Source: Abditibacteriota bacterium (lineage in GTDB: Bacteria; Armatimonadota; UBA5829). Taken from it: a DNA stretch of 64,000 nt. Location of the stretch: the NCBI GenBank assembly GCA_017552965.1, contig JAFZNQ010000117.1:1319-65318 (forward strand), in the 5' to 3' direction. The notes below the pieces were generated by a model, which had not been told where the DNA came from, searched no databases, and worked only from the letters and a program-made list of their open reading frames with translations. The translations under genes were made by a program, and so were the position numbers. Every line of letters begins with the position of its first letter. The first letter of the stretch is position 1. Below, piece by piece: positions 1 to 64,000 of this stretch.

Positions 1-291
1 GTAAAGGGAGGGCACGGCGTCAATGACGCCAACGACTTCCTCTTCGGACCGGACGGCGGCTGCTGGTTCGAGGGAACGCGGATAGACAACCCCAATACTC
101 ACGGGACCGGGTGCACTCTGTCCTCTGCCATTTGCGCCGATCTGGCCAAGGGCTTCGGACTCGCGGAGAGCATACAGATGGCCAAGAGCTACGTGTCCGG
201 CGCTCTGGGAGCCATGCTGGACCTGGGCCATGGCAAGGGTCCCGTGCGCCACAACTTCGACCTCTCCGGCAAATACGCCGCCCGGGCATAG
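1..291 (+). CDS. thiD: hydroxymethylpyrimidine/phosphomethylpyrimidine kinase ThiD, C-terminal part (5' end outside window)
   Basis: Frame-1 translation ...GTGCTLSSAICADLAKGF...AKSYVSGALGAMLDLGHGKGPVRHNF... matches the ThiD C-terminus; stop TAG 289-291 is followed by a terminator hairpin. Confidence 0.65.
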   Translation, partial: VKGGHGVNDANDFLFGPDGGCWFEGTRIDNPNTHGTGCTLSSAICADLAKGFGLAESIQMAKSYVSGALGAMLDLGHGKGPVRHNFDLSGKYAARA

Positions 292-304
292 CAGACGAAA
301 TAAT

Positions 305-334
305 CAGCCGGCCTCGGGCCGGCTGTCTGTTTTG
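305..334. terminator. rho-independent terminator between convergent thiD and the HIRAN operon (probably bidirectional)
   Basis: cagccggcc-tcg-ggccggctg stem followed by tctgtttt. Confidence 0.6.
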
Positions 335-368
335 ATGCGGTGATCTGCCGCAAAGGATGCGGAGGTCT

Positions 369-767
369 TCAAAAGTCCACCAGGTATATGCCTATGGCGA
401 TCTTTGTATAGGTGCCCTGTTTTTCGACGCCCGTGATCCTGGCTGCCAGGAGCTTGCCTGCGTCCATGAGCCGCGAAAAGATGACGTTGTCTTTTTCGGG
501 CACGTAGCCCAGCTTTTTGCCGCTGTCCGTCAGGACCAGGATAGCCTTGGCGTCGTATTTGTTGTCTTCTCTCTGCAGAGTCAGCTTGTCTCCGGTCCTG
601 ATGGTATCCAGCACGCTCTTGTCCTTCAGATGGGAGGTGCCCGCCACGAAGGTGTCAAAGAGGTGTATCTCCTCTATCAGGGGCTTGAGCAGCTCGCCCA
701 GGCCTTTTTCTTCTATGACCGTAACCAGGGAGCTCTCAGGGTTTTGCTTGGCCAGCTTGTCGGACAT
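369..767 (-). CDS. HIRAN domain protein (132 aa)
   Basis: LFDTFVAGTSHLKD...LTLQREDNKYDAKAILVLTDSGKKLGYVPEKDNVIFSRLMDAGKLLAARITGV aligns residue by residue with the HLTF/Rad5 HIRAN domain (LQR-NN-YD-NAI-V...G...G...MD....A...GV); last gene of a 3-gene minus-strand operon. Confidence 0.6.
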   Translation of the reverse strand: MSDKLAKQNPESSLVTVIEEKGLGELLKPLIEEIHLFDTFVAGTSHLKDKSVLDTIRTGDKLTLQREDNKYDAKAILVLTDSGKKLGYVPEKDNVIFSRLMDAGKLLAARITGVEKQGTYTKIAIGIYLVDF

Positions 768-770
768 TTG

Positions 771-1529
771 TTATCCTCCTTGATCCTGCAGTCTGTCTAT
801 CACCTGCTGCAGCTCTTCCGCATGCCTGAGATATGCTTCTGTTTCTTCCTTCAGCTCTGCGGTCTTGTTTTCCGTTTCCTCCGGATCCTCGATGATATAG
901 CGCAGGATCCAGGGCTCCGTGGTCATGATCTCTTCTATCTCTGCCCTCAGCTCGATGATCCTGCCCTTTATGTCGGGGATGTCGATCTGCAGTCCGTCCC
1001 TGCCCATATCCGTCAACAGCCTGTTTGCCAGTATCTCCAGCTCACTGAGCAGCTTGGCGTCATTGGCGTAGTAGGCCTCTGTTATGCTCAGCCACAGCTC
1101 CTTCAGGGGTCCGTCGGATCCTGTCTCGCGGCATATATCGGGATGGAGACGCTTTGCCAAGCGCCGGTAGATCTGCTTGCTCTTTTCCACGTCCTCCGCG
1201 GAGGACCGCTCCGCTTTTGCGGCCCGGGCTGCATCTTCCTGCATCTGCAGCAGTCTGTCCCGGTACACCTCCATCTCCTTTTGGATCCGGGCCAGCATTT
1301 CCTTCCTGTCCGGCTGCTCGCCCCGGTTGAGGGCTGCCTGGATAAAGGCGATGATCTTTTTGCACCTGATACATTCCACCTTTGCCCGGTAGTTCTTGAC
1401 CATCAGATCGCCGAACAGCTGCAGATACTCGATGCGTATGGAGACCGCTTCCTTTTTCAGAGCGTCTCTTTTGACCAGCAGGTTCGTGTATTCGAGAGTG
1501 TCCGGATCGGAGGCTTTGACTATGTTCAT
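771..1529 (-). CDS. J-domain (DnaJ-like, HPD motif) coiled-coil protein; start taken at the internal ATG (MNIVKASDPD)
   Basis: QIYRRLAKRLHPDICRETGSDGPLKELWLSITEAYYANDAKL is a helix II-HPD-helix III J-domain signature; the rest is charged and coiled-coil-like; start ATG overlaps the upstream gene's stop (ATGA); the track ORF starts 99 nt further upstream at a non-ATG codon. Confidence 0.5.
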   Translation of the reverse strand: MNIVKASDPDTLEYTNLLVKRDALKKEAVSIRIEYLQLFGDLMVKNYRAKVECIRCKKIIAFIQAALNRGEQPDRKEMLARIQKEMEVYRDRLLQMQEDAARAAKAERSSAEDVEKSKQIYRRLAKRLHPDICRETGSDGPLKELWLSITEAYYANDAKLLSELEILANRLLTDMGRDGLQIDIPDIKGRIIELRAEIEEIMTTEPWILRYIIEDPEETENKTAELKEETEAYLRHAEELQQVIDRLQDQGG

Positions 1530-2389
1530 TGGTCTATCCCGTAAACTGTGATATATTCGTAAAGGGCGGTGATGGGCTCGCCCTCTATCTCTGCCTTGGC
1601 GAAAAAGTCGTCTATGGTGCGGAACCACCTGTCTCCGAGGCGTATCCCCAGTCCGTCGCCGTCGGGGACTGCTTCCGCTTCATAGTCCTTACCGCCATAG
1701 CGGAGCAGCGCCTTTGCGGGGGAGGCGAACACGTGATACAGGTCGTATATGTCCGCGTTCCGGGGATCAAAGGGGCGGAGGGCGTAGATGCCCTCTATCA
1801 GCCATTTCATGATGGTCAGGTTGCCGAAAAAAGGGTTGCGGGCTATCCTCTCCGCCAGGACTCCCCTGGCCGTATCCCGGAGCTCCAGGGCTTCGGCGGT
1901 CCTGCCCTCTTTGTCGTATATCCCGGCCAGACGGGAATAGATCTCCGGCAGGTGTTCGCCGGGCTTTTTGTAAAGGTCTTTGATGATGGACGCGTATTTG
2001 TCATAGTCCCGCTCTACCCAGTAGCCGTTTTTGTACATATCGGCCACCTTGTAGGCCGCCGCAGTGTCACCCATTTTGGCCGCCCTGTCAAAGTAATAAA
2101 AGGCCTTTTCGTAGTTCTTTTCCCCGGTCCTGCCGTAGTACCAGATATAGCCCAGATCCGAGATGGCGTATATGTTGTCGTATTCGGCCGCCTGCTCGTA
2201 ATACTTCAGGGCCAGGTCAAACAACCGCTGTCTGTAGTAGTGGGCTCCCAGCTCCACCATGCAGTTGGGATTCTCGGTCTTCTCTATAAGGAAGCCCATA
2301 GCTTCGGTGAACATAAAGGAGTCTTCTTCCGAGGGATTGGAGAGATGATAGAATCGTCTGCGTATTTTTTCGGCTTCGCGAATGGTCAT
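1526..2389 (-). CDS. Sel1/TPR-like repeat protein (287 aa), first gene of the operon
   Basis: Repeated A-x-x-Y-x-x-A-A-x-x-G motifs (KAFYYFDRAAKMGDTAAAYKVADMYKNG etc.) typical of Sel1 repeats; RBS AAGGAGG 6 nt before the ATG. Confidence 0.55.
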   Translation of the reverse strand: MTIREAEKIRRRFYHLSNPSEEDSFMFTEAMGFLIEKTENPNCMVELGAHYYRQRLFDLALKYYEQAAEYDNIYAISDLGYIWYYGRTGEKNYEKAFYYFDRAAKMGDTAAAYKVADMYKNGYWVERDYDKYASIIKDLYKKPGEHLPEIYSRLAGIYDKEGRTAEALELRDTARGVLAERIARNPFFGNLTIMKWLIEGIYALRPFDPRNADIYDLYHVFASPAKALLRYGGKDYEAEAVPDGDGLGIRLGDRWFRTIDDFFAKAEIEGEPITALYEYITVYGIDQ

Positions 2390-2446
2390 ATGTTTCCTCC
2401 TTAATAGCTGTTGCCAGGCGCCGGCATTGCGATGGGTCCGGGCTGT

Positions 2447-2478
2447 AAAAAAGCTCCTTTGCCGGACGGCAAAGGAGC
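2447..2478 (-). terminator. rho-independent terminator directly 3' of tRNA-fMet (minus strand)
   Basis: Minus-strand gctcctttgcc-gtcc-ggcaaaggagc hairpin followed by TTTTTT. Confidence 0.6.
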
Positions 2479-2486
2479 GTGTGTTC

Positions 2487-2562
<76 letters not shown>

Positions 2563-2573
2563 TTGACATTTAT

Positions 2574-2602
2574 ATTATACCACAGAAGGCGCGGTTTGTA
2601 AA
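2574..2602 (-). promoter_or_regulatory. sigma-70 type promoter for tRNA-fMet
   Basis: Minus strand TTTACA-17 nt-TATAAT (with TGg extension) ending about 11 nt before the tRNA 5' end. Confidence 0.55.
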
Positions 2603-2637
2603 GAGGCCCGGGGCAAATAGCGAAAAAAGAGGACCGT

Positions 2638-2667
2638 TTGACACCCCGCCCGCTTTTGGGGTATAAT
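2638..2667 (+). promoter_or_regulatory. consensus sigma-70 promoter for the MtrA/TS-like fusion gene
   Basis: TTGACA-17 nt-TATAAT about 40 nt upstream of RBS AAGGAGAG and ATG 2708. Confidence 0.6.
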
Positions 2668-2707
2668 ATATATACAAACTAATATATTTGACTGCAAGGA
2701 GAGTATT

Positions 2708-5065
2708 ATGGACTTTGAGCCTTTGTTCTACGCAGACAAGCTGCGCCTCGTCAACCCTTCCGGATGCATAGGGGTAGTGTGTCTGTGGACCAAACAGGAA
2801 CATGCTCTGAAAAAGCTGGCCGAGGCGGGGATCGATCTGGGGCCCTCGTCAAAGGTGGCCCTGATAGGCAACCTGTACGGCAACGGCATTTCCGAGCTGG
2901 CTGCCAATCTGATGTATAACCCCCAGATACAGGGGTTGCTCATATGCGGCTCCAACATGTCCGGCTCTGCCGAGGACCTGATAGCCCTGTACACAGACGG
3001 CATACGCGAGACCGAGCAGCTGGGCTGCAGGGTCAGGGTCATAGCCGGCAGGGACCGGGTGGTGAACAACGCCCTGGATATGTCCCTCGCAAGTCAAAAG
3101 CCGGTCCTCTGCTACGCCGGAGACTTCTCTTCTCCCGACACTCTGACAAAAGCCGCGGATTTCGTCAACGGCTTCACACCCTCTCCCGTGACCTCCGAAC
3201 GTATAGCCATCACCATGGAAAAGCCTGCGGTGACAGTGTGTCCCACGGAGCCCCGCAGCCTGGTCATCACCCGGGACGACCCTCTGAGCGCCTGGCGGGA
3301 GCTGGTGTTCTGCCTCAACAGGTTCGGGGTCCCCGTGATGCTCAGAAAAGGGGAGCGGCGGGAGCTGCAAAACGTGAAGGTGGTCATCCGGGACTTTGAC
3401 GTCGATGAGGAAGAGCTGAAGAAATACGGCTTCAGGCTCTCCGAGCTGGAGGACTACCGCCAAAAGCTGCTCTCCGGCTATCTGCCTCCGGACCAGGAAT
3501 ACACCTACGGCAACCGCATCAGGGAATACTTCGGCTTTGACTTTCTGGAGAACACCATAGACAAGCTGTCGGCCTATGTGAATGACCGGGACTGCTATCT
3601 GTCCCTGTGGGACCCCAAGCGCGACACCTACGGCAAAGACGCTCCCTGCATGGTGAGCCTCTTTTTCAGAGTCTTTCAGGGCGAGCTGACCCTCACTGCG
3701 TTTTTCCGCACCCACAACGGGATGGACGCTTGGCTGAAAAACGCCTGGGGCATCAGGGGCCTGCAGGAATACGTGGGGGGCAGGCTGGGAATGAAATGCG
3801 GCCCCCTGACCGTCATCAGCCACAGCATCAGCATCGACACCACCAGAGGCGATTTTGCCCAGAGGGTGGCTGCCGGCAAGCAGTTTGCCCTGCACACCGA
3901 CTACAACGGTCAGGTGGAGATAGGCATAGAGGATGGCGAGATAGTGGTCACCCACGCCCGCCCGGACGGGACTCCCATCAACGTTTACCGGGGGACCGTG
4001 ACCGAGCGGCTCCAGCATGAGCTGTATCGGGACCGGGTCCTGTCGGACATAGAGCACGCCATCTTCGTGGGCAGAGAGCTGGAAAAGGCCAAGGCGGTCC
4101 TGGATGACCGCATCTCCGGGGAGGAGCGGCCCGCGGCGGCTCCCCGGCGGACCCGGCAGCTCTCCACCGGCTGTCCCACGGAGCCCCGGAGCCTGGTTAT
4201 CACCCGGGACGACCCTCTGAGCGCCTGGAAGGAGCTGGTGTTCTGCCTCAACAGGTTCGGAGTCCCCGTCATGCTCAGAAAAGGGGAGCGGAGTGAGCTG
4301 CAGAACGTAAAGGTGGTCATACGGGATTTTGAGATCAGCGAGGACAAGCTTGCCGGCTATGGCTTCAGCATGTCCGAGCTGGAGGACTACCGCAGAGAGC
4401 TCTTCCGGGAGGAGCTTCCGGAGGGAGCCGAATACACCTGCGGCAACCGCATCAGGGAATACTACGGCTTTGACTTTTTGCAGTGTGTCACAGACAAGCT
4501 GTCCGTGTATTCCAACGACCGGGACTGCTATCTGTCCCTGTGGGACCCCAAAAAGGACACCTTCGGCAGGGACGTCCCCAGTCTGGTGAGCCTGTTTTTC
4601 CGGGTCTTTCAGGGCGAGCTGACCCTGACTGCCTCATACCGCAACCACAACGTGACGGACGCCTGGCTGAAAAACGTGTACGGCCTCAGAGGCCTGCAGG
4701 AATACGTGGGAAAAAAGCTGGAGCTTGAGTGCGGCCCTATGACCGTGATCAGCATGTCTGTCAGCATCGACGCCAAAAGGAGCGACTTTGCCCGGAGAGT
4801 GGCCGGAGAAAAGGGCTTTGCCCTGAATATGGACTACAACGGCCAGGTGCTCATCATGCCGGTGGACGGTGAGATAGTGGTCACCCACACCCGCCCGGAC
4901 GGGACTCCCATCAGGGTGTACAAGGGGACGGACACGGCTATGCTCCAGCATGAGCTGGCCCGGGACAACGTCCTGTCGGACATCAATCACGCCATCTACA
5001 TAGGCAGAGAGCTGGAAAGAGCCCGGGCGGCCCTGGAAAAGGGCGCGGAATACGTCCAGGCATAG
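2708..5065 (+). CDS. fusion protein: N-terminal MtrA-like (tetrahydromethanopterin S-methyltransferase subunit A-like, corrinoid-binding fold) domain followed by two tandem thymidylate-synthase-like domains (785 aa)
   Basis: aa 15-120 (NLYGNGISELAANLMYNPQIQGLLICGSNMSGSAEDLIALYTDGI) aligns with archaeal MtrA (NLGIEKV..NPNIR.LL..GSEV.GH..G.SL.AL..NGI). Each repeat carries TS motifs YGNRIREYFG..D.L.NTIDKL....DRDCYLSLWDPK.D....APCMVSLFFRVFQGELTLTAFFRTHNGMD...N (catalytic Cys, Arg, Asn conserved). Confidence 0.55.
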   Translation: MDFEPLFYADKLRLVNPSGCIGVVCLWTKQEHALKKLAEAGIDLGPSSKVALIGNLYGNGISELAANLMYNPQIQGLLICGSNMSGSAEDLIALYTDGIRETEQLGCRVRVIAGRDRVVNNALDMSLASQKPVLCYAGDFSSPDTLTKAADFVNGFTPSPVTSERIAITMEKPAVTVCPTEPRSLVITRDDPLSAWRELVFCLNRFGVPVMLRKGERRELQNVKVVIRDFDVDEEELKKYGFRLSELEDYRQKLLSGYLPPDQEYTYGNRIREYFGFDFLENTIDKLSAYVNDRDCYLSLWDPKRDTYGKDAPCMVSLFFRVFQGELTLTAFFRTHNGMDAWLKNAWGIRGLQEYVGGRLGMKCGPLTVISHSISIDTTRGDFAQRVAAGKQFALHTDYNGQVEIGIEDGEIVVTHARPDGTPINVYRGTVTERLQHELYRDRVLSDIEHAIFVGRELEKAKAVLDDRISGEERPAAAPRRTRQLSTGCPTEPRSLVITRDDPLSAWKELVFCLNRFGVPVMLRKGERSELQNVKVVIRDFEISEDKLAGYGFSMSELEDYRRELFREELPEGAEYTCGNRIREYYGFDFLQCVTDKLSVYSNDRDCYLSLWDPKKDTFGRDVPSLVSLFFRVFQGELTLTASYRNHNVTDAWLKNVYGLRGLQEYVGKKLELECGPMTVISMSVSIDAKRSDFARRVAGEKGFALNMDYNGQVLIMPVDGEIVVTHTRPDGTPIRVYKGTDTAMLQHELARDNVLSDINHAIYIGRELERARAALEKGAEYVQA
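3239..5062 (+). repeat. tandem duplication, two units of about 933 bp each encoding one TS-like domain; about 90% nt identity over the first 160 nt compared
   Basis: 3239-3400 vs 4172-4335 are nearly identical at nucleotide level (tgtcccacggagccccg.agcctggt.atcacccgggacgaccctctgagcgcctgg...). Confidence 0.7.
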
Positions 5066-5069
5066 AGAG

Positions 5070-5097
5070 GCAGCCGGCAGGGCCGGCTGCTTTTTTT
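5070..5097. terminator. bidirectional rho-independent terminator
   Basis: gcagccggc-agg-gccggctgc followed by TTTTTTT, between convergent genes. Confidence 0.7.
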
Positions 5098-5105
5098 CTG
5101 TGACG

Positions 5106-5714
5106 TCAGAGTTCTATGGCCACGGCCCGCACCGGCGAGCTGTCGCAGGGGATGCTCAGGGGAAAGGCCGCAAAGACAAAGCGCGCGCCTGCCAGCTCCC
5201 GGGGGATGACCAGCCCCTCCACCAGAGGTATATCTTTTTCCTGCAGGGCGTTGTGACAGCGAAAGCCCGGCAGGGAGTCCACCGAGGGGACGTCCGTGGC
5301 CACCAGTCTGAAGCCCCGGTCCAGTATATACCTGCACAGCGCGTCGGAAAAGCCCGGAAAATCCAGCAAAAAGCTCTTGCCGTCCCGGGTCTTCCTCTGC
5401 CAGAAGGTGGCCACCACCAGTATCCCGCAGCCCTCCGCCTCGCAGTCCGGCGCCTGTATCAGTCCGTCCCTTATCTCCGGAGCCACGCACAGGGCTTCTC
5501 CATAGAAGGTGGAAAGGGGGAAGGAATCGATCTCCCTGCCGCCGGGAAAGGCGTGCCGGGGAGCGTCTATGTGGGTGCCTATATGGCTGCCCGTCTGCAG
5601 ATAGGTGGTCTGGGGGCAGGCCTGGGTCACGGTCATGGAGAGGGGATCGTCGCCGGGATAGGTCAGGGTGTCCGGCCCCAGAGGCTGCGAAAGATCGGTG
5701 ATTTTCATATGCAC
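5106..5714 (-). CDS. putative cyclase family protein (arylformamidase/kynurenine formamidase-like)
   Basis: GTHIDAPRHAF motif and overall length (202 aa) typical of the putative cyclase family. Confidence 0.65.
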   Translation of the reverse strand: MHMKITDLSQPLGPDTLTYPGDDPLSMTVTQACPQTTYLQTGSHIGTHIDAPRHAFPGGREIDSFPLSTFYGEALCVAPEIRDGLIQAPDCEAEGCGILVVATFWQRKTRDGKSFLLDFPGFSDALCRYILDRGFRLVATDVPSVDSLPGFRCHNALQEKDIPLVEGLVIPRELAGARFVFAAFPLSIPCDSSPVRAVAIEL

Positions 5715-5822
5715 GTCCTGTCAAAAGATATTCACCTCTATTATACCACAGCTTTCCGGGCGGGAGCTCCGGCCGGGGCCAAAACTATTTTGACGCCGCC
5801 TCAAAAAAAAATAGTATTACGG

Positions 5823-5851
5823 TTGAAATAGACGCGTGCGGGTGGTATAAT
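5823..5851 (+). promoter_or_regulatory. sigma-70 promoter upstream of rpsA
   Basis: TTGAAA-17 nt-TATAAT; roughly 85-nt leader. Confidence 0.5.
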
Positions 5852-5935
5852 AATAATGTGTGTGTTCGCAGTACAACGGAATACATTATCAGATAGTTTG
5901 GGGCGATAAGGTCCGATTGAGGAGTTGTAGGTTAA

Positions 5936-7180
5936 ATGCCTGTAGTAGAAAACGATATCAACATGGAAGACGTAATGGCTACTCTTCCTACCGAAGACAA
6001 GCAGTTAAGAAAGGGCGAGCTCGTAGAGGGCGAGGTGGTCCAGGTCAACAAGGACGAGATCCTGATCAACCTGACCAGCTATTCTCTCAAGTCCGAAGCG
6101 AGAATGCCTCTGGATCAGCTGACATCCGACAGCACTGTCACGAGCTGCGAGGAGCTGGTCAAGGTCGGCGACATCATCAAGGCCAGAGTCATAGTGCCTT
6201 CCGGCAAGAACGGCATCATTCTGTCCAAGAAGAGCGCGGACTACGATCTTCGCTGGGATGAGATCAAGGATATATACGAAGAGGGCAGGATAGTCAAGGC
6301 TGTCGCCAAGGAAGCCGTCAAGGGCGGTCTGGTGGTGGACATACTGGGCTACAGCGCCTTTTGTCCCGCATCTCAGGTGGCCGGGAAGTATGAAAACTTT
6401 GCCAAGCATGCCGGAGAGGACATGGAGTTCAAGGTCATAGAGATCGACAAGGCAAAGAGAAGGATCATCCTGTCCAACCGCAAGGTGGTCAACGAGCGCA
6501 GACAGGCTGCCAAGCGGGCCTTCTGGGACAACATCCAGGTGGGCGAAGAGCGCGAAGGCACTGTCAAGAGCGTGCTTCCCTACGGCGTGTTTGTGGATAT
6601 CGGCGGCTTTGAAGGCATGCTCCATATCAGCGAAATGAGCTGGAACCGCATCTCCGATCCTTCCAAGATGTTCAAGGTGGGAGACAAGGTCAGAGTCATA
6701 GTGCTCAGCTTTGACGAGACAAAGCAGAGAGTGTCTCTGGGCCACAAGCAGCTGCTGCCCGATCCCTGGCGCTTCGTCAAGGAAAACATCGTGGAGGGCG
6801 CCGAGTTCACCGGCAAGATCACCAGAATAGTGGCCAAGGCCGCTTTTATGGATATGGGCAACGGTTTCGAGGGCCTTATCCCTATCTCCGAGATGGCCAA
6901 CGAGCGCATCGAGACCCCCGACAAGGTATTGTCCGAGGGTGAGGAAAAGACCGTGCTGGTCAAGCAGGTCATCGACAAGGACCGCAAGGTGATACTCTCC
7001 ATCAAGGCCCTTCTGCCGGCTCCCGAGCGTCCTCAGAGAAGGCACGCCGCCGTCAGCGACAACGATGATTATGACAAGGACTTCGGATACGCCGGCCACG
7101 AAGAGGGCGGAGCATCCACCAGCATCGGAGATCTCTATGGAGATCTGCTCAAATCTACAGGCGAAGACGAAGAAGGATAA
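5936..7180 (+). CDS. rpsA: 30S ribosomal protein S1 (four S1 domains, Firmicutes-type short form) with acidic C-terminal tail
   Basis: Four repeated S1 OB-fold motifs (GE.V.G.V..V...G.FVD.GG..G..HISE...); RBS GGAG upstream. Confidence 0.8.
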   Translation: MPVVENDINMEDVMATLPTEDKQLRKGELVEGEVVQVNKDEILINLTSYSLKSEARMPLDQLTSDSTVTSCEELVKVGDIIKARVIVPSGKNGIILSKKSADYDLRWDEIKDIYEEGRIVKAVAKEAVKGGLVVDILGYSAFCPASQVAGKYENFAKHAGEDMEFKVIEIDKAKRRIILSNRKVVNERRQAAKRAFWDNIQVGEEREGTVKSVLPYGVFVDIGGFEGMLHISEMSWNRISDPSKMFKVGDKVRVIVLSFDETKQRVSLGHKQLLPDPWRFVKENIVEGAEFTGKITRIVAKAAFMDMGNGFEGLIPISEMANERIETPDKVLSEGEEKTVLVKQVIDKDRKVILSIKALLPAPERPQRRHAAVSDNDDYDKDFGYAGHEEGGASTSIGDLYGDLLKSTGEDEEG

Positions 7181-7269
7181 TCCATACGTCAAACAGGAGT
7201 GCTGTGTTATCACGGCACTCTTTTATTAAATCACGACACAGCCGAGCCCGGCAACAAGGACAGACACAA

Positions 7270-8652
7270 ATGAAAGGCATTTATTCGAAAGCGGCCATTA
7301 CCCGGAAGCAACAGTATCCCGCAGGCGACGTGCGCAATTATGCTCACCTGGTGCGAAAAGAGACCTGGCTGGAAAAGGAATTCCGCACCGGCTACTACGT
7401 GGACCGGGTCCAATTTACCGAGGGTGAGATATGGACCGACGCCATACAGGCGGCTCTCGACGAAAACAAGCGCGTTTACGTCCCCTATTTCCCCAACAGA
7501 CTGTACATAGACAAGACCCTTTATATCGGGTCCGGCACCACCCTTGAGGTGTGCGAGGGCACCGTGATCTCCCTGAAGCCGGACAGCAACTGCTGTATGC
7601 TGACCAACAAGAACTTCAAGGTGAGCCGCAGCGTCTTCGAGTTTGACTGCCCCGATACGGATATCTGCATCACAGGGGGGACCTGGTCCCTGACCAACAA
7701 TGGCAGCTACGGCGGCAACGGCAACGAATCCGGCAAAGTCCGGGACAGCGCCGGGGTGGAGCACAACGCCTTCTCGGTGATGAGCTTTACCAACGTCAAG
7801 GGGCTGCGGATAAGCAACCTCACCTTTTACGACATTACCCCCTTTGCCCTTTACGTCAGCGGCATAGAAGACTTTGATATAGAGAATCTGAAGTTTGACA
7901 AGTGCTACCGGGACGGCGTGCACGTCTGCGGCCCCGCCTCCGGGGGCAGGATACGCAACCTGACGGGCGTCACAGGAGACGACTTTGTGGCCCTCAACGC
8001 CTACGACGACTTTGGCTGCGCCCTGAGCCTGGGCAAGATAGACCACGTGCTGGTGGAAAACATAGCCTCCACTCCCGGATGGATGTGGAGCGAGAACAGG
8101 CTCCTGGCGGGAATATTCATTGCGGAGGACGGCAGGGAGATAGACTGCAGCGTGGAAGACTGCACCTTCCGCAACTGCCGGGGCTTCCACACCTACAAGG
8201 GATATCTGCAGGCCAATCTGGTGCCCGCTCCAGTTGACCGGCCGGACCGGTCCGGGCATATGGACAACCTGACCTTTGAAAACATATTCGTGGACTATAT
8301 ACAGCCCTCTGACTACTATACGGTCAAGCGCTCCGCCTTTGAAATGGGCACCAGCTGCAACAACTTTACGTTTCGCAATATATACTTCAGCTTCCCTCTG
8401 GGGGACCCCGAATACGGCGACTGGAGCTGCGTGACCTTTGGCCCCTCCTTCGCTGCTTTTCTGGATTCCAGAGGCATTATGCCCAGCAGGAATATCAGGT
8501 TTGAAAACGTGTTCCACCGGGTCGGCGGACGATACGTGGAGGCCGATCCTTCCCTTTGCGCCAGAGTGGTCACTGCCGAAGAGGACGGCGAGGTCATAGG
8601 CAAGGGCACTGCAACAGAAATCTATTATAACGAGGAAGATAAAAATGAGTAA
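7270..8652 (+). CDS. right-handed parallel beta-helix repeat protein (pectin-lyase fold, GH28-like), no signal peptide
   Basis: Repeated ...GL.I.N....D.....V....D..IEN..F motifs and a Gly/Asn-rich turn (NNGSYGGNGNESG); start moved to the internal ATG (MKGIYSK); stop overlaps the downstream gene's start. Confidence 0.45.
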   Translation: MKGIYSKAAITRKQQYPAGDVRNYAHLVRKETWLEKEFRTGYYVDRVQFTEGEIWTDAIQAALDENKRVYVPYFPNRLYIDKTLYIGSGTTLEVCEGTVISLKPDSNCCMLTNKNFKVSRSVFEFDCPDTDICITGGTWSLTNNGSYGGNGNESGKVRDSAGVEHNAFSVMSFTNVKGLRISNLTFYDITPFALYVSGIEDFDIENLKFDKCYRDGVHVCGPASGGRIRNLTGVTGDDFVALNAYDDFGCALSLGKIDHVLVENIASTPGWMWSENRLLAGIFIAEDGREIDCSVEDCTFRNCRGFHTYKGYLQANLVPAPVDRPDRSGHMDNLTFENIFVDYIQPSDYYTVKRSAFEMGTSCNNFTFRNIYFSFPLGDPEYGDWSCVTFGPSFAAFLDSRGIMPSRNIRFENVFHRVGGRYVEADPSLCARVVTAEEDGEVIGKGTATEIYYNEEDKNE

Positions 8653-9700
8653 AAAATTCAGGATAGGCTTGGTGGGAACAGGCTCCATCTGCAATTACGC
8701 CCACATACCCGCTCTGAAAAACATGCCCGAGATCGAGATAGCCGCTATCTGCGACATCGATCCCAAGGCGCTGGACAACACCAAGAAGAACCTGGGCAAC
8801 GACACTATACCCGCGTTCCTCAGCCACAAGGACATGCTGGGCGCCCGTCTGGATCTGGATGCGGTGCACATCTGCACCCCCAACTACGCCCACTCGCCCA
8901 TAGCGGTGGACTTTCTGGGAGCGGATATACACGTATTCTGCGAGAAGCCCATTTCCATGACCCGGGCCGAGGCTCAGAAGATGCTGGACGCCGAGAAGAA
9001 GTCCAAGGCCGTGCTGTCCGTGGGACACTGCTGGCGCTACAACAACGAAATGGTGGCTCTGAAGAAGTTCGTGGACGCAGGCCGGCTGGGTGAGATATAC
9101 TACGCCAAGGCCATATCCAACCGCCGCAGAGGCATCCCCGGCTGGGGTGTGTTCTGCGACCTGGAGAAGCAGGGCGGCGGCTGTATGATAGACTGCGGCT
9201 GCCACGCTCTGGACACTGCTCTCTGGCTCACCGGCAACCCCAAGCCCGTGTCCGTCAGCGGATGCAGCTACTCCAAGCTGGGCAACAATAAGGATATCGC
9301 CGATATGGGAGGCGACTGGGCCTGGGACAGGGACACCTTCAACATAGAGGACTTCTGCACCGGTCTGGTGAAGTTTGAGAACGGTATGACCATGTATATC
9401 GAATCCAGCTTTGCCGCCCACATAGAGAAGGATTACTTCGGCGTGCAGCTCATAGGCGACAAGGGCGGAGCCACCACGGCCCCCCTGAAGATATACACCG
9501 ACGAGAACAAGGTGATGCTCAACATCACTCCCGCCCATCTTCAGCCCTCTTCGCCCCACGCAGACGAGATCAAGGACTTTTACACCGCTCTGGCTGAAGG
9601 CGGGGAAATACCCATCAAAGCCTGGCAGGCCTACGACGTGATCAGCATCATAGACGCTATATACGAGTCCGGCCGCACCGGCGAGACCATCAGGCTCTGA
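8645..9700 (+). CDS. Gfo/Idh/MocA family NAD(P)-dependent oxidoreductase
   Basis: N-terminal Rossmann IGLVGTGSI..YAHIPAL and central EKP motif; translationally coupled to the beta-helix gene (ATGAGTAA overlap). Confidence 0.75.
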   Translation: MSKKFRIGLVGTGSICNYAHIPALKNMPEIEIAAICDIDPKALDNTKKNLGNDTIPAFLSHKDMLGARLDLDAVHICTPNYAHSPIAVDFLGADIHVFCEKPISMTRAEAQKMLDAEKKSKAVLSVGHCWRYNNEMVALKKFVDAGRLGEIYYAKAISNRRRGIPGWGVFCDLEKQGGGCMIDCGCHALDTALWLTGNPKPVSVSGCSYSKLGNNKDIADMGGDWAWDRDTFNIEDFCTGLVKFENGMTMYIESSFAAHIEKDYFGVQLIGDKGGATTAPLKIYTDENKVMLNITPAHLQPSSPHADEIKDFYTALAEGGEIPIKAWQAYDVISIIDAIYESGRTGETIRL

Positions 9701-9742
9701 CGGGCTTACGATCGGGATCTGGAAAAGCATCCCGGAAAATGT

Positions 9743-9779
9743 GTTCTGCCCGGACTGTCCGGGCAGAACAGTTTTTTTT
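9743..9779. terminator. rho-independent terminator
   Basis: gttctgcccgg-actgt-ccgggcagaac followed by TTTTTTTT. Confidence 0.7.
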
Positions 9780-9801
9780 GTCGCAAGTCACACGATCCGT
9801 A

Positions 9802-10221
9802 TCACCTGACAATAAACACTTCGGAGGCGTTGTTTGTGGGGTCGTGGGAATCGCCAAAGAATTTCTTTTCCATACGAAAGCCTGCGAACTCAATTATGAT
9901 GATCGTCATATTCCCCGCGTCTACCCAGGTGTATTCTGTGTTGGAGGTTCTGTGCTGTGTTACATCGCAGGGGCCCAACAGGGCCTCCACATCCCCGAGG
10001 GTCATGGCGCCTGTGATCTTCAGATAGTTGTCTTTGGTGACGAGCGGATTCTTGGTGGTCACGCACGTCATGCTGCCCTGAGCTGCTCCGATCGCTGAGG
10101 TTCGTTCTTCTTCAAGGACTTTGGCGCGGACGTGTAAGATGACGCCGCACAGTATCAAAAGCGCGATAGCTATTGCTGCTCCGACGCCGATAAAAATACG
10201 CTTCTTTTTCGCTAAATCCAT
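9802..10221 (-). CDS. small membrane-anchored hypothetical protein (N-terminal TM helix)
   Basis: MDLAKKKRIFIGVGAAIAIALLILCGVIL is a TM anchor, followed by a soluble domain; no recognisable family. Confidence 0.45.
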   Translation of the reverse strand: MDLAKKKRIFIGVGAAIAIALLILCGVILHVRAKVLEEERTSAIGAAQGSMTCVTTKNPLVTKDNYLKITGAMTLGDVEALLGPCDVTQHRTSNTEYTWVDAGNMTIIIIEFAGFRMEKKFFGDSHDPTNNASEVFIVR

Positions 10222-10387
10222 ATCGCTTGCTCTTCTCCCTGATTATTATAATTGCTGCAGAGATGTATATCTCTTCATGTACTTATTATATCATTTTTTT
10301 TTTCTGAAATCAAGCGGCGGCGTTTTGGGCGATGAGGTAATGTCATACGCCTGCGAAAGACAGCCGGGCGCACACGGCTCCTTTCTA

Positions 10388-10416
10388 TTGAATATGGAGA
10401 GCGTTTTTGCTATAAT
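10388..10416 (+). promoter_or_regulatory. sigma-70 promoter for pheS-pheT
   Basis: TTGAAT-17 nt-TATAAT, about 35 nt before ATG 10452; no T-box leader present. Confidence 0.5.
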
Positions 10417-10451
10417 ATATATTTGGAATAAGTAGTTTTTCGAGGATAAAT

Positions 10452-11477
10452 ATGGCAGAATTTGCAGAATTAGAGCTTCTTCTGAAGGAAGCCACCGACC
10501 GAATAAAGCAGGCGCTGCACACAGAGGAGCTGGAAGCGGCAGTCACCGGTTATCTGGGCCGCAAGGGCGAGCTCACCGGGCAGCTGAGAAAGATAGCCAC
10601 TCTCCCCAAGGAGCAGAAAAAGGATTTTGGCCAGAGAGTCAATCAGATCAAGGACGCCCTCACAGCTCTCGCAGAGGCCAGGAGAGAGCAGCTCGCCGAC
10701 TCCGAAAAGGCTGCCAGACTGCAGGCAGAGGCCGTGGACGTCACTTTGCCGGGCAGGCTCTTCCGCACCGGGCACACCCACATCATGTTTGACACCATAT
10801 TCAAGGTGAAGGAAGTCTTTGCGGGTATGGGCTACGAGATAGTGGAAGGCCCCGAGATAGAGTATTATAAATACAATTTTGAAGTTCTGAATTATCCTCC
10901 CGAGCACCCGGCCATGGACGAGCAGATGTCCTTTTATATCACTGACGAAAGGCTGCTCCGCACCCAGACCACGGCTTATCAGGGCCGTCAGATCCCCCTG
11001 CATTCCATTCCCATGAAGGTCTGCACCGTAGGCAAGTGCTACAGAAGGGAGAACGTGGACGCCACTCACGGTCACACCTTTCATCAGGTGGACTGCTTCT
11101 GCATAGACAAGGGCATCAGCATGGCCGACCTGAAGGGCACGCTGCAGGAATTTGCCTCTCAGATGTTTGGCAAGGACGTGAAGGTGCGGTTCCGCCCGGA
11201 CTTCTTCCCCTTCGTGGAGCCCGGCGCCGAGATCGCCATCAGCTGCGTGCTGTGCGGCGGCAAGGGCTGCAACGTGTGCAAGGGCTCCGGCTGGCTGGAG
11301 CTGGGCGGCGCCGGCATGATACACGAAAACATCCTGACCGCCATGGGCATCGACCCCAACGTGTATTCGGGCTTTGCCTTCGGACTGGGCATAGAGAGGA
11401 CCCCTATGCTCCAGAGAGGCATAAAGGACCTGAGGCTGTTTACCGAAAACGACTTGAGATTTTTGAGGCAACTGTAA
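10452..11477 (+). CDS. pheS: phenylalanine--tRNA ligase alpha subunit
   Basis: Class II aaRS motifs (FRPDFFPFVEPGAE, GAGMIHENIL, GLGIERTPML). Confidence 0.9.
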   Translation: MAEFAELELLLKEATDRIKQALHTEELEAAVTGYLGRKGELTGQLRKIATLPKEQKKDFGQRVNQIKDALTALAEARREQLADSEKAARLQAEAVDVTLPGRLFRTGHTHIMFDTIFKVKEVFAGMGYEIVEGPEIEYYKYNFEVLNYPPEHPAMDEQMSFYITDERLLRTQTTAYQGRQIPLHSIPMKVCTVGKCYRRENVDATHGHTFHQVDCFCIDKGISMADLKGTLQEFASQMFGKDVKVRFRPDFFPFVEPGAEIAISCVLCGGKGCNVCKGSGWLELGGAGMIHENILTAMGIDPNVYSGFAFGLGIERTPMLQRGIKDLRLFTENDLRFLRQL

Positions 11478-11478
11478 A

Positions 11479-13527
11479 ATGAAATTAGCTGTTTCCTGGT
11501 TGAAGGATTTTGTACATACGGGCACCGATATCGATTCTCTTGCCGCCGCCATCACCATGAACGGTCTGGAGGTGGAGGAGTCCTACGTTCTGGGCCCCGA
11601 GGATTTTGCCGCCGCCGGCGGCGCGAAGGCCGAAGAGCTGTGCTGGGACGTGAAGGTGACCCCCAACAGAGGCGACTGGCTGTCCATACTGGGCGTGGCC
11701 CGGGAGGTGGCCATAGTCAACAACGCTCCCATCCGGATGCCCGAGGTCAGGGACGTCCCCATGGGCAAGTGTCCCGTGAGCATCAATATAGCCACGGACA
11801 AATGCCGGAGATATATAGGTGTGGCCATCAACGGAGTGCGCCTGGCTCCCTCGCCGGACTGGATGGCAAACAGGCTCATCGCGGCAGGCATGCGGCCCAT
11901 CAACAACGTGGTGGACATCACCAACTACTGCATGCTGGAGCTGGGGCAGCCCTTCCACGCCTTTGACAGACGGTTCATCAAGGGCGACGAGATAAACGTG
12001 CGCCAGGCCTCGGAAGGGGAGAAGCTCACTACCCTGGACGAGACGGAAAGAGTCCTGGATGCAGGTATGATGGTCATAGCAGACAGCGCCGAGCCCGTGG
12101 CTCTGGCCGGCATTATGGGCGGCCTGGGCTCGGAAATACGGGAAGACACGGCGGACATCTTTCTGGAGACTGCCATATTTGACTGCACCAACGTGCGCCG
12201 CACCTCCAAAAAGCTGAATCTGTCCACCGAGAGCTCTTACCGTTTTGAGCGCACCGTGGATGAAGATATGGCCCTCTATGCTGCCAAAAGAGCCGTGAGC
12301 CTCATTCTGGAGCTGGCGGGCGGCGTGATCGAGGGCGGCATGGACGACGTATATCCCGAGCCTTTGGAGCCCCGGATCATCATCTCCAACCCCGAGCGCA
12401 TCAACACCATGCTGGGCATGGACCTGGACCCCGGCTTTATGGCGGAATGTCTGAACATCGGTCTGCTGCCCACTGTGATAAAGGACGGCTTTCTGGTCAC
12501 CGAGGTCCCCGCTTACAGGACCGACCTGGTGAAGCCGGTGGATATGGTGGAGGAAGTGGGCAGAGTCTTCGGCTATGACAAGATCGGCACCACTATGCCC
12601 AGGACCGACAATGCCGGCAGACAGTCTCCCGAGAGCCTGTTTCATCTGAAGCTGAGGCAGACCCTGCTGAGCGTGGGCGGCCAGGAAATACTGACCCACA
12701 GCATGATCAACTCGGATCAGAACGCCTTTTTTGAGAATGCGGCCAGCCAGGTCAAGGTGCGCAACGCCCTGTCAGGAGAGCTGGACGCCATGAGGCTGAG
12801 CCTGATCCCCAACGCTCTGGAGGTCATCACCACCAATCAGGCCCATCAGGAAAACGACATCAACCTCTTTGAGATAGCCAAGGTCTATTTCGTCAACGAC
12901 GAGGGCGTCATAGACGAGGCTATGAGGGTGTCCGGCGCCGCTGCGGGAGGCCTGTGGAACAACAGCTGGGGCATCAACTGCGCGGACTGCAAGACGGATT
13001 TCTTCACGGTAAAGGCCATAGTGGAGAACCTGCTGTCCGCTGCGGGCATCAAGGATGCGGAATACAAGCCCTGCGCCCGCAAATACCTGCATCCCACCAG
13101 GGCTGCCGAGGTGTTTGCCGGCGGCAGGAGCCTGGGCTGCTTTGGCGAAGCTTCCGCCGAGATATGCGACTATGCGGGAGTAAGAGGCAGAGCCTACGTC
13201 TATGAGCTGGATTTTGAGGGGCTGATGGCCCTCTCGGACACCGGCTTTGCATACACCCCTGTGGAAAAATTCCCCGCTATCATCAGGGACATCACCGTGG
13301 TGCTCTCGGGCAAGACCTACGACTCCATACTGCAGACCGCCTGGGCTGCGGCGGACGATATAGTCCGGGATATCACCCTGAAGGACGTATTTGAGAGCGA
13401 AAAGCTGGGCAAGGGCAACAAGTCCTACACACTGCAGATACTCATGAGGGCCGGGCGCACTCTGACCGACGCGGAGGCCAACGACGCTCAAAACAGGATC
13501 AAGGCCGCTCTGGAAGCGGAGCGATAA
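11479..13527 (+). CDS. pheT: phenylalanine--tRNA ligase beta subunit, short form lacking the N-terminal EMAP/tRNA-binding OB domain (682 aa)
   Basis: MKLAVSWLKDFV N-terminus, B3/B4 domain (VTPNRGDWLSILGVAREVA), B5 and C-terminal FDX-ACB-like domains; immediately follows pheS. Confidence 0.85.
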   Translation: MKLAVSWLKDFVHTGTDIDSLAAAITMNGLEVEESYVLGPEDFAAAGGAKAEELCWDVKVTPNRGDWLSILGVAREVAIVNNAPIRMPEVRDVPMGKCPVSINIATDKCRRYIGVAINGVRLAPSPDWMANRLIAAGMRPINNVVDITNYCMLELGQPFHAFDRRFIKGDEINVRQASEGEKLTTLDETERVLDAGMMVIADSAEPVALAGIMGGLGSEIREDTADIFLETAIFDCTNVRRTSKKLNLSTESSYRFERTVDEDMALYAAKRAVSLILELAGGVIEGGMDDVYPEPLEPRIIISNPERINTMLGMDLDPGFMAECLNIGLLPTVIKDGFLVTEVPAYRTDLVKPVDMVEEVGRVFGYDKIGTTMPRTDNAGRQSPESLFHLKLRQTLLSVGGQEILTHSMINSDQNAFFENAASQVKVRNALSGELDAMRLSLIPNALEVITTNQAHQENDINLFEIAKVYFVNDEGVIDEAMRVSGAAAGGLWNNSWGINCADCKTDFFTVKAIVENLLSAAGIKDAEYKPCARKYLHPTRAAEVFAGGRSLGCFGEASAEICDYAGVRGRAYVYELDFEGLMALSDTGFAYTPVEKFPAIIRDITVVLSGKTYDSILQTAWAAADDIVRDITLKDVFESEKLGKGNKSYTLQILMRAGRTLTDAEANDAQNRIKAALEAER

Positions 13528-13532
13528 TACAA

Positions 13533-13558
13533 GGGGCTCCCGAAAGGAGCCCTTTTAT
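13533..13558 (+). terminator. rho-independent terminator after pheT
   Basis: gggctcc-cgaaa-ggagccc followed by TTTTAT. Confidence 0.55.
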
Positions 13559-13576
13559 ACATAAGGCGGATATATT

Positions 13577-14347
13577 ATGATAAAGGTAGCTGTTCTCGGA
13601 GCCTGCGGACGGATGGGCTCTCAGGTGATAGAAGCTGTCCTCTCTGACAGCGAATGCGCGCTGACCGGTGCCTGTGACGTGGTCAGAGTGGGCGAGACCA
13701 TAGGCGGAGTCGTCATCAAGGGGTTTCCGGCCGAGATGATAGCGGAGGAAAAGCCCGACGCGGTGGTGGATTTTGCCAAGCCCTTCAGCATGAAAAACGT
13801 GCGCATGCTCATGGAGGCGGGCATAGTCCCGGTGATCGGGACCACCGGCCAGACAGAGCAGGAGATAGAGGAGATGAAGGAGCTGTCAAAGGCCACCGGC
13901 TGCGCCTGTTTTCTGATCCCCAACTTTGCCATAGGCGCCGTGCTCATGATGAAATACGCCGGCGAGATAGCCAAATATATGCCCGACGCCGAGATCATAG
14001 AGCTGCACCACGACAAAAAGGTGGACTCTCCCTCCGGCACGGCCCTGAAGACTGCCCGGATCATTGCCGAGAGCCGCAAGGCCGCAGGCGTGGAGCCCTC
14101 TCTGCCTTTGGGCAGCTTTTCCGACCCGGCCCGGGGCTACAGCGAGATAGACCGCATACCCATCCACTCCGTGCGCCTGCAGGGCTATGTGGCGCACCAG
14201 GAGGTCATATTCGGCGGCAAGGGCCAGACCCTGACCCTGAGGCATGACAGCATAGACCGCACCTCCTTTATGCCCGGGGTGCTCCTGTGCGTCAAGGCGG
14301 CGGTCACCCGCCATGACTTTGTGTACGGCCTGGAGAACCTGCTCTGA
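13577..14347 (+). CDS. dapB: 4-hydroxy-tetrahydrodipicolinate reductase
   Basis: MIKVAVLGACGRMGSQVIEAV..., EL.HDKKVDSPSGTA motif. Confidence 0.85.
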   Translation: MIKVAVLGACGRMGSQVIEAVLSDSECALTGACDVVRVGETIGGVVIKGFPAEMIAEEKPDAVVDFAKPFSMKNVRMLMEAGIVPVIGTTGQTEQEIEEMKELSKATGCACFLIPNFAIGAVLMMKYAGEIAKYMPDAEIIELHHDKKVDSPSGTALKTARIIAESRKAAGVEPSLPLGSFSDPARGYSEIDRIPIHSVRLQGYVAHQEVIFGGKGQTLTLRHDSIDRTSFMPGVLLCVKAAVTRHDFVYGLENLL

Positions 14348-15117
14348 TGTATACCCGGGAGCAGTTGACCGAAGACGTGAAGTCCCTGGGTATAGACCCC
14401 CGGGGCGTATTGCTGGTGCACTCTTCCATGAAGGCCATAGGCCCCGTGGAGGGAGGCGCCGACACGGTGCTGGACGTGTTTTGCGATTATATGCGGGACG
14501 GGCTGCTGGTTTTCCCCACCCATACCTGGGCGACCATAAACAGCAAGCATCCGGGCCCCTATGATTACCGCACCGAGCCCTCCTGCGTGGGGATCCTCAC
14601 CGAGCTTTTCAGAAAAAGACCCGGTGTGGTAAGGTCCCTGCATCCCACCCATTCGGTGGCCTGCCTGGGCAAGGGGGCCCGGGAGTTCGTCCTGGGCGAC
14701 CATCTCACTCTGACCCCCTGCGACCCCCGGGGCTGCTGGGGCGAGCTGCACAGGCGCAACGCCCAGGTGCTGCTGGTGGGCTGCGGCGCCAAGCGCAACA
14801 CCTTTTTGCACTATGTGGAAGAAGCGAACCATATCCCCGACCGGCTGAGCGCCGAGCAGGTGACCATAGATATCGTCATGCCCAACGGCTCGATGTATAA
14901 AAAGAAGAATATTTTTCACTCGTCGTCCCGGGGCGACGTGTCCCAGAACTACGACAAGATGGCGCCCGTTTTTCTCAGAGAAGGAGCCATGCGCATGGGG
15001 CGTTTCGGCGACGCCAGGTGCTATCTGGGCTTCTGCGGCCCCATGGCGGAGATCACCGGCCGGTATCTCCGGCAGGATCCGGACTTGTTTTCGGACGACA
15101 CTCCTGTCAAAATGTGA
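14347..15117 (+). CDS. aminoglycoside N(3)-acetyltransferase family protein (AAC(3)/Antibiotic_NAT fold)
   Basis: VLLVHSSMKAIG..., SLHPTHSVA, TFLHYVEE motifs characteristic of the AAC(3) family; start overlaps the dapB stop (TGATG). Confidence 0.7.
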   Translation: MYTREQLTEDVKSLGIDPRGVLLVHSSMKAIGPVEGGADTVLDVFCDYMRDGLLVFPTHTWATINSKHPGPYDYRTEPSCVGILTELFRKRPGVVRSLHPTHSVACLGKGAREFVLGDHLTLTPCDPRGCWGELHRRNAQVLLVGCGAKRNTFLHYVEEANHIPDRLSAEQVTIDIVMPNGSMYKKKNIFHSSSRGDVSQNYDKMAPVFLREGAMRMGRFGDARCYLGFCGPMAEITGRYLRQDPDLFSDDTPVKM

Positions 15118-15141
15118 GACTGCCCGACGGGCGGCTATGGC

Positions 15142-15225
15142 GCTGCTGTCGGAAAAGTGCCCTGAGACGGCGCGAAAGCGCCGCGGCAGGGCATAATTAA
15201 ATAATGCGTGTCGGAAGCGTATGCG
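15142..15225 (+). promoter_or_regulatory. copy 1 of a conserved hairpin-CATAAT intergenic motif (see findings)
   Basis: ccctgagacggcgc-gaaa-gcgccgcggcaggg followed by cataattaaataatgcgtgtcggaag; homologous to the motifs at 45041-45115 and 47840-47936. Confidence 0.4.
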
Positions 15226-15735
15226 GGCAACAGGACCATAGTGGAACCAGGCGCCCGATCTCCCGAATACAAGATACTGTCGGACAACGTAGTGTGTCAG
15301 TCCTATTCCGACGGCAGTGTGGAGCATTGGAAGATCAGCCTGTCGGATGAGGATATTGAGAAAAACCGGGAGAAATGGCGCGAGGAATATACCCGGGAAA
15401 ACGGCAAGTTTGCAAAGTATGACGCGGGGAACAAACATCTGTTGTGGTGGAACGGAGTCGGCAAGCGCAGATCAATAATGGATGACACCCATATTCAGGC
15501 GATGTGGTGTTATCACGAAGGGGGAGAAGAGCCGTCCGCCGAGTCTTATGCTTCAATGATTTTTGCCAAGACAATGGGCGAACCTGCGCGTGTCTCCCGG
15601 TCCAGGAGCGCCGCAGGTCCCTCGGCGCAGCGCGCCGAAGCGACCTCAAGCGAAGAAATGGGCAATGCCGCTCCGAGCCTGTTTGCCCGGCTGATAGCGA
15701 AGGTGAAGGACTTCTTTGCCGGGCTGTTCGCGTAA
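15208..15735 (+). CDS. hypothetical protein; no in-frame ATG near the 5' end (GTG start assumed), start uncertain
   Basis: Protein-like charged central region (HWKISLSDEDIEKNREKWREEYTRENGKFAKYD); A/T-richer third codon positions than neighbouring genes; overlaps motif copy 1. Confidence 0.3.
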   Translation: MSEAYAGNRTIVEPGARSPEYKILSDNVVCQSYSDGSVEHWKISLSDEDIEKNREKWREEYTRENGKFAKYDAGNKHLLWWNGVGKRRSIMDDTHIQAMWCYHEGGEEPSAESYASMIFAKTMGEPARVSRSRSAAGPSAQRAEATSSEEMGNAAPSLFARLIAKVKDFFAGLFA

Positions 15736-15758
15736 GCCGCCGGTATAAATGAACGAAA

Positions 15759-15786
15759 GCAGGTCTCGGGCGAGACCTGCTTTTTT
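15759..15786. terminator. bidirectional rho-independent terminator
   Basis: gcaggtctc-gggc-gagacctgc followed by TTTTTT. Confidence 0.65.
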
Positions 15787-15798
15787 ACCCGGGGTGAA

Positions 15799-17730
15799 TT
15801 ATACTTCCGCCTCGCCGGGCTTTTTCTTCCACACCTTTTCCGCCAGCATCAGAGCCGCGGGCTTGGGCCTGCGGTGAAAGTCCACGATGGAGGTGTTGCA
15901 GGGGCAGGGGTAGTTGTCATGCCCCATCCACAGTATGAAGCCTCCGCAGGCGGGGAATTTGTTCTTGCACAGGCCAACGGCCCGGGTGAGAAGCTCCGCC
16001 TGTCTGGCCTGAGACCACAGCACGTATTCCTCGCAGCTCTTGGGCTGCCTGCCCGTTTCCTTGCGGAAGGTCCCGGTCTCCGACCACCAGCCCATGGGTC
16101 TGAACCAGAAGGGGTTGTCGTCGGTGATGGGGTAGGGCGACAGGTCGCCTTTGTATTCCTCCAGTATGTCCATGGGTGAGGCTCCGGGGGCTCCGGTCTC
16201 CGCCCGAAACATGGAGTCCTCCCGGGTAAAGAGCTCTGTCCACTCCTCCCTGTCCCCGGCCAGCCAGGGGCCGTGGGTGTTGTGGTGGAGTCCCTTGCCG
16301 GCGTCTGCGGGGTCGCAATACATCCTGGGGCCCGTAGGCGACGCGGGGATATACCTGCGGCCGGGGTCCAGGGCTGCCACCGTGTCTCCCAGAGCTTTGA
16401 GCATGGGGTGCTCCATGCCGCAGGGAGTCGCTATGCCGTCCCTGACGGAAAAGAGCTCGTTGCCGCCGCACCACAGTATGAGGGAGGGGTGGTGCTTGCG
16501 TCGCTTGATATAGGTCTCGGCGGTGCGGACCATCATATCTATGACTGCCGGGTCCTCGGAGGGATAGTTGTCTATGGCGGAGGAGCTCTGAGGGAATTCC
16601 TGCCAGACCATGATGCCGGCTCTGTCGCACAGGTCGTAAAAGATCTCTCTTTCCAGGATGGCGCCTCCCCAGACCCTGAATATATTGACTCCCAGGGACT
16701 TGTAGAGGTCTATGAGCTCCCTGTACATATCCTCTGTGACGTCGGCAAAATTGTGCACCGGGGGCACCCAGTTGACTCCCTGCAGGAACTGAGGCTCTCC
16801 GTTGACCGAGCACAGCCAGCCGTCGGCGCCTTCCGGCGCTCCCGCAGTGGGAAGCCACTCTACACGGCGGAAGCCCACCTGCCTGGTGATCTCTCCCAGC
16901 TCGTCTCCCTCCGAGGAGATGACGGAGGCTGTCAGGGTGTAGAGGGCGGCTCTGCCGGCGCCGTTGGGCTGCCAGGGCTCCACCGGGAGCCCGGACCAGC
17001 TGGCGGTGAAGCGGTCCCCGTCTATGAGCACTGTGTCAGACTTCAGGATAGCGGCGCCGTCCGACAGCTCCAGACTGGCGGTGCCGCCGGTGCTCCCTGT
17101 CAGATGACCCGTGAGCTGCAGGCTGCCGCCGTCGCTGTAGTCAGTCTCCATATCGACCCAGTCTATCATGGGGCCGTTGGTCTCGGTGATGGTGATGCTG
17201 TCCCAGATGCCCGTCTGGACCAGACGGCAGGTCCAGTCCCAGGTATAGTAGTATCTGGGCTTGCCGCAGGTCATTTGGCCGGTGCTGCCAAAGCAGCCCA
17301 GCCAGTAGGGGTTGGCCGTAAACACTATCCTGAGGGAGCAGTCCTCGCCTCTGGACACGCAGTCCGATATGTCTATGCGGTAGTTCTGCAGACTGTTGGC
17401 AAAGCGAAGGACGCAGCTGCCGTTGACGAATATCTCGCCCGCGTAGTCCAGCCCCTCGCAGCACAGCCAGGTGTGCCGTTTGCCGGAAAAGCAGGAGCCG
17501 GGCACCGTGGTGTCAAACACCCAGTGCCTGTGCTCTATCCATTCGATGCTTCTGTGTCTGTCCCCCGTGAGCCAGTCTTCTATCACCCCGGCATCCAGAA
17601 GAGCCTTCTGGACAGAGCAGGGGATATGGCAGCTGACGGGCTTGACGTCGGGCTTGCCGAAGCTTGTCCGCCAGCTGTCGGGATGATAGCCTGTCAGGGT
17701 CCAGGTCAGACCCGAAAGATCAAAGGTCAT
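15799..17730 (-). CDS. glycoside hydrolase family 2 protein (beta-mannosidase/exo-glucosaminidase-like)
   Basis: GH2 sugar-binding N-terminal domain plus TIM barrel with the LWCGGNE acid/base region. Confidence 0.65.
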   Translation of the reverse strand: MTFDLSGLTWTLTGYHPDSWRTSFGKPDVKPVSCHIPCSVQKALLDAGVIEDWLTGDRHRSIEWIEHRHWVFDTTVPGSCFSGKRHTWLCCEGLDYAGEIFVNGSCVLRFANSLQNYRIDISDCVSRGEDCSLRIVFTANPYWLGCFGSTGQMTCGKPRYYYTWDWTCRLVQTGIWDSITITETNGPMIDWVDMETDYSDGGSLQLTGHLTGSTGGTASLELSDGAAILKSDTVLIDGDRFTASWSGLPVEPWQPNGAGRAALYTLTASVISSEGDELGEITRQVGFRRVEWLPTAGAPEGADGWLCSVNGEPQFLQGVNWVPPVHNFADVTEDMYRELIDLYKSLGVNIFRVWGGAILEREIFYDLCDRAGIMVWQEFPQSSSAIDNYPSEDPAVIDMMVRTAETYIKRRKHHPSLILWCGGNELFSVRDGIATPCGMEHPMLKALGDTVAALDPGRRYIPASPTGPRMYCDPADAGKGLHHNTHGPWLAGDREEWTELFTREDSMFRAETGAPGASPMDILEEYKGDLSPYPITDDNPFWFRPMGWWSETGTFRKETGRQPKSCEEYVLWSQARQAELLTRAVGLCKNKFPACGGFILWMGHDNYPCPCNTSIVDFHRRPKPAALMLAEKVWKKKPGEAEV

Positions 17731-18822
17731 CTATTCTACTATCTCCGTGTCGTATGTCATTTCTCCCAGACCCAGAGCCTGGGCCTCCTCGCACTGGAGA
17801 TAGGGATTCTTGCCGTGTATCTTCTCCATGAGGTGGCAGTCCTTGTCCTGCAGGGTCAGCTGCTCGGGCAGGGAGGAGGGGATGAAGTTCTCGTATTTGA
17901 TGCTGTCTATGGAGGCGGTCTCCACCGAGACTATGTCCTCGCCGGCAAAGATGCCTATGTCGGGCACCAGCGAAGGGGAGCTGAAGCCCCAGCAGTCGCA
18001 GAAGGGGGTGATGTCTCTCATAAAGTTGATAAAGAGCACCCGCCCGGGCTCAAATTCGTCCAGACAGGCCTTGGTGACCCGGGCCATGCCGCTCTGGAAG
18101 GCTCGCATGCTCTCTTCGCCCACCTTGATGGCCTTGGTGGGACAGGACAGGGTGCAGTGCATACAGTAGCGGCAGCTGTGGAGGTCCAGATGAAGGACGT
18201 CCTTGTCGTCAAAGGATATGGCGCCTGCCGGGCAGTTGGTCTGGCAGAATTTGCAGTGAGAGCATTTGTCGGCGTCCCAGGTGACCTCGGCTTCCTGCAG
18301 CCTGTGGATCTTGCCTCTGGTCTGGTAGGACACGTTGCCCATGCCTATATTCTTGATGGCTCCGCCAAAGCCGCACATGCCATGTCCCTTGCCGTGGGAA
18401 AAGACCACCATGGCGTCTGCGTTCACTATCTCGCCGCAGAGCTCGGCTGTGTCCAGGCAGCCGTAGCCGATGGGCACGCTCTTGTAGTAGTTTTCGGTGG
18501 CTCCCTGGGCGCTGATGACTGGGCAGCCCAGAGTCTCCTCTGTGTAGCCTCTGTCCTTGGCGGTGGGCACGGCGCTGCCGCCGTCGCACACGAAGGGCCG
18601 GCCTCCGGCTTCCTTGATCTTTCTGACCAGTATGCCCATAAAGAGCACGGGGATGGTGGTGTAGCCCAGATGCCCTCCCAGATGCACCTTGATCGCTACT
18701 CTTTTGCCGTCAAATCTGTCCGGGAGCTCCAGCTTGTCCAGCATTCTGATGAATTTGGCGGGCAGGGAATAATCGGGGCTGAGTTTTTTGAGTCTTGCGT
18801 CTGCAAAGTATATGTGGCTCAT
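17731..18822 (-). CDS. DUF362 domain protein with 4Fe-4S ferredoxin-type cluster motifs
   Basis: CSHCKFCQTNCP and CRYCMHCTLSCP cysteine clusters embedded in a DUF362-like fold; directly abuts the GH2 gene. Confidence 0.55.
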   Translation of the reverse strand: MSHIYFADARLKKLSPDYSLPAKFIRMLDKLELPDRFDGKRVAIKVHLGGHLGYTTIPVLFMGILVRKIKEAGGRPFVCDGGSAVPTAKDRGYTEETLGCPVISAQGATENYYKSVPIGYGCLDTAELCGEIVNADAMVVFSHGKGHGMCGFGGAIKNIGMGNVSYQTRGKIHRLQEAEVTWDADKCSHCKFCQTNCPAGAISFDDKDVLHLDLHSCRYCMHCTLSCPTKAIKVGEESMRAFQSGMARVTKACLDEFEPGRVLFINFMRDITPFCDCWGFSSPSLVPDIGIFAGEDIVSVETASIDSIKYENFIPSSLPEQLTLQDKDCHLMEKIHGKNPYLQCEEAQALGLGEMTYDTEIVE

Positions 18823-18883
18823 CAGTGTCTCCTTTTTGATGAATGCTGCGGCAGGCCGGGCCTGCCGCAGCTAAAACGTGTGT

Positions 18884-19918
18884 TTATTTGTAGGTGGCCT
18901 TCAGGGCTTTGCCCTGGGCGGCGCTCTTGTTGGCCAGATCCAGTATGTGGATGGGTCTTCTGGCGAATTCGCCGGTGATGATCAGGTCATCTTCGCCCAT
19001 GAGAGCGTCGGACACGTTCTTGTAGTAGGCGGCCCAGTCGGTGGGCATGTTCTTGCCTTCTATGGTGATCTTTTCGCCGTTCAGATTCTTGATGATCTTG
19101 TAGCCGTCAAAGTTCATGAGATAGGTGCCTTCGGTGCCCGTGATGCACATGAGGGCCGGCTTGGGACCGCCGTCCAGCTGGGAAATGGTCAGGGTGGAGT
19201 AGGTGCCGTTGGCGTATCTGACGACTATGAAGCCTTCATCGTCGTTGGTGTCGTCCTTCCAGGCAGTCTTGTCGTTCCAGTAGCCCTTGTGGATGTAGCC
19301 GGACACTTCGTCTATGTCGGCGTTCATGATCTGCAGGGTGTATTCCAGAATATGGACGCCCCAGTCATAGGTGATGCCGCCGGATATGGTCCTGGAGGTG
19401 CGCCACCAGTCGCCGGGATTGGCGTAGCTGGCCATATTGGCGTTGACCTTGAAGACGTCGCCGATCACCTTTTCCTTCAGCACCTTCTGGACAGCGGTGA
19501 GGATGTGGCCGTCCCAGTGCCTGTTGTGATAGGTGGAGAGCAGCACGTTCTGCTTTTTGGCTTCGTTGATGATGTCGGTGCACTGCTCGGTGGTCAGGGT
19601 AAAGGGCTTTTCCGTGATGACGTGCTTGCCTGCCTTCAGGGCCTGCATGGCCAGCTCGTAATGGATGTTGTGAGGGGTGATCACCACCACCACGTCGCAG
19701 GCGTCGTCGGCCAGCATGTCCGTGGCGTTGGAGTAGGTCTTGATGCCCGGAAAGTCCTCTGCGCCCGCCTTGGTCCTCTCGGGGTCGATGTCGCAGATGG
19801 CCGTGGGGGTCATGCCGCCCGCTTCCCTGGCCTGGTTGAGGTGGGTCCGGCCCATCATGAAGGAAGCGCCGTAACCGATAACGCCTATGCGGATGTCCGC
19901 TCTTTGTTTGAAGTTCAT
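18884..19918 (-). CDS. Gfo/Idh/MocA family oxidoreductase
   Basis: IGVIGYGASFMMGRTH Rossmann N-terminus and EKP motif. Confidence 0.75.
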   Translation of the reverse strand: MNFKQRADIRIGVIGYGASFMMGRTHLNQAREAGGMTPTAICDIDPERTKAGAEDFPGIKTYSNATDMLADDACDVVVVITPHNIHYELAMQALKAGKHVITEKPFTLTTEQCTDIINEAKKQNVLLSTYHNRHWDGHILTAVQKVLKEKVIGDVFKVNANMASYANPGDWWRTSRTISGGITYDWGVHILEYTLQIMNADIDEVSGYIHKGYWNDKTAWKDDTNDDEGFIVVRYANGTYSTLTISQLDGGPKPALMCITGTEGTYLMNFDGYKIIKNLNGEKITIEGKNMPTDWAAYYKNVSDALMGEDDLIITGEFARRPIHILDLANKSAAQGKALKATYK

Positions 19919-19999
19919 GATCTTCTCCGATGTGAATAGTACTTATAATGATTATACCACAAAAGACCCGTGATATATGCTCTGCCGGGAAAAAAGACG

Positions 20000-21070
20000 C
20001 TATCTTTCTACGCTTTCGCCGGTGATATTGTCCTTGATGATGTGCTTGCCGTTCTTGTCATAGACTATGGCTCTCTCGGTGAAGTGCCTGAATATGTTGT
20101 CCTTGATGATCCACTCCTTGCAGGTGTCGGACAAAAAGAGGGAGTTGCGGGAGGCCGTGGTCATATGGTTCCAGCTGAAGATCTGGTTGCCCGTAAAGGT
20201 GGTGTTGTTGGCATTCATGGCCTCCACCTGATTGTAGGCCCCGTAATTGTTCTTGGAATTGGTGTGTATGGTGTTGCCTATGATGATGTTGTAGCTCGCC
20301 TCGCCTCCGCTGTCTCCTATCTGGAGCCCGCAGGCGGCGGATTCTTCGAAGCGGTTGTTTTCGATGCGGTTGTAGTTGGAGCCGGCTCCGGCTATGAGGC
20401 CCTTGACGTTGTCCCAGTGATAGTTCATGGAATAGGTGCCGGCGCTGCAGCCGTCCAGAAAACACCCCGAAAGAGGCAGGACGCCGGGGGAGGCGCCGAA
20501 TTGATTCTGCACTATGTGAAAGTCGTTGGAGGCCTTCATATAGAGCTGGTGGCTCTTGTTGTTCTGGAACAGGCAGCCGGATATCACGTTGGAGGACTGG
20601 GGCTTGGAGGGGCTCCCCTCAAATCTGACGCCGCTCTGGGCAAAGCCCATGATGCGGCAGTCCCTGATGGTCACGGAGCCGCAGTGGTCGCCTTTGCCGT
20701 CCGGCACGAACACTATGCCCGAGCTCACCTCAGCCGCCGGGTCTCCCTCCAGGGTCAGGTCCCTGATGGTATCGTGCCAGCAGTTGCCCTCGAACTGCAT
20801 CAGGTCGCCGGGCCCTTCCTTCCTGATCACGGTGGAGGCTCCCGCCCCCTCTATGGTGAGAAAGCAGGTCCCCCGGAAATACAGCGTGTCGGCGACCCTG
20901 TATTCTCCGGGCCCGAGCCGTATCCGGCCTCCTGTCCAGGGCATTTCCTTTACGGCCTCCGCCAGCTCCGCGGCGTTGGACACGGTGAACTCCCTGGGCT
21001 CCGGCCGCTTTTCCTGGGCAAAGCATACGCCGGTCAGCAGGACGACAAATATGAGGATGGCGATTTTCAT
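20000..21070 (-). CDS. secreted right-handed beta-helix protein (signal peptide; pectin-lyase fold)
   Basis: MKIAILIFVVLLTGVCFA signal peptide; repeated N-rich beta-helix turns (NYNRIENNRFE, IIIGNTIHTN, FTGNQIF); RBS AGGGG. Confidence 0.5.
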   Translation of the reverse strand: MKIAILIFVVLLTGVCFAQEKRPEPREFTVSNAAELAEAVKEMPWTGGRIRLGPGEYRVADTLYFRGTCFLTIEGAGASTVIRKEGPGDLMQFEGNCWHDTIRDLTLEGDPAAEVSSGIVFVPDGKGDHCGSVTIRDCRIMGFAQSGVRFEGSPSKPQSSNVISGCLFQNNKSHQLYMKASNDFHIVQNQFGASPGVLPLSGCFLDGCSAGTYSMNYHWDNVKGLIAGAGSNYNRIENNRFEESAACGLQIGDSGGEASYNIIIGNTIHTNSKNNYGAYNQVEAMNANNTTFTGNQIFSWNHMTTASRNSLFLSDTCKEWIIKDNIFRHFTERAIVYDKNGKHIIKDNITGESVER

Positions 21071-21188
21071 ACTATGATACCCCTGTAGTTTCTTAATCAC
21101 ATTATAGCATATCGGCTTTCGGCTGTCAAAGTTTGACAAAGCCGCCGGCGTATTCTATAATACTTATGAGACAGCAAAAGAGAGGCGT

Positions 21189-22661
21189 ATGAAAGACATC
21201 AAGGGAAAAGCCAAATCCGGCTTTTTATACAAGTTTGCGGAAAGAGCGGGAGCTCAGGGCACCAGTTTCGTCATATCCATGATCCTGGCCCGCCTGCTGC
21301 TGCCCGAAGAATACGGTATAGTGGCCATGGTGCTGGTCTTCATCAGCATCTGCGACGTGTTTGTGGCCAGCGGCTTCGGCAAGTCGCTGATCGCCAACAA
21401 GAATTCGGACTATCTGGACTTCAGCACCTGCCTGTGGTTCAGCCTGGGGCTCAGCGTGGTCATATACACCCTCGTCTGGTTTTCCGCGCCCCTTATCGCC
21501 GCCTTTTATCATGAGAGCATGCTGGTGCCCGTGGTCAGGGTCATGGCTCTCAGACTGCCCGTGACCAGCCTGGCCTGCGTGCAGGAATCCTATACCTCCA
21601 AGAACATGTTGTTCCGCAAGTTCTTCTTTTCCACCCTTACGGGCACCCTTGCCTCCGGCGTCATATCCATCACCATGGCCTATATGGGCTGCGGCATATG
21701 GGCTCTCGTGGCCCAGAATATCTCCAGAGAGGTGATCAACGCTCTGGTGCTGTGGATCATAGTGGGCTGGAGGCCCCGGGCCGTGTTTTCCTTCGCGAGG
21801 CTGAAAAAGATATACGACTTCGGCTGGAAGATACTGGTCATAGGCCTCATAGACACCATCCACAGCCAGCTGCGGAACCTGATCATAGGCAAGCGCTACA
21901 CCGCCGAGGACCTGGCCTTTTACAGCAAGGGGCATCAGTTCCCCCACACGGGCATCATGTTCATAGAGCCCACCATCAGCGGCGTGCTGTTTCCCGCCCT
22001 GTCCCAGGTGCAGGACGACAAGGACCAGATGAGGGATATCACCCGGCGCATCACCCGGGTGTCCAGCTACGTGGTCTTTCCCGTGATGCTGGGCCTGGCT
22101 GCCATGGCGGAGCCCCTTATCCGGGTGATACTCACGGACAAGTGGCTGGAAAGCGCCGTGTATCTGCAGATCACCTGTCTGGCCCTTCTGTTCCGCCCCC
22201 TGCAGTTCGTCAACAACAGCGTCATCATGGCCAGCGGCAACAGCGCTCTCCTTCTGAAGCTGGACATCCTGAAAAAGGCGGTCAGCATCCTGCTGCTGGG
22301 CGTCAGTATGTTTTTCGGCGTCATCTGGGTGGCCTGGAGCCTGGTGGGGGCGAACCTCTTCGCCGCCCTGGTCAACATAGCCCCCAACAGAAAGATACTG
22401 GCCTACGGCTACATAGACCAGTTCGGAGACGTGTGCCGGAGCCTCTTTATGGCCCTTGTGATGGGCGGCTGCATGAGGCTGATACTCTTTGCCGGCCTTG
22501 CCGGCTGGCAGACCCTGCTGCTGCAGGCCTTCTGCGGGGTGGGGATCTATATGCTGCTTACCCGGCTTTTCCGGGAAGACAGCCTCGCCTATATCATCAA
22601 GACTCTGGGCGACCTGGCCCGGGGCAAACGGACCGGCAGGGAAAAGGGAGAAGAAATATGA
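21189..22661 (+). CDS. polysaccharide biosynthesis / oligosaccharide flippase family protein (Wzx-like, MOP superfamily)
   Basis: About 12-14 predicted TM helices and an N-terminal region typical of Wzx/PST exporters. Confidence 0.65.
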   Translation: MKDIKGKAKSGFLYKFAERAGAQGTSFVISMILARLLLPEEYGIVAMVLVFISICDVFVASGFGKSLIANKNSDYLDFSTCLWFSLGLSVVIYTLVWFSAPLIAAFYHESMLVPVVRVMALRLPVTSLACVQESYTSKNMLFRKFFFSTLTGTLASGVISITMAYMGCGIWALVAQNISREVINALVLWIIVGWRPRAVFSFARLKKIYDFGWKILVIGLIDTIHSQLRNLIIGKRYTAEDLAFYSKGHQFPHTGIMFIEPTISGVLFPALSQVQDDKDQMRDITRRITRVSSYVVFPVMLGLAAMAEPLIRVILTDKWLESAVYLQITCLALLFRPLQFVNNSVIMASGNSALLLKLDILKKAVSILLLGVSMFFGVIWVAWSLVGANLFAALVNIAPNRKILAYGYIDQFGDVCRSLFMALVMGGCMRLILFAGLAGWQTLLLQAFCGVGIYMLLTRLFREDSLAYIIKTLGDLARGKRTGREKGEEI

Positions 22662-24730
22662 GCTTTGACACCAAAGACGCGGCAGCCCTCTACAGAGAGG
22701 CGCGCAGCCTCTCGGAGAGGCTCGGGCAGGTCAGGCAGGAGGAAGCAAAGGCCCGGCAGGCCATAGTTTCCGCCGCGGAAAAAGCCATCAAGCCCGAGAT
22801 AGAACAGGGTCTGAGGGATACCCCGGTGACGGCCCTGCAGGATGAGGTGGTCGGCTGGAAGCCGGAGCTGCTCCCCGACAGATACACCAATTATCAGGAG
22901 CTGAAGCGGGACATGGCAGGCTCACTGAAGATGTATCTGAAGCCGGAGCCCCTGGCTGCCGTGAAAAAAGCGGTGGAGGACAAGGAGCGGGAGCTGCGGG
23001 GACGGGCTGTCCCCCGGATAGACGCGGAGAAAAAGGACCCGATGTCGGCGCTGCTGATGATGGCGGCTGTGAACTACTACAACGACCGGGCGCTCTTTGA
23101 CAGCATCAGGGATTTTGACGCCCGGCACCCGGACCTTGACCGGCTCACGGAAGAGCTGAAGCCCCTTGCCGGTTTCTTTGGGCGCCTCTTTGCCTCCGGA
23201 GACAAAAAGAAGAAGGCTCTGGCGGCCGGGGAGGCTCTGTCCGGCATGGTGCAGGAGTGGAAGGAACCCCGGAGCTCCAAAAACGTCTTGTCGGCCCAGA
23301 AGGCCTGGGAGATATACGAGAAAAACAGCATAGCGATATTCGGCATGCTGGAGCGGCTGCTGCCGGACCTGTTCACCGTCAGTGAAGAAGCCGGCGAGGT
23401 GTACGGCCTGCCCGAAGAGCTTGCCGAAGCGATAGCCTGCGAAGACCTGAGTCTCGAGGGTCTGGAGTGCACTCTCAGGACATATCAGGAGTGGGGCGTC
23501 AGGTATATCCTCAGGCAAAAAAGGACCCTGCTGGGAGACGAGATGGGCCTGGGCAAGACCGTGCAGGCCATAGCCGCCATGGTGTCCGTGCGCAACAGCG
23601 GCGGCTGTCATTTTCTGGTGATATGCCCGGCGGCGGTCATAGCCAACTGGACCAGAGAGATAGAAAAGTTTTCGGACATCACCGCCTACCGTATCCACGG
23701 GGCCGGCAAGGAGGAGACCATCAAAAAGTGGCGCAGCGACGGCGGCTGCGCGGTCATGAGCTACGAGGGGACCGAGATATTCACCGACGGGGACAGGACC
23801 CAGATAGACCTGCTGGTGGCGGACGAAGCCCACTACATCAAGAATCCCGAGGCCCAGCGGACTCAGCGGGCCGCAAAGCTGGCCCGCCGCGCCGGCAGGG
23901 TGCTGTTTATGACCGGCACCCCTCTGGAAAACAAGCGGGAGGAGATGGTCAGCATCATCGATATGCTGCAGCCCGAGGTCAGCCGGAGCCTCCGGCGCCC
24001 CATGTCTCCCCGGGAGTTCCGGGAAGCCGTGATACCCGTGTATTACAGGCGCAAGAGAGAGCAGGTGCTGGGAGAGCTGCCGGAGCTGACGGACGCCAAG
24101 TCCTGGGATGATATGAATCCCGAGGATACGGAGGCCTACAAGAGGGCTCTTGCCGGCGGGAACTTCCACGACGTGAGGCGTGTTTCCTGGATAACGGAGG
24201 ACATGACCCGGTCCTCCAAGGCTCAAAGGCTTCAGGAGATCATAGAGAATGCCCGGGCCCAGCAGCGGAAGCTGATAGTCTTTTCCTGCTATCTCAAGAC
24301 TCTGGAAAGGGTGACGGCCCTGCCCGGCGTGGATTTTATGCCCGCCATCACGGGCTCTCTGCCTCCACAGAAGCGGCAGGCTATCATAGACGACTTTGAA
24401 AAGGCTCCCGCGGGGACCGTGCTCCCTGCCCAGATACAGGCGGGAGGGACCGGCCTCAACATACAGGCTGCCAGCGTGGTGGTGCTGTGCGAGCCCCAGC
24501 TGAAGCCCTCCATAGAAAACCAGGCCATCTCCAGAGCCTACCGCATGGGCCAGACCCGCAACGTGCTGGTGTACCGCCTGCTGTGCGAGGACACCATTGA
24601 CGAGCAGATACTGGACCTGCTCAAGGAAAAACAAAATATATTCGATCAGGTGGCGGACGTGTCCGAGGCTGCCGGCAAGGACCCTCAGATGGTGAGTCTG
24701 CTGAAAGCCGAGCAGGAACGCTACGCCTGA
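22658..24730 (+). CDS. SNF2-family (DEAD-like) helicase/ATPase with about 280-aa coiled-coil-rich N-terminal region
   Basis: LGDEMGLGKTVQAIA (motif I), LLVADEAHYIKN (motif II), FMTGTPLEN, GGTGLN.Q.AS.V; ATG overlaps the Wzx stop (ATGA). The track ORF 21698-24730 is an upstream over-extension. Confidence 0.7.
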   Translation: MSFDTKDAAALYREARSLSERLGQVRQEEAKARQAIVSAAEKAIKPEIEQGLRDTPVTALQDEVVGWKPELLPDRYTNYQELKRDMAGSLKMYLKPEPLAAVKKAVEDKERELRGRAVPRIDAEKKDPMSALLMMAAVNYYNDRALFDSIRDFDARHPDLDRLTEELKPLAGFFGRLFASGDKKKKALAAGEALSGMVQEWKEPRSSKNVLSAQKAWEIYEKNSIAIFGMLERLLPDLFTVSEEAGEVYGLPEELAEAIACEDLSLEGLECTLRTYQEWGVRYILRQKRTLLGDEMGLGKTVQAIAAMVSVRNSGGCHFLVICPAAVIANWTREIEKFSDITAYRIHGAGKEETIKKWRSDGGCAVMSYEGTEIFTDGDRTQIDLLVADEAHYIKNPEAQRTQRAAKLARRAGRVLFMTGTPLENKREEMVSIIDMLQPEVSRSLRRPMSPREFREAVIPVYYRRKREQVLGELPELTDAKSWDDMNPEDTEAYKRALAGGNFHDVRRVSWITEDMTRSSKAQRLQEIIENARAQQRKLIVFSCYLKTLERVTALPGVDFMPAITGSLPPQKRQAIIDDFEKAPAGTVLPAQIQAGGTGLNIQAASVVVLCEPQLKPSIENQAISRAYRMGQTRNVLVYRLLCEDTIDEQILDLLKEKQNIFDQVADVSEAAGKDPQMVSLLKAEQERYA

Positions 24731-24746
24731 TATACGGAGGAAAGAT

Positions 24747-25841
24747 ATGCGTTATTTGACCCTATGCGCGCTGGTCGCGCTGTGCCTTGGGGCCTGTTGC
24801 TTTGCCCAGGATGGAGACAGATTTGCCGATGACACCGTGTGGTACGACGCGGCAAAGGCTCCCATGACTCTTTGCGGAGTGCTGGCTCCCACGGAAAAGG
24901 AGCCCTATTACCACCGGCTGCCCGCAGAGGTCGCCGAGAGCACTTCCGAGGCAGTGGCCCGGCTGAGCTGCCAGACGGCGGGAGGCAGGGTGCGTTTTTA
25001 TACGGACTCGCCCTACATCACCATCCACGCCTCCTTTTGGGTCTGCGACCCCCTCCTGAATCTCACCCAGATATCCTCCGCCGGCTTTGGCATATACACC
25101 CAAAAGGGCCGGGGCCCCGAAAAGTACCTGGCCAAGGTGGTGGCCGGCATGGGGCATTATGACGACAACGAATGGACCGTGTATCTCTCGGGAGAGGGGG
25201 AGACGGTCACCATATACCTGCCTCTCTACGGAGGCGTCAGAGACCTCTCTGTGGGAGTCAAGACGGGCTCTCTGGTCCGGGAGGCTCCGGGGTACCGCAT
25301 AGACAAGCCGGTGGTATTCTACGGCTCCTCCATCACCCAGGGCGGGTGCGCCACCCGTCCCGGCAACAGCTATCAGGGCATGATGGCCCGCTCCATGAGT
25401 ATGGACTACGTCAATCTGGGCTTTTCCGGAGCAGGCAAGGGCGAGCAGTCCATGGCGAATTATATAGCGGGGCTGGAGCTGAGCGCCTTTGTGCTGGACT
25501 ACGACCACAATGCCCCCACTCCGGAGCACCTGCGGGCCACCCACTACAACTTTTATGAGACCGTGCGCCGGCAGCATCCCGACGCGCCCATCCTCATGGT
25601 GTCCCGGCCGGTCATTGACCCTTCTCCCGAAGAGGTCGAAAGAAGGAACATCATCAGAGAGTCCTGGCAGAAGGCCAGGCTGGCCGGCGACAAAAACGTG
25701 TATTTCATAGACGGCTCCAAATTCATGACGGGCTACGCGGCGGACTGCTGGTCCGTGGACGGCTCCCATCCCAACGAGCTGGGCTTTTCGCTGATGGCAC
25801 GGGCCATGGAAAAGGTGCTGAAGCCCGCTCTGAAAAAATAG
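24747..25841 (+). CDS. SGNH/GDSL-family hydrolase, secreted (paralog 1)
   Basis: Signal peptide; VVFYGSSITQGGCATRPGNSYQG block and D.DHN catalytic region. Confidence 0.55.
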   Translation: MRYLTLCALVALCLGACCFAQDGDRFADDTVWYDAAKAPMTLCGVLAPTEKEPYYHRLPAEVAESTSEAVARLSCQTAGGRVRFYTDSPYITIHASFWVCDPLLNLTQISSAGFGIYTQKGRGPEKYLAKVVAGMGHYDDNEWTVYLSGEGETVTIYLPLYGGVRDLSVGVKTGSLVREAPGYRIDKPVVFYGSSITQGGCATRPGNSYQGMMARSMSMDYVNLGFSGAGKGEQSMANYIAGLELSAFVLDYDHNAPTPEHLRATHYNFYETVRRQHPDAPILMVSRPVIDPSPEEVERRNIIRESWQKARLAGDKNVYFIDGSKFMTGYAADCWSVDGSHPNELGFSLMARAMEKVLKPALKK

Positions 25842-25857
25842 ACACCGGAGGAACTGT

Positions 25858-26961
25858 ATGCTGCATCTCTTTTTGATATCCCTTATGACTCTGGCCCTGG
25901 CCTCTGTTTGCCGGGCCGTCCGATACGAGTCCTCCGTCCTGAAGGAGGACATAGATTGGTATGACGCCACGGAGAGCCCCATGACCCTTTGCGGTGTGCT
26001 GCCCCCTGACGACAAGGAAGATTATTACCACAGGATGCCGCTGGAGGTGGCCCGCAAGGCCTCCGAGGACGTGGTGAGCATGTGCCGGCAGACTGCCGGA
26101 GGCAGAGTGCGCCTTGTGACGGATTCGCCCTTTGTGGCGATCCATGCGGACCTGTGGCACAATTATCAGTATCCCAATCTCACCCACATTGCCTCCGCCG
26201 GCTTTGGCATATACGCCGGAGAGACAAAGGAGGAATACGCCGGCGTGGCTGTTGCCCCCATAGACAACAACGAGGGCAACGACTGGCAGGTGCCCCTGCC
26301 CGCCGGGACCAAAAGAGTCACCGTGTGCATGCCTCTCTACGGAGGAGTGAAGACCCTGTATATAGGCGTCCGGCGGGGCTCCCTGCTGAAGAAGGCTCCC
26401 CGGTACCGGTATGACAAGCCGGTGGTGTTTTACGGCTCCTCCATCACCCAGGGCGGGTGCGCCTCCCGCCCCGGCAACAGCTATCAGGGCATGATGTCTC
26501 TGTCCATGGATATGAATTACGTCAATCTGGGCTTCTCCGGCTGCGGCAGGGGAGAGCAGTGCGTGGCGGAGTATATCGCCGGGCTGGACATGAGCGCCTT
26601 TGTGCTGGACTATGACCACAACGCCCACACCCCCGAGCACCTGCGGGCCACCCACTATCCCTTTTTTGAAACGGTGCGCCGCAGACATCCGGAGCTGCCC
26701 GTCATCATGGTGTCCCGGCCGGTCCTCAGACCCACTGCCGAAGAGCTGGAGAGGATAGCCATCATCCGGGAGTCCTGCTGCAGGGCCCGTCTGGGCGGCG
26801 ACAACAACGTGTATTTTGTGGACGGCTCCTGCTTTATGAGAGGCTATGCGGCGGACGCCTGGTCCGTGGACGGCTGTCACCCCAACGATCTGGGCTTTGC
26901 GCAGATGGCGCAGGTGCTGGAAAACGTCCTGAGGCTGGTCCTGAAGCCGGACGGCGCATAG
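25858..26961 (+). CDS. SGNH/GDSL-family hydrolase, secreted (paralog 2)
   Basis: Co-linear with the upstream paralog (same VVFYGSSITQGGCASRPGNSYQG, FVLDYDHNA motifs). Confidence 0.55.
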   Translation: MLHLFLISLMTLALASVCRAVRYESSVLKEDIDWYDATESPMTLCGVLPPDDKEDYYHRMPLEVARKASEDVVSMCRQTAGGRVRLVTDSPFVAIHADLWHNYQYPNLTHIASAGFGIYAGETKEEYAGVAVAPIDNNEGNDWQVPLPAGTKRVTVCMPLYGGVKTLYIGVRRGSLLKKAPRYRYDKPVVFYGSSITQGGCASRPGNSYQGMMSLSMDMNYVNLGFSGCGRGEQCVAEYIAGLDMSAFVLDYDHNAHTPEHLRATHYPFFETVRRRHPELPVIMVSRPVLRPTAEELERIAIIRESCCRARLGGDNNVYFVDGSCFMRGYAADAWSVDGCHPNDLGFAQMAQVLENVLRLVLKPDGA

Positions 26962-26967
26962 CGCAGG

Positions 26968-26996
26968 TTGATTTTTTCTCCGAAAAGTGGTATAAT
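26968..26996 (+). promoter_or_regulatory. sigma-70 promoter with extended -10 for the GGDEF gene
   Basis: TTGATT-17 nt-TGgTATAAT. Confidence 0.5.
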
Positions 26997-27060
26997 TTTA
27001 ATGTTTTTCGCGTTGCGAGCCAATATTGGAATATCCGTGTTGCCGGAGGATAAGCTCCGG

Positions 27061-27082
27061 AATAGTCTGAAAATAGTCTGAA
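27061..27082 (+). repeat. perfect 11-bp tandem direct repeat (aatagtctgaa x2) ending 2 nt before the GGDEF start codon
   Basis: Read directly; no Shine-Dalgarno sequence in the usual position. Confidence 0.8.
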
Positions 27083-27084
27083 AT

Positions 27085-28356
27085 ATGTTATTCAAAGATT
27101 ACAAATCCTTATCCGAGTCCAATCTCAACAGAGCCGTGATAGCTCTTGCAGCCTGCTGGGTGGTGCTGCTGGTGGTTTTCGGCATCGGCACCATCAGGGT
27201 GGCCGGCTATGCCTCCAAGGCCGAAAAGCAGGTGTACAACCTGTCCGAGATGTCCAACGCCGCCTCTATGCTCATGCAGGGCTCAGCCGTGCTCACAGAG
27301 CATGCGAGGCTGTTCGTCATCACAGGCAACAGAGATTATATGGACGCATACTTCAAGGAGGCGGAGGAGGATCAGCACAGAGACAAGGCTCTGGCCATAG
27401 TCCGCAAGCAAAACGATCCCAAGCTGGACAACATCTTTCTGGAAGGCCTCAACGCTTCCCGGGAGCTCATGCAGACGGAGTATCACGCCATGAAGCTGGC
27501 CTGCCAGGCCTACGGCATCTTCGGCGTTCCCAGGGAAGTGGCGGATTATCCCCTGACCATGAGCGAGATGAGCATGAGCTTTGACGCAAAGAAGGCCATG
27601 GCAGTGGACCTGCTCTTCAACAAGGAGTATTCCGCCGCCAAGCTGACCATCACCAATGCGGCTACCGAGTATTCCCGTATGGCGGGCACCCAGTCGGAGA
27701 GCTCCGTGTGGTACAACGTGCACCGGCTGAACAGAAACATCATGCTCATGCGCCTGGGTCTTTGCGCCTCCATGGCCGTATTCGTGGGCTTTATGTTCGT
27801 GTATCTGATCCTGGGCCATCACAGGCAGAGCCAGGCCAAGAGGCTGAAGGAGATCACCGCCAAGTCCAAGGAACAGGAGCGCAGCATCATCAGCGACCAT
27901 CTGACCCAGCTGCCCAACAGACTGGGACTGTCGGAGTTCCTGAGCCCCAAGCTGGCCAACCTTTCCAAGGAAACGGATCTCTATGCCGCCTATCTGGACA
28001 TAGACTTTTTCAAGTCCATCAATGACACCTACGGCCATCTGGAAGGGGACGGAGTCCTCTGCAGGGTGGCGGACGTGTTCCGCAAGGTGTGCGGCGAATA
28101 CGACGCCTTTTGCGCCAGGATAGGCGGAGACGAATTTGTGTTCGTGTTCAGGGCTGCGGACAACGCGGAGGCGGAGCTCTTCAGATTCAGAGTCAAGGAC
28201 GCAGTGTCCGCATCCAACGAAGGCCAAAAGATCAAGGTGAGCATATCCATGGGCTACACCCGCTGCGATACGGGAGAGCTGACGGAGATACTCCGCAAGG
28301 CGGACGAGATGCTCTACGAGGACAAGAAGAACAAGCATATGAACGTGACCCATTAG
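27085..28356 (+). CDS. membrane-anchored diguanylate cyclase (GGDEF domain)
   Basis: N-terminal TM helix plus sensor region; GGDEF catalytic motif in RIGGDEFVFV; inhibitory-site-like RxxD context. Confidence 0.75.
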   Translation: MLFKDYKSLSESNLNRAVIALAACWVVLLVVFGIGTIRVAGYASKAEKQVYNLSEMSNAASMLMQGSAVLTEHARLFVITGNRDYMDAYFKEAEEDQHRDKALAIVRKQNDPKLDNIFLEGLNASRELMQTEYHAMKLACQAYGIFGVPREVADYPLTMSEMSMSFDAKKAMAVDLLFNKEYSAAKLTITNAATEYSRMAGTQSESSVWYNVHRLNRNIMLMRLGLCASMAVFVGFMFVYLILGHHRQSQAKRLKEITAKSKEQERSIISDHLTQLPNRLGLSEFLSPKLANLSKETDLYAAYLDIDFFKSINDTYGHLEGDGVLCRVADVFRKVCGEYDAFCARIGGDEFVFVFRAADNAEAELFRFRVKDAVSASNEGQKIKVSISMGYTRCDTGELTEILRKADEMLYEDKKNKHMNVTH

Positions 28357-28369
28357 AGGCGCGATATAA

Positions 28370-28395
28370 GCGGCGGGAATACCCGCCGTTTTTTT
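28370..28395 (+). terminator. rho-independent terminator
   Basis: gcggcggg-aata-cccgccg followed by TTTTTTT. Confidence 0.65.
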
Positions 28396-28477
28396 CGGCT
28401 GAGCGCGCCCCTTGCCGGCCTCTTGCGAGAGAGCAGGAAGCCCCGTTTTTTGCGAGGCTTTTGTCGGCTGTCCGCTG

Positions 28478-28508
28478 TTGAAAGGGGCGCTTTTGATGTG
28501 TTATAATA
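28478..28508 (+). promoter_or_regulatory. sigma-70 promoter for the NERD/helicase cassette
   Basis: TTGAAA-17 nt-(t)TATAAT, about 28 nt before RBS GGAG and ATG 28537. Confidence 0.55.
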
Positions 28509-28536
28509 TATCTATCAAATACAGGACGGAGACCCT

Positions 28537-30513
28537 ATGGCAAGAATAATCAGCGACAAACCCCTCGAATATATTCACCCTGACCTCAATTCTGCAGAAG
28601 GCCTTATTCTTGACGTGTTGTCCCGGCTTCCTGGCGATTATGCCGTCATTACCCCCGACGCTGTCAAATGGTCTTATTTCGGAAAAGAAACAACGGGCGA
28701 AAGAGTATTTGTTCTGCTGCACCTGTCCGGAAGCATGCTGCTGATTTACCCTTCGGGCCTGAAAAGCGCCGAGTTCCGATCCAATGCCTGGCATGCAGGA
28801 GAGGATGCTCCTGCCGGCGCCGACAAAGCCATAAGCAAAGCAGAAAAACATCTGAAAACGATCCGCGACTCATTTGCCAGCAAACTTTCCGGCAGCAACG
28901 CCGAAAAAAATCTGCTTGCAGAGCGGATCCACATGTGCATATGGTTCCCCTTTGCGGATAGTATCGATTACGCCGAGAACCACACGGCAGGCATCAGGCT
29001 TTTGTGCGGCGCCGAATACGCAGGGATCAGTAAATATATAGATGAACATACACGGAAAAGAGCAAACAGCTATCCCTTATTCCTTTCCCGCTGGAATGCC
29101 CTTGCGTCTGCAATATGCCTGGAGGGGGCAGCTGAGTCGAACAAGGCTTTTGAACAATATGTTGATAAGCTGAAAAGGTTTCGGGCGTCGTCGTTGGACA
29201 ACTTCACCGGGACAAAGTCTTTCGCTGTATGCGGCGGAGATGATTCCGGCAGGGAAGAGTTTGCCGCTGCGCTCATAGGCAGTATGGAGCACCCGCTTCT
29301 CGTATCCCGGGGAGAGCCTTCCTTTGACCGGGGCAGCGCCCTGGTCTGCTCTATGGAGCAGGCGCTTGACGCTGCAGAGAAGTGCGATATATTGGTATGG
29401 AACGCCGGTGATTATACCCCGGATGACCTTCGGAAGCTGAAGGACAAGCCGGATCGGGGTATTTTTGCAGTCTTTTATTCTGCCGGCAGTCCGGCTGCCC
29501 GGTGGGCCGACGGCTGTGAGGATCTGTGTCACCTGACCTTTGCGGAGCCGCTGGCCTGCAACCGATCGATATTGCGGACGGCAAACAGCCTTTATCCAGC
29601 CGACAGAGAGCTCCTTTGGAACACGGAGGAAGGACAGAAGCCCAAGCTGCACCTGCTTACCCGCGCGGTTACCGGAGCCCTGTCTGCCGATGACAAGCGT
29701 GCAGCGGAATACAGGATCGTCGAAATACTCCAAAAGCATAAATATGCCACTGGGGACAGCGCGGCTGTTGTCCGTATGTCAATGAGCGGACAGGCGGCAG
29801 GAGGCGGTATGTCCTTTATGTATCGGTCGCAGGAAAACGGTGAGGAGACCCGGATCCCTGTCATTTCCCCTGACGCTAAGGACCGGTATGAATGCGTGAT
29901 CCTCACTGACGTGAGACCGGAGCACTTTGAGGGAGAAAGCCCTCTGCTGTCCCGGGCGACGCTGCGGGGCCTGAGGTTCGTCCATATGATCATGCTGCTG
30001 ACGGAGGCAGAACAAAAGGAGCTGTTTGCCAAATATGGGGGCAGCCCCGGTGCCTTCCGTGGTGCAATGGAGGAGCAATACGGAATACAAACTTATACGA
30101 GCAGCGGCTGGCTGAAGGATAATGATCTGATTAACAGCGCAGGGATCATATACGGCGATTTCAAAAAAGGTGACGCTGCGCTGGCCGAGAAGATCCTCGA
30201 TCTCAGGAATGAGCCCGGCGGAGAGCTCACCGTCTTTGTGCTGAATCCGCGCCGCGAAGCCTTGATAGAAAAACTGAAGAAACATGGGATAAGCGCAATT
30301 GCGTGGAAGGATATAGAGGACAGGCTGGAGAAAGGCGGGCAGCTGAAGCATGTGGCGATCACCGACTTTTCGCCGGTCACTCTGCAAAAGCCTGAAAACG
30401 GTCATATTCTCTTTTCCCTTTTCCGACGGGCCTACAAAGCGTTCCTGCTGTCGGACCGGCAGCATAAAAGAGAGCTTGATGCCCTGTGGGAGCCTGAAGG
30501 AGCAGAAAGATGA
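28537..30513 (+). CDS. NERD-like plus SF1-helicase-like protein with degenerate nuclease and ATPase motifs (inactivated paralog of the downstream gene)
   Basis: N-terminus co-linear with a NERD domain but the E-x-K position reads LLIYPSG; Walker A position reads AVCGGDDSGREEF and Walker B reads ILVWNAGDY, versus GGAGTGKT / IIDEAQDF in the downstream paralog. Confidence 0.5.
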   Translation: MARIISDKPLEYIHPDLNSAEGLILDVLSRLPGDYAVITPDAVKWSYFGKETTGERVFVLLHLSGSMLLIYPSGLKSAEFRSNAWHAGEDAPAGADKAISKAEKHLKTIRDSFASKLSGSNAEKNLLAERIHMCIWFPFADSIDYAENHTAGIRLLCGAEYAGISKYIDEHTRKRANSYPLFLSRWNALASAICLEGAAESNKAFEQYVDKLKRFRASSLDNFTGTKSFAVCGGDDSGREEFAAALIGSMEHPLLVSRGEPSFDRGSALVCSMEQALDAAEKCDILVWNAGDYTPDDLRKLKDKPDRGIFAVFYSAGSPAARWADGCEDLCHLTFAEPLACNRSILRTANSLYPADRELLWNTEEGQKPKLHLLTRAVTGALSADDKRAAEYRIVEILQKHKYATGDSAAVVRMSMSGQAAGGGMSFMYRSQENGEETRIPVISPDAKDRYECVILTDVRPEHFEGESPLLSRATLRGLRFVHMIMLLTEAEQKELFAKYGGSPGAFRGAMEEQYGIQTYTSSGWLKDNDLINSAGIIYGDFKKGDAALAEKILDLRNEPGGELTVFVLNPRREALIEKLKKHGISAIAWKDIEDRLEKGGQLKHVAITDFSPVTLQKPENGHILFSLFRRAYKAFLLSDRQHKRELDALWEPEGAER

Positions 30514-32231
30514 AAGAATGCGATCTCGTTTCAAATCTGGATTTTAACAAAAGCCGTGCCGAAGAACTGCTGTTCTATGCTTTCAAGAATGACGTTGCCG
30601 ACAGGGGCTGGTTTATCGTTCACTCTCTTCTCCTGAAGGAGGGCGAGTCGGATTTTCTCATTCTGGATAAGGATATGGGCATACTGCTTGTCGAGACCAA
30701 GTCGGGCTGCTACCACTCGAGAGACGGCAAGATCTTCTGCGCAAATGACAGAGACACCATAGATCCACTGGAGCAGCTGGACAGATGCAAAAGGTCTGTG
30801 GGATCGTATCTGAAAGGGCTGAGAAAGCATAATATCATAGGCGAAAACGAAAAGGTGGAGATCCACCGCTGCGTGTGGATGCCGGACTCAGAGCCCCTGA
30901 CAGACATTGACGAAGGTGGCGCTGTCTGGATGTATATGCCTTTGCTTGATTATAACCCCCGCAAAAGCAACGATATCCGTCGCAAAGCAGTTGGCGATCA
31001 AAAAGTGCAGTTTGAGTTATATGACAGGTGGCGAAAATTGGTGACACCCGGGGGGACCTGTCTGTCGGAGGAATCCTTTGAAACGCTGAAAAGGAAGTTC
31101 AACCCCCATCGTTTGGTAGGACAAAGCGCAAACTGGATACGGAAGAGAAAGACATCGGTGTCTGAGGATCTGTGCCGCAGTCAGAATGCCTTGCTGGGTA
31201 TGCTTGCGCATCAACGGAAGGCTATAGTTGAGGGCGGCGCCGGCACGGGCAAGACCGTGCTGGCTCTGGAAAAGGCATACCGGCTGGCATACGGCGGCGC
31301 TGAAGGCAGTGTGACCTATATTTGCTATAACGATTTGCTCAGGCAAAATCTGTCCGAGACGTTTTACAAAGAACGGGATCCGGACAGAAGAGTCCGCTTT
31401 GTTAATCTGTTTACAAAATACGGCGTTGATTATACAAATTGCGCTAATCCGCAGGAAGAGGTCGCAAAGGAGATCAGAGCGCTCGGGGACCGGTGCGATC
31501 TGTGCAACGTGATCATTGACGAAGCCCAGGACTTCGGACAGGATGTGCTGCAGGCTCTCTTTGACGCCTCGGACGCAGCCGGCGGCGCCTTTTATGTGTT
31601 TTGTGATCTCAAGCAGTGCGTCCATAAGGACAGTCCCGCTGCCTGGCTGAAGGATGAGCATCCCGGAATGCCCCGGATCACCCTGAGCCGCAATCTGCGG
31701 AATACCCGAGAAATTGCCGTGTCCGTCGCCGGCCCTGTCGGTCTTCCGGACGCCTACTGCAACACCAGTCTCAGCGGGCCCAAGCCCAGAGTGTGGCTCT
31801 CCGCTCCGGCGGACAGGTTTGATCTGGCAGGCAAGATAATAGCCAATTACAAGGCGGAGGGCGTCGATACGGACACGGTGATCCTGACCGTGATGGGAAT
31901 AGGGAGTTTAAGGTATAAATATAACGAAGAAAGATTTATCAGAGTGGGAGAAATAAAGCTTCTCCCGGACAACGAGGACAAGAATAAGGTGAGTTGTTTT
32001 TCGGCTAAGGACATATTGTTTACCACTGCCCGCAAATACAAGGGCCTCGAAGCCAATCATGTGATAGTCATAGACCTGGACGGCCATTTTCTCGATGACG
32101 ACGAACTGACTTATACTGCCGCGTCCCGTTCCTGTATGTATCTGGACGTGATCCTGTCCTCAAGGAGCATGGATACCGGGCTCCTTGAAAAGGCTGTGAA
32201 AAAGCTGAATATGGAGCCCGGCAGTTTATGA
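30510..32231 (+). CDS. NERD-domain nuclease fused to a UvrD-like SF1 helicase/ATPase
   Basis: NERD motif ESDFLILDKDMGILLVETKSG (D...E.K); Walker A EGGAGTGKTVLALEKA; Walker B CNVIIDEAQDF; UvrD_C-like tail (VIVIDLD...TAASRSCMYLDVIL); ATGA overlap with the upstream gene. Confidence 0.65.
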   Translation: MKECDLVSNLDFNKSRAEELLFYAFKNDVADRGWFIVHSLLLKEGESDFLILDKDMGILLVETKSGCYHSRDGKIFCANDRDTIDPLEQLDRCKRSVGSYLKGLRKHNIIGENEKVEIHRCVWMPDSEPLTDIDEGGAVWMYMPLLDYNPRKSNDIRRKAVGDQKVQFELYDRWRKLVTPGGTCLSEESFETLKRKFNPHRLVGQSANWIRKRKTSVSEDLCRSQNALLGMLAHQRKAIVEGGAGTGKTVLALEKAYRLAYGGAEGSVTYICYNDLLRQNLSETFYKERDPDRRVRFVNLFTKYGVDYTNCANPQEEVAKEIRALGDRCDLCNVIIDEAQDFGQDVLQALFDASDAAGGAFYVFCDLKQCVHKDSPAAWLKDEHPGMPRITLSRNLRNTREIAVSVAGPVGLPDAYCNTSLSGPKPRVWLSAPADRFDLAGKIIANYKAEGVDTDTVILTVMGIGSLRYKYNEERFIRVGEIKLLPDNEDKNKVSCFSAKDILFTTARKYKGLEANHVIVIDLDGHFLDDDELTYTAASRSCMYLDVILSSRSMDTGLLEKAVKKLNMEPGSL

Positions 32232-32247
32232 CGCGCAAAAACACACA

Positions 32248-32276
32248 GGCGGAGCCGCGAGGCTCCGCCTTTTTCT
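32248..32276. terminator. bidirectional rho-independent terminator
   Basis: ggcggagcc-gcga-ggctccgcc followed by TTTTTCT. Confidence 0.7.
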
Positions 32277-32294
32277 CTTGTTTGCTTTCGGCTG

Positions 32295-35200
32295 TCACTC
32301 CACCGTGAGGGTGAATACTTCTCCGAAGGAGCAGCGCTCTTTGGCCAGGAGCCTCAGCTCCAGACTGCCCTTGCTCTCTGCCTTTACCCTGAGGGTGACC
32401 CTCTCTCCGGTTTTCACCGGCCGGGGCAGGGTATAGGCCTTGCCGTTGGCCGTCAGCTGCACGGAGCCTTCTCCGTCTCCGTCCAGCCATGTGGCTTCGT
32501 TCAGGTTGGCGATAGTGACCTCCAGCAGGTCGCCATTCTTCACAGTGGCGCCCTTTTCCAGCCTCTTGCCCCTCAGAAACACGCCGTCAAAGGCGCCGTC
32601 CACGTATTTGGGAGGATTCGGGACTCCCGGGACAAAGGGGTCGTTGGTGACGGACACGTAGTCGCAGGTCCGGGTGTCCGTCCCCCGGGCTTCGGCTCTC
32701 AGTCCGGGCTTTTTGCCTGCCTCAAACAGGGCGGGGTATCTGTCCTCCACCTGATTGTAGAGCATCATGGCGTCGGTGTAGTCCACGTTTTTGGAGGTGT
32801 CCACCGTCAGATAGCAGCCGGGCTCAAAGGAGGGGCTCGCGAGGAACCTGGGGCCCATCTCCCTGATCACCCTGGTGACGGGCTTGTCCGAATCGTCCGG
32901 ATTGATGATGCCGTAGTCGCTCGCCTCCAGCACTCTGTAGCCCCCGGGCCAGAACCACCAGAAGACTCCGTTGACTCCGCCCTCTATGAGCATCCTGTAA
33001 AAGTCGGCGAAGTACTGAGCCTGCTTGGCCAGTCCCTGCTCCGTGACGTAGGGGCTGTCGCCCTCGATGGTCTTGTAGCCCACCTCGGCATACACCATGG
33101 GAGACTCCGGCGCGGACATTTGGGCTATGGCTCTGGTGAAGGCGCCGGTCTTGATATGTTCGTCCCAGGTGGTGCCCATAGCGTAGGCTTCGGGAGCAAA
33201 GAAATCCACCGCCTTGCCCAGATAGTAAAAGCTGTAGGGCAGCAGTCCGTACCAGGAGCAGACGTCTCCCGCTGCGTGCATCCTGAAGGACACCAGGTGG
33301 TTGGGGTCCGCTTCCCTGTAGAGGTCCCGGGCCAGCCGGTATTTTTTGTAGCACTCGTATTCCAAAAAGCGCCTGTAGGCCAGGGCCTCGCCCCTCTTGG
33401 GGGAGTCTCTGTGCACCGTGGGCACGTCGGGATTGGTGATATTGCCGTCGCTGTCCCGGGTGATGGAGCAGCCCCATATCTTTTCCGCGGCTTCCACAGA
33501 GCCGTAGCGGTCACGCAGCCACTCCTGCCAGTCTCCGTCAAACTGCTTTCTGTAGCCCGGGTCCAGCCAGGTGGGCTCCCAGTGGATGTCGTAGGCTATG
33601 AGGTTCCTGTGCTCCGGCAGTCTCAGCTCCTTTATGATGGGCAGCCAGTATTCGTATCTGTCCCTGAAGTCCGGCTCCGTGGGGTTTGACACCAGGGCCA
33701 GATTCACGTAAATGCCGTGCTCCGCGCACCTGCGGAGAAAGTCCGTCACGTTGTCGTATTTGGGAGGATTGGGAAAAGAGCTGAATATCTGCACGCTGAC
33801 GGCGTTGATGCCGAGATCGTTCATGTTGGTCAGATCCCGCTCTATGACCTCCGGATCATAAAAGTCCTTGCCGAACCATTCCAGAAACAGGGCCCAGTTC
33901 CAGCTGGAGGTGGTGCAGGTGGGGTGGTAGTTGACGCCGTGGAACTTCAGCTCTTTGTCCCCCGCGTAAAACCGGCCGTTTTTCGCAGTGACGAAGGGCG
34001 CGGCGGCGTCGGGCTTCCACAGGCAAAAGTCATGGCTCACGGTGTCTATGAGCCGGTCGTCCATGCTTACGTTCACGGTCACCCTGCAGCCCGCCGCCGG
34101 CCATTTTGCCATGGGCAGGGCAAAGGACTTGTCCATGCTGCCCTTGGGGCCGATGGCGCAGGTCTCTCTCCTGTCAAAGAGCCTGGCGCCCGTGTCCTTG
34201 TCCGTGACTGTGATCCTCCAGGCGATGCTCCGCTCTTCGCCGGACACGTTTCTCAGGTCCGCGCCTATGGTGACGGGCTGACCCTCCGCGTAGGTAAAGC
34301 GGTCCGCTCCCGCCGACCGGATATACACGCCTCTGTCCATGCTCTCTATGATCCCGGCTATGTATTTGTGGGTGGAGGGCTTGGCGTACCACTCCCTGTC
34401 CCGGACGGCTATGGCGGCGTAGCGGCTGTATTTTTGGGCGTTGTCAAATCTCACCAGTCCCGCGGCCGGGTTGCCCCGCCATTTGCCGTCTGCCGTCCTG
34501 CACACGGACCAGCTGAGCCAGCGCCAGTCTCTCGTCTTGCCGTAGCCTGCCGCCGAGGGTCTCATGTGGGAGGACTTCATGCTGCGGGGCATATCCGGCT
34601 TGGCCGTCACTCCCGGAGCCTCAAAGGAGGCCACGTCGTGCATGTCAAAAAAGGCGTTGTCCGGGCCCAGAGACATGTAGTCCATGCCCGTGTTGTCGAT
34701 GGGCTTCATGGCCCGGGTGTTGTCCGAGGAAGGGCAGGTGCCCACGGCCCCTATGTCAAAGGTGTGCTTGCTGTAGGTGTTGTTGGTGGAGCCGTCCAGC
34801 CCCACGAAGAACCGGCGGGCTCCGGCGGGGTCGAATTTGGTGCCGCTGCGCTTGTCGTTGCCGCTGGCGTATTCAAAGTCCTCCGCCTCTATGTAAAAGA
34901 TATTGGGCCGGGTGTCCAGCACAGTCTTTTTCTTCCAGCGGGAGCCGTCTTCTTCCACCCAGCCCACTGCTATGGAGCTGGTGTGGCTGTCGCCCCGGGC
35001 TGTAAACACAGTGACCGAGTCGCCTTCCCTAAAGGCGCCTTCGCCCACGTCCAGATGCACGTAGTCATAGCCGCCGGGAAAGTCTGCGGTGAACTCGTAG
35101 TAATAATAGCCGCAGGAGGGGTCGTGCTTTTCGCGCCAGCCCATGATGGCGTTGGTCTCCTGAGCCTCTCTTTTCCAGCTCTTGCAGGAGCCGTTGCGGA

Positions 35201-35597
35201 AGTCGTAGATGGGGTGCTCGGGCGTGGTCATGGCGGCCCGGCGGGCGTATTCGCTGCGCTCCGTCAGCCTGCCGTTGATCTTCACCAGAGGACGCTCCCA
35301 GGCAGGGGCCTGAAAAAACACCGCCAGCTTGTCGTTGTTGAGATAGTGCCAGAAGTCAGTCAGCATGCTCTGGGGCAGACAGGCTCCGTCGCAGAATATC
35401 ACCAGGTCAAAGGAGGACCAGTTGCCCGGGTCGCTGATGCTGCGGGATTCGGTGCTGTAGCCGTTCATTTCCGCCGCGGCTATGGCCGCCCGGGTAAAGG
35501 TGGCGTCGCCTCCCCAGGCTTCCAGCACCAGGGCGCTCTTGGCCAGGGCGGCGGTGGCCGCCAGAGTCAGCAGAATGGAGATAAACAGATATTTCAT
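32295..35597 (-). CDS. large secreted glycoside hydrolase (TIM-barrel, clan GH-A-like) with accessory beta-sandwich domains (1100 aa)
   Basis: Signal peptide MKYLFISILLTLAATAALA; central (beta/alpha)8-like region (FHGVNYHPT..., GINAVSVQIF, IAYDIHWEPTW); family not assignable by eye. Confidence 0.55.
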   Translation of the reverse strand: MKYLFISILLTLAATAALAKSALVLEAWGGDATFTRAAIAAAEMNGYSTESRSISDPGNWSSFDLVIFCDGACLPQSMLTDFWHYLNNDKLAVFFQAPAWERPLVKINGRLTERSEYARRAAMTTPEHPIYDFRNGSCKSWKREAQETNAIMGWREKHDPSCGYYYYEFTADFPGGYDYVHLDVGEGAFREGDSVTVFTARGDSHTSSIAVGWVEEDGSRWKKKTVLDTRPNIFYIEAEDFEYASGNDKRSGTKFDPAGARRFFVGLDGSTNNTYSKHTFDIGAVGTCPSSDNTRAMKPIDNTGMDYMSLGPDNAFFDMHDVASFEAPGVTAKPDMPRSMKSSHMRPSAAGYGKTRDWRWLSWSVCRTADGKWRGNPAAGLVRFDNAQKYSRYAAIAVRDREWYAKPSTHKYIAGIIESMDRGVYIRSAGADRFTYAEGQPVTIGADLRNVSGEERSIAWRITVTDKDTGARLFDRRETCAIGPKGSMDKSFALPMAKWPAAGCRVTVNVSMDDRLIDTVSHDFCLWKPDAAAPFVTAKNGRFYAGDKELKFHGVNYHPTCTTSSWNWALFLEWFGKDFYDPEVIERDLTNMNDLGINAVSVQIFSSFPNPPKYDNVTDFLRRCAEHGIYVNLALVSNPTEPDFRDRYEYWLPIIKELRLPEHRNLIAYDIHWEPTWLDPGYRKQFDGDWQEWLRDRYGSVEAAEKIWGCSITRDSDGNITNPDVPTVHRDSPKRGEALAYRRFLEYECYKKYRLARDLYREADPNHLVSFRMHAAGDVCSWYGLLPYSFYYLGKAVDFFAPEAYAMGTTWDEHIKTGAFTRAIAQMSAPESPMVYAEVGYKTIEGDSPYVTEQGLAKQAQYFADFYRMLIEGGVNGVFWWFWPGGYRVLEASDYGIINPDDSDKPVTRVIREMGPRFLASPSFEPGCYLTVDTSKNVDYTDAMMLYNQVEDRYPALFEAGKKPGLRAEARGTDTRTCDYVSVTNDPFVPGVPNPPKYVDGAFDGVFLRGKRLEKGATVKNGDLLEVTIANLNEATWLDGDGEGSVQLTANGKAYTLPRPVKTGERVTLRVKAESKGSLELRLLAKERCSFGEVFTLTVE

Positions 35598-35608
35598 GAG
35601 GGCCTTCC

Positions 35609-36139
35609 TTAGCCGCAGCCCTTGCGGGCTTTATTGATGATGGCGGTGGTGGACCAGTCGTCCGCCTCCGTCACCTCCAGAGGGATGATCACCACCCGGC
35701 CTCCGTAGCTGCGGACGATGGGGGTCTCGGGTATCTTTTCGGCGTCGTAATCGCCTCCCTTGCAATACACGTCCGGCTTCAGCAGCTCTATGGTCTCGGA
35801 AGCGGTGGCTTCGCCGAAGAGCACCACGTAGTCCACGCAGTCAAAGCCGGACAGCATCTCCGCCCGGGAGGCCTGATTGTTGAGAGGCCTGGAGGGGCCC
35901 TTGAGGGCCCGGACGGATTCGTCCGTGTTGAGGCCTATCACCAGCATATCGCCCAGACTGCGGGCAGCCTGAAGGCACCGGAGATGTCCTATGTGGAGCA
36001 CGTCAAAGCAGCCGTTGGTAAAGACCACCTTTTTGTCTCCTCTCGCGGCCAGCTTTTCGGCCAGCTCTTCTCTCGTCAGCACCTTTTTTTCACGGGTAAA
36101 ATACCGCTGCATCTGCTGCAGCTCTTCTTTGGTCATCAT
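35609..36139 (-). CDS. nucleotidyltransferase of the RfaE domain II / cytidylyltransferase family (D-beta-D-heptose-1-phosphate adenylyltransferase-like)
   Basis: VVFTNGCFDVLHIGHLRCL (HxGH) and ...SRP...RAEML...VDYVV motifs. Confidence 0.6.
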   Translation of the reverse strand: MMTKEELQQMQRYFTREKKVLTREELAEKLAARGDKKVVFTNGCFDVLHIGHLRCLQAARSLGDMLVIGLNTDESVRALKGPSRPLNNQASRAEMLSGFDCVDYVVLFGEATASETIELLKPDVYCKGGDYDAEKIPETPIVRSYGGRVVIIPLEVTEADDWSTTAIINKARKGCG

Positions 36140-36780
36140 GACTGTATCCTCTGTAAAGTGTGTATCAAAGCCTCTCGGCTGATGGTCCCTTCTCTGAGTA
36201 TGCGGGGCTCCCCGCCCGTCAGGTCCAGTATCACCGATGCGGAGCCTATCTCCGACGGTCCCATATTTATGACTATGTCCGCCCCTTCCCTGATCTCCGG
36301 GTCCAGCCTGTCGCAGGCTGACGGAGCCGGCCGCCCGGACACGTTGGCGCTGGTGGCGCAGATAGGCTCCCCCAATATCCCGAGCAGGGTCTGCAGGAAG
36401 GGATGGTCCGGTATTCGCAGGGCCACCGTGTCGCCTCCGGCGCAGACTATGTCCGGCACGGAGGGCTTTTTGGGGAGTATGACCGTGAGGGGGCCGGGCA
36501 TATATATGCCCTCCAGGGCCGCCAGAGCGGGATGGCTCTCCGCCGCCAGCTCTATACGGGCCACAGAGTCCACCATCACCGGCAGAGGCTTGGATCGGTC
36601 TCTCTGCTTCAGGTCGTATATGCGTTCCGCGGCCTCCGGGCGGCTCATCAGGCAGCCTATGCCGTACACGGTCTCTGTGGGAAATACGGCTGTCCTGCCC
36701 TCGGAGAGGACCCGGGCGGTCTCCCGGGCCGCAGCCTCGACCCCCGCAGGGGTGGCTGCAGTGACGTCTATGTATATCAT
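36136..36780 (-). CDS. tsaC: L-threonylcarbamoyladenylate synthase (YrdC/TsaC family)
   Basis: VFPTETVYGIGC, ...LPVMV..., TSAN.SG motifs. Confidence 0.75.
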   Translation of the reverse strand: MIYIDVTAATPAGVEAAARETARVLSEGRTAVFPTETVYGIGCLMSRPEAAERIYDLKQRDRSKPLPVMVDSVARIELAAESHPALAALEGIYMPGPLTVILPKKPSVPDIVCAGGDTVALRIPDHPFLQTLLGILGEPICATSANVSGRPAPSACDRLDPEIREGADIVINMGPSEIGSASVILDLTGGEPRILREGTISREALIHTLQRIQS

Positions 36781-37613
36781 GTATCCTTCTTTCCGGCTAT
36801 GACTGTCCTGTCAAGGCCTGCGTAGTCTTTGCCGAGCTCCGGCAGAAAGCCCTGTGAGCGGGCTATGGCGCACACCGCCTCTCCCTGGTCGCTGCCTATC
36901 TCGCAGGCTATGAAGCCTCCGGGAGCGAGATGCTCCTTTCCCCGGGTAAAGAGGACCCTGTAGGCCGCCAGCCCGTCGGGACCTCCGTCCAGAGCCAGCC
37001 GGGGCTCAAAGTCCCGGACGCAGGGCTCCAGAGTGTCTATGACGGCGGTGGGAATGTAGGGCGGATTGGATACTATGGCGTCGAACAGGCGCCCGGACAG
37101 ACCTTCGAACCAGTCGGTGAGCAGGGTCTCCGTCCTGTCTGTCAGCCCCAGCCGGGCCAGGTTCCGCCGGGCCAGGGCGAGAGCCTCCTCCGACACGTCG
37201 CAGGCAGTGATATGGCAGTCCGTCACCAGGGACGCAATGCCCGCCGCCACCGCTCCCGAGCCGGTGCCCATATCGCACACCCGGGCGCCGGCGCCCAGCC
37301 GGGCGGCGGCTCTCTCGCACAGGAGCTCTGTCTCCTGTCTGGGGATAAGGGCTCCCGGCGCCGTCAGCAGGGAGAAGTCCAAAAACTCTTTGGAGCCGGT
37401 GATGTAGGCCAGAGGCCTCCCGGCGGCTCTTTGGGACACGCAGTCGGCGTAGCGGCTCTCCTCATCGGGAGACAGCAGCTTGTCGGGGTGGACCAGCATT
37501 TCCAGCCGGCTCATGCCCGTGGCGTGGGCCAGCAGGCACTCAGCCTCGAGAGAGGGGCTGTCCAGGTGAGAGAGTCTCTCCCTGGCGTATCCGAGAGCCT
37601 GACCGCAGGTCAT
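36777..37613 (-). CDS. prmC: release factor glutamine N5-methyltransferase PrmC/HemK
   Basis: DMGTGSGAVA SAM motif and NPPY catalytic motif; start set at the internal ATG (MTCGQALGYA), which overlaps the HAD gene's stop. Confidence 0.75.
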   Translation of the reverse strand: MTCGQALGYARERLSHLDSPSLEAECLLAHATGMSRLEMLVHPDKLLSPDEESRYADCVSQRAAGRPLAYITGSKEFLDFSLLTAPGALIPRQETELLCERAAARLGAGARVCDMGTGSGAVAAGIASLVTDCHITACDVSEEALALARRNLARLGLTDRTETLLTDWFEGLSGRLFDAIVSNPPYIPTAVIDTLEPCVRDFEPRLALDGGPDGLAAYRVLFTRGKEHLAPGGFIACEIGSDQGEAVCAIARSQGFLPELGKDYAGLDRTVIAGKKDT

Positions 37614-38218
37614 GAGAGAGTGTCGATATAGCTTGTCAGCTCGTCGGCGCCGGTGAACACGTGGCCATGGATGCCGCAGGCCTCCGCTCCCTCCGTGTTC
37701 ATGGCCAGGTCGTCGGTGAACAGGCATTCCTCCGGCTGCAGGGAGTATTTGTTCAGCAGGTGCATGTATATGTCCGCGTTGGGCTTCACCATATGTATGG
37801 GGCCGGAAAACACCAGGCCGTCAAAGGTGTCCAGCAGCGAGGCTATGCGGGGGGTCTCGGGATAATGCAGGGCAAAGTCTATGCTGATGTTGGACAGGAG
37901 GAATATGCGGGCGCCCCGCTCCCTCAGTCTGCCTATGAGCGCCCGGGTGCCGGGTATCTCAGCGGCGTTGTCCCGCCAGTTGGCAAAGGACAGGACCGCC
38001 TGCTCTGCCAGCTCGCCTTCAAATCTCTTTTTCAGGGCTTCTATCACCTCGGCGTCCCTCATGGTGCCCATATCCAGCTCCTTCCAGTATTCCCGGGAGC
38101 CTACGGCAGCGGCCACTTCCTCCCTTTTGGAAGGGTCGGTGACGTAGGGGATCACCATCTTGGAGGGGTCAAACTCAAAGAGCACGTTGCCAAAATCAAA
38201 TATGAAGTTTTTTATCAC
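37610..38218 (-). CDS. HAD-superfamily hydrolase
   Basis: N-terminal FDFGNVL (DxG-like motif I), later S/T and K and DD motifs; GTG start with GGTGA RBS. Confidence 0.55.
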   Translation of the reverse strand: MIKNFIFDFGNVLFEFDPSKMVIPYVTDPSKREEVAAAVGSREYWKELDMGTMRDAEVIEALKKRFEGELAEQAVLSFANWRDNAAEIPGTRALIGRLRERGARIFLLSNISIDFALHYPETPRIASLLDTFDGLVFSGPIHMVKPNADIYMHLLNKYSLQPEECLFTDDLAMNTEGAEACGIHGHVFTGADELTSYIDTLS

Positions 38219-38309
38219 AGCTTTTCACCTTGCGCTTTAATAACATTTAGATTTTACCACATATGGCCGGATAATAAAAGCGGACCGGCCCCGGCGGCCC
38301 GGCGGGCAC

Positions 38310-38338
38310 TTGAGAAAAGCGGCAAAATAAGATATAAT
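38310..38338 (+). promoter_or_regulatory. sigma-70 promoter for serA
   Basis: TTGAGA-17 nt-TATAAT. Confidence 0.5.
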
Positions 38339-38381
38339 ATATACGGAAAACACTGTTCCGAAAACGTTTTGGGAGGGCGAT

Positions 38382-39956
38382 ATGCCAAAGGTACTTGTAA
38401 GCGACAAATTGGCAAAGGAAGGCATCGCTATACTGGAAAAGGTCAGCGATGTGGACGTGAACACCGGGCTCAGCGAGGATGAGCTGTGCGCTATCATAGG
38501 CAACTATGACGGTCTGGTCATACGCTCCGGTACCACGGTGACGGCAAAGGTATTGGAGCACGCCTCCAGACTGAAGATCATAGGCCGCGCCGGCGTGGGA
38601 GTTGACAACGTGGACGTTCCCGTTGCCAGCTCAAAGGGCATCATCGTGTGCAATTCCCCCGGAGGCAACACTCTGGCAGCCGCCGAGCTGTCTGTGGCCA
38701 TGCTGATGGCTCTGTGCCGCAACATTCCTCAGGCTGTCATATCCATGAAAAACAAGGAGTGGAAGCGCTCTCTCTACAAGGGCATCGAGCTCTACGGCAA
38801 GACCATAGCCATACTGGGTCTGGGCAAGATAGGGCAGACCGTGGCCAAGCGCTGCCAGGCCTTTCACATGAAGGTGATAGCCTACGATCCCTTCCTGCCT
38901 GCCGAAGTGGCTCAGAATATGGGCGTAGAGCTCATGGAGCTGGACGAGTGCCTGGCTCAGGCGGACTTTATCAGCCTGCACCTGCCCAAGAACAAGGACA
39001 CTCTCGGCCTCATCAACAAGGACAAGTTTGCCGTGATGAAGGACGGAGTCAAGATAGTCAACTGCGCCCGCGGCGGCATCATAGACGACAACGATCTGAT
39101 CGCTGCCCTCAAGAGCGGCAAGGTGTCCGGAGCGGCTCTGGACGTATACGTCAGCGAGCCCCCCGATTTTTCCTGCGAGCTCTTTGAGATGGACAACGTG
39201 ATCACCACTCCTCACCTGGGCGCCTCCACCGAAGAGGCTCAGGTGGGCGTAGCCGTGGACGTGGCCGAGCAGATAGCCTGCGTGTTCGGTGGAGGCACTG
39301 CCCGCAGCGCCGTGAATATGCCCTCCATCCCCGCAGACGTGATGGAAAGCATCGCTCCCTATATGGACCTGGCGGGCAAGCTGGCGGCCTTTGCCGGCGG
39401 TCTGGCCTCTCAGGCGGCGGACACTCTGGAGATAGTTTACGCCGGCAAGATAGCGGCGGCCTCCAACACCGAGTACATCAAGCGCAGCGCCATAGTGGGA
39501 CTGCTGTCCTCTGCTCTGGGCAACAGCGTGAACATGATCAACGCCAACGACGTGGCCAAAGAAAGAGGCCTGAAGATCATCGAGACCAAGAACGAGAACA
39601 GCGGCGACTATTCGTCTCTCATCACCGTCAAGGCCGGCGGGGTCGTGATCAGCGGCACCGTGTTTGACGGCTCTCTGGGCCGCATCACCGGCCTGAACGG
39701 CTACAAGCTGGACGCCTCCTGCGAGGGCATCAACCTGGTGATCATGCACAGCGACAAGCCCGGCGTCATCGGCAATATAGGCTCCGTGCTGGGCAACGCC
39801 GACATCAATATAGCCGGCATGCACGTGGGCCGCAACAGCAAGGGCTGCGAAGCCTGCATGCTGCTGACCATCGACAGCGAGGCGGATCAGGCGGCCATAG
39901 ACGCCCTGACCGCTCTGGACAGCGTGATCTCGGTAAGCCAGATCCACATCGCATAG
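38382..39956 (+). CDS. serA: D-3-phosphoglycerate dehydrogenase with C-terminal ACT domain
   Basis: 2-hydroxyacid dehydrogenase NAD motif GLGKIGQTVA, catalytic R/E/H, ASB and ACT domains; 524 aa. Confidence 0.85.
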   Translation: MPKVLVSDKLAKEGIAILEKVSDVDVNTGLSEDELCAIIGNYDGLVIRSGTTVTAKVLEHASRLKIIGRAGVGVDNVDVPVASSKGIIVCNSPGGNTLAAAELSVAMLMALCRNIPQAVISMKNKEWKRSLYKGIELYGKTIAILGLGKIGQTVAKRCQAFHMKVIAYDPFLPAEVAQNMGVELMELDECLAQADFISLHLPKNKDTLGLINKDKFAVMKDGVKIVNCARGGIIDDNDLIAALKSGKVSGAALDVYVSEPPDFSCELFEMDNVITTPHLGASTEEAQVGVAVDVAEQIACVFGGGTARSAVNMPSIPADVMESIAPYMDLAGKLAAFAGGLASQAADTLEIVYAGKIAAASNTEYIKRSAIVGLLSSALGNSVNMINANDVAKERGLKIIETKNENSGDYSSLITVKAGGVVISGTVFDGSLGRITGLNGYKLDASCEGINLVIMHSDKPGVIGNIGSVLGNADINIAGMHVGRNSKGCEACMLLTIDSEADQAAIDALTALDSVISVSQIHIA

Positions 39957-39987
39957 CGAGAGCCTGCAGGACACACCTGACAGACAG

Positions 39988-40020
39988 GCGGCAGCCCCAT
40001 GAGCGGGCTGCCGCTTTTTT
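39988..40020 (+). terminator. rho-independent terminator after serA
   Basis: gcggcagccc-catga-gcgggctgccgc followed by TTTTTT. Confidence 0.65.
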
Positions 40021-40118
40021 GCCGCGTTCCGCGCCCCCGACCCCCACAGGGACCCCCTGTCAAAAACGCCGTATGGGCGAAAATAAGGCCGTTTGCGGGC
40101 GTTTTTTGCAGAGCCTCT

Positions 40119-40147
40119 TTGACCGGGAGGGCTTTTTGTGGTATAAT
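40119..40147 (+). promoter_or_regulatory. sigma-70 promoter (extended -10) for gyrA
   Basis: TTGACC-17 nt-TGgTATAAT; a second ggtataat lies 13 nt downstream. Confidence 0.5.
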
Positions 40148-40203
40148 GGTATTGGTATAATATAATCAGAATACTAATATTTTAATTATAAGGGGTATCC
40201 ACA

Positions 40204-42804
40204 TTGAGCGACATAGCCAAGGAATTTTTCGGCGTCAACATAGTAGACGAGCTGAAGACCTCCTACATGGATTACGCCATGAGCGTCATCATATCCAGAG
40301 CCCTTCCCGACGTCCGGGACGGCCTGAAGCCGGTGCAGAGAAGAATACTCGCCGCTATGAACGACCTGAACCTCGTTCCCTCCAGCCCTCACAGAAAGTC
40401 GGCCAAGATAGCCGGCGACACCTCGGGTAACTACCATCCCCACGGCGAGGCCATCATCTATCCTACCATGGTGCGCATGGCCCAGGTGTTCAACGCCCGC
40501 TATCCGCTGATAGACGCTCAGGGAAACATGGGCTCCATAGACGGCGACCCACCCGCAGCTATGCGTTATACGGAAATGCGTATGTCCAAATACGCAGTGG
40601 AGATGCTGCAGGACCTGGACAAGGACACGGTGGAATGGGACGCCAACTATGACCAGTCCCGCAAGGAGCCTCTCATACTCCCCGCCAAGCTGCCCAACCT
40701 GCTGGCCAACGGTTCCTCCGGCATTGCCGTGGGTATGGCCACCAACATACCGCCCCACAACTTAGGGGAGCTGTGCGACGGTCTCATATACCTCATAGAC
40801 AATCCCGGCTGCGAGGTAAAGGACATCATGCAGTTCATCAAGGGCCCGGACTTCCCCACCTACGGTCTCATCAGAGGCTCCCGGGGCATCCGGCAGGCCT
40901 ACGAGACAGGCCGCGGCACCGTGGTCATGGAGGCCAAGGCGGACATAGAGGAGCTGCCCAACGGCCGGCAGGCCATCATAGTCACCGAGCTGCCCTATCA
41001 GGTGAACAAGACCGCCCTCATAGAAAAGATAGCCCGTCTGGTGAAGGACAAGCGTCTGGAGGGCATATCGGACATACCCGACTACTCCGGCCGCAACGGT
41101 ATGCGCATACAGATAGAGCTGAAAAAGGACGCCCATCCCAGACACATACTGAACTATCTCTTCAAGCACACTGAGCTGAGGAAGACCTTCGGAGTGAATA
41201 TGCTGGCCCTGGTGAACGGCGCGCCCAACATACTCAATCTGAAGCAGATCATGAGCTACTATCTGGAGCACCGTTACGACGTGGTGGTGCGCCGCACCAA
41301 ATACGAGCTGAGGCTGGCTTTGAGGCGCGCCCATATAGTGGAGGGTCTGCTCGTCGCCATAGACAACATCGACGACGTGGTGTCCATCATCCGCAACGCC
41401 TCCAGCGCCGCAGCGGCCAGAGACGAGCTGATGACCCGCTACGGGCTCACCTGGCAGCAGGCTACCGCCATTCTGGACATGCAGCTGAGACAGCTGGCCG
41501 GTCTGGAAAGAGGCAAGCTGGAAGAGGAAAATATCCGCCTGCTGAAGAACATCGCTGCCATGGAAGACCTGCTGAGCGAGGACAGCAAGATATTTGGCCT
41601 CATCAAGGACGAACTGAGGCAGGTGAAGGCCAAGGACGGAGACGAGAGACGCACCCGCATCATCGGCGAGGTGACGGAGGCCGAGGCCGACCTGATACCC
41701 AACGAGCACAACATATTCACCATCACCAAGGCCGGCTACGTAAAACGTATGGATCCGGCGGAGTTTCACGCTCAGACCAGGGGCGGCGCAGGCATCAAGG
41801 GCTTTGTCACCAAGGAGGGAGACTATCTCACCAACATATTCCTGGCCAATACCCGCAGCGTGCTGCTGTTCTTTACGGACAAGGGCAAGGTGTACAAGCT
41901 GAAGGGCTTTGACATCCCGGAGGGCTCCCGCTACGCCCAGGGGTCGGCCATCATCAACCTGATCAACATAGAGCAGGGCGAGACCGTGGTGGCCAATCTG
42001 GTGCTGGACAGCGAGGACCAGCCCGGCTTTATGGTGATGGCCACCGAAAAGGGCGAGGTGAAGCGCACCAGCATGGACAACTTCCGCCATATCAGGGCCA
42101 ACGGCCTGAAGGTATTTGAGGTGGAGGAGGGCGACACTCTCCACTGGGTGCAGGTGTCCAACGGCGATCAGGATATCATACTGGTGACCGAGAGAGGCAT
42201 GTCCATACGCTTTGCGGAGACGGACATCAGAGCCTCAGGCAGGACCTCCGGCGGCGTGAGAGGCATCAGGCTGGCCGAGGATGACAAGGTGGTGGGCATG
42301 ACTCTGTCCAGAGAAAACGGCAAGCTGTTCTGCGTCACCGAAAACGGCCTGGGCAAGAAGACCGGCCTGGACGAATACAGGATACAATACAGAGGCGGCA
42401 AGGGTATCAAGACCCTGAAGGAGACCGAAAAGACCGGCCGGGTCATCAGCGCCGTGGCCGTGAACGACGCCGACAGCCTGATAGTGGTGGCCAGCGACAG
42501 GCGGGTCATCAGATTTGAGCTGTCTGACGTGAGAGAGACCGGCAGGGCCACTCAGGGAGTGAAGGTGATCAGACAGTCCACCAAGAAGACCGAGGGCGAA
42601 GAGCCCGCAACGGTGATCTCCATAGAGAGGATACCCGGCGAAGAAGAGCTGCAGAGAGCCATAGAGGAAGCGGGCTCTCTCTACAAGGACCCCGGCGCCG
42701 GCAGCTCCGGCGACCCTGACGAAGAGGGCTTGCCGGAAGAAGAAGGCTACGAGGACGCCTCGGGAGAGGACCAAGCCGGGGACGCTTTGTCAGAGGAAGA
42801 ATGA
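40204..42804 (+). CDS. gyrA: DNA gyrase subunit A (TTG start), acidic C-terminal tail
   Basis: Type IIA topoisomerase N-terminus ([26 protein letters not shown]), active-site Tyr region, GyrA-box-like QYRGGKG in the beta-pinwheel CTD; RBS AAGGGGT 8 nt before TTG; no gyrB adjacent. Confidence 0.8.
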
Positions 42805-42875
42805 CCTGCGCAGCCAACCGGCGCAGCAGATAAAAAAGCGGCAGGCGCGTGAGCGCCTGCCGCCGTTTTTTCTCT

Positions 42876-44360
42876 TTACTTCCACAGTCCGGTGATCCTG
42901 ATCTCCGCTGCTCCTCTGTCCACAAAGACGCCCCAGCCTCTGGGGTCCCGGTTTTCAAAGGGCACGCTGAGCTGCAGATACAGCTTGCCGTCTATGAACG
43001 CGTCCAGTCTGTCATAGCATCTGACTATGTGCAGAGCGTAGGTCCTGCCGTATTCCACCGGGAAGCTGCGGCAGTTCACGTTGTGGTTCAGATTCACCAG
43101 CTTGTCGCAGAACACCTTCTGAACGTCGTGGTCCAGTATGATGCCCGTGTCCTCCATGGCAAAGGGGTGTCCGAAAGGCCTGAGGGTTATGCCCGCGGCG
43201 GAGCCGGAGAGCAGAGTCACCTCTGCCTCTATCTCCGAGTAGTCGTCGCAGCCGGCTATGATCTCCGCTGCCTGCCAGCCGGTCTCGGCCGAGCCCTTGT
43301 ATATATTGCCCTCCCGGGTCCAGACGCCCTCGTTGAAGACCCACGCAGGGTGGGCGCAGATGCACTTTGCGTCCAGGTCCCGCAGGTCCGCCGGGTCTCC
43401 CAGCCGGGCCTCGGGTATGTCGTAAGGGTAGGCGGGATAGAGATGCCCGGCAGCGTCTGTCTTCAGCTCGTAGGGCCGGGAGGCGGTGTCGTCCAGCCGT
43501 CCCGTGAAGCGCTGGGTGAATATCAGGTAGCGCTTGCCCCTGAACATGAGGCTCTTGCAGGAGTAGCCGCAGCCTCCGCCTATGAGCACATTGTCATCTT
43601 CCAATTGCCTGTAGGGCCCGAAGGGGTTGTCGCAGACCGCGTAGATGGTGCCGTTGGAGATATTGGGGTCGCTGTAAAAGCCTCTGTTGCCATAGCCGTG
43701 TCCCACCAGACAGGTGAGATACCAGCGGCCGTCCAGGAAAAACACGTCGTGGGCCTCCACGCAGGCCATGTTCCCGGGCACGAACACCGGGTCCTTCTGC
43801 TCCCAGGTCACCATATCCCGGCTCACCGCACAGGCTATACAGGCGGTGGAGGAGGGGGTGGAGCCCTTGATGCGGGTGACGAAATAGCCTATATAATAGT
43901 CCTCATAGGGCACCACCACCATATCCCGGCAGTCCACGCAGCCGCAGGCCTCCCGGGTGTTGATGTATCTGTCGTCCGGGAAAATGATGGGGTTGCCCTC
44001 GTATTTGGTAAATGTGTAGCCGTCGGGGCTGGTGGCCAGGCCTATCCTTTGGATGGGTTCGTCCTTGCCCCGCATGGTGTAAAACAGGTTGAACCGGTCC
44101 TTGTCATATATGCAGCAGCCGGTCCAGGGCTGTATGTTGTCGTCGGGTCTGTCCGAAGGTCCGTGGGCGTAGGGGCATTCCTCCCAGTGGATCAGGTCGC
44201 GGCTCACCGCGTGGCCCTGCCAGTCGCCGTCTGTGACGGGGCGGGGAGAGCCGGGCTCGTGAGACTGCAGATAATACATGTGCGCCACTCCGTCGCGCTC
44301 CACGCACCAGGTGTCCCACACGCTTATGCCGTCGGGCTTATAACATCGCTGTTTGCTCAT
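42876..44360 (-). CDS. glycoside hydrolase with five-bladed beta-propeller fold (GH32/GH43-like) and C-terminal beta-sandwich
   Basis: N-terminal VWDTWCVERDGVAHMYY and HWEECPY motifs resemble GH32/GH43 catalytic blades; family uncertain. Confidence 0.45.
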   Translation of the reverse strand: MSKQRCYKPDGISVWDTWCVERDGVAHMYYLQSHEPGSPRPVTDGDWQGHAVSRDLIHWEECPYAHGPSDRPDDNIQPWTGCCIYDKDRFNLFYTMRGKDEPIQRIGLATSPDGYTFTKYEGNPIIFPDDRYINTREACGCVDCRDMVVVPYEDYYIGYFVTRIKGSTPSSTACIACAVSRDMVTWEQKDPVFVPGNMACVEAHDVFFLDGRWYLTCLVGHGYGNRGFYSDPNISNGTIYAVCDNPFGPYRQLEDDNVLIGGGCGYSCKSLMFRGKRYLIFTQRFTGRLDDTASRPYELKTDAAGHLYPAYPYDIPEARLGDPADLRDLDAKCICAHPAWVFNEGVWTREGNIYKGSAETGWQAAEIIAGCDDYSEIEAEVTLLSGSAAGITLRPFGHPFAMEDTGIILDHDVQKVFCDKLVNLNHNVNCRSFPVEYGRTYALHIVRCYDRLDAFIDGKLYLQLSVPFENRDPRGWGVFVDRGAAEIRITGLWK

Positions 44361-45194
44361 AGTGAACTCCGTAAAAATGATTTCTCTACTTCTATTGTAG
44401 CAGAAAAAAACAGGGTGTGTGAATACTTTTCCTGCTCAAGGTTTTTTGTTAGGGCGGAGGACCGGGCGCCGAGCCTCGATACAGGCGCAATACCCAGAGA
44501 TCGTCCGACACCGGGACTGCTTTCTTTCCCTCGTGCTGTTCCACGGCTCTTTCAGGCAAGGGGGGCTTCCCCCCTTCGCATACCCCCCTTTTTTTTCGTG
44601 GGTACGGCGTACCCACACCCGCCCGGGGCTTTTCGAAGCGCCCCGGACCCCCCTCACGACCAGGGCTTGCTGCCCTGGACCCGTCTGCGCCTCAGGTCTG
44701 CGCTCTGCGGCGGGGCAGAAAAGAAGCTGCATTTCTGCCTTTTCCGCCTTGCGCCTGACGGCGACGCTTGCCCTTCGGCTTGAGCAGGGGCTCCGCCCCT
44801 CCCACCCCGGCTTGGTCCGTGACCCGGGCACGTTTGCTTCGATTGGGCGGTATGGTTATCTCCCAGCGAAATCGCTGATTTCGTTGGGTGATAACTCTTG
44901 TGTCATCCAGACGAAAATGGGTAAGAATATCAAACGCGACTGCGTTTGGCCATTTCCAGGGAGGCCCCCGGAGTCCTCGGGAATTTGCGCCGGAAAGACC
45001 GATTCGCGCAGGCCCCGGTCACCCGCGAGGAGGCAATTTGCAGCGGGGAAAGGCGCCTTGGGCGGGCGCGGGAGCGCCCGCCCAAGGCTAACAAAACATT
45101 GGGTGTTGCCGGTCAGTTTGTTTTTATCACTTGAATAATGTATAATGAAGTTGAATCTCACCGTTTCATGACGGCGCAAAACAAGGAGACCTGT
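44361..45194. other. about 0.8-kb GC-rich non-coding region with multiple GC hairpins, ending in copy 2 of the hairpin-CATAAT motif and a promoter for the Big_2 gene
   Basis: No credible ORF (only compositionally biased junk translations); several perfect hairpins (gggggg-cttc-cccccc, gtgggtacg-gcg-tacccac, ccggggc-ttttcgaa-gcgccccgg); partial similarity to 47409-47974. Confidence 0.5.
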
Positions 45195-47348
45195 ATGACA
45201 AGAATGTGCAAACATGCGGCGATGGCGCTGCTGATAGTATTATTATCGGCCGCCGGGCTTTTCGCGGAGACCATCACCATCAACACGGAGGCGGACCTTT
45301 TGGCTCTTCAAACGGGTGATTATGTCATCAAGGCGGGGGACACTGTGGAGTTTGCCGCCGGCAAGACCTTTGACCTCAACGGTGTTGCGGTGAAAGGCAT
45401 TGATGAAAACAACGGCACCGTAGAAGGTAACGGAGCCACGATCATCGCTCCCTTCGTCAAGTCGGACGTCACGTTCGGCGGCTTTTTCAATAGTAACAAA
45501 GGTGTCATCCGGGATCTGCATTTTGTGCTTGCCAAGGACAACGTGCCCGAAGGTCCGGAGTATTACGCCATTATCTGCTGTGATAACATGGGCGTAATAA
45601 GCGGCTGTTCCGTGGATGGAGGGGGATACGGGGTCGTTCCCGACAGCAGCTTCGGAGCCATTACCGCTTTAAACGCCGGCGAGGTGTATGACTGCCACGT
45701 GAAAAACCTGTTCGTCAGGCCCGAGAGTGACCGATCCGCCGTCGGCTTCATAACGGCGTATTCCGACGGCAGTATTTGCGCCTGTTATACCACAAACTGC
45801 ACTGCAGAAAACGCCAGATACATCGGCGGGATAGTCGGCCAGGCCAACGACGGAGAGATCAAAAGGTGCGCCGCGTGGAACATGTTTGCGCAAGCCCGGC
45901 CCGAATACGTGGGTCCGGACGGAGAAGTACTGGACGAATGGGCCAGCTCCGGCGGGATAGGAGGCATGGTGGACGCCGTCGCCATATCCGAATGCGCATC
46001 TTATCACAACACTTTCGCCGGCGACTACTGCGGAGGCCTGGTCGGGTATATGTCGCATGCCACGTTGAACAACAGCTACTCCTGTGTCAACTCCTGCCAT
46101 CCATATCACTTTGAGGGCCTTCTTCTGGGATGCGGACTGGAAGCCGAGGGCATCAACAACTATGTCTGTGAAGACGCGGACGTCATCGGCTCTGAAGAAG
46201 TCTGCGATATCGAATGGGATTTCCTTAACGCCGCCCTGTTTACCGACGGCACCCTGCTCGAGTTTCTGAGTGGCGGACAGTGGTATGAGGGCCCGGACGG
46301 GTATCCTATGCCCTTTGAATATTCGGATAACGTGCCCGTCAGAGGAGTCATTCTGGACCTCCATTCCGTGACTCTGGAGGTGGGCAAGACCAAACGCCTC
46401 ACTGCCACCGTGGCTCCCTCCGACGCCACCAATCAGGAGCTGGTGTGGTCCTCTTACGATAAGACTGTGGCCAAGGTGAGCTCCACGGGCAAGATCACGG
46501 CTGTCGGCCCCGGCTCCACCACCATCCGGGTGAAGACCAAGGACGGCGGCTTCATCGACAAATGCAAGGTAAAGGTGACGGAGGCCGTGATCCCCGTGAC
46601 CGGTGTGACTATCAGCAAGACCACTGCCAAGGTGGAGAAGGGGAAGACCCTCACCCTGAAGGCCACCATTGCGCCGGAGAACGCCACCAATCAGAACGTG
46701 ACCTGGCAGAGCTACGATACGTCCATAGCTACCGTGACCTCCGAAGGGAAGGTGAAGGGTATCGCTGCCGGCACCACCACCATCAGAGTGAAGACCAAGG
46801 ACGGCGGCTTTACCGCCAAGTGCAAGGTGACCGTGACGGTGCCCACCGTACCCGTCACCGGCGTCATCCTCAACAAGACCGTGGCCTCCGTGGCCAAGGG
46901 CAAGACCTTTACCCTGAAGGCAGTCATCACCCCCACGGACGCCACCGACCAGAGGGTGACCTGGTCAAGCTATGATACGTCTATAGCCACCGTGGACTCC
47001 GACGGCAAGGTGAAGGGCATAGCTCCCGGCACCACCACCATCAAGGTGAAGACCAAGGACGGCGGCTTTACCGCCAAGTGCAAGGTGACGGTGGTCATAC
47101 CCGTTACAGGCATCAGCCTGAACATTAACAGCGTGACCTTGAAGGCGGGCAAGACCAAGACCCTGACGGCCACGGTGAAGCCTGCGAACGCCACCGTGAC
47201 CAAGGTCATATGGACCTCCAGCAATCCGACGGTGGCTACCGTGAACTCCTCCGGCAAGATCACCGCCGTGAAGAAGGGCAAGGCCACCATTACCGCCACC
47301 ACCAAGGACGGGGGCTTTAAGGCCACCTGCGCAGTGACAGTCCAGTGA
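45195..47348 (+). CDS. secreted cell-surface protein: signal peptide, GLUG-like N-terminal domain and five C-terminal Big_2 (bacterial Ig-like) repeats
   Basis: MTRMCKHAAMALLIVLLSAAGLFA signal; GGIVGQANDGEI / GGLVGYMSHA GLUG-like motifs; five repeats of ...VTL.VGKTK.LTATV.P.DATNQ.V.W.S....VATV...GK.TAV..G.TTI.VKTKDGGF.A.C.VTV; RBS AAGGAGA. Confidence 0.65.
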   Translation: MTRMCKHAAMALLIVLLSAAGLFAETITINTEADLLALQTGDYVIKAGDTVEFAAGKTFDLNGVAVKGIDENNGTVEGNGATIIAPFVKSDVTFGGFFNSNKGVIRDLHFVLAKDNVPEGPEYYAIICCDNMGVISGCSVDGGGYGVVPDSSFGAITALNAGEVYDCHVKNLFVRPESDRSAVGFITAYSDGSICACYTTNCTAENARYIGGIVGQANDGEIKRCAAWNMFAQARPEYVGPDGEVLDEWASSGGIGGMVDAVAISECASYHNTFAGDYCGGLVGYMSHATLNNSYSCVNSCHPYHFEGLLLGCGLEAEGINNYVCEDADVIGSEEVCDIEWDFLNAALFTDGTLLEFLSGGQWYEGPDGYPMPFEYSDNVPVRGVILDLHSVTLEVGKTKRLTATVAPSDATNQELVWSSYDKTVAKVSSTGKITAVGPGSTTIRVKTKDGGFIDKCKVKVTEAVIPVTGVTISKTTAKVEKGKTLTLKATIAPENATNQNVTWQSYDTSIATVTSEGKVKGIAAGTTTIRVKTKDGGFTAKCKVTVTVPTVPVTGVILNKTVASVAKGKTFTLKAVITPTDATDQRVTWSSYDTSIATVDSDGKVKGIAPGTTTIKVKTKDGGFTAKCKVTVVIPVTGISLNINSVTLKAGKTKTLTATVKPANATVTKVIWTSSNPTVATVNSSGKITAVKKGKATITATTKDGGFKATCAVTVQ
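46330..47340 (+). repeat. five tandem in-frame repeats of about 240 bp encoding Big_2 domains
   Basis: Recurrent nucleotide blocks (accatc..gtgaagaccaaggacggcggctt..gccaagtgcaaggtgac). Confidence 0.7.
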
Positions 47349-47370
47349 CGGAAGATATATTTTGATCACT

Positions 47371-47408
47371 GCTCCCCTTCGGCAACGCCCGAAGGGGAGC
47401 CGCTTTTT
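47371..47408 (+). terminator. rho-independent terminator after the Big_2 gene
   Basis: gctccccttcgg-caacgc-ccgaaggggagc followed by cgcTTTTT. Confidence 0.65.
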
Positions 47409-47974
47409 GTGGTGAAAGCAGCGCCCGGCGGTCAAAAATAACGTCATCTCGGCGACAAGCCGTTAGGCTTGGCGGTAAGAGATCTCCTCCGATGGAAGGA
47501 CAGGTTCCGTTGCGGCACTATGCCCACCGCCGGAATAGTGTTCTTCGATCGGGCGGCGACGTTTTCTCTCGTCATCCCGGCGGAAATCGCAAATGTGTAA
47601 TGCGTTAGCATTGCGCGATTTCCGGGAAGGGACCTTCGGCGGGAGGGCCGTATCCAAGCACTGACGAGAAGTGCGGGAGAGTTTCCCATTGTTCCGCTCA
47701 GCTTGTTCGGCAGCGGAGGCTCGCGGTTCTGCCGAAGGGGACTTCTTACCGGTGAGGGCCTGAGGAGCCCTCACCGCCGAAGTGACGTCGTTATTGAATT
47801 GGACAAAGTGCCCGGGCTTAGGCCGAGGGTGCATCCTGCAGCGGGAAAAGGCGCCTTGCGGCGGCGCGGAAGCGCCGCCGCAAGGCATAATAAAACAGTG
47901 TGCGTTGGCAGGCGCGCAGTGCCTGCCAACGCACACATCTCTCCGGGAGGACGCGAAGGGCTTTTCTCAGCCTA
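47409..47974. other. about 0.55-kb GC-rich non-coding region containing copy 3 of the hairpin-CATAAT motif (47840-47936)
   Basis: No credible ORF; hairpin1 ccttgcggcggcgc-ggaa-gcgccgccgcaagg, then cataataaaaca, then 16-bp hairpin2 gtgtgcgttggcaggc-gcgcagt-gcctgccaacgcacac. Confidence 0.5.
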
Positions 47975-48559
47975 TCATTCGCCGGACTCGGGCTGCCTGG
48001 TATTAAACTGGTCTCTGTAGATGCTGCAGCAGATGATGATATAGATGATGATGCAGACTACCACGATCAGGGTCTGCTTGAGATAGCCTGCGAACGCGCA
48101 TATCAGGCCTCCCAGCAGGAGCAGTACGCTGCAGCCCTGACAGGAGCTTTCTTTGGAGCCGACTATTGCGCCTATCAGTATCACTGCAGCCAGGATGGAG
48201 ATCAGCTCCCACAGGAGCATGTGCCCTATGTCGGCCGTGATGTGTTCGGAGTCGGGGCTGAAGACGGCCAGCAGCAATGAGGGCACCGCGATCAGCATCA
48301 GCGCGCCGGATCCGGCGGCGAGCCAGGCTCTGTTGGCCGCAGCCCTGCGCTGCTCTTCCGCGAGAGAGATCTGCTGCCACTCTGCCACCCGGCCTTGATA
48401 CGACGCTCCTTCGCCCAGCTTTTCCAAAAGGGCTGTGACCGTCAGGTCCAGCCCGCAATTCGGGCAGCTGCGCATATTCCGGGAGATCTGCGCCCGGCAC
48501 TCGGGGCAGGTCCTTTGGCTGTAGCAGTCCCGTAAGTCGAGGATAGGTTTGTCTGCCAT
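47975..48559 (-). CDS. zinc-ribbon domain membrane protein (hypothetical)
   Basis: CPECRAQ...CPNCG zinc ribbon at the N-terminus followed by 3-4 TM helices. Confidence 0.5.
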   Translation of the reverse strand: MADKPILDLRDCYSQRTCPECRAQISRNMRSCPNCGLDLTVTALLEKLGEGASYQGRVAEWQQISLAEEQRRAAANRAWLAAGSGALMLIAVPSLLLAVFSPDSEHITADIGHMLLWELISILAAVILIGAIVGSKESSCQGCSVLLLLGGLICAFAGYLKQTLIVVVCIIIYIIICCSIYRDQFNTRQPESGE

Positions 48560-48610
48560 GCGTTTGAGAGTGTGTGAGCTTGGGGTGGGCGGGGCGGCCC
48601 GGAGGCTTTG

Positions 48611-48946
48611 TTATCCGCCCTTCAGGTTCCGGAGGGCTTCGTCGTTGTTGGCGATGACCATGGCTGCCTTGGAGCAGGACTCCAGCTCGGCGCAGGAACC
48701 GCAGGTGGGGAGCTGCTTTTCCATGGCGCATTTGCGTATGGGGCACAGCTCGCTGCAGTAGTGGAACTTGACGCCCTCTGTCCGGCAGCCCTCGCAGTTG
48801 ATGTATTCGGGCAGGATGGTCACGTTGTTCATCCTGCTCCATTCTTCGGCAGTCTTGCGGCGCAGCTCGTCGTCGTTGTTTTTGGTGGCGATATAGGCGT
48901 CGCACTTTTTGCAGTCAAGGCCGCAGCAGGCTATAAATTTGTTCAT
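48611..48946 (-). CDS. cysteine-rich DUF3795-like protein
   Basis: MNKFIACCGLDCKKCDAY... with multiple CxxC pairs (CEGC, CSELCPIRKC, CGSC). Confidence 0.45.
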   Translation of the reverse strand: MNKFIACCGLDCKKCDAYIATKNNDDELRRKTAEEWSRMNNVTILPEYINCEGCRTEGVKFHYCSELCPIRKCAMEKQLPTCGSCAELESCSKAAMVIANNDEALRNLKGG

Positions 48947-48985
48947 GATATTCTCCTGTGATGGTGATATACGGTGTGCTCGGCT

Positions 48986-49285
48986 TCAGCGCCGGCGGGG
49001 GAAGTGCAGCCAGCCGAGCCTGTTCTTTCTGTGGTGTTCGATGGTGTATCTGACCAGATAGCCGACGAAATCGTCCCTGCTCCTGAAGCCCTGGGGGATG
49101 GTCACATAGGTGTACCATGCTCCGGGATAATCCCACTTCTCCTCAAAAAAGGCTTCCGGGGGATAGGGGTCAAGGATCTCCTCTATCCCGGGGTCCCTGA
49201 TCCTCGCCTTTTCCAGAGCCTCCTTGTGTATGGCGTCTCTGAATCTGGCGGCGTCCTTCAGGTCGCGTTCGGTGTATGGGGGCAT
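48986..49285 (-). CDS. small hypothetical protein (99 aa; start at the internal ATG with GGAGA RBS)
   Basis: ORF with RBS cagagaggagacaacATG; the upstream extension in the track lacks an RBS. Confidence 0.35.
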   Translation of the reverse strand: MPPYTERDLKDAARFRDAIHKEALEKARIRDPGIEEILDPYPPEAFFEEKWDYPGAWYTYVTIPQGFRSRDDFVGYLVRYTIEHHRKNRLGWLHFPRRR

Positions 49286-49455
49286 GTTGTCTCCTCTCTG
49301 TGATCGCCGGCGCAAGAGTCCGCCGGTCCGCAGTCCGGCCAAAGGCCCGGGACCTGCAATTTCATTATAGCATATCCGGGGCAAAAACGGCCCGGCAGGC
49401 CCGGATGGTGATATAATAAAGAAAAAGAACGCTGTATATCGGGGAGTGACTGTAT

Positions 49456-50508
49456 ATGCTGCAGCTGAAACAGGAGACCATAGCGCTGCTGGAGGACATA
49501 GAGCGGCGGATCGATCCGGACGCGGAGGACCGTCTGGACGCGGACTGGCTCGCCTTTCTGCGGGGTGAATATGAGGGGGATATCTTCCGGCCCCGCAGGG
49601 ACCGGGTCTCTCCGCCGGGGACGCCTCTTGCTCCCGTCAACATCAACGACGCCCTGGAGGACCCGGAGACTATGCTCACCGGCGAGATGCAGACCGTGTC
49701 CCGGGCTCTGGGGTCCGAGGGACTGAATCTGGCTGTGCGGGCCAACTACGGCACCGCCATTCTGGCTTCGCTCTTCGGGGCCGAGATCTTTGTGATGCCC
49801 AGAGAATACAACACCCTGCCCACTGCCCGGTCCTTCGGAGATACGGACCGTATCAGAGAGATCGTGGAGGCGGGGGCGCCGGATTTGGACCGGGGTCTGG
49901 GAGAGCGGGTATTCCTGTGCGGGGAGCTCTTCAGGGAGATAGGGGAGCGGTATCCCCGGATAGGGAGCCGGGTCACCGTGTATCATCCGGATCTGCAGGG
50001 GCCTCTGGACATCTGCGAGCTCATGTGGGGAGGGGACATGTTCTACGCCATGTATGACGAGCCTGAGCTGGTCCACGCCTTCATGAGCCTCATCACCGAC
50101 GCCTATATACGCTTTATGGAAAAGTGGTTCCGGCTGTTTCCCTGCGGCGTGGAGATGAATGCCCACTGGGTCAGCCTGCGCCACCGGGGCCGGCTGTGCC
50201 TGCGCTGCGACAGCGCCATGAACCTGTCTCCGGCGCTCTACGAGGAATTTGCCGTGCCCTATGACAGGATACTGCTGCAGCGCTTTGGGGGCGGCATCAT
50301 GCATTTTTGCGGCAGGGGAGACCACTATATTTCCCTGCTTTGCGCTCAGCCCGGGCTCACCGGGGTGAACATGTCTCAGCCCCATCTCAACGATATGGAG
50401 GTCATCTACCGCAACACAGTGGACCTGGGCATCCTCCTGCTGGGCTTTCCCGCGGACCGGGCGGCGGAGGATGCGGGCAGAGGCTTTCACCACCTGATGC
50501 AGGTGTGA
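49456..50508 (+). CDS. uroporphyrinogen decarboxylase (URO-D)-like family protein (MtaA/CmuA-like methyltransferase fold)
   Basis: Size (350 aa) and dispersed motifs resembling URO-D/MtaA family; low certainty from sequence alone. Confidence 0.4.
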   Translation: MLQLKQETIALLEDIERRIDPDAEDRLDADWLAFLRGEYEGDIFRPRRDRVSPPGTPLAPVNINDALEDPETMLTGEMQTVSRALGSEGLNLAVRANYGTAILASLFGAEIFVMPREYNTLPTARSFGDTDRIREIVEAGAPDLDRGLGERVFLCGELFREIGERYPRIGSRVTVYHPDLQGPLDICELMWGGDMFYAMYDEPELVHAFMSLITDAYIRFMEKWFRLFPCGVEMNAHWVSLRHRGRLCLRCDSAMNLSPALYEEFAVPYDRILLQRFGGGIMHFCGRGDHYISLLCAQPGLTGVNMSQPHLNDMEVIYRNTVDLGILLLGFPADRAAEDAGRGFHHLMQV

Positions 50509-50634
50509 GGCGCAAGGGACCGAGGGGCGCAATGAGGGGCCTCCGTCCTGTGACGCATGACGGTCCCGATGTGGTATAATAGAGGTGTAAAGCCGGGGTC
50601 TTCGGGGACTTGCGGCAAAAGGGAGGCCCGGAAT

Positions 50635-51075
50635 ATGAACATACTCATCATCGACGCTCAGGGAGGCGGCATAGGCAGACAGCTGATAGCCGCGGTCCGG
50701 GAGGCGCTGCCCGAGGCCCGGATCACTGCCGTGGGCACCAATTCCGCTGCCACCGCCAACATGCTGAGAGCCGGGGCTCACGAGGCCGCCACCGGCGAAA
50801 ACCCGGTGACTGTCTGCTGCGCCAGGGCGGACGTCATAGCGGGGCCCGCGGGCATAATCATGGCTGACGCCATGCTGGGGGAGATCACTCCCCGGATGGC
50901 TCTGGCGGTGGCTCAGAGCCGGGCGCAAAAGGTGCTGCTGCCCTTCAATCAGTGCGGCACAGTGATAGTGGGCGTCACCGAAAAAAGCATGGGGGCTCTG
51001 GTGCAGTCCGCCGCCGATGAAATAAAGCGCCTGGCGGAAAAAATCGTTGACAAAAACCGGCCCTCGGGTATATAA
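50635..51075 (+). CDS. DUF3842-like small protein
   Basis: MNILIIDAQGGGIGRQLI... Rossmann-like small protein; RBS GGGAGG; promoter-like TGtGGTATAAT about 60 nt upstream. Confidence 0.45.
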   Translation: MNILIIDAQGGGIGRQLIAAVREALPEARITAVGTNSAATANMLRAGAHEAATGENPVTVCCARADVIAGPAGIIMADAMLGEITPRMALAVAQSRAQKVLLPFNQCGTVIVGVTEKSMGALVQSAADEIKRLAEKIVDKNRPSGI

Positions 51076-51228
51076 TAAGGTTGTATGAGTCCGGCATGAA
51101 GCCGGCGCCGGCGCCGAAGCGCCGCAGTATGCAGATATTATCGTATCGCGTTCGCGAAGACGCGGGGCGTGCGCGCCCGCGCCTTTTTCGTAAAACGCGC
51201 GGGAAACATGTATTTACGGAGGATCATT

Positions 51229-51603
51229 ATGGCATGTTTTTTGGTATCCGCTGCCGAAGCGGTAGTTGCGACCGTTGCCTGTAAGGTGATGGAGAAAAAA
51301 GAAAAGTCCGACAAGAAGCACGGGGGCATTCCCTTTTCCGTCAAGCTGGGTTGGCTCAGAAATATGCTGTGGGGCGGCACCGCTCTGCTGGCCTTTGAGC
51401 ACGTGTGGCACGGCGAGGTGACTCCCTGGGCCCCGTTCCTGACGGCCATGAGCGATCCGGCGGACACGGCGGAGATGCTGGGTGAGATGTCCACGGTAGG
51501 CGTCAGTATGGCCTGCCTGGTCACCGGCGTGTGGCTGGTGATGCTGGGCGTCAGCGCGGTCATCGAAAAGAGAGCGGCCAAGCGAGTCGAAGCAGAAGGG
51601 TAA
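51229..51603 (+). CDS. small membrane protein (hypothetical, 2 TM)
   Basis: RBS GGAGGA; two hydrophobic helices. Confidence 0.4.
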   Translation: MACFLVSAAEAVVATVACKVMEKKEKSDKKHGGIPFSVKLGWLRNMLWGGTALLAFEHVWHGEVTPWAPFLTAMSDPADTAEMLGEMSTVGVSMACLVTGVWLVMLGVSAVIEKRAAKRVEAEG

Positions 51604-51608
51604 GAGCC

Positions 51609-51920
51609 ATGACTCTGCTGATCTGCGTGCTTGCAGCTGTGGCTTCCACCATAGTCTGGTATTCGTCGGAGGAAAGCCGGATCATGAGATCGGCTGTGCT
51701 CATGTGGATGTTCTGGGGAGCCTCCCTCATGTGGCTCATAGACGCCGTGTTCGAATACAGAGAGCTGGGAGCCGAGTATTTTACTCCCGCCATACCCGAT
51801 ATGGTAAACGACGCCTTCCTGGGGCTTTCCGTAGTGGCTCTGGGGCTGGTGATATGGGTCGTCGTGTTTTTGATCGCGGACCCGAAGGGAGTCATCAGAA
51901 AGACCGTAGTCAAAGAGTAA
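51609..51920 (+). CDS. small membrane protein (hypothetical, 3 TM)
   Basis: Starts 6 nt after the previous stop; hydrophobic helices. Confidence 0.4.
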   Translation: MTLLICVLAAVASTIVWYSSEESRIMRSAVLMWMFWGASLMWLIDAVFEYRELGAEYFTPAIPDMVNDAFLGLSVVALGLVIWVVVFLIADPKGVIRKTVVKE

Positions 51921-51935
51921 CCCCCGAAAGGGTAT

Positions 51936-51965
51936 GCGGACGGCATTTTGCCGTCCGTTTTTTTT
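51936..51965. terminator. bidirectional rho-independent terminator (T-run overlaps the stop of the convergent GNAT gene)
   Basis: gcggacggca-tttt-gccgtccg followed by TTTTTTTT. Confidence 0.65.
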
Positions 51966-52458
51966 ATTCGAGCTCCAATCGATAGACGTAGTCGTCCATA
52001 AAAAAGCCGCCGCCTATGTCTATCTTCTCCGGGCGGAGTATCTCAAAGCCCATGCGCTCATAGGCAAAGCGGGACTCGTTGCGCTTGTTGACGTTCAGCT
52101 CGATGGCCGTCAGCCCCTGCTTCCTGGCCTCCACGGCGATAAAGCCGATGATCTGCCGCCCATAGCCTCTGCGCCGCTCCTGCCGATAGAGATAAAACTT
52201 GCTCAGATACATGGCGGAGCCTCTGGGGTATATGGCAAAAAAGCCCACCTGTCTGTCTCCGTCCAGCGCGAAGAAATACCTGTATCCCTCCGCCAGCTGC
52301 TTTGCTATGGCCGCCTCGCTCTGAAATCTGGCCAGCATGTAGTCGTTCTGCTCTTTGCCTATCAGGGGGTCGTAGTATTCCCTGACGATGTCGGTGGCCA
52401 TGCGGGACATCTGCCGTATCCCCTCCGTGTCCTCCGCCGTCAGTTCCCTCACTTTCAT
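51964..52458 (-). CDS. GNAT family N-acetyltransferase (164 aa)
   Basis: R/Q-x-x-G-x-G/A motif (RRRGYGRQII) and GNAT fold pattern; start at MKVREL with GGGAGAG RBS (the track ORF is over-extended). Confidence 0.6.
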   Translation of the reverse strand: MKVRELTAEDTEGIRQMSRMATDIVREYYDPLIGKEQNDYMLARFQSEAAIAKQLAEGYRYFFALDGDRQVGFFAIYPRGSAMYLSKFYLYRQERRRGYGRQIIGFIAVEARKQGLTAIELNVNKRNESRFAYERMGFEILRPEKIDIGGGFFMDDYVYRLELE

Positions 52459-52589
52459 TGTCTGCTCTCCCGTGAATGTCTGTGATTTGTGTAAAAGCGC
52501 CTTATGCCCCTGCCGTATCCGGGCGGGCAAAAAAGCCACCGGCTCCGGAGACGTCCGGGGCCGGTGTGTCTTCTGTGTGTGGGGCAGGC

Positions 52590-54239
52590 TTACATCATGC
52601 CGCCCATGCCGCCGGGCATGCCCATGCCGCCGCCCATGCCGCCTGCGGGCATAGGAGGAACGGGCTCGGGTATCTCGGTGATCACGCACTCGGTGGTCAG
52701 CAGCAGAGCCGCTATGGACGCTGCGTTCTCCAGAGTGGTGCGCACCACCTTGGTAGGATCGATGATGCCGCTGTCTATCATATTGACGTATTCGCACTTG
52801 GCTGCGTCAAAGCCCATGTTCTTGTCGTCGAAGGACTTGATCTTGTTGATGATGACGCTGCCCTCCAGACCTGCGTTCTCCACTATCTTGCGGAGAGGAG
52901 CCTCCAGAGCCTTTCTCACGATGTTGACGCCGATCATCTCGTCCCGATCCAGCTCTATGGCGTCCAGAGCGGACTCGGCGTTGAGCATGGTGACTCCGCC
53001 GCCGGGGACTATGCCTTCCAGGGCCGCTGCCTTGGTGGCTGCCAGAGCGTCTTCGATGCGGCTCTTCTTTTCCTTGAGCTCGGTCTCGGTGGAAGCGCCT
53101 ACCTTGATGACGGCTACGCCGCCGGCCAGCTTGGCCTTGCGCTCCTGCAGCTTTTCTCTGTCATAGTTGGAGGTGGAGCGGTCGTACTCGCCCTGTATCT
53201 GGCTGATCCTGCCCTTGACGGCGGAGGAATCGCCGGCGCCCTCTATGATGGTGGTCTTGTCCTTGGTGATCTTCACGGACTTGGCCCGGCCCAGCATGCT
53301 GATGTCCAGGCTTTCCAGCTTCATGCCCAGGTCCTCGGTGATGAACTGGCCGCCGGTGAGGATGGCTATGTCTTCCATCATGGCCTTGCGTCTGTCGCCA
53401 AAGCCGGGGGCCTTGACTGCGGCCACGTTCAGGGTGCCGCGGAGCTTGTTGACTACCAGGGCAGCCAGGGCTTCACCGTCCACGTCCTCGGCGATGATGA
53501 CCAGAGGGCGTCCCATCTGCACTATCTTTTCCAGAATGGGCAGGATGTCGTTGACTGCGGATATCTTTTTCTCAAAGAGCAGGATAAAGGGCTCTTCCAT
53601 CACGGCTTCCATTCTCTCGGCGTCCGTGACCATGTAGGGGGAGATGTAGCCCTTGTCGAACTGCATGCCTTCCACCCAGTCCATGGTGGTCTCGGTGCCC
53701 TTGCTCTCTTCGACGGTGATGACTCCGTCGTTGCCCACCTTGTCCATAGCGTCGGCGACTATCTTGCCGATCTCTTCGGAGTTGGCGGAGATGGCCGCTA
53801 CCTGCTCGATGGAGCTGCGGTCGGTGACCTCTACTGCCTGGGCCTTGATGGCCTCTACCACGGCGGCGGTGGCCTTTTCGATGCCCCGCTTGATGGCCAT
53901 GGGGTTGGTGCCGGCGGCCACGTTCTTGAAGCCCTCTCTGATAATGGCCTGGGCCAGGACGGTGGCTGTGGTGGTGCCGTCGCCGGCCACGTCGTTGGTC
54001 TTGGAGCTGACTTCTCTCACCAGCTGGGCACCCACGTTCTCAAAGCGGTCCTCCACCTCTATCTCCTTGGCGATGGTGACGCCGTCGTTGATGATGAGGG
54101 GGCTGCCGAACTTCTTCTCGATCATTACGTATCTGCCCCGGGGGCCCAGGGTCACGCTTACCGCATCGGCCAGCTTGTCTACGCCCTTTTCAATGAGACG
54201 GCGGGCGTCCTCCGAAAACTTCAGATCCTTTGATGCCAT
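52590..54239 (-). CDS. groL: chaperonin GroEL with C-terminal GGM repeat
   Basis: Canonical GroEL sequence ([24 protein letters not shown]..., C-terminal GGMGGMM). Confidence 0.95.
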
Positions 54240-54256
54240 ATTATATTACTCCTTGA

Positions 54257-54541
54257 TTATTCTATCACTCCGAGGATGTCTTCGGCCCGGAGAATGACGT
54301 ATTCTTCACCCTCCACCTTGACCTCGGTGCCGGCATATTTTCCGTAAACTATTTTGTCACCGACCTTCACGTCTATGGGAACGATGGTCCCGTCGGAAAG
54401 GCGGGAGCCTTCTCCTATGGCGATGACCTCTGCCTCCACGGGCTTTTCCTTGGCTGTGTCGGGCAGGTAGATGCCGCCGGCGGTCTTTTCAGCCATGTCA
54501 AGAGTCTTGGCTATCACTCTGTCGCCTAAAGGTTTGAGCAT
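54257..54541 (-). CDS. groS: co-chaperonin GroES
   Basis: [12 protein letters not shown]...[13 protein letters not shown]. Confidence 0.9.
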
Positions 54542-54569
54542 ATGCTCCTCCTGTTATCCATAAAAGGTA

Positions 54570-54596
54570 TTAGCACTCTCGCTTGCCGAGTGCCAA
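54570..54596. promoter_or_regulatory. CIRCE operator (HrcA binding site) upstream of groES
   Basis: TTAGCACTC-N9-GAGTGCCAA (one mismatch to the TTAGCACTC-N9-GAGTGCTAA consensus). Confidence 0.8.
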
Positions 54597-54678
54597 CTAT
54601 ATTTTACTACATTTCGCCCCGTCCCCGCAAGGCTCGCAAGGGGAGCGAAAATAATTTTCGTGAAAATTTTTCGCTCTA

Positions 54679-54708
54679 TTGCATTTTTTCGGGATTTTAA
54701 GGTATAAT
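54679..54708 (+). promoter_or_regulatory. sigma-70 promoter for the Met-rich lipoprotein gene (divergent from groES)
   Basis: TTGCAT-18 nt-TATAAT. Confidence 0.45.
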
Positions 54709-54755
54709 CAAAGTAGGTAAGTTAATTAACGATACTTCAGGCAAGGATACCAAGT

Positions 54756-55757
54756 ATGAAAAAATCTATCTTAATGCTTCTTTTGGCGATGCTGATGGCA
54801 GCGTCTATGGTGCTGTTTTGCGGCTGCGGCAGTGATGACAGCAGCTCCGACAGCTCTTCGTCCTCTTCCGATGACGAATACAATGCCGACGGTACTGCCA
54901 GCATGAGCTCGGGCGCTTCCGGCCCCGCTATGCCCACCATGCCCAGCACGCCCAGTTTGCCCACCATGCCCGGCGCTACCGGCGCCCCCGGCGCGGCCGC
55001 TGCTCCCGCAGCCCCCAAGGCAGCGGACACCATATCCTTCGACGAGGCCAAGACTGTCACCGTCCCCAAGCTGTTTACCAACAAGTCGGGTCAGTCCTAC
55101 TACGTCTTCAAGTTTGCGGATGAAAGAGGCGCTATATATACCTGCAAGCTGCCCGAGGCAGAGGCCGACGGCAAGTGGAGCAAGGGAGGCTGGCTGGCCA
55201 CCTTCAAGGCCTATATGCTGCCTTCTCAGGCTGCCGCCAACGAGCTGGCCGCTCTCACCACCAAGGAAAAGCTTTCGAGCTATCCCTTCCTGACTGCTGC
55301 CAACGCTTCCATGACAGTGCCCGGCTACGGTCTGCCCAAGACAGCCAGCACCGGCGTGTTTGTCATATCCCCCAGCAGAGGCGGCTCTATGAACGGTTTC
55401 GGCATCGGCACCGGTACAGGCACCATGGGTATGGGAATGTCCGGTATGTCCGGTATGGGCGGTATGATGCCTACTCCCACTATGCCCGGTATGTCCGGTA
55501 TGGGCGGCGGCTATGACACCATGGGCGGTATGTCCATGCCTACGCCTACCATGCCTACTCCCTCTATGCCCGGTATGGGCGGCGGCTATGACACCATGGG
55601 CGGTATGTCCATGCCTACGCCTACCATGCCTACTCCCACCTTGCCCGGTATGGGCGGCGGAATGGGCGGCGGCTATGACATGGGCGGCGGAATGGGCGGT
55701 ATGATGATGCCTACTCCCACTATGCCTACGCCGACTATGCCCGGTATGTATTATTAG
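54756..55757 (+). CDS. lipoprotein with Ser-rich linker and C-terminal Met/Gly/Pro/Thr-rich tandem repeats
   Basis: Signal peptide plus lipobox (MVLFCGC); SDDSSSDSSSSSSDD linker; repeats MPTPTMPGMGGGYDTMGGMS x about 5. Confidence 0.55.
   Translation: MKKSILMLLLAMLMAASMVLFCGCGSDDSSSDSSSSSSDDEYNADGTASMSSGASGPAMPTMPSTPSLPTMPGATGAPGAAAAPAAPKAADTISFDEAKTVTVPKLFTNKSGQSYYVFKFADERGAIYTCKLPEAEADGKWSKGGWLATFKAYMLPSQAAANELAALTTKEKLSSYPFLTAANASMTVPGYGLPKTASTGVFVISPSRGGSMNGFGIGTGTGTMGMGMSGMSGMGGMMPTPTMPGMSGMGGGYDTMGGMSMPTPTMPTPSMPGMGGGYDTMGGMSMPTPTMPTPTLPGMGGGMGGGYDMGGGMGGMMMPTPTMPTPTMPGMYY
55440..55745 (+). repeat. imperfect tandem repeats (about 54-63 bp) encoding the Met/Gly/Pro motif
   Basis: ggctatgacaccatgggcggtatgtccatgcctacgcctaccatgcctactcc occurs twice, with degenerate flanking copies. 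Confidence 0.65.
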
Positions 55758-55763
55758 TACCCT

Positions 55764-56003
55764 ATGCCTGTTTACACATACAAGTGTGAGGAGTGCAAAC
55801 GCAGGTTTGAGGTCCGTCAGTCCATGACAGATCCGGAGATAGAGGTCTGTCCCGACTGCGGAGGCAAGGTGCACAAGGTCATCGGCCAGACGGGAGTCAT
55901 ATTCAAGGGGTCGGGCTTTTACGTCAACGACAACGCCTGTCCCAAGGCCGACCTGGACAGCCACGACAGCCCATGTCATTCCTGTCCCCACGCTCACAAA
56001 TGA
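55764..56003 (+). CDS. FmdB-family zinc-ribbon protein
   Basis: MPVYTYKCEECKRRFEV...CPDCGG: classic FmdB-type CxxC...CxxC N-terminus. Confidence 0.6.
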   Translation: MPVYTYKCEECKRRFEVRQSMTDPEIEVCPDCGGKVHKVIGQTGVIFKGSGFYVNDNACPKADLDSHDSPCHSCPHAHK

Positions 56004-56055
56004 ATATCAAGCGCAGTTCTCACAGAGAGAGCTGCGTTTTTTTTTGGAGATCATC

Positions 56056-57525
56056 ATGAAAAAGACAGTGTTTTGGGTCCTGGCTCTTGTGGCGCTCTGC
56101 GCCCTGGCGGCGGCAGCCGCCCCGGAGAGCGAAGGCGGCGCCGAGGACACAGCGGCAGCCCTGACCGCCAATGAGAAGGGCGGCATGGCCTATGAGATAA
56201 AGTATATCAAGGACCGCAAGGCGGGCAAATACTCCATAGACCTGAGATACCCCCTGCTGAAGTCGGAGGCCGGCTTTGCAGCGGCTGCCAACAAGGACAT
56301 AAAGGAGAGCTATGACAGCTTTGCCAAGGGCTTTCGCGAGATCCTGGGCGAGGTGGACTACGGCCCCGAGATGGAGATGGAGCTGACGGCGGAGCCCACG
56401 GTGACTCTCAACAGGGCCGGCGCTTTTTCGGTCCGGAGCCTGGTCTATTCCTACACCGGCGGGGCCCATCCCAACACGGTGACCTACTGCGGCAGCTTCA
56501 TAGACGGCGTCTCAAAGCCTCTCCGGTTCGCAGATCTCTTCAGGCCCGACGCCAAAAAGGATATAGTGGCCCTGCTCAAGACGCCTCTGGATGAGGAACG
56601 CAGGGAGAGGATAGGCGATCCGGACCTGCCGGACGAAGAAAAGCAGGTGGATCCCGAATACATAGAGGGCTGCATAGACAGCTTTGTCCTGACTCCCACG
56701 GGCGTCAACTGGATATTTGATCCCTACGCCATAGGCTCCTATGCCGAGGGGCGCTATGAGGCCCTGCTGAGCTGGACCGAGCTGAAGCCCTATTTCAAGC
56801 CAAACAAAGTGATCGCAGGCCTCACTGCCGACTTTGAGAGCAAGGTGCGGGTGAAGGGCTCCGTCCATCTGCTCTACGAATACGGGCTGCCTGCCGGGGC
56901 CAAACTGAAGGCCGGCATCATGGACATGAAAAAAGCCCGGGCTGCCGCCGCAGAAGACGATATCGAAGCCTGTTTTCAGCTGTTTGAGCTGCCTCTTGAC
57001 TGGGGGCAGGTCCAGTATTTCGACCTGCTCTTTGACGAGGCGGACAAGAAAAACGCGGAGGGCTATGAGTTCGCTGTGTGTGTCGTATACGACGGGGCTC
57101 AGGGTGAATTTGTCCGGGTGCAGTGCCCCGCCTCGGGCCTGCTGGACAGCCCCGTGGAGCTGAACAAAAAGCAGGTCAGGGACTCCTCCCTGGCTCCGGA
57201 CTACACCAAGGAATGGAACTATCTGGTGTATGAGTGCAAGGCCGTGTACGTGGAGAACATCAAGCTGGGCAGCGATCCCTACGTGGAGGTGCGCCTCATG
57301 GACGGCGACAGGATACTCCGCAAGCAGTTTACCAAGGAATATCTGTTCAACCCGGCGGAGATAGCCGTGTGCTTTGACGCCCGGGACCTGGAGAACGGCC
57401 GGGACTACAGTCTGAAGGTGCTCCTGCGCAACGAAAAGGGCACCCTGTTTGAGTCGGAGCCCCTGGAGTTTCGCCGGGACGACTGGACCACTCTGCCCGA
57501 GGATATCAGGCTCATACGGAAATAG
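56056..57525 (+). CDS. secreted DUF4163/DUF3298-domain protein (RsiV/PdaC-like) with extra C-terminal domain
   Basis: Signal peptide; YSYTGGAHPN hallmark of DUF3298. Confidence 0.55.
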   Translation: MKKTVFWVLALVALCALAAAAAPESEGGAEDTAAALTANEKGGMAYEIKYIKDRKAGKYSIDLRYPLLKSEAGFAAAANKDIKESYDSFAKGFREILGEVDYGPEMEMELTAEPTVTLNRAGAFSVRSLVYSYTGGAHPNTVTYCGSFIDGVSKPLRFADLFRPDAKKDIVALLKTPLDEERRERIGDPDLPDEEKQVDPEYIEGCIDSFVLTPTGVNWIFDPYAIGSYAEGRYEALLSWTELKPYFKPNKVIAGLTADFESKVRVKGSVHLLYEYGLPAGAKLKAGIMDMKKARAAAAEDDIEACFQLFELPLDWGQVQYFDLLFDEADKKNAEGYEFAVCVVYDGAQGEFVRVQCPASGLLDSPVELNKKQVRDSSLAPDYTKEWNYLVYECKAVYVENIKLGSDPYVEVRLMDGDRILRKQFTKEYLFNPAEIAVCFDARDLENGRDYSLKVLLRNEKGTLFESEPLEFRRDDWTTLPEDIRLIRK

Positions 57526-57527
57526 GC

Positions 57528-57944
57528 ATGACGGAAGAGCTCTTTTGCTATGACGGCAGGACGGTCCGGGTCACGGACCCGGACGGCTGCGCTGTCACCG
57601 GCGAGGCGGAGCATTTTTCCGCCGATTACGGCCTCCACGAATACGGCAGGGACGAAGAAGGTCTGCAGGTGGGGGAATACGTCTTTTTTGCCGGGGATAT
57701 AGAGGAGATAGAGCTGCTGCCCTCCTTTGAGGAGCTGTCGGCGGCGCTGCCTCCCGGGCGCTACAGGCACGACGACAGCCGCAGCCGCGCCGATCTGGGC
57801 GTTTGCCGGGTGCTGGGTATAGCCAGACACTCCGTGACCGGCGAGCCGCTGGTGGTGTGCATCGACGAGGCGGGAGACCTCACGGCTTCTCCCGGCAGCG
57901 AATGGCTGGACGGGGGGACGCTGCTCTGCGAAAAGGCGGACTGA
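57528..57944 (+). CDS. hypothetical acidic protein (138 aa)
   Basis: ORF only; weak RBS; no family recognised. Confidence 0.35.
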   Translation: MTEELFCYDGRTVRVTDPDGCAVTGEAEHFSADYGLHEYGRDEEGLQVGEYVFFAGDIEEIELLPSFEELSAALPPGRYRHDDSRSRADLGVCRVLGIARHSVTGEPLVVCIDEAGDLTASPGSEWLDGGTLLCEKAD

Positions 57945-57956
57945 ACACAAAACAAT

Positions 57957-57990
57957 GCGGGGCTTCACTCAGGTGAAGCCCCGCTCTTTT
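57957..57990. terminator. bidirectional rho-independent terminator
   Basis: gcggggcttcac-tcag-gtgaagccccgc followed by TCTTTT. Confidence 0.65.
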
Positions 57991-57998
57991 GGGCGTGT

Positions 57999-58922
57999 CT
58001 ATAGCTCTTTGCCTGTGAGCAGCCTGTAGCACTCTCTGTATTTCTCCGAGGCCACCTGCCGCACTTCTGCCGGCAGCTCCGGTCCCGGATATTCCTTGTT
58101 CCAGTCCAGGGTCTCCAGATAGTCCCGCACGTATTGCTTGTCATAGCTGGGCTGCCCCTGTCCCTTGCGGTAGAGGGAGGCGTCCCAGAAGCGGGAGGAG
58201 TCGGGGGTGAGCATCTCGTCTATGACTATGAGGCTGCCCTCATACATGCCGAACTCGAACTTGGTGTCGCAGATGATGACGCCTCTTTCGGCGGCGTAGT
58301 CCCGGGCTCTCTCGTATATGGCTATGCTGGCCTTTTTCAGGGCCTCGCCTATCTCCGGGCCCACTATGCGGCAGCATTCCTCATGGGTGATGTTCATATC
58401 GTGGCCTTCTGCCGCCTTGGTGGAGGGGGTGAAGCAGGGGGTGGGGAGCATCTCGGACTCCAGCAGCCCCGCGGGCACCTGTTCTCCGAAGAGGGTCACC
58501 TGTCCGCCGTCGGGGGTGAGGCTGCGGTATTCCTTCCAGGCGCTGCCTGCCAGATAGCCTCTCACTATGCATTCCACGGGCTGGGGCTGAGCCTTGACCG
58601 TGATGATGCTCCTGCCGTCCAGCATGTCTCTGCAGGCCTCGGGGTCCTCGGCTCCCGCCCGGCCTATCCTCTCGAGGATGTTGTCGATGTCGGCGGTGAT
58701 GATGTGGTTGGGGATGATATCCCGCATCATGTCGAACCAAAACAGGGATATCTGCGTCAGCACCTTGCCCTTGTCCTCTATGCCGCAGGGAAGGATGACG
58801 TCAAAGGCGGATATACGGTCGGTGGCTATCATCAGGAGACTGTCTCCCAGATCGTATATCTCTCTCACCTTGCCGGAGGAATGCTTCCGGAGCCCCTTTA
58901 TATCGCACTCAGTAACTGTCAT
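57999..58922 (-). CDS. purC: phosphoribosylaminoimidazole-succinocarboxamide synthase (SAICAR synthetase, long form)
   Basis: GKVREIYDLGDSLLMIATDRISAFDVIL and LIVIDEMLTPDSSRFW motifs; ATG start (MTVTEC) with GAGGTG RBS. Confidence 0.8.
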   Translation of the reverse strand: MTVTECDIKGLRKHSSGKVREIYDLGDSLLMIATDRISAFDVILPCGIEDKGKVLTQISLFWFDMMRDIIPNHIITADIDNILERIGRAGAEDPEACRDMLDGRSIITVKAQPQPVECIVRGYLAGSAWKEYRSLTPDGGQVTLFGEQVPAGLLESEMLPTPCFTPSTKAAEGHDMNITHEECCRIVGPEIGEALKKASIAIYERARDYAAERGVIICDTKFEFGMYEGSLIVIDEMLTPDSSRFWDASLYRKGQGQPSYDKQYVRDYLETLDWNKEYPGPELPAEVRQVASEKYRECYRLLTGKEL

Positions 58923-59048
58923 AAGATACACCTCGCTCTCTCTTTACTCTATTATTATAAGGCTTTTTCCCGCCTCTGTCAACACGGCCCTTTGCAACGG
59001 CCGCCGCTTTTGTAGTAAAATATAAGTGACAGAAAAAGGAGACAAGAC

Positions 59049-60146
59049 ATGTCAGACACCCATCACATGAAAGACTCTCTGGTCCGCATCTGCGGGCTGG
59101 TCAACGAATACGTCAGCAATTGCCCCTACATACTCAGCCACAGCCTTCCCGAGATCACCTCGGGCCTGCTGGCCTATCTCATGAGGCCCGGCAAGAAGGT
59201 GCGCCCCGCGGTGCTCATCTGGTCCTATCTGGCCTGCGGAGGCAGCCCGGAGCATCTGGACAGGGCGCTGCCCATAGCCTGCGGTCTGGAGCTGACCCAC
59301 ACCTGGACCCTGATCCACGACGACATCATAGACTGCGACCCCACCCGCAGGGGAGGGCCCAGCATGCACGTCATAGGGCAGCAGCTGGCCCGGGACCGCT
59401 TCGGTGTCCGGGAGCCGGCGGCGGCAGCCAAATACGGGGAGACCTACTCCATACTCATAGGCGACACCATGCACGCCATCTCCGTGGCCATGATGCTGGA
59501 CTCCGTCAAGGCGGGAGTCTCCCCCGACACGGCGGCGGAATGCGTCCGCTATCTCCAGGGGGAGACCATGAGGCTGCTCATAGAAGGGGAGCTGCTGGAC
59601 GTGAACTTTGAATACATGGAGCCCGAAGAGGTGGACTGTGACATGATCATCAGGATGATAGAGGGCAAGACCAGCTCTCTGCTCTCCTACAGCGCCCTGG
59701 CGGGAGCCATGCTGGGAGCCGATTCACCCGACACCGAAAGGCCTGCGGCCAGAGCTCTGAAGGAGTTTGCCTTCAGCTGCGGCACAGCCTTTCAGCTGAA
59801 GGACGACATACTGGGCCTCACCGCCGACGAGGCTCAGCTGGGCAAGCCCGTGGGCTCCGACCTGAGGGAGGGCAAGAAGACCTATCCCATATACCTGGCC
59901 CTCTCCCGGTTTGGCAGCAGGGAAAAGGCGGAGTTCCTCCGGGCCTACGGCAATCCCTCCGCTTCTCCGGAGGAGCTGCAGAGAGCCGCCGCCATGATAG
60001 AGGAGTGCGGCGCCCTGAGAGACACGGAGGAGCTGGCGGTGAGTCTGGTGGCCCGGGCGCGGCCTCTGCTCAGCGCCGTGGAGGACTCCCGCTACAAGGA
60101 ATATATACTGGAATGGGGCGACTACATGGTGAGCCGGGCCAAGTGA
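59049..60146 (+). CDS. polyprenyl (isoprenyl diphosphate) synthase family protein
   Basis: First DDxxD (LIHDDIIDCD) and second (F)QLKDDILG aspartate-rich motifs. Confidence 0.7.
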   Translation: MSDTHHMKDSLVRICGLVNEYVSNCPYILSHSLPEITSGLLAYLMRPGKKVRPAVLIWSYLACGGSPEHLDRALPIACGLELTHTWTLIHDDIIDCDPTRRGGPSMHVIGQQLARDRFGVREPAAAAKYGETYSILIGDTMHAISVAMMLDSVKAGVSPDTAAECVRYLQGETMRLLIEGELLDVNFEYMEPEEVDCDMIIRMIEGKTSSLLSYSALAGAMLGADSPDTERPAARALKEFAFSCGTAFQLKDDILGLTADEAQLGKPVGSDLREGKKTYPIYLALSRFGSREKAEFLRAYGNPSASPEELQRAAAMIEECGALRDTEELAVSLVARARPLLSAVEDSRYKEYILEWGDYMVSRAK

Positions 60147-60230
60147 CTCCGGCTTGACTTTTGGCCTATATAATATTATAATAATAGTGACAATAATCAG
60201 CAGCGCGCTGCTCAAATAGAGGTGTTTTTT

Positions 60231-61889
60231 ATGATACGTGAGATATCTGCGCTTCAGAAGGCGAGACAAGCCTACATCCCCAAGCTGCCCAAGGCCCTGG
60301 CCGGCGGCAAATTCAAGCTGTCTATCGGCTCTCCCTCCGAGCCCGCCCAGGACAAGGACGCCATCAAGGCTCTGTTCCCTGCCACCTACGGACAGCCCGT
60401 GGTGAGCTTTGTCGAGGGCAACGGCGAGGGCCTGACCGACAAGCCCATCAACGTGGCCGTGATCCTTTCGGGCGGACAGGCTCCCGGCGGACACAACGTC
60501 ATAGCCGGCGTGTTCGACGGCATCAAGAAGGCCAACCCCAACAGCAAGGTGTACGGCTTCCTGAAGGGCCCCGGCGGAGCCATCAACAACAACTATACGC
60601 AGCTCACGACCGAATTTGTGGACGCATACCGCAATACGGGCGGCTTTGACATGATCATGTCCGGCAGAGACAAGATCGAGACCCCCGAGCAGCTGGAGAG
60701 CTGCGAGGCGAACTTCAAGAAGCTGGGCCTCTCCTGCGTGATCATCATTGGCGGAGACGACTCCAACACCAACGCAGCCGTGCTGGCCGAATATATGAAG
60801 GCCAAGGACACCGGCGTCAAGGTCATCGGCGTGCCCAAGACCATCGACGGCGACATGAAGAATGACGAGATCGAGGCCTCCTTTGGCTTTGACACCGCCT
60901 GCAAGACCTACTCCGAGCTCATAGGCAACATAGAGAGAGACGCCAGCAGCGCCGTAAAATACTGGCACTTCATCAAGCTCATGGGCAGAGCCGCCAGCCA
61001 CGTGGCGCTGGAATGCGCGCTCCAGACCCAGCCCAATATCTGCCTCATCTCCGAGGAAGTCAAGGAAAAGAAGATCACCCTGTCCGAGATAGTCAACAGC
61101 ATCACCGACACCATAGTCCGCAGAGCCGAGGCCGGCAAGAACTACGGCGTCATCCTCATCCCCGAGGGTCTGCCCGAATTCATAGCGGACATCAAGACCA
61201 CCATTGACGAGATCAGCGACATACTGGGCATAGACGCCGCCGCTCTGGCGGACATGGACGCCGACGCCAAGGCCAAGCATATCACCGGCAAGCTGTCCGC
61301 CCACTCCGCAGAGGTGTTTTCCTCTCTGCCCGTTGCCGACAGACAGGTGCTCATGACCCGCGACAGCCACGGCAACGTGCCTCTCAGCCAGGTGGAGACG
61401 GAAAAGCTGCTGATCAGCCTGGTCTCCGACCGCATCAAGCAGCTGAAGGCCGAGGGCAAGGCCGACAAGGTCAAGTTCAAGGCGTTGGGCCACTTCCTGG
61501 GCTACGAAGGCCGCTGCGCCGCTCCTTCCAACTATGACGCCGATTATTGTTACAGCCTGGGCTACACCGCCGCTCAGATGGCCAGAGCCGGCCTCACCGG
61601 CTACACCGTAAAGGTGGCCAACACGGACCAGCCCGCCGACAAGTGGGTGGCCGGAGCCGTGCCCGTGACCAAGATGCTCAACATGGAGCAGCGGAAGGGC
61701 AAGCCCACCCCCGTGATCAAGAAGGCCCTGGTAGAGCTGGACGGCGCTCCCTTCAAGTTCTTTGCCGCCAACAGAGACCAGTGGGCAACGGAAGACTGCT
61801 ACGTATATCCCGGCGCCATCCAGTATTTCGGACCTGCCGAGGTGTGCGACCAGCCCACCAAGACCCTGACCCTTGAAAAGAAAGCCTGA
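60231..61889 (+). CDS. pfp: pyrophosphate--fructose-6-phosphate 1-phosphotransferase (PPi-PFK, long form)
   Basis: GGDDSNTNAA, PKTIDGD, MGR motifs of the PFK family; about 550 aa typical of PPi-dependent enzymes. Confidence 0.75.
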   Translation: MIREISALQKARQAYIPKLPKALAGGKFKLSIGSPSEPAQDKDAIKALFPATYGQPVVSFVEGNGEGLTDKPINVAVILSGGQAPGGHNVIAGVFDGIKKANPNSKVYGFLKGPGGAINNNYTQLTTEFVDAYRNTGGFDMIMSGRDKIETPEQLESCEANFKKLGLSCVIIIGGDDSNTNAAVLAEYMKAKDTGVKVIGVPKTIDGDMKNDEIEASFGFDTACKTYSELIGNIERDASSAVKYWHFIKLMGRAASHVALECALQTQPNICLISEEVKEKKITLSEIVNSITDTIVRRAEAGKNYGVILIPEGLPEFIADIKTTIDEISDILGIDAAALADMDADAKAKHITGKLSAHSAEVFSSLPVADRQVLMTRDSHGNVPLSQVETEKLLISLVSDRIKQLKAEGKADKVKFKALGHFLGYEGRCAAPSNYDADYCYSLGYTAAQMARAGLTGYTVKVANTDQPADKWVAGAVPVTKMLNMEQRKGKPTPVIKKALVELDGAPFKFFAANRDQWATEDCYVYPGAIQYFGPAEVCDQPTKTLTLEKKA

Positions 61890-61902
61890 CAGCAGGCAGC
61901 GT

Positions 61903-61930
61903 AAGGCTCCGGTTCACCGGAGCCTTTTGT
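61903..61930 (+). terminator. rho-independent terminator
   Basis: aaggctccgg-ttca-ccggagcctt followed by TTGT. Confidence 0.6.
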
Positions 61931-61944
61931 ATCTGAGGTAGTAT

Positions 61945-63279
61945 ATGAGAGAAAGGCTTTCCAGCCGTATCGGTTTTCTGATGCTCAGCGCCGGCAGCGC
62001 CATCGGCTGCGGCAACGTGTGGAAATTCCCCTGGCTCACGGGAGAAAACGGAGGCGGCCTCTTTGTGGCCGTGTATCTGCTGCTGGCGGCCCTGATAGGG
62101 CTTCCGGTGATGTGTATGGAGATATCTCTGGGGCGGGCCGCCCAGGCCAGCCCGGTGAAGATGTATGACAAGCTGCAGAAGCCGGGGCAGAAGTGGCATA
62201 TCCACGGGTACATGTGCCTCGCTGCCAACGTCATCGTGTCCGCATTTTACAGCGTGGTGTGCGGCTGGCTCACCTATTACTTCGTATGCTTTGCCTGGGG
62301 CAGGCACGAAGACCTGACCTTTGCGGGCATGATCAGCGACCCTGCGGTCAACACCATATATATGGCGGCCGTGGTAGCCATGACCTTTTTTATCCTGTCC
62401 TTTGACCTCAAGAGAGGTCTGGAGCGGGTAAGCAAGGCGCTGATGGTGGCTCTCTTTTTGCTCATGGGCTTTCTGGCCGTCAGATGCTCCATGTTCCCCG
62501 GAGCCATAGAGGGGCTGAAGTTTTATCTGGTGCCGGATATGAGCAAGCTGAGCTGGAGCATAGTTCCCGCTGCCGCCAACCAGGCCTTCTTTTCCCTGTC
62601 CGTGGGCTTTGGTATAGTGGCGCTGTTCGGCAGCTACATAGACAAGGGCAGGAGCATCCTGGGCGAAGCCGCCACCATCGTGGTGATGGATTCCCTGGCC
62701 GCCATTCTGGCTGGGCTCATAGTATTTCCCACCTGCTTTGCCACGGGAGTGGACGTGGGCGCCGGCCCGGGGCTCCTGTTTGACACCATGGCGGAGGCCT
62801 TCAGAAATATGGCGGGAGGCAGGATCATAGGCTCGCTGTTCTTCCTGTTCATGGTGTTTGCCGCCCTTACCAGCATGCTGTCCATCTGCGAGACCATCCT
62901 GGGCTGCGTCCGGGAGCTGACCGGCTGGGACAGACACAGGGGCAGCGTGGTGTGCGGCGTCGGAGTGGCTCTGCTGAGCCTCACCACCGCCCTTGGCTAC
63001 AGCCTGTGGCAGTTCCACCCCTTCGGCCCGGATTCCTCCTGGCTGGACCTGTGGGACTTCGCGGTCACCAATCTGCTGTTTCCTCTGGGCGCTCTGATCA
63101 TAGCCCTGTTCTGCACCAACGCACGGTTCGGCTGGGGCTGGGACAAGCTGTGCGAGGAAGCCAATTCCGGCAGGGGCATGAAGGTGAAGGGCTGGATGAA
63201 GCCCGTGTTTGCCTTTATAGCGCCGGTGTCCATATTCGTGCTGTTTGTCATAGGCATGCTGACCTTCAGCTGGCGCTGA
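61945..63279 (+). CDS. sodium-dependent transporter, neurotransmitter:sodium symporter (NSS/SNF) family
   Basis: N-terminal RIGFLMLSAGSAIGCGNVWKFPW signature; about 12 TM helices. Confidence 0.8.
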   Translation: MRERLSSRIGFLMLSAGSAIGCGNVWKFPWLTGENGGGLFVAVYLLLAALIGLPVMCMEISLGRAAQASPVKMYDKLQKPGQKWHIHGYMCLAANVIVSAFYSVVCGWLTYYFVCFAWGRHEDLTFAGMISDPAVNTIYMAAVVAMTFFILSFDLKRGLERVSKALMVALFLLMGFLAVRCSMFPGAIEGLKFYLVPDMSKLSWSIVPAAANQAFFSLSVGFGIVALFGSYIDKGRSILGEAATIVVMDSLAAILAGLIVFPTCFATGVDVGAGPGLLFDTMAEAFRNMAGGRIIGSLFFLFMVFAALTSMLSICETILGCVRELTGWDRHRGSVVCGVGVALLSLTTALGYSLWQFHPFGPDSSWLDLWDFAVTNLLFPLGALIIALFCTNARFGWGWDKLCEEANSGRGMKVKGWMKPVFAFIAPVSIFVLFVIGMLTFSWR

Positions 63280-63301
63280 CAGAAGTAAGGGAGAAAAGAT
63301 C

Positions 63302-64000
63302 ATGAAGCTGGGTATCATAGGGACGGGCAAGATAGCGCACGACGCCCTCTACGCTCTGGAGCCTCTGGAGGATATTGTCTGCGCCGCCATCTTCGCCAGG
63401 CCCCACAGCCGGGAAAAGGGGGAAGCCCTGGCCGGTCAGTACGGCATACCCCGGGTCTACACGGATTATGACGAGCTGCTCCGGGACGGGGACGTGGACA
63501 CGGTGTATATCGCCCTCATCAACAGCGTCCATTATGAATATGCCAAAAAGGCCCTGGCAGCGGGCAGGCACGTGATACTGGAAAAGCCCTTCACCGGGAC
63601 CTGCGGGGAGGCGGAGGAGCTGTTTTGCATGGCCGGGGACAGGGGGCTCTACGTGTTCGAGGCCATCACGGTGCTCCACAACGAAGTCCTGGAGAAGATG
63701 CGGGCATCTCTGCCACGGCTGGGCCGTATCAGGCTGATGATGGCGAATTTTTCGCAGTATTCCGGCCGGTACGACCGCTATCTCCGGGGGGACGTGGACC
63801 ACTATTTTTCACCGGAGCATCTGGGCGGCGCTCTGAGAGACATCAACGTGTACAACATACATTATGCCGCGGCACTGTTCGGAGCGCCCCGGAACAAGAG
63901 CTATTTTCCCAACCGGGGCTTCAACGGGGTGGACGTGTCCGGGGCGCTGGTCCTGGAGTATGACGGCTTTGTCTGCGTCCTGACGGCTGCCAAGGATTCG
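63302..64000 (+). CDS. Gfo/Idh/MocA family oxidoreductase (3' end beyond window)
   Basis: MKLGIIGTGKIAHDAL Rossmann N-terminus and EKP motif; RBS AAGGGAG. Confidence 0.65.
   Translation, partial: MKLGIIGTGKIAHDALYALEPLEDIVCAAIFARPHSREKGEALAGQYGIPRVYTDYDELLRDGDVDTVYIALINSVHYEYAKKALAAGRHVILEKPFTGTCGEAEELFCMAGDRGLYVFEAITVLHNEVLEKMRASLPRLGRIRLMMANFSQYSGRYDRYLRGDVDHYFSPEHLGGALRDINVYNIHYAAALFGAPRNKSYFPNRGFNGVDVSGALVLEYDGFVCVLTAAKDS

Follow-up and report, generated by a model that had tools for sequence, protein, structure and literature searches.

What a Sel1-repeat protein, a J-domain protein and a HIRAN protein might do together is the question raised by three adjacent minus-strand genes (369-2389) in the window, i.e., the whole 64,000-nucleotide stretch of Abditibacteriota DNA that was analysed. 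The triad comprises gene A (Sel1-repeat), gene B (helical, with a J domain) and gene C (HIRAN, 132 aa), and is bounded by the convergent 3' end of thiD and by the terminator of an initiator-type tRNA-Met. It belongs to a widespread bacterial operon without earlier description in the literature searched, where no paper on a J-domain/HIRAN/Sel1 operon was found. The features of the locus are as follows.

1..291, plus strand: 3' end of thiD (last 96 codons and TAG), from the frame-1 translation
298..332, both strands: GC-rich hairpin between thiD and gene C, an inverted repeat that is terminator-like in both directions
369..767, minus strand: gene C, standalone HIRAN protein of 132 aa (Pfam HIRAN)
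771..1529, minus strand: gene B, all-helical protein of 252 aa with an embedded J domain, its start set by the N-termini of homologues
1008..1208, minus strand: J-domain-like region of B (residues 108-174), with the HPD at nt 1137-1145
1526..2389, minus strand: gene A, Sel1-like-repeat protein of 287 aa (Pfam Sel1)
2396..2401, minus strand: AGGAGG ribosome-binding site, 6 nt upstream of the A start codon, by direct reading
2453..2478, minus strand: intrinsic tRNA terminator, 11-bp stem plus TTTTTT (inverted repeat and terminator scan)
2487..2562, minus strand: initiator-type tRNA-Met (CAT), from ARAGORN and the Rfam tRNA model (60 bits)

Gene junctions and domain identities

The placement of the triad between thiD and tRNA-fMet, as given in the preliminary description, is borne out on both sides. 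The C-terminal 96 aa of the thiD product are encoded at 1..288 on the plus strand and match phosphomethylpyrimidine kinases in the PDB (E 2.5e-19), aligning to their C-termini, and a terminator scan finds a 9-pair stem at 305-325 on both strands. At the opposite end, the terminator hairpin at 2453-2478 sits between tRNA-Met and gene A. Read directly, this tRNA shows a C1.U72 mismatch and, at the base of its anticodon stem, three G:C pairs, both in keeping with an initiator tRNA, and an Rfam scan of positions 1-3000 yielded nothing besides it. The mechanical ORF of gene B extends to a GTG at 1628; the ATG at 1529 is the start that matches the N-termini of its homologues. The stop/start overlap described for A and B is indeed present, as an ATGA at 1526-1529. 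The one described for B and C (767/771) needs correction, as the TAA stop of B (771-773) and the ATG of C (765-767) are 3 nt apart.

The Sel1, J-domain and HIRAN assignments made earlier all survive profile and structure tests. Gene A scores 37.8 bits against the Pfam Sel1 model (PF08238; cut-off 30.7) and also matches TPR models. Its fold consists of a Sel1-like solenoid (residues 1-220) followed by a small C-terminal beta domain (residues 225-286, nt 1532-1717), and its AF2 model (pLDDT 93.6) matches Sel1-repeat crystal structures in Foldseek with a probability of 1.0 and an E-value of 9e-7.

The product of gene B scores 18.4 bits against Pfam DnaJ (PF00226), under the cut-off of 27.8, and the precomputed PF00226 matches of several of its homologues are weak or faint. 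Despite this score, B is read as a J-domain protein on the basis of its family profile, the conservation of its HPD and its matches among BFVD structures. The profile, built from 24 homologues, returned 33 rows from the PDB, 32 of which are J domains (best E 4.2e-5). The motifs YRRLAKRLHPD and L..LW...AY..N are invariant in B, as are H129, P130 and D131 across 24 sequences, and the HPD is kept in 247 of 253 family members. In line with the J-domain signature, the HPD of the window's B lies between helices II and III and is preceded by a basic helix II. Three of the best four BFVD matches are phage 'J domain-containing proteins', matched weakly (TM about 0.27). The AF2 model of B (pLDDT 90.3) places helices at 111-128, 140-154 and 158-174 and has no separate helix I, which may be replaced by the N-terminal coiled hairpin; a Foldseek search of this model against the PDB gave no significant global match. 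B lacks the C-terminal domains of DnaJ and CbpA: NF007618 and the DnaJ equivalogs align to its J region only and reach 13-18 bits against cut-offs of 291-502 (18 against 403 for NF007618). The B family comprises 309 clusters (50% identity) at E<=1e-30.

In the product of gene C, the HIRAN domain spans residues 36-123 (nt 399-662; Pfam PF08797, 53.5 bits, cut-off 24.7) and is preceded by a conserved N-terminal extension (KPL..EI.LFD). The C family profile finds 3k2y as its best PDB match (E 5e-11) and otherwise HLTF HIRAN chains only. The motif 'NK(F/Y)D.NAI' of C aligns with 'NPYDKNAI' of the HLTF HIRAN domain, D72 does not vary among 35 sequences, and F/Y71 is conserved to at least 90%. These two residues align with Y93-D94 of HLTF, which we take to be the aromatic-Asp pair of the DNA 3'-end pocket. 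To our knowledge, the recognition of 3' ends at stalled forks by HLTF is the sole characterised role of HIRAN, and we know of no function for the bacterial HIRAN domains. A 2024 survey likewise called the prokaryotic HIRANs uncharacterised (PMC11090510).

Distribution, variants and neighbours of the triad

The order A-B-C on one strand is shared by 63 of 86 independent loci, most of them from rumen and gut Bacillota, together with Abditibacteriota, the phylum of the window, and since the same order recurs in so many independent loci, the arrangement is far beyond chance. It is also seen at loci picked through C alone, and a distant B subfamily (26% identical) has all three domains in the order J-HIRAN-Sel1. 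The junctions are tight across the family: A and B overlap by 4 nt in 22 of 61 loci and are separated by a gap of <=0 in 42 of 61, and the gap between B and C is <=0 in 57 of 71. A pattern scan located the triad in 92 of 185,579 species genomes, and one of its variants is listed in 439 blocks of an assembly collection.

Several loci carry substitutions around B. An overlapping DEDD/RNase_T 3'-5' exonuclease stands in place of HIRAN in L073, NERD nucleases take its role in L070 and L064, and L088/L089 have, instead of Sel1, an ADP-ribosylglycohydrolase that forms a fusion with B. Judged by these swaps of the HIRAN or Sel1 partner, B could serve as a hub for DNA-end modules. With regard to the provenance of the triad, a tblastn search of phage and plasmid collections with B returned no match, and a scan of 2.9 million IMG/VR contigs returned a single triad locus (L090). 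This contig is probably cellular DNA, because it has the usual A-B-C followed by an unannotated 340-aa ORF at the position that is usually taken by a WYL gene. The triad thus appears to be of cellular rather than phage or plasmid origin.

Conservation of the flanks is very rare, the 495 neighbours of the triad falling into 424 clusters, and the only recurrent neighbour is a WYL regulator (WYL-WCX), found at 15 loci both upstream and downstream. The idea that this regulator is part of a downstream defence system holds in L057, where it is the brxR of BREX, unlike most of the other loci, where the genes after WYL are unrelated ones (lipase-like, PGM, ABC transporter, glycosyltransferase). Since mostly unrelated genes follow and the regulator also occurs upstream of the triad (L031, L073), it was kept as triad-linked. 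Direct neighbours on the same strand include a full-length DruE, a brxR-A-B-C-pglX block, two kinds of type IV restriction enzyme and a GajB-like helicase, and further ones in a minority of loci are AbiEii, an IetA-like protein and PDC-S01. Defence genes adjoin the triad in only about 6-8 of about 75 loci (raw count), and many loci, including that of the window, lie among genes of ordinary metabolism or housekeeping. NERD nucleases and three kinds of ADP-ribose hydrolase are also found beside the triad, the latter at only about 5 of about 75 loci (ARH/ARG fused to B, microbial PARG right after C and Macro-NADAR right after C). The triad lies in variable regions, often rich in phage-defence genes, and so possibly acts as a new module of stress response or immunity. 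Its core genes encode no effector (nuclease, toxin or NADase) that could be recognised. Among the models of PADLOC-DB v2.0, none matches B, and A has a chance-level PtuA match only; C matches only the C-terminal (HIRAN) half of the candidate PDC-M03B profiles (E 4e-15). A search for LexA (Cheo) boxes and enriched k-mers in 54 upstream regions of the triad found no box in any of them, and the enriched words corresponded only to the start of the A coding sequence.

The tRNA-adjacent site and the proposed function

In the three Abditibacteriota species compared, the triad always follows this tRNA, which adjoins it in L008, L087, L091 and L092. The tRNA terminator is kept with compensatory changes in L008/L087, the alignment collapses just past it, and homology between the genomes ends exactly there, the distal flank being different in each of the three species. 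In one species the triad is inverted and nearer to a Bacillota copy than to that of the window; the A/B/C proteins of L008 are 69/58/74% identical to those of a Bacillota triad versus 59/50/71% to the window's, which points to exchange of the triad across phyla. Additionally, the triad diverges far more in sequence than most flanking genes: among the three species, the ThyA-like and S1 proteins of the flank are 88-92% identical and the neighbouring cyclase 66-70%, versus 59-66% for A, 46-62% for B and 64-71% for C. The triad is present in every Abditibacteriota relative examined, with no empty site found, and in this respect resembles a stable lineage trait more than a strain-variable island.

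These comparisons bear on the idea, put forward in the preliminary description, that the 3' end of tRNA-fMet served as a classic island integration site. The part of it that stands is the break of synteny with the relatives at the tRNA terminator, with the start of the triad 8 nt after it, together with a variable distal flank and, in one species, an inverted copy of different ancestry. Against it, a repeat search found no direct repeat linking the tRNA 3' end (2487-2510) to 290-370, where one had been expected near 300-370; the variable segment consists of A, B and C only, directly flanked by thiD, with no integrase or other mobility gene; and a tRNA adjoins the triad in none of 15 loci checked in Bacillota or other non-Abditibacteriota. 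A compositional island was rejected on the host-like GC content of the triad (54.9% vs 58.4% for the window), which is likewise host-like in L091 and L008. That the triad is the cargo of a classical integrase-driven island is thus very improbable and, as stated, largely refuted; what the site presents is a tRNA-adjacent hotspot at which a cassette is swapped or inverted without any integrase. The synteny that was to speak for a housekeeping role is seen in part: that with tRNA-fMet extends to all three relatives, that with thiD does not, and the triad has no housekeeping annotation. The earlier impression that this is not a housekeeping arrangement agrees with its patchy distribution, its almost never conserved flanks and its cross-phylum exchange. 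The three domains are common and individually unremarkable, and the window neighbours are housekeeping genes, so that a chance adjacency of unrelated genes or an ordinary co-chaperone might be suspected; this has practically no likelihood and is refuted by the conservation data, i.e., the order shared across phyla, the second order in the distant subfamily, the gene fusions and the family-wide start/stop overlaps.

The triad is a single, self-contained and horizontally exchanged operon whose products most likely act as a complex. We tentatively propose, with somewhat less than even confidence, that it is a mobile module that recruits DnaK to DNA 3' ends for defence or DNA-damage handling. In such a module, C would bind free single-stranded DNA 3'-OH ends through its HIRAN domain, and B would be the hub, its J domain with the invariant HPD docking on the host Hsp70 (DnaK) and triggering ATP hydrolysis, upon which DnaK would clamp onto whatever sits beside the DNA end. 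A, with its Sel1 solenoid and small beta domain, would be the protein-binding scaffold for the client or for other subunits, and the module would be switched on when needed, in many cases through a WYL regulator. Chaperone remodelling would thereby be aimed at proteins on DNA ends, such as those of phage or plasmid replication or recombination intermediates, other possible targets being proteins stalled or ADP-ribosylated on DNA, and the output would be an anti-phage or anti-mobile-element device or a genotoxic-stress device. The role favoured is thus of the conflict type. In this proposal, the order of the genes and its conservation, the domains, the invariant catalytic or contact motifs, the variable and defence-rich surroundings and the exchange across phyla are observations, while the formation of a complex, the binding of DNA ends, the recruitment of DnaK and the biological role are inferences. 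The earlier suggestion of a stress/DNA-damage or phage-defence module recruiting DnaK, still a hypothesis, fits the HPD, the WYL regulators and the defence and ADP-ribose-hydrolase neighbours. It is possible, if on the unlikely side, that the triad represents a new immune or anti-mobile-element class that works through chaperones in place of a nuclease or toxin. HIRAN would then sense the DNA 3' ends of an invader (linear genome termini, rolling-circle or recombination intermediates), and the dedicated J protein would fire host DnaK on proteins held by the Sel1 scaffold. As a result, the replication machinery of the invader would be dismantled or trapped, or DnaK would be diverted from phages that need it, and optional nuclease or ADP-ribose-hydrolase add-ons would extend the system.

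A rather unlikely alternative is that the module plays no part in immunity and serves to tolerate DNA damage or to rescue replication forks. In this case, HIRAN would detect the 3' end at a gap or at a fork that has stalled or regressed, DnaK, delivered by the J protein, would remove or refold replisome or repair proteins that have stalled, and PafBC/DriD-type WYL regulators would switch the module on as ssDNA accumulates. The characterised role of HIRAN in HLTF argues for it, as do the WYL-WCX regulators at 15 loci, the DEDD 3'-5' exonuclease in place of HIRAN in L073, an OGG glycosylase near the triad in L005, and L001, in which the triad is found with a UvrD-like helicase, a LexA-like repressor, a Y-family polymerase and a YpsA/DprA-like gene. 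However, LexA plus Y-polymerase cassettes are themselves typical cargo of mobile elements, Druantia, BREX and type IV restriction are among the direct neighbours, the divergence of the triad is far above that of most flanking genes, none of the 54 upstream regions has a LexA box, and an operon with so sparse a distribution among species genomes is not a core repair function. The ADP-ribose hydrolases point elsewhere, to a counter-ADP-ribosylation system sensu Iyer et al. 2022 (PMC9503650, section 3.8), in which the J protein, DnaK and Sel1 would handle macromolecules ADP-ribosylated by an invader, from which the hydrolases linked to the triad would take off the modification, possibly at the ends of DNA. 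The attachment of three unrelated hydrolase folds to the triad is consistent with this, and so is the way in which WYL regulators, helicases and nucleases gather around it, a trait shared with the ARG-centric systems already published. It is nevertheless improbable, given that the hydrolases are confined to so few loci and are absent from the window's copy, and that the chaperones of the published systems are different ones (vWA, SseB, TY-Chap; PMC9503650). In the text of that paper, HIRAN appears only alongside ARPP, and the terms 'J domain', 'DnaJ' and 'Sel1' are absent.

As a recruiter of DnaK to DNA ends or otherwise, the triad offers a compact and testable system for the function of bacterial HIRAN domains and of DNA-targeted J proteins, as its three proteins are small, the HPD and the HIRAN Asp lend themselves to clear point mutants, and several carriers are in culture, among them Sarcina sp. 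DSM 11001 and Faecalicoccus pleomorphus DSM 20574. Should a role in defence or damage response be true, chaperone recruitment to DNA ends would join the known prokaryotic conflict mechanisms, and an explanation would be gained for a gene set that many Bacillota of the rumen and the human gut carry, with >300 sequence clusters.

Comparison with known systems

Among bacterial J proteins that aim Hsp70 at DNA we know of almost none, CbpA being the lone example. In E. coli, this J-domain co-chaperone also binds curved DNA and has an operon-encoded modulator, CbpM. The triad resembles CbpA/CbpM in coupling a J domain to DNA binding within a small operon that encodes a partner protein, and among PDB sequences it is the J domain of CbpA (2kqx, 3ucs; E about 4e-5) that the B family profile matches best. 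However, B is without the C-terminal substrate-binding domains of CbpA and has its J domain embedded between long helical hairpins, DNA recognition is left to a separate HIRAN protein, and the Sel1 partner is unrelated to CbpM. A second likeness is to the eukaryotic co-chaperones that combine TPR repeats with a J domain (DNAJC3/p58IPK, DNAJC7/TPR2) and to other class III J proteins, by which Hsp70 is directed to one site or client. Here, too, a helical-repeat binder of clients or partners is combined with a J domain that fires Hsp70 locally, whereas in the triad the repeats, of the Sel1 subtype, reside on a protein of their own, and a sensor of nucleic-acid ends comes in addition; beyond the domains, no homology to these co-chaperones was detected.

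With eukaryotic HLTF/Rad5 and the bacterial protein lp_0118 from structural genomics (PDB 3k2y), C shares the HIRAN domain and its conserved aromatic-Asp motif, but compared to HLTF/Rad5 it is a standalone protein with an N-terminal extension, has no SNF2 motor or RING, and comes with J and Sel1 partners. HIRAN also appears as an accessory, presumably DNA-end-sensing domain in conflict systems, namely the HipL/HipN kinase toxin-antitoxin families and PDC-M03. In contrast to these, the triad has no kinase or HipS, and the N-terminal half of PDC-M03B is unmatched.

The predicted ARG-centric anti-ADP-ribosylation systems (Iyer, Burroughs, Anantharaman, Aravind 2022; PMC9503650) resemble the triad in combining WYL with a chaperone, in their variable accretion of Macro/NADAR, nuclease and helicase genes and in their rapid evolution, and one variant of the triad has ARG fused to B (L088/L089). 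ARG is, however, absent from the window and most loci, the window is also without a WYL or Nudix regulator, and the constant core of the triad is HIRAN plus Sel1, its chaperone element being a J domain that borrows the host Hsp70. Finally, the Hsp70/J-protein network takes part in phage-host conflict elsewhere: the defence protein bNACHT25 needs host DnaJ to sense phage (PMC12169576), and jumbo phages encode J-domain proteins (PMC7824862). The phage J-domain proteins that best match B in BFVD are of similar size. In the case of bNACHT25, the J protein is the housekeeping DnaJ, whereas the triad encodes a dedicated one within its own operon.

Layout and domain content of the triad

In the window, a Sel1-repeat protein gene (A), a J-domain protein gene (B) and a HIRAN protein gene (C) form the triad A-B-C, set among the following features:

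1-291: thiD 3' end, convergent with the triad, beyond the 305-325 hairpin
305-325: bidirectional hairpin downstream of C
369..767, minus: gene C, 132 aa
771..1529, minus: gene B, 252 aa, starting at an ATG that agrees with all homologue N-termini
1526..2389, minus: gene A, 287 aa
6 nt 5' of the A start, minus: AGGAGG box
2453-2478: 11-bp hairpin with T run, between the tRNA and the AGGAGG box of A
2487-2562, minus: tRNA-Met(CAT), same strand as the triad

The preliminary description had both gene junctions overlapping, which is correct for A and B (ATGA at 1526-1529 holds both the stop of A and the start of B) but not for B and C, which abut with 3 bases between the TAA of B (771-773) and the start codon of C (765-767). 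Direct reading of the tRNA gives three G:C pairs adjoining the anticodon loop and a C1.U72 mismatch, the marks of an initiator tRNA. The stretch from the tRNA terminator to gene A yielded no promoter of the sigma-70 kind; transcription of the triad may therefore rely on read-through, or else on a type of promoter that went unrecognised. Between the tRNA and a 785-aa gene lie back-to-back consensus promoters (2574..2667), a perfect TTGACA-18-TATAAT on the plus strand (2638-2667) and on the minus strand, for the tRNA, a TTTACA-17-TATAAT with extended TG (2602-2574). The 785-aa protein (2708..5065, plus strand; 89-92% conservation across three Abditibacteriota species) joins an MtrA-like N-terminus to two tandem methanogen-type thymidylate-synthase-like domains (TIGR03283, 202 bits), each followed by PterinBD-DUF4346, a folate/pterin enzyme architecture unusual among bacteria.

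Profile searches bore out the three domain assignments proposed from sequence alone, those of A and C directly against Pfam and that of B through its family profile and HPD motif. A passes the Sel1 cut-off (37.8 against 30.7 bits), and its AlphaFold model (pLDDT 93.6) has a Sel1-like solenoid over residues 1-220 and a small C-terminal beta domain, matching crystal structures of Sel1 repeats in Foldseek with probability 1.0. C passes the HIRAN cut-off (53.5 against 24.7 bits); its family profile finds only HIRAN structures in the PDB (3k2y, E 5e-11, then HLTF chains), and its NK(F/Y)D.NAI motif aligns to NPYDKNAI of HLTF, with the Asp invariant in 35 sequences. Although B falls under the Pfam DnaJ cut-off (18.4 against 27.8 bits), a profile of 24 homologues retrieves J domains in 32 of 33 PDB rows (best E 4e-5), the Y-R-x-L-A-x3-HPD motif and helix-III residues are invariant, and 247 of 253 relatives carry HPD. 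Three of its best four matches among BFVD structures are phage 'J domain-containing proteins'. The remainder of B is modelled as long helical hairpins, for which no significant PDB match was obtained.

Conservation of gene order and turnover at tRNA-fMet

A one-genome-per-species scan returned 92 relatives of B, and the 79 loci fetched are nearly all from rumen or gut Bacillota (Lachnospiraceae, other Clostridia, Erysipelotrichaceae, Anaerovoracaceae, Sarcina, Faecalicoccus), one being from Abditibacteriota, the window's own phylum. At E<=1e-30 the B family comprises 309 clusters (50% identity). De novo ORF calling and iterative HMM searches over 86 loci found A-B-C in order on one strand in 63, the exceptions being mostly contig ends or an unrecognised A; A and B overlap by 4 nt in 22/61 loci, B and C overlap or abut without a gap in 57/71, and the order also recurs at loci found via C rather than B. 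A distant B subfamily (26% identity) keeps all three domain types in the order J-HIRAN-Sel1, with extra Sel1 and HIRAN paralogues and an adjoining RtcR-type activator. The triad is therefore a conserved operon and no coincidence, and the two independent gene orders, together with a gene fusion, argue for physical and functional coupling. Collections of phage, plasmid and viral-contig sequences contain essentially no copies of it. Three loci of the variant order (L094-L096; L094 ~3600-10370) read J (295 aa), HIRAN (130), Sel1 (447), a 333-aa protein, Sel1-like (478) and a protein of >744 aa that carries a further HIRAN domain; the set is transcribed divergently from an RtcR-type sigma-54 activator.

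The tRNA 3' end had been proposed as a classic island integration site. The locus has no integrase, its base composition is not anomalous and the tRNA 3' end is not repeated there, so it is not a classical island. Comparison of the tRNA-fMet flanks in three Abditibacteriota species placed the triad directly past the tRNA terminator in 3/3, just beyond which nucleotide homology ends, and no two share a distal flank, which is thiD in one, a thioredoxin-like gene in another and a hybrid histidine kinase in the remaining one. The flanking ThyA-like and S1 proteins are 88-92% identical among these species and the neighbouring cyclase 66-70%, against 59-66% for A, 46-62% for B and 64-71% for C; the cassette thus evolves much faster than the adjoining ThyA-like and S1 genes. 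In two near-identical contigs (L008/L087) the triad is inverted and nearer to a Bacillota triad (69/58/74% for A/B/C) than to the window's (59/50/71%). Given these differing flanks, the inversion, the low identities and the Bacillota-like copy, the site acts like a hotspot of recombination where the cassette has been flipped or replaced. In L008, an Abditibacteriota genome contig, gene B (5262-6035) can be read only as an ORF of 185 aa, and the metagenome contig L087 (266-1039) has all 257 aa; either the assembly contains a frameshift or the gene has recently become a pseudogene.

Neighbours and exchange of partner domains

The flanks show hardly any conservation (424 clusters among 495 neighbouring proteins), and A-B-C makes up the whole same-strand run at many loci. 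The sole recurrent neighbour is an HTH-WYL-WCX regulator (15 loci), usually directly 3' of C and sometimes upstream; in one locus (L057) it is brxR of a BREX system, and elsewhere the genes after it are unrelated. Direct same-strand neighbours include full-length Druantia DruE, BREX (as brxR-A-B-C-pglX), a PLD-DEAD-DUF3427 type IV restriction enzyme, a GmrSD-like enzyme, a GajB-like UvrD helicase and AbiEii, each an individual case at the loci examined. ADP-ribose hydrolases of three unrelated folds are also linked to the triad: microbial PARG, Macro-NADAR and, in loci without a Sel1 gene, an ADP-ribosylglycohydrolase fused to the B N-terminus. The fusion (606 aa) occurs on Bacteroidota-like contigs (L088/L089, 6001-8204; GldH lipoprotein nearby), followed by HIRAN and with a radical-SAM-like gene just upstream.

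Partners of B also vary. One locus without HIRAN (L073, 1838-4340) has WYL-B and then an overlapping RNase_T/DEDD 3'-5' exonuclease, and in another (L070, 9968-11793) a NERD nuclease after B replaces HIRAN. On this variation B is the constant hub, with putative DNA-end-acting partner modules. Elsewhere (L064, 9052-9828) the order is NERD-B-C, HIRAN being kept and the upstream nuclease replacing the Sel1 gene. In Erysipelotrichaceae, including cultured Faecalicoccus pleomorphus DSM 20574 (L027/L028, 8757-9935), a 392-aa DUF349 repeat protein upstream of B stands in the Sel1 protein's place, and a short Sel1 protein (~130 aa) follows C. In a very common gut species (L001, 1-12777; protein in 439 blocks of the collection), a long same-strand block runs WYL, zinc-ribbon UvrD-like helicase, two small ORFs, A-B-C, Macro-NADAR-DUF6508, LexA-like S24 repressor, Y-family polymerase and YpsA/DprA-like gene, and looks like a DNA-damage or conflict island. 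A lone full-length A homologue (56% identity, 293 aa), without B or C, sits at a conjugative-element edge (L097/L098, 5001-5882) with a relaxase, NikA-like and DnaG-type zinc-ribbon/DUF3849 proteins, a giant SNF2 methylase-helicase and a WHH toxin with SUKH immunity; this homologue may serve the mobile element as a decoy or counter-measure against the triad, or may show the scaffold being used independently.

Candidate role and nearest known systems

On homology and conservation, the parsimonious reading is that C would bind DNA 3' ends, B would recruit and activate DnaK through its HPD J domain, and A would act as a peptide-binding scaffold. The triad varies in location, has defence neighbours and WYL control, undergoes displacement of its domains, evolves fast and has been transferred across phyla; together these features point to a role in conflict or genotoxic stress. 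Within that range we tentatively favour an anti-phage or anti-mobile-element function, at somewhat below even chances. Against it, however, the core triad has no recognisable effector, a PADLOC search returned no matching system, and the window and many other loci have housekeeping surroundings. A pure fork-rescue function, which the putative binding of DNA ends by C would suit, is less likely; a Cheo box was found in none of 54 upstream regions, which counts against SOS control. Counter-ADP-ribosylation, brought to mind by the linked hydrolases, seems improbable.

A full-text literature search found no published description of the triad, and prokaryotic HIRANs were still called uncharacterised in 2024 (PMC11090510). 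CbpA/CbpM involves a J protein that binds DNA, but without the A-B-C triad. Class III J proteins and eukaryotic TPR-J co-chaperones, HLTF-type HIRAN and HIRAN-bearing Hip toxin-antitoxin modules are near in concept, and predicted ARG-centric anti-ADP-ribosylation systems (PMC9503650) combine WYL regulators, chaperones and Macro/NADAR; all of these lack the triad. The triad has a real, if minority, chance of being a new kind of defence system. Since the nearest systems lack it and no description was found, we file it as a specialised J-domain co-chaperone system with novel targeting subunits.

Follow-up and report, generated by a model that had tools for sequence, protein, structure and literature searches.

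A bacterial thymidylate synthase-superfamily protein joins an MtrA-fold domain to two tandem TS-DUF4346 modules, the second of which is predicted to be catalytically degenerate

Thymidylate synthesis, an essential process and a classic target for drugs, is known to be performed by two enzyme classes, ThyA and ThyX. ThyA functions only as a homodimer, each active site relying on Arg126 and Arg127 of the partner subunit, and it displays half-the-sites reactivity. PMC5981203 describes these two arginines of the E. coli enzyme as touching the dUMP of the opposite protomer, and reports normal dUMP binding by engineered thymidylate synthase (TS) heterodimers possessing one functional site. The biochemistry of archaeal TS is itself poorly known (PMC9012536, PMC9931769). 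In MtrA, the cobalamin-binding subunit of methyl-H4MPT:CoM methyltransferase, the features described as both key to cobalamin binding and best conserved are the cobalt ligand His84, its hydrogen-bond partner Glu54 and a meander with the motif GAIPF/Y-xEN (PMC4915002).

Here we describe a protein encoded in a window of 64,000 nt (the whole stretch of DNA that was analysed) from a rumen bacterium of an Abditibacteriota lineage. A single unbroken open reading frame (ORF) at 2708..5065 (+) specifies 785 aa plus a stop codon, bearing out the first-pass annotation's proposal of one polypeptide, and comprises an MtrA-fold domain (aa 1-175) followed by two tandem TS+DUF4346 modules of approximately 300 aa each that are 73% identical. 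The ORF is real and transcriptionally isolated. Upstream lies a sigma-70-type promoter-like site (TTGACA-18 nt-TATAAT; 2638..2667, +), which is a consensus match only; all 12 of 12 hexamer positions agree, as had been claimed, although the spacer is 18 nt and not the 17 originally given. A ribosome-binding site read from the sequence (AGGAGAG; 2696..2702, +) precedes the ATG at 2708 by approximately 6 nt, and an Rfam scan of the leader found no riboswitch or other Rfam element. Downstream are a weak terminator-like hairpin with a 5-bp stem followed by a T run (5076..5101, +) and a convergent cyclase gene (5106-5714, -). The tRNA-fMet neighbour noted earlier is indeed present as a divergent initiator-type tRNA-Met(CAT) (2487..2562, -; ARAGORN, Rfam tRNA 60 bits) with a 1-72 mismatch and an anticodon stem closed by three G-C pairs; it is separate from the enzyme gene and is faced by its own divergent promoter-like site (TTTACA-17-TATAAT; 2602 to 2574, -). 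An assembly artefact or a pair of adjacent genes was ruled out by the continuous frame, by the modules being only 78-79% identical in nucleotides, and by an independent MAG with the same layout. The full-length AF2 model has a mean pLDDT of 87 and a pTM of 0.85, the latter suggesting a fixed arrangement between the modelled domains.

The N-terminal domain (2708..3232, +), assigned by AF2, Foldseek and profile comparison, is modelled as a Rossmann-like fold at a pLDDT of 93.5. Its top five Foldseek matches in the PDB are all MtrA (5l8x and 5laa; E 2e-6 to 2e-5, TM 0.59-0.68), the next match falling to E 5e-3, and MtrA being the only significant structural relative upholds the earlier MtrA-like assignment. 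At the sequence level the relationship is weak: Pfam MtrA (PF04208) scores 15.0 bits on the whole protein and 18.7 on the domain alone, below its gathering score of 25, the N-terminal ~100-170 aa match 5l8x at E 0.0017, and a 7-sequence profile of the domain matches 5laa at E 1.7e-4. In the profile alignment to 5laa, MtrA His84 aligns with Ser87, and it lies in a two-residue loop insertion missing from the family. Tyr57 occupies the Glu54 position, and the meander is replaced by G-R-D-R-V-V-N here and by a GTSRVIDD consensus in the family. His84, Glu54 and the meander motif are missing across 241 family members, in which Ser87 and Tyr57 are invariant, and because of these losses the label 'corrinoid-type' given to the domain in the first-pass annotation is unsupported. 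The best-conserved loop of the domain, GNLYGNG, is positioned at the cobalamin-contacting β2-α2 loop of MtrA.

The C-terminal modules were proposed to adopt the TS fold, and structural comparison agrees. A Foldseek search with the AF2 model returned 396 PDB matches at E<=1e-3, of which the top 50 are all TS-fold (best E 4.5e-10, down to ~6e-8), led by the phage dCMP hydroxylase AfhB (9iqu, TMt 0.77), a flavin/dCMP monooxygenase (9iqc) and the CMP hydroxymethylase MilA; a family profile also matches ThyA chains at E 2e-5. Each of the two tandem repeats, previously taken as ~310-aa single domains, is in fact a TS fold of ~215 aa plus a DUF4346 domain. TS-fold module 1 (aa 176-392; 3233..3883, +) scores 109 bits against TIGR03283, and TS-fold module 2 (aa 485-700; 4160..4807, +) scores 100.7 bits, both with near full-length coverage (9-193 of 201) and both below the trusted cut-off of 174.55, as are all single-module relatives (110-131 bits); the whole protein passes this cut-off because its two copies sum to 202 bits. 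Against a PF00303 gathering score of 24.3, the whole protein reaches 29.6, the copies alone 23.2 and 12.3, and distant family members 47-70 bits. A Pfam scan of the whole protein and its pieces (E<=1) found no ThyX (PF02511) or DHFR (PF00186) domain. An inter-module linker (aa 471-484; 4118..4159, +) is modelled at a pLDDT of ~60.

Equivalents of ThyA Tyr94, Arg126, Cys146, Arg166, Asn177 and His207 align to ThyA and are family-invariant, and in module 1 they are Tyr267, Arg294, Cys314, Arg334, Asn345 and His372, with Cys314 and Tyr267 invariant in 66/66 aligned members. On this residue mapping module 1 is predicted to be catalytically complete. Module 2 is predicted to be degenerate: Cys578 stands for Tyr94, Ser625 for the nucleophile Cys146 and Met683 for His207, so that DAPCMVSL in copy 1 reads DVPSLVSL in copy 2 and the YG of the YGxR block becomes CG. 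The expectation that both copies carry the catalytic core with its nucleophilic Cys therefore fails for copy 2, and these substitutions are common to all three doubled orthologues. Module 2 nevertheless retains Arg605 (equivalent to Arg126, the trans-interface Arg of ThyA), Arg645 and Asn656. Among the ligand-contacting residues whose conservation had been put forward for checking, the dUMP-phosphate Arg166 and Arg126 equivalents are present in both copies, whereas Arg127 is Asp in both modules and the pterin- or folate-contacting Asp169 is replaced by Asn337, His-Asn being family-invariant; no Arg21 equivalent was identified in the mapping. The Asn177 position is Asp in cytosine-specific relatives. 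E. coli ThyA residues ~210-264 (the C-terminal ~55) have no counterpart in the family, and DUF4346 stands in their place.

PterinBD-DUF4346 domain 1 (aa 393-470; 3884..4117, +) and domain 2 (aa 701-785; 4808..5062, +) match PF14251 at 43.9 and 57.7 bits, respectively (gathering score 29.6), and domain 2 retains all of the family invariants (D, G, Y, H, A, G). These domains of ~85 aa each had been overlooked in the first-pass annotation. DUF4346 also appears together with MtrA-like and pterin-binding proteins in two NCBIfam models, NF002128 and TIGR00284, and a full-text literature search for DUF4346, PF14251 or MJ0757 found no papers.

Orthologues of the doubled protein in Abditibacteriota MAGs are 88-89% identical and 786 aa long, and the reading frame is intact in the four doubled sequences sampled. 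The duplication is fairly recent, because dS is 0.46 between modules versus 0.43 between orthologues. Compared with the orthologue L008, omega is 0.145 for TS module 1 and 0.147 for TS module 2, meaning that purifying selection acts with equal strength on both; the corresponding values are 0.16 for the N-terminal domain, and 0.14 and 0.26 for DUF4346 domains 1 and 2. Constraint on the linker is relaxed, as its omega of 0.67 and 64% identity to L008 indicate. Doubled proteins occur in four lineages, and in neighbor-joining (NJ) trees the two modules of each protein pair together (bootstrap 100, 80, 77 and 50, the weakest being the 50% for P0159), while the bootstrap for a grouping of all second modules is 0. 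In the other doubled lineages the modules are only 39-53% identical and the duplications much older. The second module has lost its Cys in all four (replaced by S, R, G and S) and has kept the Arg126 equivalent in all four, and P0159 shows a reciprocal loss, that of the Arg126 equivalent from module 1. Judging from these sequences, doubling arose independently at least three times, with the second active site lost each time.

The gene is a member of a large bacterial family of the TS superfamily that combines an MtrA fold, a short archaeal-like TS fold and DUF4346, and within it doubling is rare. The single-module form (~480 aa) is widespread, being found in at least 211 bacterial species; the family numbers 172 representative clusters at E<=1e-30, with relatives in Abditibacteriota, Armatimonadota, Bacillota, Thermodesulfobacteriota and other bacterial phyla. 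Cultured carriers include Desulfacinum infernum DSM 9756, D. hydrothermale, Desulfofundulus thermobenzoicus, Desulfovirgula thermocuniculi and Desulfocucumis palustris. Databases name single-module members automatically as 'thymidylate synthase' or 'DUF4346 domain-containing protein', a spread that the first-pass annotation had overlooked. Its view of the fusion and duplication as an unfamiliar architecture holds in that we found no paper on the domain combination, but not for the single-module fusion, which is common in databases. Single-module genes usually sit on the same strand as, and clustered with, genes for dCMP deaminase, a HAD hydrolase and ParB-CE. Same-strand neighbours occur at 55/78 related loci, and a dCMP-deaminase-like gene (phrog_174 E 1e-41; ComEB 108 bits) is found in 31, a HAD hydrolase with similarity to pyrimidine-nucleotidase in 36, and ParB-CE (PF24392) in 44. 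In one family member the HAD domain is fused to the C-terminus, in one independently doubled member a thymidylate kinase lies 70 bp upstream, and gyrB is also among the gene contexts. This linkage to deaminase, HAD and ParB-CE has been lost by the window gene and L008, and homologues of these three, like those of E. coli ThyA and FolA, are missing from the 64-kb window. ParB-CE has no sequence relative in the PDB and no NCBIfam, PADLOC or PHROG match, and all names among its 766 homologues are 'hypothetical protein'. A defence or phage origin was rejected, as no PADLOC defence model matches and relatives occur on only 3 of 2.9 million viral contigs.

From the residue pattern and by analogy with ThyA, we consider that the doubled protein is probably a single-chain pseudo-heterodimer that methylates dUMP at one active site per chain. 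The TS fold would bind dUMP, Cys314 would attack C6, and a one-carbon unit would move to C5 to yield dTMP. Following the tandem duplication of the TS+DUF4346 module in this rumen Abditibacteriota lineage, the two modules probably pack as an intramolecular pseudo-dimer, which we propose because of the analogy with the ThyA homodimer and its borrowed Arg126/Arg127. The nucleophile, along with the catalytic Tyr and His, would come from module 1, and the trans Arg (Arg605) and an interface from module 2, so that each chain would have just one active site, with a single MtrA-fold domain to serve it. Family contexts that include a dCMP deaminase, a thymidylate kinase or a nucleotidase-like HAD point to dTMP synthase activity. 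Methylene-tetrahydrofolate may not be the cofactor, because the protein has Asn for Asp169 and lacks the last ~55 residues of ThyA, and we would guess that the MtrA-fold and DUF4346 domains bind or position a pterin-type one-carbon cofactor in place of that folate-closing part. Although speculative and in our estimation unlikely, a bolder form of this proposal is that the family constitutes a third, self-contained TS system, that several hundred bacterial species have no other dTMP synthase, and that the accessory domains (and possibly ParB-CE) hold or regenerate a pterin, one-carbon or redox cofactor without free methylene-tetrahydrofolate/DHFR cycling or ThyX flavin chemistry. Were this true, the repeated chains with one dead site would be natural evidence that one site per dimer suffices.

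With a flavin-dependent dCMP hydroxylase and a CMP hydroxymethylase among its best structural matches, the protein could also carry out a different C5 chemistry. The family might hydroxymethylate or hydroxylate dUMP/UMP or dCMP to make modified nucleotides, nucleoside natural products or hypermodified DNA, with HAD and ParB-CE processing the product. Prominence of AfhB, 9iqc and MilA among the Foldseek matches, replacement of Asp169, loss of the folate-closing C-terminus, and clustering with a phosphatase and the conserved uncharacterised ParB-CE would all suit such a role. We nonetheless regard it as quite improbable, given that the invariant Asn177 equivalent points to uracil over cytosine, that methanogen TS is the nearest sequence family and the family's PHROG matches are all 'thymidylate synthase', and that the contexts are of a housekeeping kind (thymidylate kinase, gyrB, dCMP deaminase). 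The near absence of relatives from viral contigs, the lack of any PADLOC model match, and purifying selection combined with a broad spread over Armatimonadota and many other phyla likewise speak against it.

Far less credible is the original suggestion that the N-terminal domain binds a corrinoid and that the pyrimidine is methylated from methyl-cobalamin. It draws on the MtrA fold, on the location of the GNLYGNG loop and on the company DUF4346 keeps in NF002128 and TIGR00284, but it must contend with the loss of His84, Glu54 and the meander in 241 members (features per PMC4915002), with the lack of the loop insertion that holds His84, with the sub-threshold Pfam MtrA score, and with a conserved neighbourhood in which no corrinoid-handling genes were found. 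Least probable of all, in our view, is that module 2, left over from a recent duplication, has no separate function and is decaying. Its missing Cys, Tyr and His equivalents and the similar dS values between modules and between orthologues would be expected of a remnant, but not the matching omega values of the two modules with relaxation in the linker only, the intact frames in four sampled sequences, the retention of Arg605, Arg645, Asn656 and every DUF4346 invariant, or the same outcome having evolved independently in much older lineages.

Our literature searches found no experimental work on the MtrA-fold+TS+DUF4346 family, returned only unrelated papers for ParB-CE, for thymidylate synthase with MtrA, and for AfhB, and found no paper linking dCMP hydroxylase, thymidylate synthase and flavin. 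Within the ThyA superfamily the family forms a well-populated bacterial branch, marked by two extra domains and a four-gene neighbourhood that are all conserved, and ParB-CE is flagged here as highly conserved and tied to pyrimidine deoxynucleotide metabolism. The doubled forms represent a natural experiment on half-the-sites reactivity, the nucleophile having been dropped and the trans Arg retained in at least three independent lineages, and a decades-old mechanistic proposal becomes directly testable with natural proteins.

Compared with known systems, the TS modules share the fold of ThyA (PF00303; structures from E. coli, L. casei, T4 and VZV), all six ThyA residues are matched in module 1, and the proposed dimer-type logic, whereby one subunit lends an Arg to the site of the other, would be alike. 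Unlike ThyA, the family has a TS core of ~215 aa lacking the C-terminal ~55 residues, carries Asn for Asp169 and Asp for Arg127, and is fused to MtrA-fold and DUF4346 domains; the window protein further differs in having two TS cores per chain, the second without a nucleophile. Methanogen-type TS (TIGR03283, ~200 aa) is the best-scoring family for each copy and has a similarly short core, but it is stand-alone and archaeal, whereas the window protein is a multidomain chain of 785 aa from a bacterial family always fused to two extra domains. MtrA (5l8x, 5laa), the one significant match of the N-terminal domain in the PDB, shares its Rossmann-like fold and a core motif, 'NP(N/Q)I(R)...CG(S)', but the family protein lacks His84, Glu54 and the meander motif, has no membrane anchor and has no nearby mtr genes. 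Bifunctional DHFR-TS of protozoa and plants also fuses an N-terminal α/β domain to TS in one polypeptide; here, however, that domain is not DHFR (no PF00186 match) and its fold neighbours are MtrA. There is also a parallel with ThyA heterodimers engineered to have one active site (Maley 1995; Falk 2016; reviewed in PMC5981203), which take their pocket from one subunit and Arg126/127 from the other. P0159 displays the matching reciprocal pattern, Cys being lost in one module and Arg in the other, and the doubled proteins differ from the engineered ones in being natural, covalently one chain and the products of recurrent tandem duplication.

The gene at 2708-5065 (forward strand) is an uninterrupted reading frame of 785 amino acids, which library scans of the whole protein and of five pieces divided into an MtrA-like domain (aa 1-175; PF04208, 18.7 bits against a cut-off of 25), a first thymidylate synthase (TS)-like copy (aa 176-392; TIGR03283, 109 bits; PF00303, 23.2 bits), a PterinBD-DUF4346 domain (aa 393-470; 43.9 bits, cut-off 29.6), a linker without any domain score (aa 471-484), a second TS-like copy (aa 485-700; TIGR03283, 100.7 bits; PF00303, 12.3 bits) and a second DUF4346 domain (aa 701-785; 57.7 bits, cut-off 29.6). 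The two TS-DUF4346 modules are 73% identical across 291 residues. A first-pass annotation had described two tandem TS-fold domains of about 310 aa; the tandem folds were borne out, but each unit is a composite of TS fold and DUF4346, the latter having been overlooked. The full-length AlphaFold2 model, for which 66 aligned sequences served as input (mean pLDDT 87, pTM 0.85), found only TS-fold enzymes among its best PDB matches, headed by the phage dCMP hydroxylase AfhB (TM 0.77 on target), a flavin/dCMP monooxygenase, the CMP hydroxymethylase MilA and many ThyA entries. Residues 1-175, modelled separately (pLDDT 93.5), gave five PDB matches at E<=1e-3, all to the MtrA entries 5l8x or 5laa (E 2e-6 to 2e-5, TM 0.59-0.68), with the first non-significant match at 5e-3. 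Structural matching thus returned the MtrA and TS folds that had been assigned from the sequence.

Catalytic residues were mapped by alignment to E. coli ThyA, using a reference sequence which we take to be correct since the textbook residues fall at their proper numbers in it, and by comparing a 66-sequence profile with PDB TS chains; both agree. Module 1 retains the equivalents of Tyr94 (Tyr267), Arg126 (Arg294), the nucleophile Cys146 (Cys314), Arg166 (Arg334), Asn177 (Asn345) and His207 (His372), with Asp295 in place of Arg127 and Asn337 in place of Asp169, and, position 295 aside, these residues vary little or not at all across the family. Module 2 keeps Arg605, Arg645 and Asn656 at positions 126, 166 and 177, again has Asp (606) at 127 and Asn (648) at 169, and carries Cys578, Ser625 and Met683 in place of the Tyr, the nucleophilic Cys and the His, substitutions common to all three sampled doubled orthologues. 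A nucleophile had been claimed for each copy, and only the first has one.

The second copy is nonetheless under selection. Comparison of the window gene with a single orthologue, from a yak-rumen Abditibacteriota genome (L008; 89% amino acid and 82% nucleotide identity), yielded omega values of 0.16 for the N-terminal domain, 0.145 for TS1, 0.14 for the first DUF4346, 0.147 for TS2, 0.26 for the second DUF4346 and 0.67 for the linker, so that TS2, catalytically dead by sequence, is constrained as tightly as TS1. Synteny between the two genomes extends from 2447 to 9687, collinear at 82% nucleotide identity from the tRNA gene to about 9687, and the block upstream of the tRNA (369-2378, corresponding to L008:4392-6423; HIRAN, unknown and Sel1/TPR genes) is inverted.

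An exhaustive search added three doubled proteins, P0122 (797 aa), P0159 (683 aa, truncated) and P0221 (837 aa). In module trees the halves of each doubled protein pair with each other (bootstrap 100% for the window clade, 80% for P0221, 77% for P0122 and 50% for P0159), module-1 and module-2 orthologues pair separately inside the window clade, and a grouping of all second modules received 0%. The trees point to no fewer than three independent tandem duplications. In every case the Cys and Tyr persist in module 1, and in module 2 the Cys has given way to Ser, Arg, Gly and Ser and the Tyr motif is disrupted, but the Arg126 equivalent remains. That Arg is missing from module 1 of P0159 as well, a reciprocal loss that would be expected if the one site in use were formed by the pocket of module 1 together with the Arg of module 2. 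In the E. coli enzyme, the phosphate of dUMP seated in one protomer's site is bound by R126 and R127 from the partner protomer. Most simply, single-module members would form homodimers as ThyA does, and doubled proteins would be covalent pseudo-heterodimers, each chain having a single active site served by the one MtrA-fold domain; the TS1-TS2 interface would then presumably be ThyA-like in geometry.

The family to which these proteins belong is sizeable. A word-indexed search retrieved 492 relatives, and among the 120 listed all but two are single-module proteins of about 480 aa, automatically named 'thymidylate synthase' or 'DUF4346 domain-containing protein'; when HMMER was run exhaustively on 1.84 billion representatives, 172 matches reached E<=1e-30 and 659 reached E<=1e-10. 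Scanning species-representative genomes revealed 211 carriers, including Armatimonadota, Abditibacteriota, Bacillota, Thermodesulfobacteriota, Nitrospirota, Acidobacteriota, Thiomargarita relatives and Magnetococcales. Of 2.9 million contigs classed as viral, just 3 contain a relative (L090, L091 and L092; IMG/VR, 81-287 kb), with 27-42% identity; these may be phage genomes or misclassified cellular DNA. In Candidatus Magnetobacterium cryptolimnobacter (L066:10001-13205) an insert of ~1.4 kb splits the gene some 133 codons in; it contains two small HicB-antitoxin-like ORFs and may be either genuine or the product of a chimeric assembly. On TIGR03283 (cut-off 174.55) single-module members reach 110-131 bits, and the 785-aa protein passes the cut-off (202 bits) solely because the scores of its two copies sum. 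These scores set the family apart as a subfamily of its own, closest to the methanogen TS and outside that equivalog; the biochemistry and cofactor use of archaeal TS are themselves poorly known (PMC9012536, PMC9931769).

Gene order was mapped in 78 related loci and the window after clustering of the surrounding ORFs. The most constant neighbour, always on the fusion's strand, is a ~205-aa ParB-CE protein (PF24392; 44 of 79 loci), followed by a HAD hydrolase (36 loci) and a dCMP-deaminase-like protein (31 loci), likewise always on that strand, in the orders deaminase-HAD-ParB-CE-TS (17 loci), deaminase-TS-HAD (11) and TS-HAD-ParB-CE (9). Profile matches place the deaminase with dCMP deaminases (ComEB, 108 bits; phrog_174, E 1e-41), and the HAD protein is weakly similar to YjjG-type pyrimidine nucleotidases. 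ParB-CE had no annotated relative and no match in PDB, NCBIfam, PADLOC or PHROG; it is far better conserved than the fusion (63-96% identity among relatives listed), and examples (L001:9400-10011, L087:7396-8001, L088:3435-4058) are named only hypothetical. PADLOC defence models matched no neighbourhood protein except the deaminase. The single-module P0186 (758 aa) carries a C-terminal HAD domain (aa ~530-758), a Rosetta-stone link between the TS fusion and its HAD neighbour, and P0221 lies 70 bp downstream of a thymidylate kinase gene (L089:7212-7931 and 8001-10514; Bacillota-like contig, in a housekeeping block with era, recO and gyrB).

The window gene and its L008 orthologue have none of these three neighbours; the full cluster is present around P0004, the closest single-module relative. 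A sigma-70-like site (TTGACA-18-TATAAT, 2638-2667), reported at first as perfect with a 17-nt spacer, does match at 12 of 12 hexamer positions, with a spacer of 18. An AGGAG ribosome-binding site precedes the ORF and a weak terminator-like hairpin follows from 5076. The initiator-type tRNA-Met noted beside the gene does adjoin it, on the opposite strand (2487-2562), with its own near-consensus promoter-like site (TTTACA-17-TATAAT, 2574-2602, reverse strand; extended -10 with TG) diverging from the enzyme's at a distance of about 36 nt, and a strong 11-bp bidirectional hairpin lies past it (2453-2478). The other neighbours (Sel1/TPR, HIRAN, a convergent cyclase-family gene and a ribosomal-protein-S1-like gene) have no functional relation to the enzyme, and no Rfam element was found in the leader; given these signals and surroundings the gene looks monocistronic. 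Two further ORFs in the window lack Pfam matches at E<=0.001, one of 285 aa (771-1628, reverse strand), which has a J-domain-like 'KRLHPD' motif and shares about 100 nt with the Sel1/TPR ORF, and one of 482 aa (7204-8652, forward strand).

Judged from its model, the N-terminal domain is an MtrA-fold homologue. Cobalamin binding by MtrA is set by His84 (the cobalt ligand, in the β3-α3 loop), Glu54 and a conserved meander, GAIPF/Y-xEN (PMC4915002). The family profile aligns to cobalamin-bound 5laa (E 1.7e-4) with an invariant Ser facing His84 and GTSRVIDD facing the meander. His84 itself sits in a two-residue loop insertion absent from the 241 members, only six of which have any His nearby, and position 54 is Tyr or Phe in 238. 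None of the hallmarks is kept, which leaves the label 'corrinoid-type' unsupported. The original observation is largely real, misdescribed as to DUF4346, the degenerate second copy and the corrinoid. Among side observations, the window clade deviates at near-invariant R66, E100, D120 and F128 of this domain. A single-module copy in a second yak-rumen Abditibacteriota genome (L073:10001-11419) has intact TS catalytic residues and degenerate N-domain and DUF4346 motifs (ANLSKNG for GNLYGNG; His-Ala-x-Tyr lost), which suggests relaxed constraint on accessory domains in rumen Abditibacteriota.

Mainly because of the conserved neighbourhood we favour a role in dTMP synthesis, with dUMP, to judge from gene context and the retained Asn177, as the likely substrate and dTMP as the likely product. 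The altered Asp169, together with hydroxylating and hydroxymethylating enzymes among the best fold matches, keeps two other readings alive: that the enzyme makes another C5 modification instead of dTMP, which we hold to be distinctly unlikely, and that the family is a self-contained third TS system, which is doubtful. For the dTMP-forming enzyme that we favour, the MtrA-fold and DUF4346 domains are suggested to bind or position a one-carbon cofactor, since DUF4346 stands where a cofactor-closing tail would be and co-occurs with MtrA-like and pterin-binding proteins (NF002128, TIGR00284), and since the most conserved N-domain loop lies at MtrA's cofactor-contact position.

What is new here is the internally duplicated, single-active-site form, its branch of the ThyA superfamily being already catalogued though unstudied; it offers a recurrent natural 'one-site heterodimer' and poses a cofactor question in a family of more than 200 species. 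In ThyA some 55 C-terminal residues close over the folate, whereas the window protein has no counterpart and its shortened TS core instead runs into DUF4346; the folate-contacting Asp169 of ThyA is Asn here, and the one-carbon donor may therefore be something other than methylene-tetrahydrofolate.

Follow-up and report, generated by a model that had tools for sequence, protein, structure and literature searches.

Why would a bacterium keep a catalytically dead copy of a helicase-nuclease directly upstream of an intact one, and what might the two do together? We analyzed such an operon in a rumen Abditibacteriota genome, within a 64,000-nucleotide stretch of one contig (the window). It has two genes, with the dead copy (gene A) lying 5′ of an intact NERD-SF1 helicase (gene B). 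We predict that A and B form a two-subunit helicase-nuclease that probably serves in defense, with the dead A protein as its regulatory or recognition subunit; we give this reading a probability of about 0.5.

Layout of the operon and its intact gene

Gene A (28537-30513, + strand) encodes a 658 aa dead paralog of B, with a pseudo-NERD domain, a pseudo-SF1 helicase and an extra C-terminal domain. Gene B (30510-32231, + strand) encodes a 573 aa protein with a NERD PD-(D/E)xK nuclease and an SF1 DUF2075/UvrD-like helicase, with complete catalytic motifs. The reading frames overlap by 4 nt (ATGA). By sequence, A has a ribosome-binding site GGAG (28528-28531, + strand) 5 nt upstream of its start codon, and B has AAGGAG (30497-30502, + strand) within the 3′ end of A, 7 nt upstream of its own start. 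A and B are one operon and are translationally coupled, and the tight arrangement is repeated in L001 and in L002/L012.

A consensus scan finds a sigma-70-like promoter sequence, TTGAAA-18-TATAAT with an extended TG (28478-28507, + strand, 11/12 matches). In both other lineages a promoter-like match lies 30-60 nt upstream of A, TTGAAA-17-TATAAT in L001 (6047-6075) and L012 (3871-3899), each with 11/12 matches. The scan also finds a bidirectional terminator at about 32247-32279 (both strands, 10-bp stem with 8 GC pairs, T-runs on each strand), which is common to B and the convergent GH42-like gene. An intrinsic-terminator-like hairpin (28370-28395, + strand; 8-bp stem GCGGCGGG/CCCGCCGT, loop AATA, then T7) ends the GGDEF gene; it was read by eye from the sequence and is absent from the consensus-scan list. 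A sequence-only reading of this DNA had described a cassette with its own promoter, bracketing terminators and an ATGA overlap, and all were found. The neighbors are unrelated genes, as that reading also held: a GGDEF cyclase upstream and a GH42-like glycoside hydrolase.

Gene B had been taken for an intact NERD nuclease fused to a UvrD-like SF1 helicase, and Pfam matches and family invariants bear this out. Residues 16-107 match Pfam NERD above the cutoff (E 3.5e-9), and B also matches SLFN-g3_helicase/DUF2075 (PF09848; 28.9 bits, cutoff 24) and UvrD_C_2. The NERD domain spans 30555-30830 (+ strand), and the helicase core (residues 221-548; 31170-32153, + strand) has a Q motif, Walker A, Ia, DEAQD, III, IV, V and VI. 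Residues that are invariant in a 30-sequence family alignment are all kept in B: E18, D48 and E62-x-K64 in the nuclease, and Q225, GGAGTGKT, C272/N274, D337-E338-A-Q340-D341, F364/D366/Q369, N395/R397/N398/T399, K511-G512-x-E514 and Y535/R540 in the helicase.

Gene A is a colinear homolog under purifying selection

Gene A has no match of its own in Pfam, NCBIfam, PHROG or PADLOC. It is a colinear homolog of B that has lost the nuclease and ATPase motifs. BLASTP gives weak colinear matches (E 0.004 and 0.088), and an hhalign comparison of the A and B families yields a probability of 99.05% (E 2.1e-18, 454 columns), aligning A 1-478 with B 3-544; an unrelated 861-aa neighbor, used as a control, gives 0.2-0.3%. 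The top five non-A matches of an A-family HMM comprise the partner B clade plus the two relatives nearest to it (E 2e-10 to 8e-7). The AF2 model of A (pLDDT 79.5) resembles the SF1 helicases SLFN14/11, nsp13, HelD and RecD.

The catalytic positions have been replaced throughout. D48, E62 and K64 of the B NERD motif correspond to V57, Y71 and S73 in A, the Walker A motif GGAGTGKT to CGGDDSGR, and the Walker B motif IIDEAQDF to LVWNAGDY. Motifs Ia, III and IV are also replaced (in motif IV, NLRNT in B is PLACN in A). The claim that the upstream paralog is dead survived profile alignment, which was checked for retained catalytic residues and showed none at D/E/K, Walker A or Walker B. The A orthologs in L001 and L002 are equally degenerate, so that motif loss is found in 3/3 known A lineages.

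A residues 1-140 (28537-28956, + strand) make up a NERD-like restriction-endonuclease fold without D/E/K, and the N-terminus of the L001 ortholog matches the PADLOC NERD-helicase model (E 4.6e-5). Residues 226-490 (29212-30006, + strand) are degenerate RecA-like 1A and 2A domains with no P-loop and with VWNAGDY as Walker B; R477 is kept at the motif VI arginine position. Residues 491-658 (30007-30510, + strand) are an extra domain that B lacks, two helices and then a five-stranded alpha/beta RecA-like fold. The first reading overlooked this third RecA-like domain, which is fast-evolving. Invariant positions make up 23% of the NERD-like domain, 24% of the 2A-like domain, and 7% of the linker and C-terminal domain, and the conserved blocks WFP, LYP, ECxIxT and LRGxRFVH persist.

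Purifying selection acts on A. In three lineages its reading frame has stayed intact (634-658 aa) despite saturation of synonymous sites between alleles, and pN is 0.45 versus a pS of 0.73 (580 codons). Within a species (L002 versus L012), A has 4 synonymous and 5 non-synonymous differences and B has 7 and 2, too few substitutions to inform on selection. The intact frame, pN below pS, domain-structured conservation and confident AF2 fold argue that A is functional and not a relic. A and B also co-occur in 3/3 lineages with a complete locus. The proposal that the dead paralog is retained as an obligate partner of B is supported by this co-occurrence, the open frame and pN below pS.

Allele replacement at a fixed locus

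Only three real relatives of A were found among 1.84 billion (1.84e9) representative proteins, each of them from a rumen Abditibacteriota MAG and directly upstream of a B ortholog. A single A locus occurs among GTDB species representatives. This rarity indicates that A is not phylum-wide, with the A-B family sampled from 3-4 uncultured MAG lineages only. The cassette has a constant chromosomal site in all lineages seen, convergent with the GH42-like gene and near a CTP-transferase/Sua5/PrmC/GyrA block, and each lineage with the neighboring GH ortholog has at least B at that site. No clean presence/absence polymorphism of the cassette was seen among these lineages, and to that extent it resembles a universally kept duo. 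The window has no defense island, integrase, tRNA, flanking repeats or other mobile-element hallmark around the cassette.

Divergence within the block is highest for A and B, and A diverges fastest, with identities between lineages of 25-35% for A, 40-46% for B and 52-91% for the neighbors. The flanks of L012 and L001 are 85-92% identical at the nucleotide level, at which the cassette is not alignable; dS between them is 2.6 for A and 1.7 for B versus 0.30-0.57 for the flanks. Between the window and L017, dS is 0.83 for the B C-terminus and 0.34 for the GH gene. Overall, cassette dS is 3-8 times flank dS. The cassette alleles are far older than their flanks, with allele replacement at a fixed locus and co-inheritance of the pair. 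The pair moves as a unit between related genomes, which fits an immune-type helicase-nuclease built like RecB/RecC.

The composition of the cassette is also distinct. GC3 is 0.60-0.62 in the cassette versus 0.75-0.82 in nine of nine neighbors in the window, and is clearly below that of the neighbors in 2/3 lineages. The cassette is the lowest-GC 3.7-kb stretch of the window, and likewise in L001. Low GC3 may alternatively stem from low expression and not from foreign origin.

Predicted function and relation to known systems

The best PADLOC model for the window B is the UG34-RT-associated NERD-helicase (E 5e-24), which the L001 and L002 orthologs match over their full length (E 6e-30 and 3e-36). 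Gene A matches no PADLOC model, which counts against the two-subunit defense reading. Distant B relatives neighbor DISARM DrmA/DrmB, restriction-modification genes or UG34 reverse transcriptases. Three of them (P0006, P0009 and P0012; 24-28% identity) directly adjoin DrmA and DrmB with Dcm/Vsr genes, apparently occupying the DrmC nuclease position, and P0007 adjoins a DpdF/Cas3-like helicase and a type I RM system. B relatives are on 10 plasmid records, and many are solo genes without an A-like partner. The window alone has a solitary DrmD/DpdE-like SNF2 gene, 4 kb upstream of the cassette. A defense role for the pair is plausible. The suggestion of defense made from the sequence alone is favored by the contexts of B relatives, the PADLOC matches, the old alleles and GC3; the lack of a defense island, of mobile-element hallmarks and of clean presence/absence polymorphism counts against it.

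We infer an A:B complex, a division of labor within it and a function in defense. As the catalytic subunit, B would join ATP-driven SF1 translocation to an N-terminal NERD endonuclease. A would have arisen by tandem duplication of a B-like gene, losing nuclease and ATPase chemistry while keeping the folds and gaining the variable RecA-like C-terminal domain. It would pair with B, probably via the well-conserved pseudo-NERD and 2A-like domains. As a non-catalytic regulatory or recognition subunit, A would restrain or direct the B nuclease pending detection of a nucleic-acid or invader cue, a role like that of RecC for RecB, AddB for AddA or ERCC1 for XPF. The likeliest biological role would be a defense of the Nhi/NERD-helicase type, directed at phage or other mobile DNA.

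The pair could instead do clade-specific housekeeping in DNA repair or end processing, as an AddAB/RecBCD-like heterodimer of NERD-SF1 parts kept vertically beside housekeeping genes. The constant syntenic position and the window without mobile-element hallmarks fit this, and an active subunit with a dead paralog is a known repair-enzyme design (RecBC, AddAB). We nevertheless consider it unlikely, given the scarcity of A, the anomalous GC3 and a cassette divergence not expected of housekeeping genes; RecB, AddA and RecD models also give no significant match. It is quite improbable that B acts alone, as a single-gene Nhi-like nuclease-helicase, beside a decaying and functionless duplicate. A has lost every catalytic motif, matches no family model and is the fastest-diverging gene of the block, and many B relatives stand alone. 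Yet its frame stays intact at saturated synonymous divergence, pN is below pS, conserved blocks persist unevenly by domain, the predicted fold is confident, and translational coupling and a promoter upstream of A are kept in all lineages.

If the pair were a selfish, toxin-antitoxin-like addiction module, with B as a DNA-damaging toxin and A as its dead-paralog antidote, it would persist by post-segregational killing and not by host protection. The gene order and the overlap tie the synthesis of A to B, the alleles swap as one unit and predate the flanks, the composition is anomalous, and one Nhi homolog is toxic on expression (10.1101/776245). What makes this improbable is that A and B are both very large for such a pair, that many B relatives have no A-like partner, and that A keeps a full helicase-like scaffold with a variable extra domain, which suggests recognition over plain inhibition. 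It overlaps the two-subunit defense reading, since many defense systems are TA-like. We give very little weight to action on RNA or transcription complexes instead of DNA, as by HelD or Schlafen-type enzymes. HelD is the nearest solved relative of B by sequence (E 1.8e-26), SLFN11/5 match too, the A model resembles SLFN14/11 and HelD, and ZwsA, a NERD-domain protein, is reported to cleave RNA phage genomes (bioRxiv 10.64898/2026.04.06.716636). However, these matches are confined to the generic SF1 core, with neither the N-terminal domain of HelD nor a Schlafen RNase domain found, the NCBIfam HelD model scores 18 bits against a cutoff of 419, and PcrA and UvrD match B almost equally well.

A sensor/effector or regulator/effector split of this kind had been presented as one not seen described. 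The concept is not new, because an active helicase-nuclease with a dead paralog is already established in RecB/RecC, AddA/AddB and XPF/ERCC1. The closest mechanistic analogy to A-B is RecBCD/AddAB, in which an active SF1 helicase-nuclease works with a paralogous subunit whose helicase fold (AddB, RecC) and nuclease fold (RecC) are inactive, and which serves in DNA-sequence recognition and regulation. A-B does not belong to these families by sequence, and its domain order is reversed, with the nuclease N-terminal. RecBCD/AddAB are housekeeping enzymes with broad conservation and slow evolution; A-B, by contrast, is hyper-divergent and found in one small clade. XPF-ERCC1, Mus81-Eme1 and FANCM-FAAP24 derive from archaeal Hef, a homodimeric helicase-nuclease that became a paralog heterodimer by complementary loss of catalytic sites, with a non-catalytic subunit that targets or regulates. 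The evolutionary route would be the same, but this is an analogy only, as these are eukaryotic repair proteins of a different superfamily (SF2/ERCC4).

The PADLOC family PDLC03813 "RTasNERD-Hel" (UG34 RT-associated cluster 485; also C3a187 "NERD+UvrD") has the domain order of B, NERD first and the SF1 helicase at the C-terminus (PMC9226505), and is a prediction with no experimental validation. Our cassette has no nearby reverse transcriptase, and a dead-paralog partner is not reported for that family. Nhi (SERP2475) is a validated single-gene anti-phage enzyme that requires both activities and, like B, joins an N-terminal PD-(D/E)xK nuclease to a DUF2075 (PF09848) SF1 helicase in a single polypeptide (bioRxiv 10.1101/776245). 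Unlike A-B it has no dead-paralog partner, its nuclease is described as HsdR-like and not NERD, and the match of B to the PADLOC Nhi model is local, confined to the Walker A stretch (E 6.5e-5). Class 2 DISARM is the system whose DrmA/DrmB the three B relatives adjoin, whereas neither DrmA, DrmB, DrmE nor a methyltransferase adjoins the cassette in the window or at the other A-B loci. Hachiman (HamA nuclease, HamB helicase) and Gabija (GajA/GajB) are two-gene defense complexes whose nuclease is held back or licensed by one of the subunits (PMC12278908), and GajB-type UvrD models match B weakly. Their nuclease and helicase are on separate, unrelated proteins, whereas B has both and its partner is its own inactivated paralog. 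The novelty of A-B is this active/dead paralog design in the NERD-SF1 (Nhi-like) family.

A NERD helicase and its inactivated paralog in one operon

Gene A (28537-30513, + strand, a 658 amino acid ORF) and gene B (30510-32231, + strand, a 573 amino acid ORF) form one operon, in which a NERD-SF1 helicase with intact motifs, predicted to be active, follows an inactivated paralog. The genes overlap by ATGA, and the AAGGAG Shine-Dalgarno sequence of gene B is within the 3′ end of gene A. A near-consensus promoter (28478-28507; TTGAAA-18-TG-TATAAT, 11/12) lies ahead of gene A, and an 11/12 promoter-like site is also found 30-60 nt 5′ of gene A in both other lineages that carry it. Downstream of gene B is a 10-bp, GC-rich bidirectional terminator (32247-32270), and a hairpin with T7, read from the sequence, marks the end of the upstream GGDEF gene (28370-28395). 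The sequence-only reading had described two overlapping ORFs with their own promoter and bracketing terminators between a GGDEF cyclase and a glycoside hydrolase, and all of these are present.

The NERD domain of gene B (PF08378, residues 16-107) scores 37.6 bits against a Pfam cutoff of 22.1, which places the protein in the family, and E18, D48, and E62-x-K64 are invariant in a 30-sequence family alignment. In the same alignment gene B carries all SF1 motifs (Q, GGAGTGKT, Ia, DEAQD, III, IV, V, and VI) and belongs to SF1. It matches SLFN-g3_helicase/DUF2075 (PF09848, 28.9 bits, Pfam cutoff 24) and is slightly under the Pfam cutoff for UvrD_C_2 (26.4 bits, cutoff 27.4). The solved structures nearest to the family profile in the PDB are HelD, PcrA, SLFN11/5, UvrD, and GajB. 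Every invariant family position is kept, in agreement with the intact NERD nuclease and UvrD-like SF1 helicase first proposed for this gene.

Gene A has no match in Pfam, NCBIfam, PHROGs, or PADLOC, and sequence and profile searches of the PDB gave nothing significant. Its homology to gene B is nonetheless solid. Pairwise BLASTP gives colinear matches (E 0.004 and 0.088), and hhalign of the two family profiles gives a probability of 99.05% (E 2.1e-18, 454 columns, first residue to motif VI); an unrelated neighbour protein, the negative control, reaches 0.2-0.3% against either profile. When the A-family HMM is run against 108 collected proteins, the top five matches outside family A are the gene B proteins of the three pairs and the two proteins closest to them (E 2e-10 to 8e-7), which indicates an origin of gene A within the subclade of gene B, in keeping with a tandem duplication. 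The ortholog of gene A at L001, a locus of a related genome, directly matches the PADLOC NERD-helicase model through its N-terminus, and an AF2 model of gene A (pLDDT 79.5) finds SF1 helicases in the PDB.

The NERD catalytic residues D48, E62, and K64 of gene B are V57, Y71, and S73 in gene A. Walker A changes from GGAGTGKT to CGGDDSGR, Walker B from DEAQD to WNAGD, motif III from FCDLKQ to FYSAGS, and motif IV from NLRNT to PLACN, and motif Ia (CYN in gene B) is absent. Gene A keeps the SF1 fold with motifs I, Ia, II, III, and IV lost, and these losses are common to all three lineages. Two residues alone survive, the arginine of motif VI (R477) and the glutamate of the N-terminal NERD helix (E21). 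With the fold and E21 kept and V57, Y71, and S73 at the D, E, and K positions, gene A is a non-catalytic NERD relative. Profile alignment restored no catalytic residue, so the colinear paralog with dead nuclease, Walker A, and Walker B sites that had been claimed stands.

Searched exhaustively with HMMER, a set of 1.84 billion representative proteins yields three real members of the A family. A fourth match (P0105) is spurious, a eukaryote-like BED-finger repeat protein. A k-mer-indexed homolog search with gene A returned nothing beyond gene A itself, pattern scans found one locus in GTDB species representatives and one more in metagenome contigs, and there was no match in the viral contigs or plasmids searched. 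The related contigs are from yak-rumen and other metagenome assemblies. An ortholog of gene B is directly 3′ of gene A, overlapping or abutting it, at every complete locus: L001, L002 (the same as L005), L012, and the window (the same as L014 and L015). Distant relatives of gene B (24-28% identity) occur without gene A. Two genes upstream of such relatives were considered and rejected: a 654 amino acid gene upstream of relative P0006 at L003, a possible homolog of gene A at first sight, is an unrelated DrmB/MZB protein, and an 861 amino acid gene upstream of relative P0012 at L008, examined as a potential cryptic dead paralog, has an hhalign probability of 0.2-0.3% and is the negative control given above.

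Old alleles at a fixed chromosomal site

Upstream of the cassette are the GGDEF cyclase, two SGNH esterases, and an SNF2 helicase. Downstream, a 1100 amino acid GH42-like hydrolase convergent with gene B is followed by cytidylyltransferase, Sua5, and PrmC genes; the neighbours (about 7 kb on one side and about 5 kb on the other) also include a polysaccharide biosynthesis protein. The esterase genes (24747-25841 and 25858-26961, + strand) are tandem GxDLY/SGNH (Lipase_GDSL_3) paralogs with signal-peptide-like N-termini. The SNF2 helicase (22706-24727, + strand, 674 amino acids), 4 kb upstream of the cassette, matches PADLOC DpdE (E 4e-113) and DrmD (E 6e-109) over nearly its full length, and no further Dpd or DISARM genes are near it. 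The L001 and L012 contigs have no such gene in the flank upstream of their cassettes, so it is probably unrelated to the cassette. A 1010 amino acid ORF (21698-24730, + strand) is an artefact whose first ~335 codons overlap the Polysacc_synt_3 gene (21189-22661) in another frame; the real start of the SNF2 gene is near 22706, or slightly earlier as in the 690 amino acid gene call of L014.

The cassette site is syntenic throughout and convergent with the GH42-like ortholog. When the window is compared with the L001 genome, protein identity is 52-87% for seven flanking orthologs, 40% for gene B, and 25% for gene A. Between L012 and L001, the flanks have 85-92% nucleotide identity and the cassette is unalignable as DNA, with protein identities of 34-35% for gene A and 43-46% for gene B. 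The corresponding dS is 0.30-0.57 for the flanks, 1.7 for gene B, and 2.6 for gene A (the latter two saturated). In the window and its close relative L017, dS is 0.34 for the glycoside hydrolase and 0.83 for the C-terminus of gene B. A higher rate of protein change at the site would not increase dS, so the cassette alleles are older than the surrounding genome. The high dS suggests either that recombination in the flanks replaced the two genes together or that a polymorphism has persisted for a long time; loci under conflict-driven diversifying selection typically show both.

The cassette is also compositionally distinct. Its GC3 in the window is 0.60-0.62 vs 0.75-0.82 in all nine neighbours, and it is the lowest-GC 3.7-kb stretch within the 64 kb; GC3 is low in L001 as well, and the effect is weaker in L012. 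No integrase, tRNA, or flanking direct or inverted repeats were found around the cassette, only chance-level repeats and the terminator. Genes A and B are inherited and exchanged together. Presence/absence polymorphism, raised in the sequence-only reading, was not seen: no empty site was found via the glycoside hydrolase orthologs, and every lineage has the cassette or, failing that, gene B. The site instead holds divergent alleles that appear to have been replaced as a unit.

Three further observations concern the related contigs. In two lineages, unlike in the window, a BspA-type LRR_5 gene lies between gene B and the GH42-like gene, at L001 (9973-11613, - strand) and L012 (7671-9239, - strand); it has low GC3 (0.62) and, at 0.42, the highest dN/dS among the flanking genes. 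L002 and L012, which are from one species, have a cassette dS (0.009-0.018) below that of an adjacent 498 amino acid gene (0.06), opposite to the pattern between species; the counts are small and dN/dS here rests on very few substitutions. In L017 (1-1011; GCA_017616345.1, contig JAFZYH010000082.1), a class I/II aminotransferase fragment is fused in-frame to residues 358-573 of gene B, upstream of a glycoside hydrolase gene whose GH42-like protein is 91% identical. The two parts meet at a shared GGAFYVF / CCGGCGGCGC..TTTTA.GTGTTTTG microhomology, and the fusion is either a real deletion of gene A and the 5′ part of gene B or a chimeric metagenome assembly.

A possible role in defence

The wider family of gene B is associated with defence loci. 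Three of its distant relatives (P0006, P0009, and P0012) have DrmA and DrmB as direct neighbours (PADLOC E down to 1e-218), together with Dcm, Vsr, or MutH-like genes; the loci are class-2 DISARM-like, and the NERD-helicase appears to occupy the nuclease position. Another (P0007) has a DpdF/Cas3-like helicase on one side and a type I RM system on the other, and ten plasmid records and one phage record also carry relatives. BREX type 2 and Dnd systems repeatedly use NERD nucleases as effectors (PMC12839542, PMC10853773). At L003 (1034-12573, the locus of P0006), L008 (3402-13064, the locus of P0012), and L006 (251-8754), the NERD-SF1 helicases lie inside DrmA/DrmB loci that also have Dcm, Vsr, or a MutH-like type II REase, and they apparently replace the PLD nuclease DrmC. 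The Selenomonas ruminantium plasmid pSRC1, a rumen-bacterium megaplasmid, carries a solo NERD-helicase 26.6% identical to gene B (L016, 7959-16632). Genes for an AAA ATPase, a metallophosphoesterase, a DUF2779 protein, and a transposase come after it, and the group may be a small defence islet.

We suggest that proteins A and B form a complex in which the pseudo-enzyme controls or directs its catalytic partner, and that the pair may act in defence against mobile DNA. The nuclease-helicase effector would be gated by its own pseudo-enzyme paralog, and an invader cue (protein, DNA structure, or nucleotide) would be sensed by the hypervariable third RecA-like domain of A and its inter-domain cleft, which is retained though non-catalytic. 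In gene A, 23% of positions are invariant in the pseudo-NERD domain, 24% in the 2A-like domain, and 7% in the linker and extra C-terminal domain, and this variable domain is a candidate surface for recognition. At the fixed chromosomal site, the population would maintain divergent sensor/effector alleles that are exchanged as one unit. We put the probability that the pair is the founding example of a previously undescribed pseudo-enzyme-gated defence architecture at roughly 35%.

The surroundings of the cassette show no defence island or mobile-element hallmark, and no empty site was found; both count against a defence role. The fixed syntenic position and the missing mobile-element hallmarks would suit a clade-specific repair enzyme; the rarity of gene A, the high dS of the cassette, and its anomalous GC3 speak against one, and we consider a repair function unlikely. 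We judge equally improbable a selfish module of the toxin-antitoxin type, which the exchange of alleles as a unit would suit and against which stand the relatives of gene B that lack gene A. That gene A is simply functionless is less probable still: the loss of its catalytic motifs would fit, and purifying selection (pN 0.45 vs pS 0.73 over 580 codons) speaks against it.

If the gated-defence reading is true, the pair would parallel, in an immune system, the RecB-to-RecC transition; it would be a compact two-protein system in which to study pseudo-enzyme licensing of a dangerous nuclease-helicase, and a clear example of cassette exchange or ancient polymorphism in a rumen phylum that is uncultured. 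Both the architecture and the signature of allele replacement are clean and open to testing; the family is tiny and uncultured, known by sequence from only 3-4 MAG lineages, and the practical reach is limited.

Comparison with known systems

The best PADLOC model for gene B is RTasNERD-Hel (PDLC03813; E 5.3e-24, residues 15-403), which it matches, and the L001 and L002 orthologs match it over their full length (E 6e-30 and 3e-36). This model of a NERD-helicase associated with the UG34 reverse transcriptase describes a predicted association, not an experiment (PMC9226505). Gene B matches it yet lacks the adjacent RT of DRT UG34: no UG34 reverse transcriptase is among the window neighbours (about 7 kb and 5 kb) or at L001 and L002. 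Nhi, a validated single-gene defence, has the same PD-(D/E)xK and DUF2075 architecture as gene B (10.1101/776245). However, gene B matches the Nhi model (PDLC02372) only at E 6.5e-5, with the best stretch at residues 235-259 and not over the full length (E 2.6e-8 and 1.5e-7 with partial coverage for the L001 and L002 orthologs), and whereas Nhi is a stand-alone gene, gene B is always preceded by an overlapping or abutting gene A in three complete loci.

The DISARM core of DrmA (YprA-like helicase) and DrmB (DUF1998/MZB) is absent at the window, L001, L002, and L012, and it accompanies only the more distant relatives of gene B. Gene B is not a HelD (18.2 bits, NCBIfam HelD_BACSU cutoff 419): its PDB match is limited to the SF1 core, and HelD is defined by an N-terminal secondary-channel domain. 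Nor is it a Gabija member, as its GajB matches are local (E 6e-4 or weaker) and no OLD/TOPRIM (GajA-type) gene is among the neighbours within about 7 kb and 5 kb. The pair is not RecBCD/AddAB by sequence (in NCBIfam the sole match of gene B is recD at E 0.043, and gene A has none), and the domain order of gene B is opposite to that of these enzymes, with their N-terminal helicase and C-terminal RecB-type nuclease.

RecB/RecC, AddA/AddB, and XPF/ERCC1 each combine an active enzyme with a dead paralog and are the closest mechanistic parallels. Because of them, such a pairing is not a new principle. The sequence-only interpretation is supported in part: the paralog structure stands (motif comparison and hhalign), and the novelty of the principle does not. 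In the literature searched, no description was found of an inactive paralog as partner of a NERD/DUF2075 helicase, and the pairing is new for the NERD-SF1 enzyme family. If our model is right, the route of RecBCD, AddAB, and XPF-ERCC1, in which a helicase-nuclease is duplicated and one copy is inactivated to become a regulatory or recognition subunit, has also been taken within the Nhi/NERD-helicase immune enzymes.
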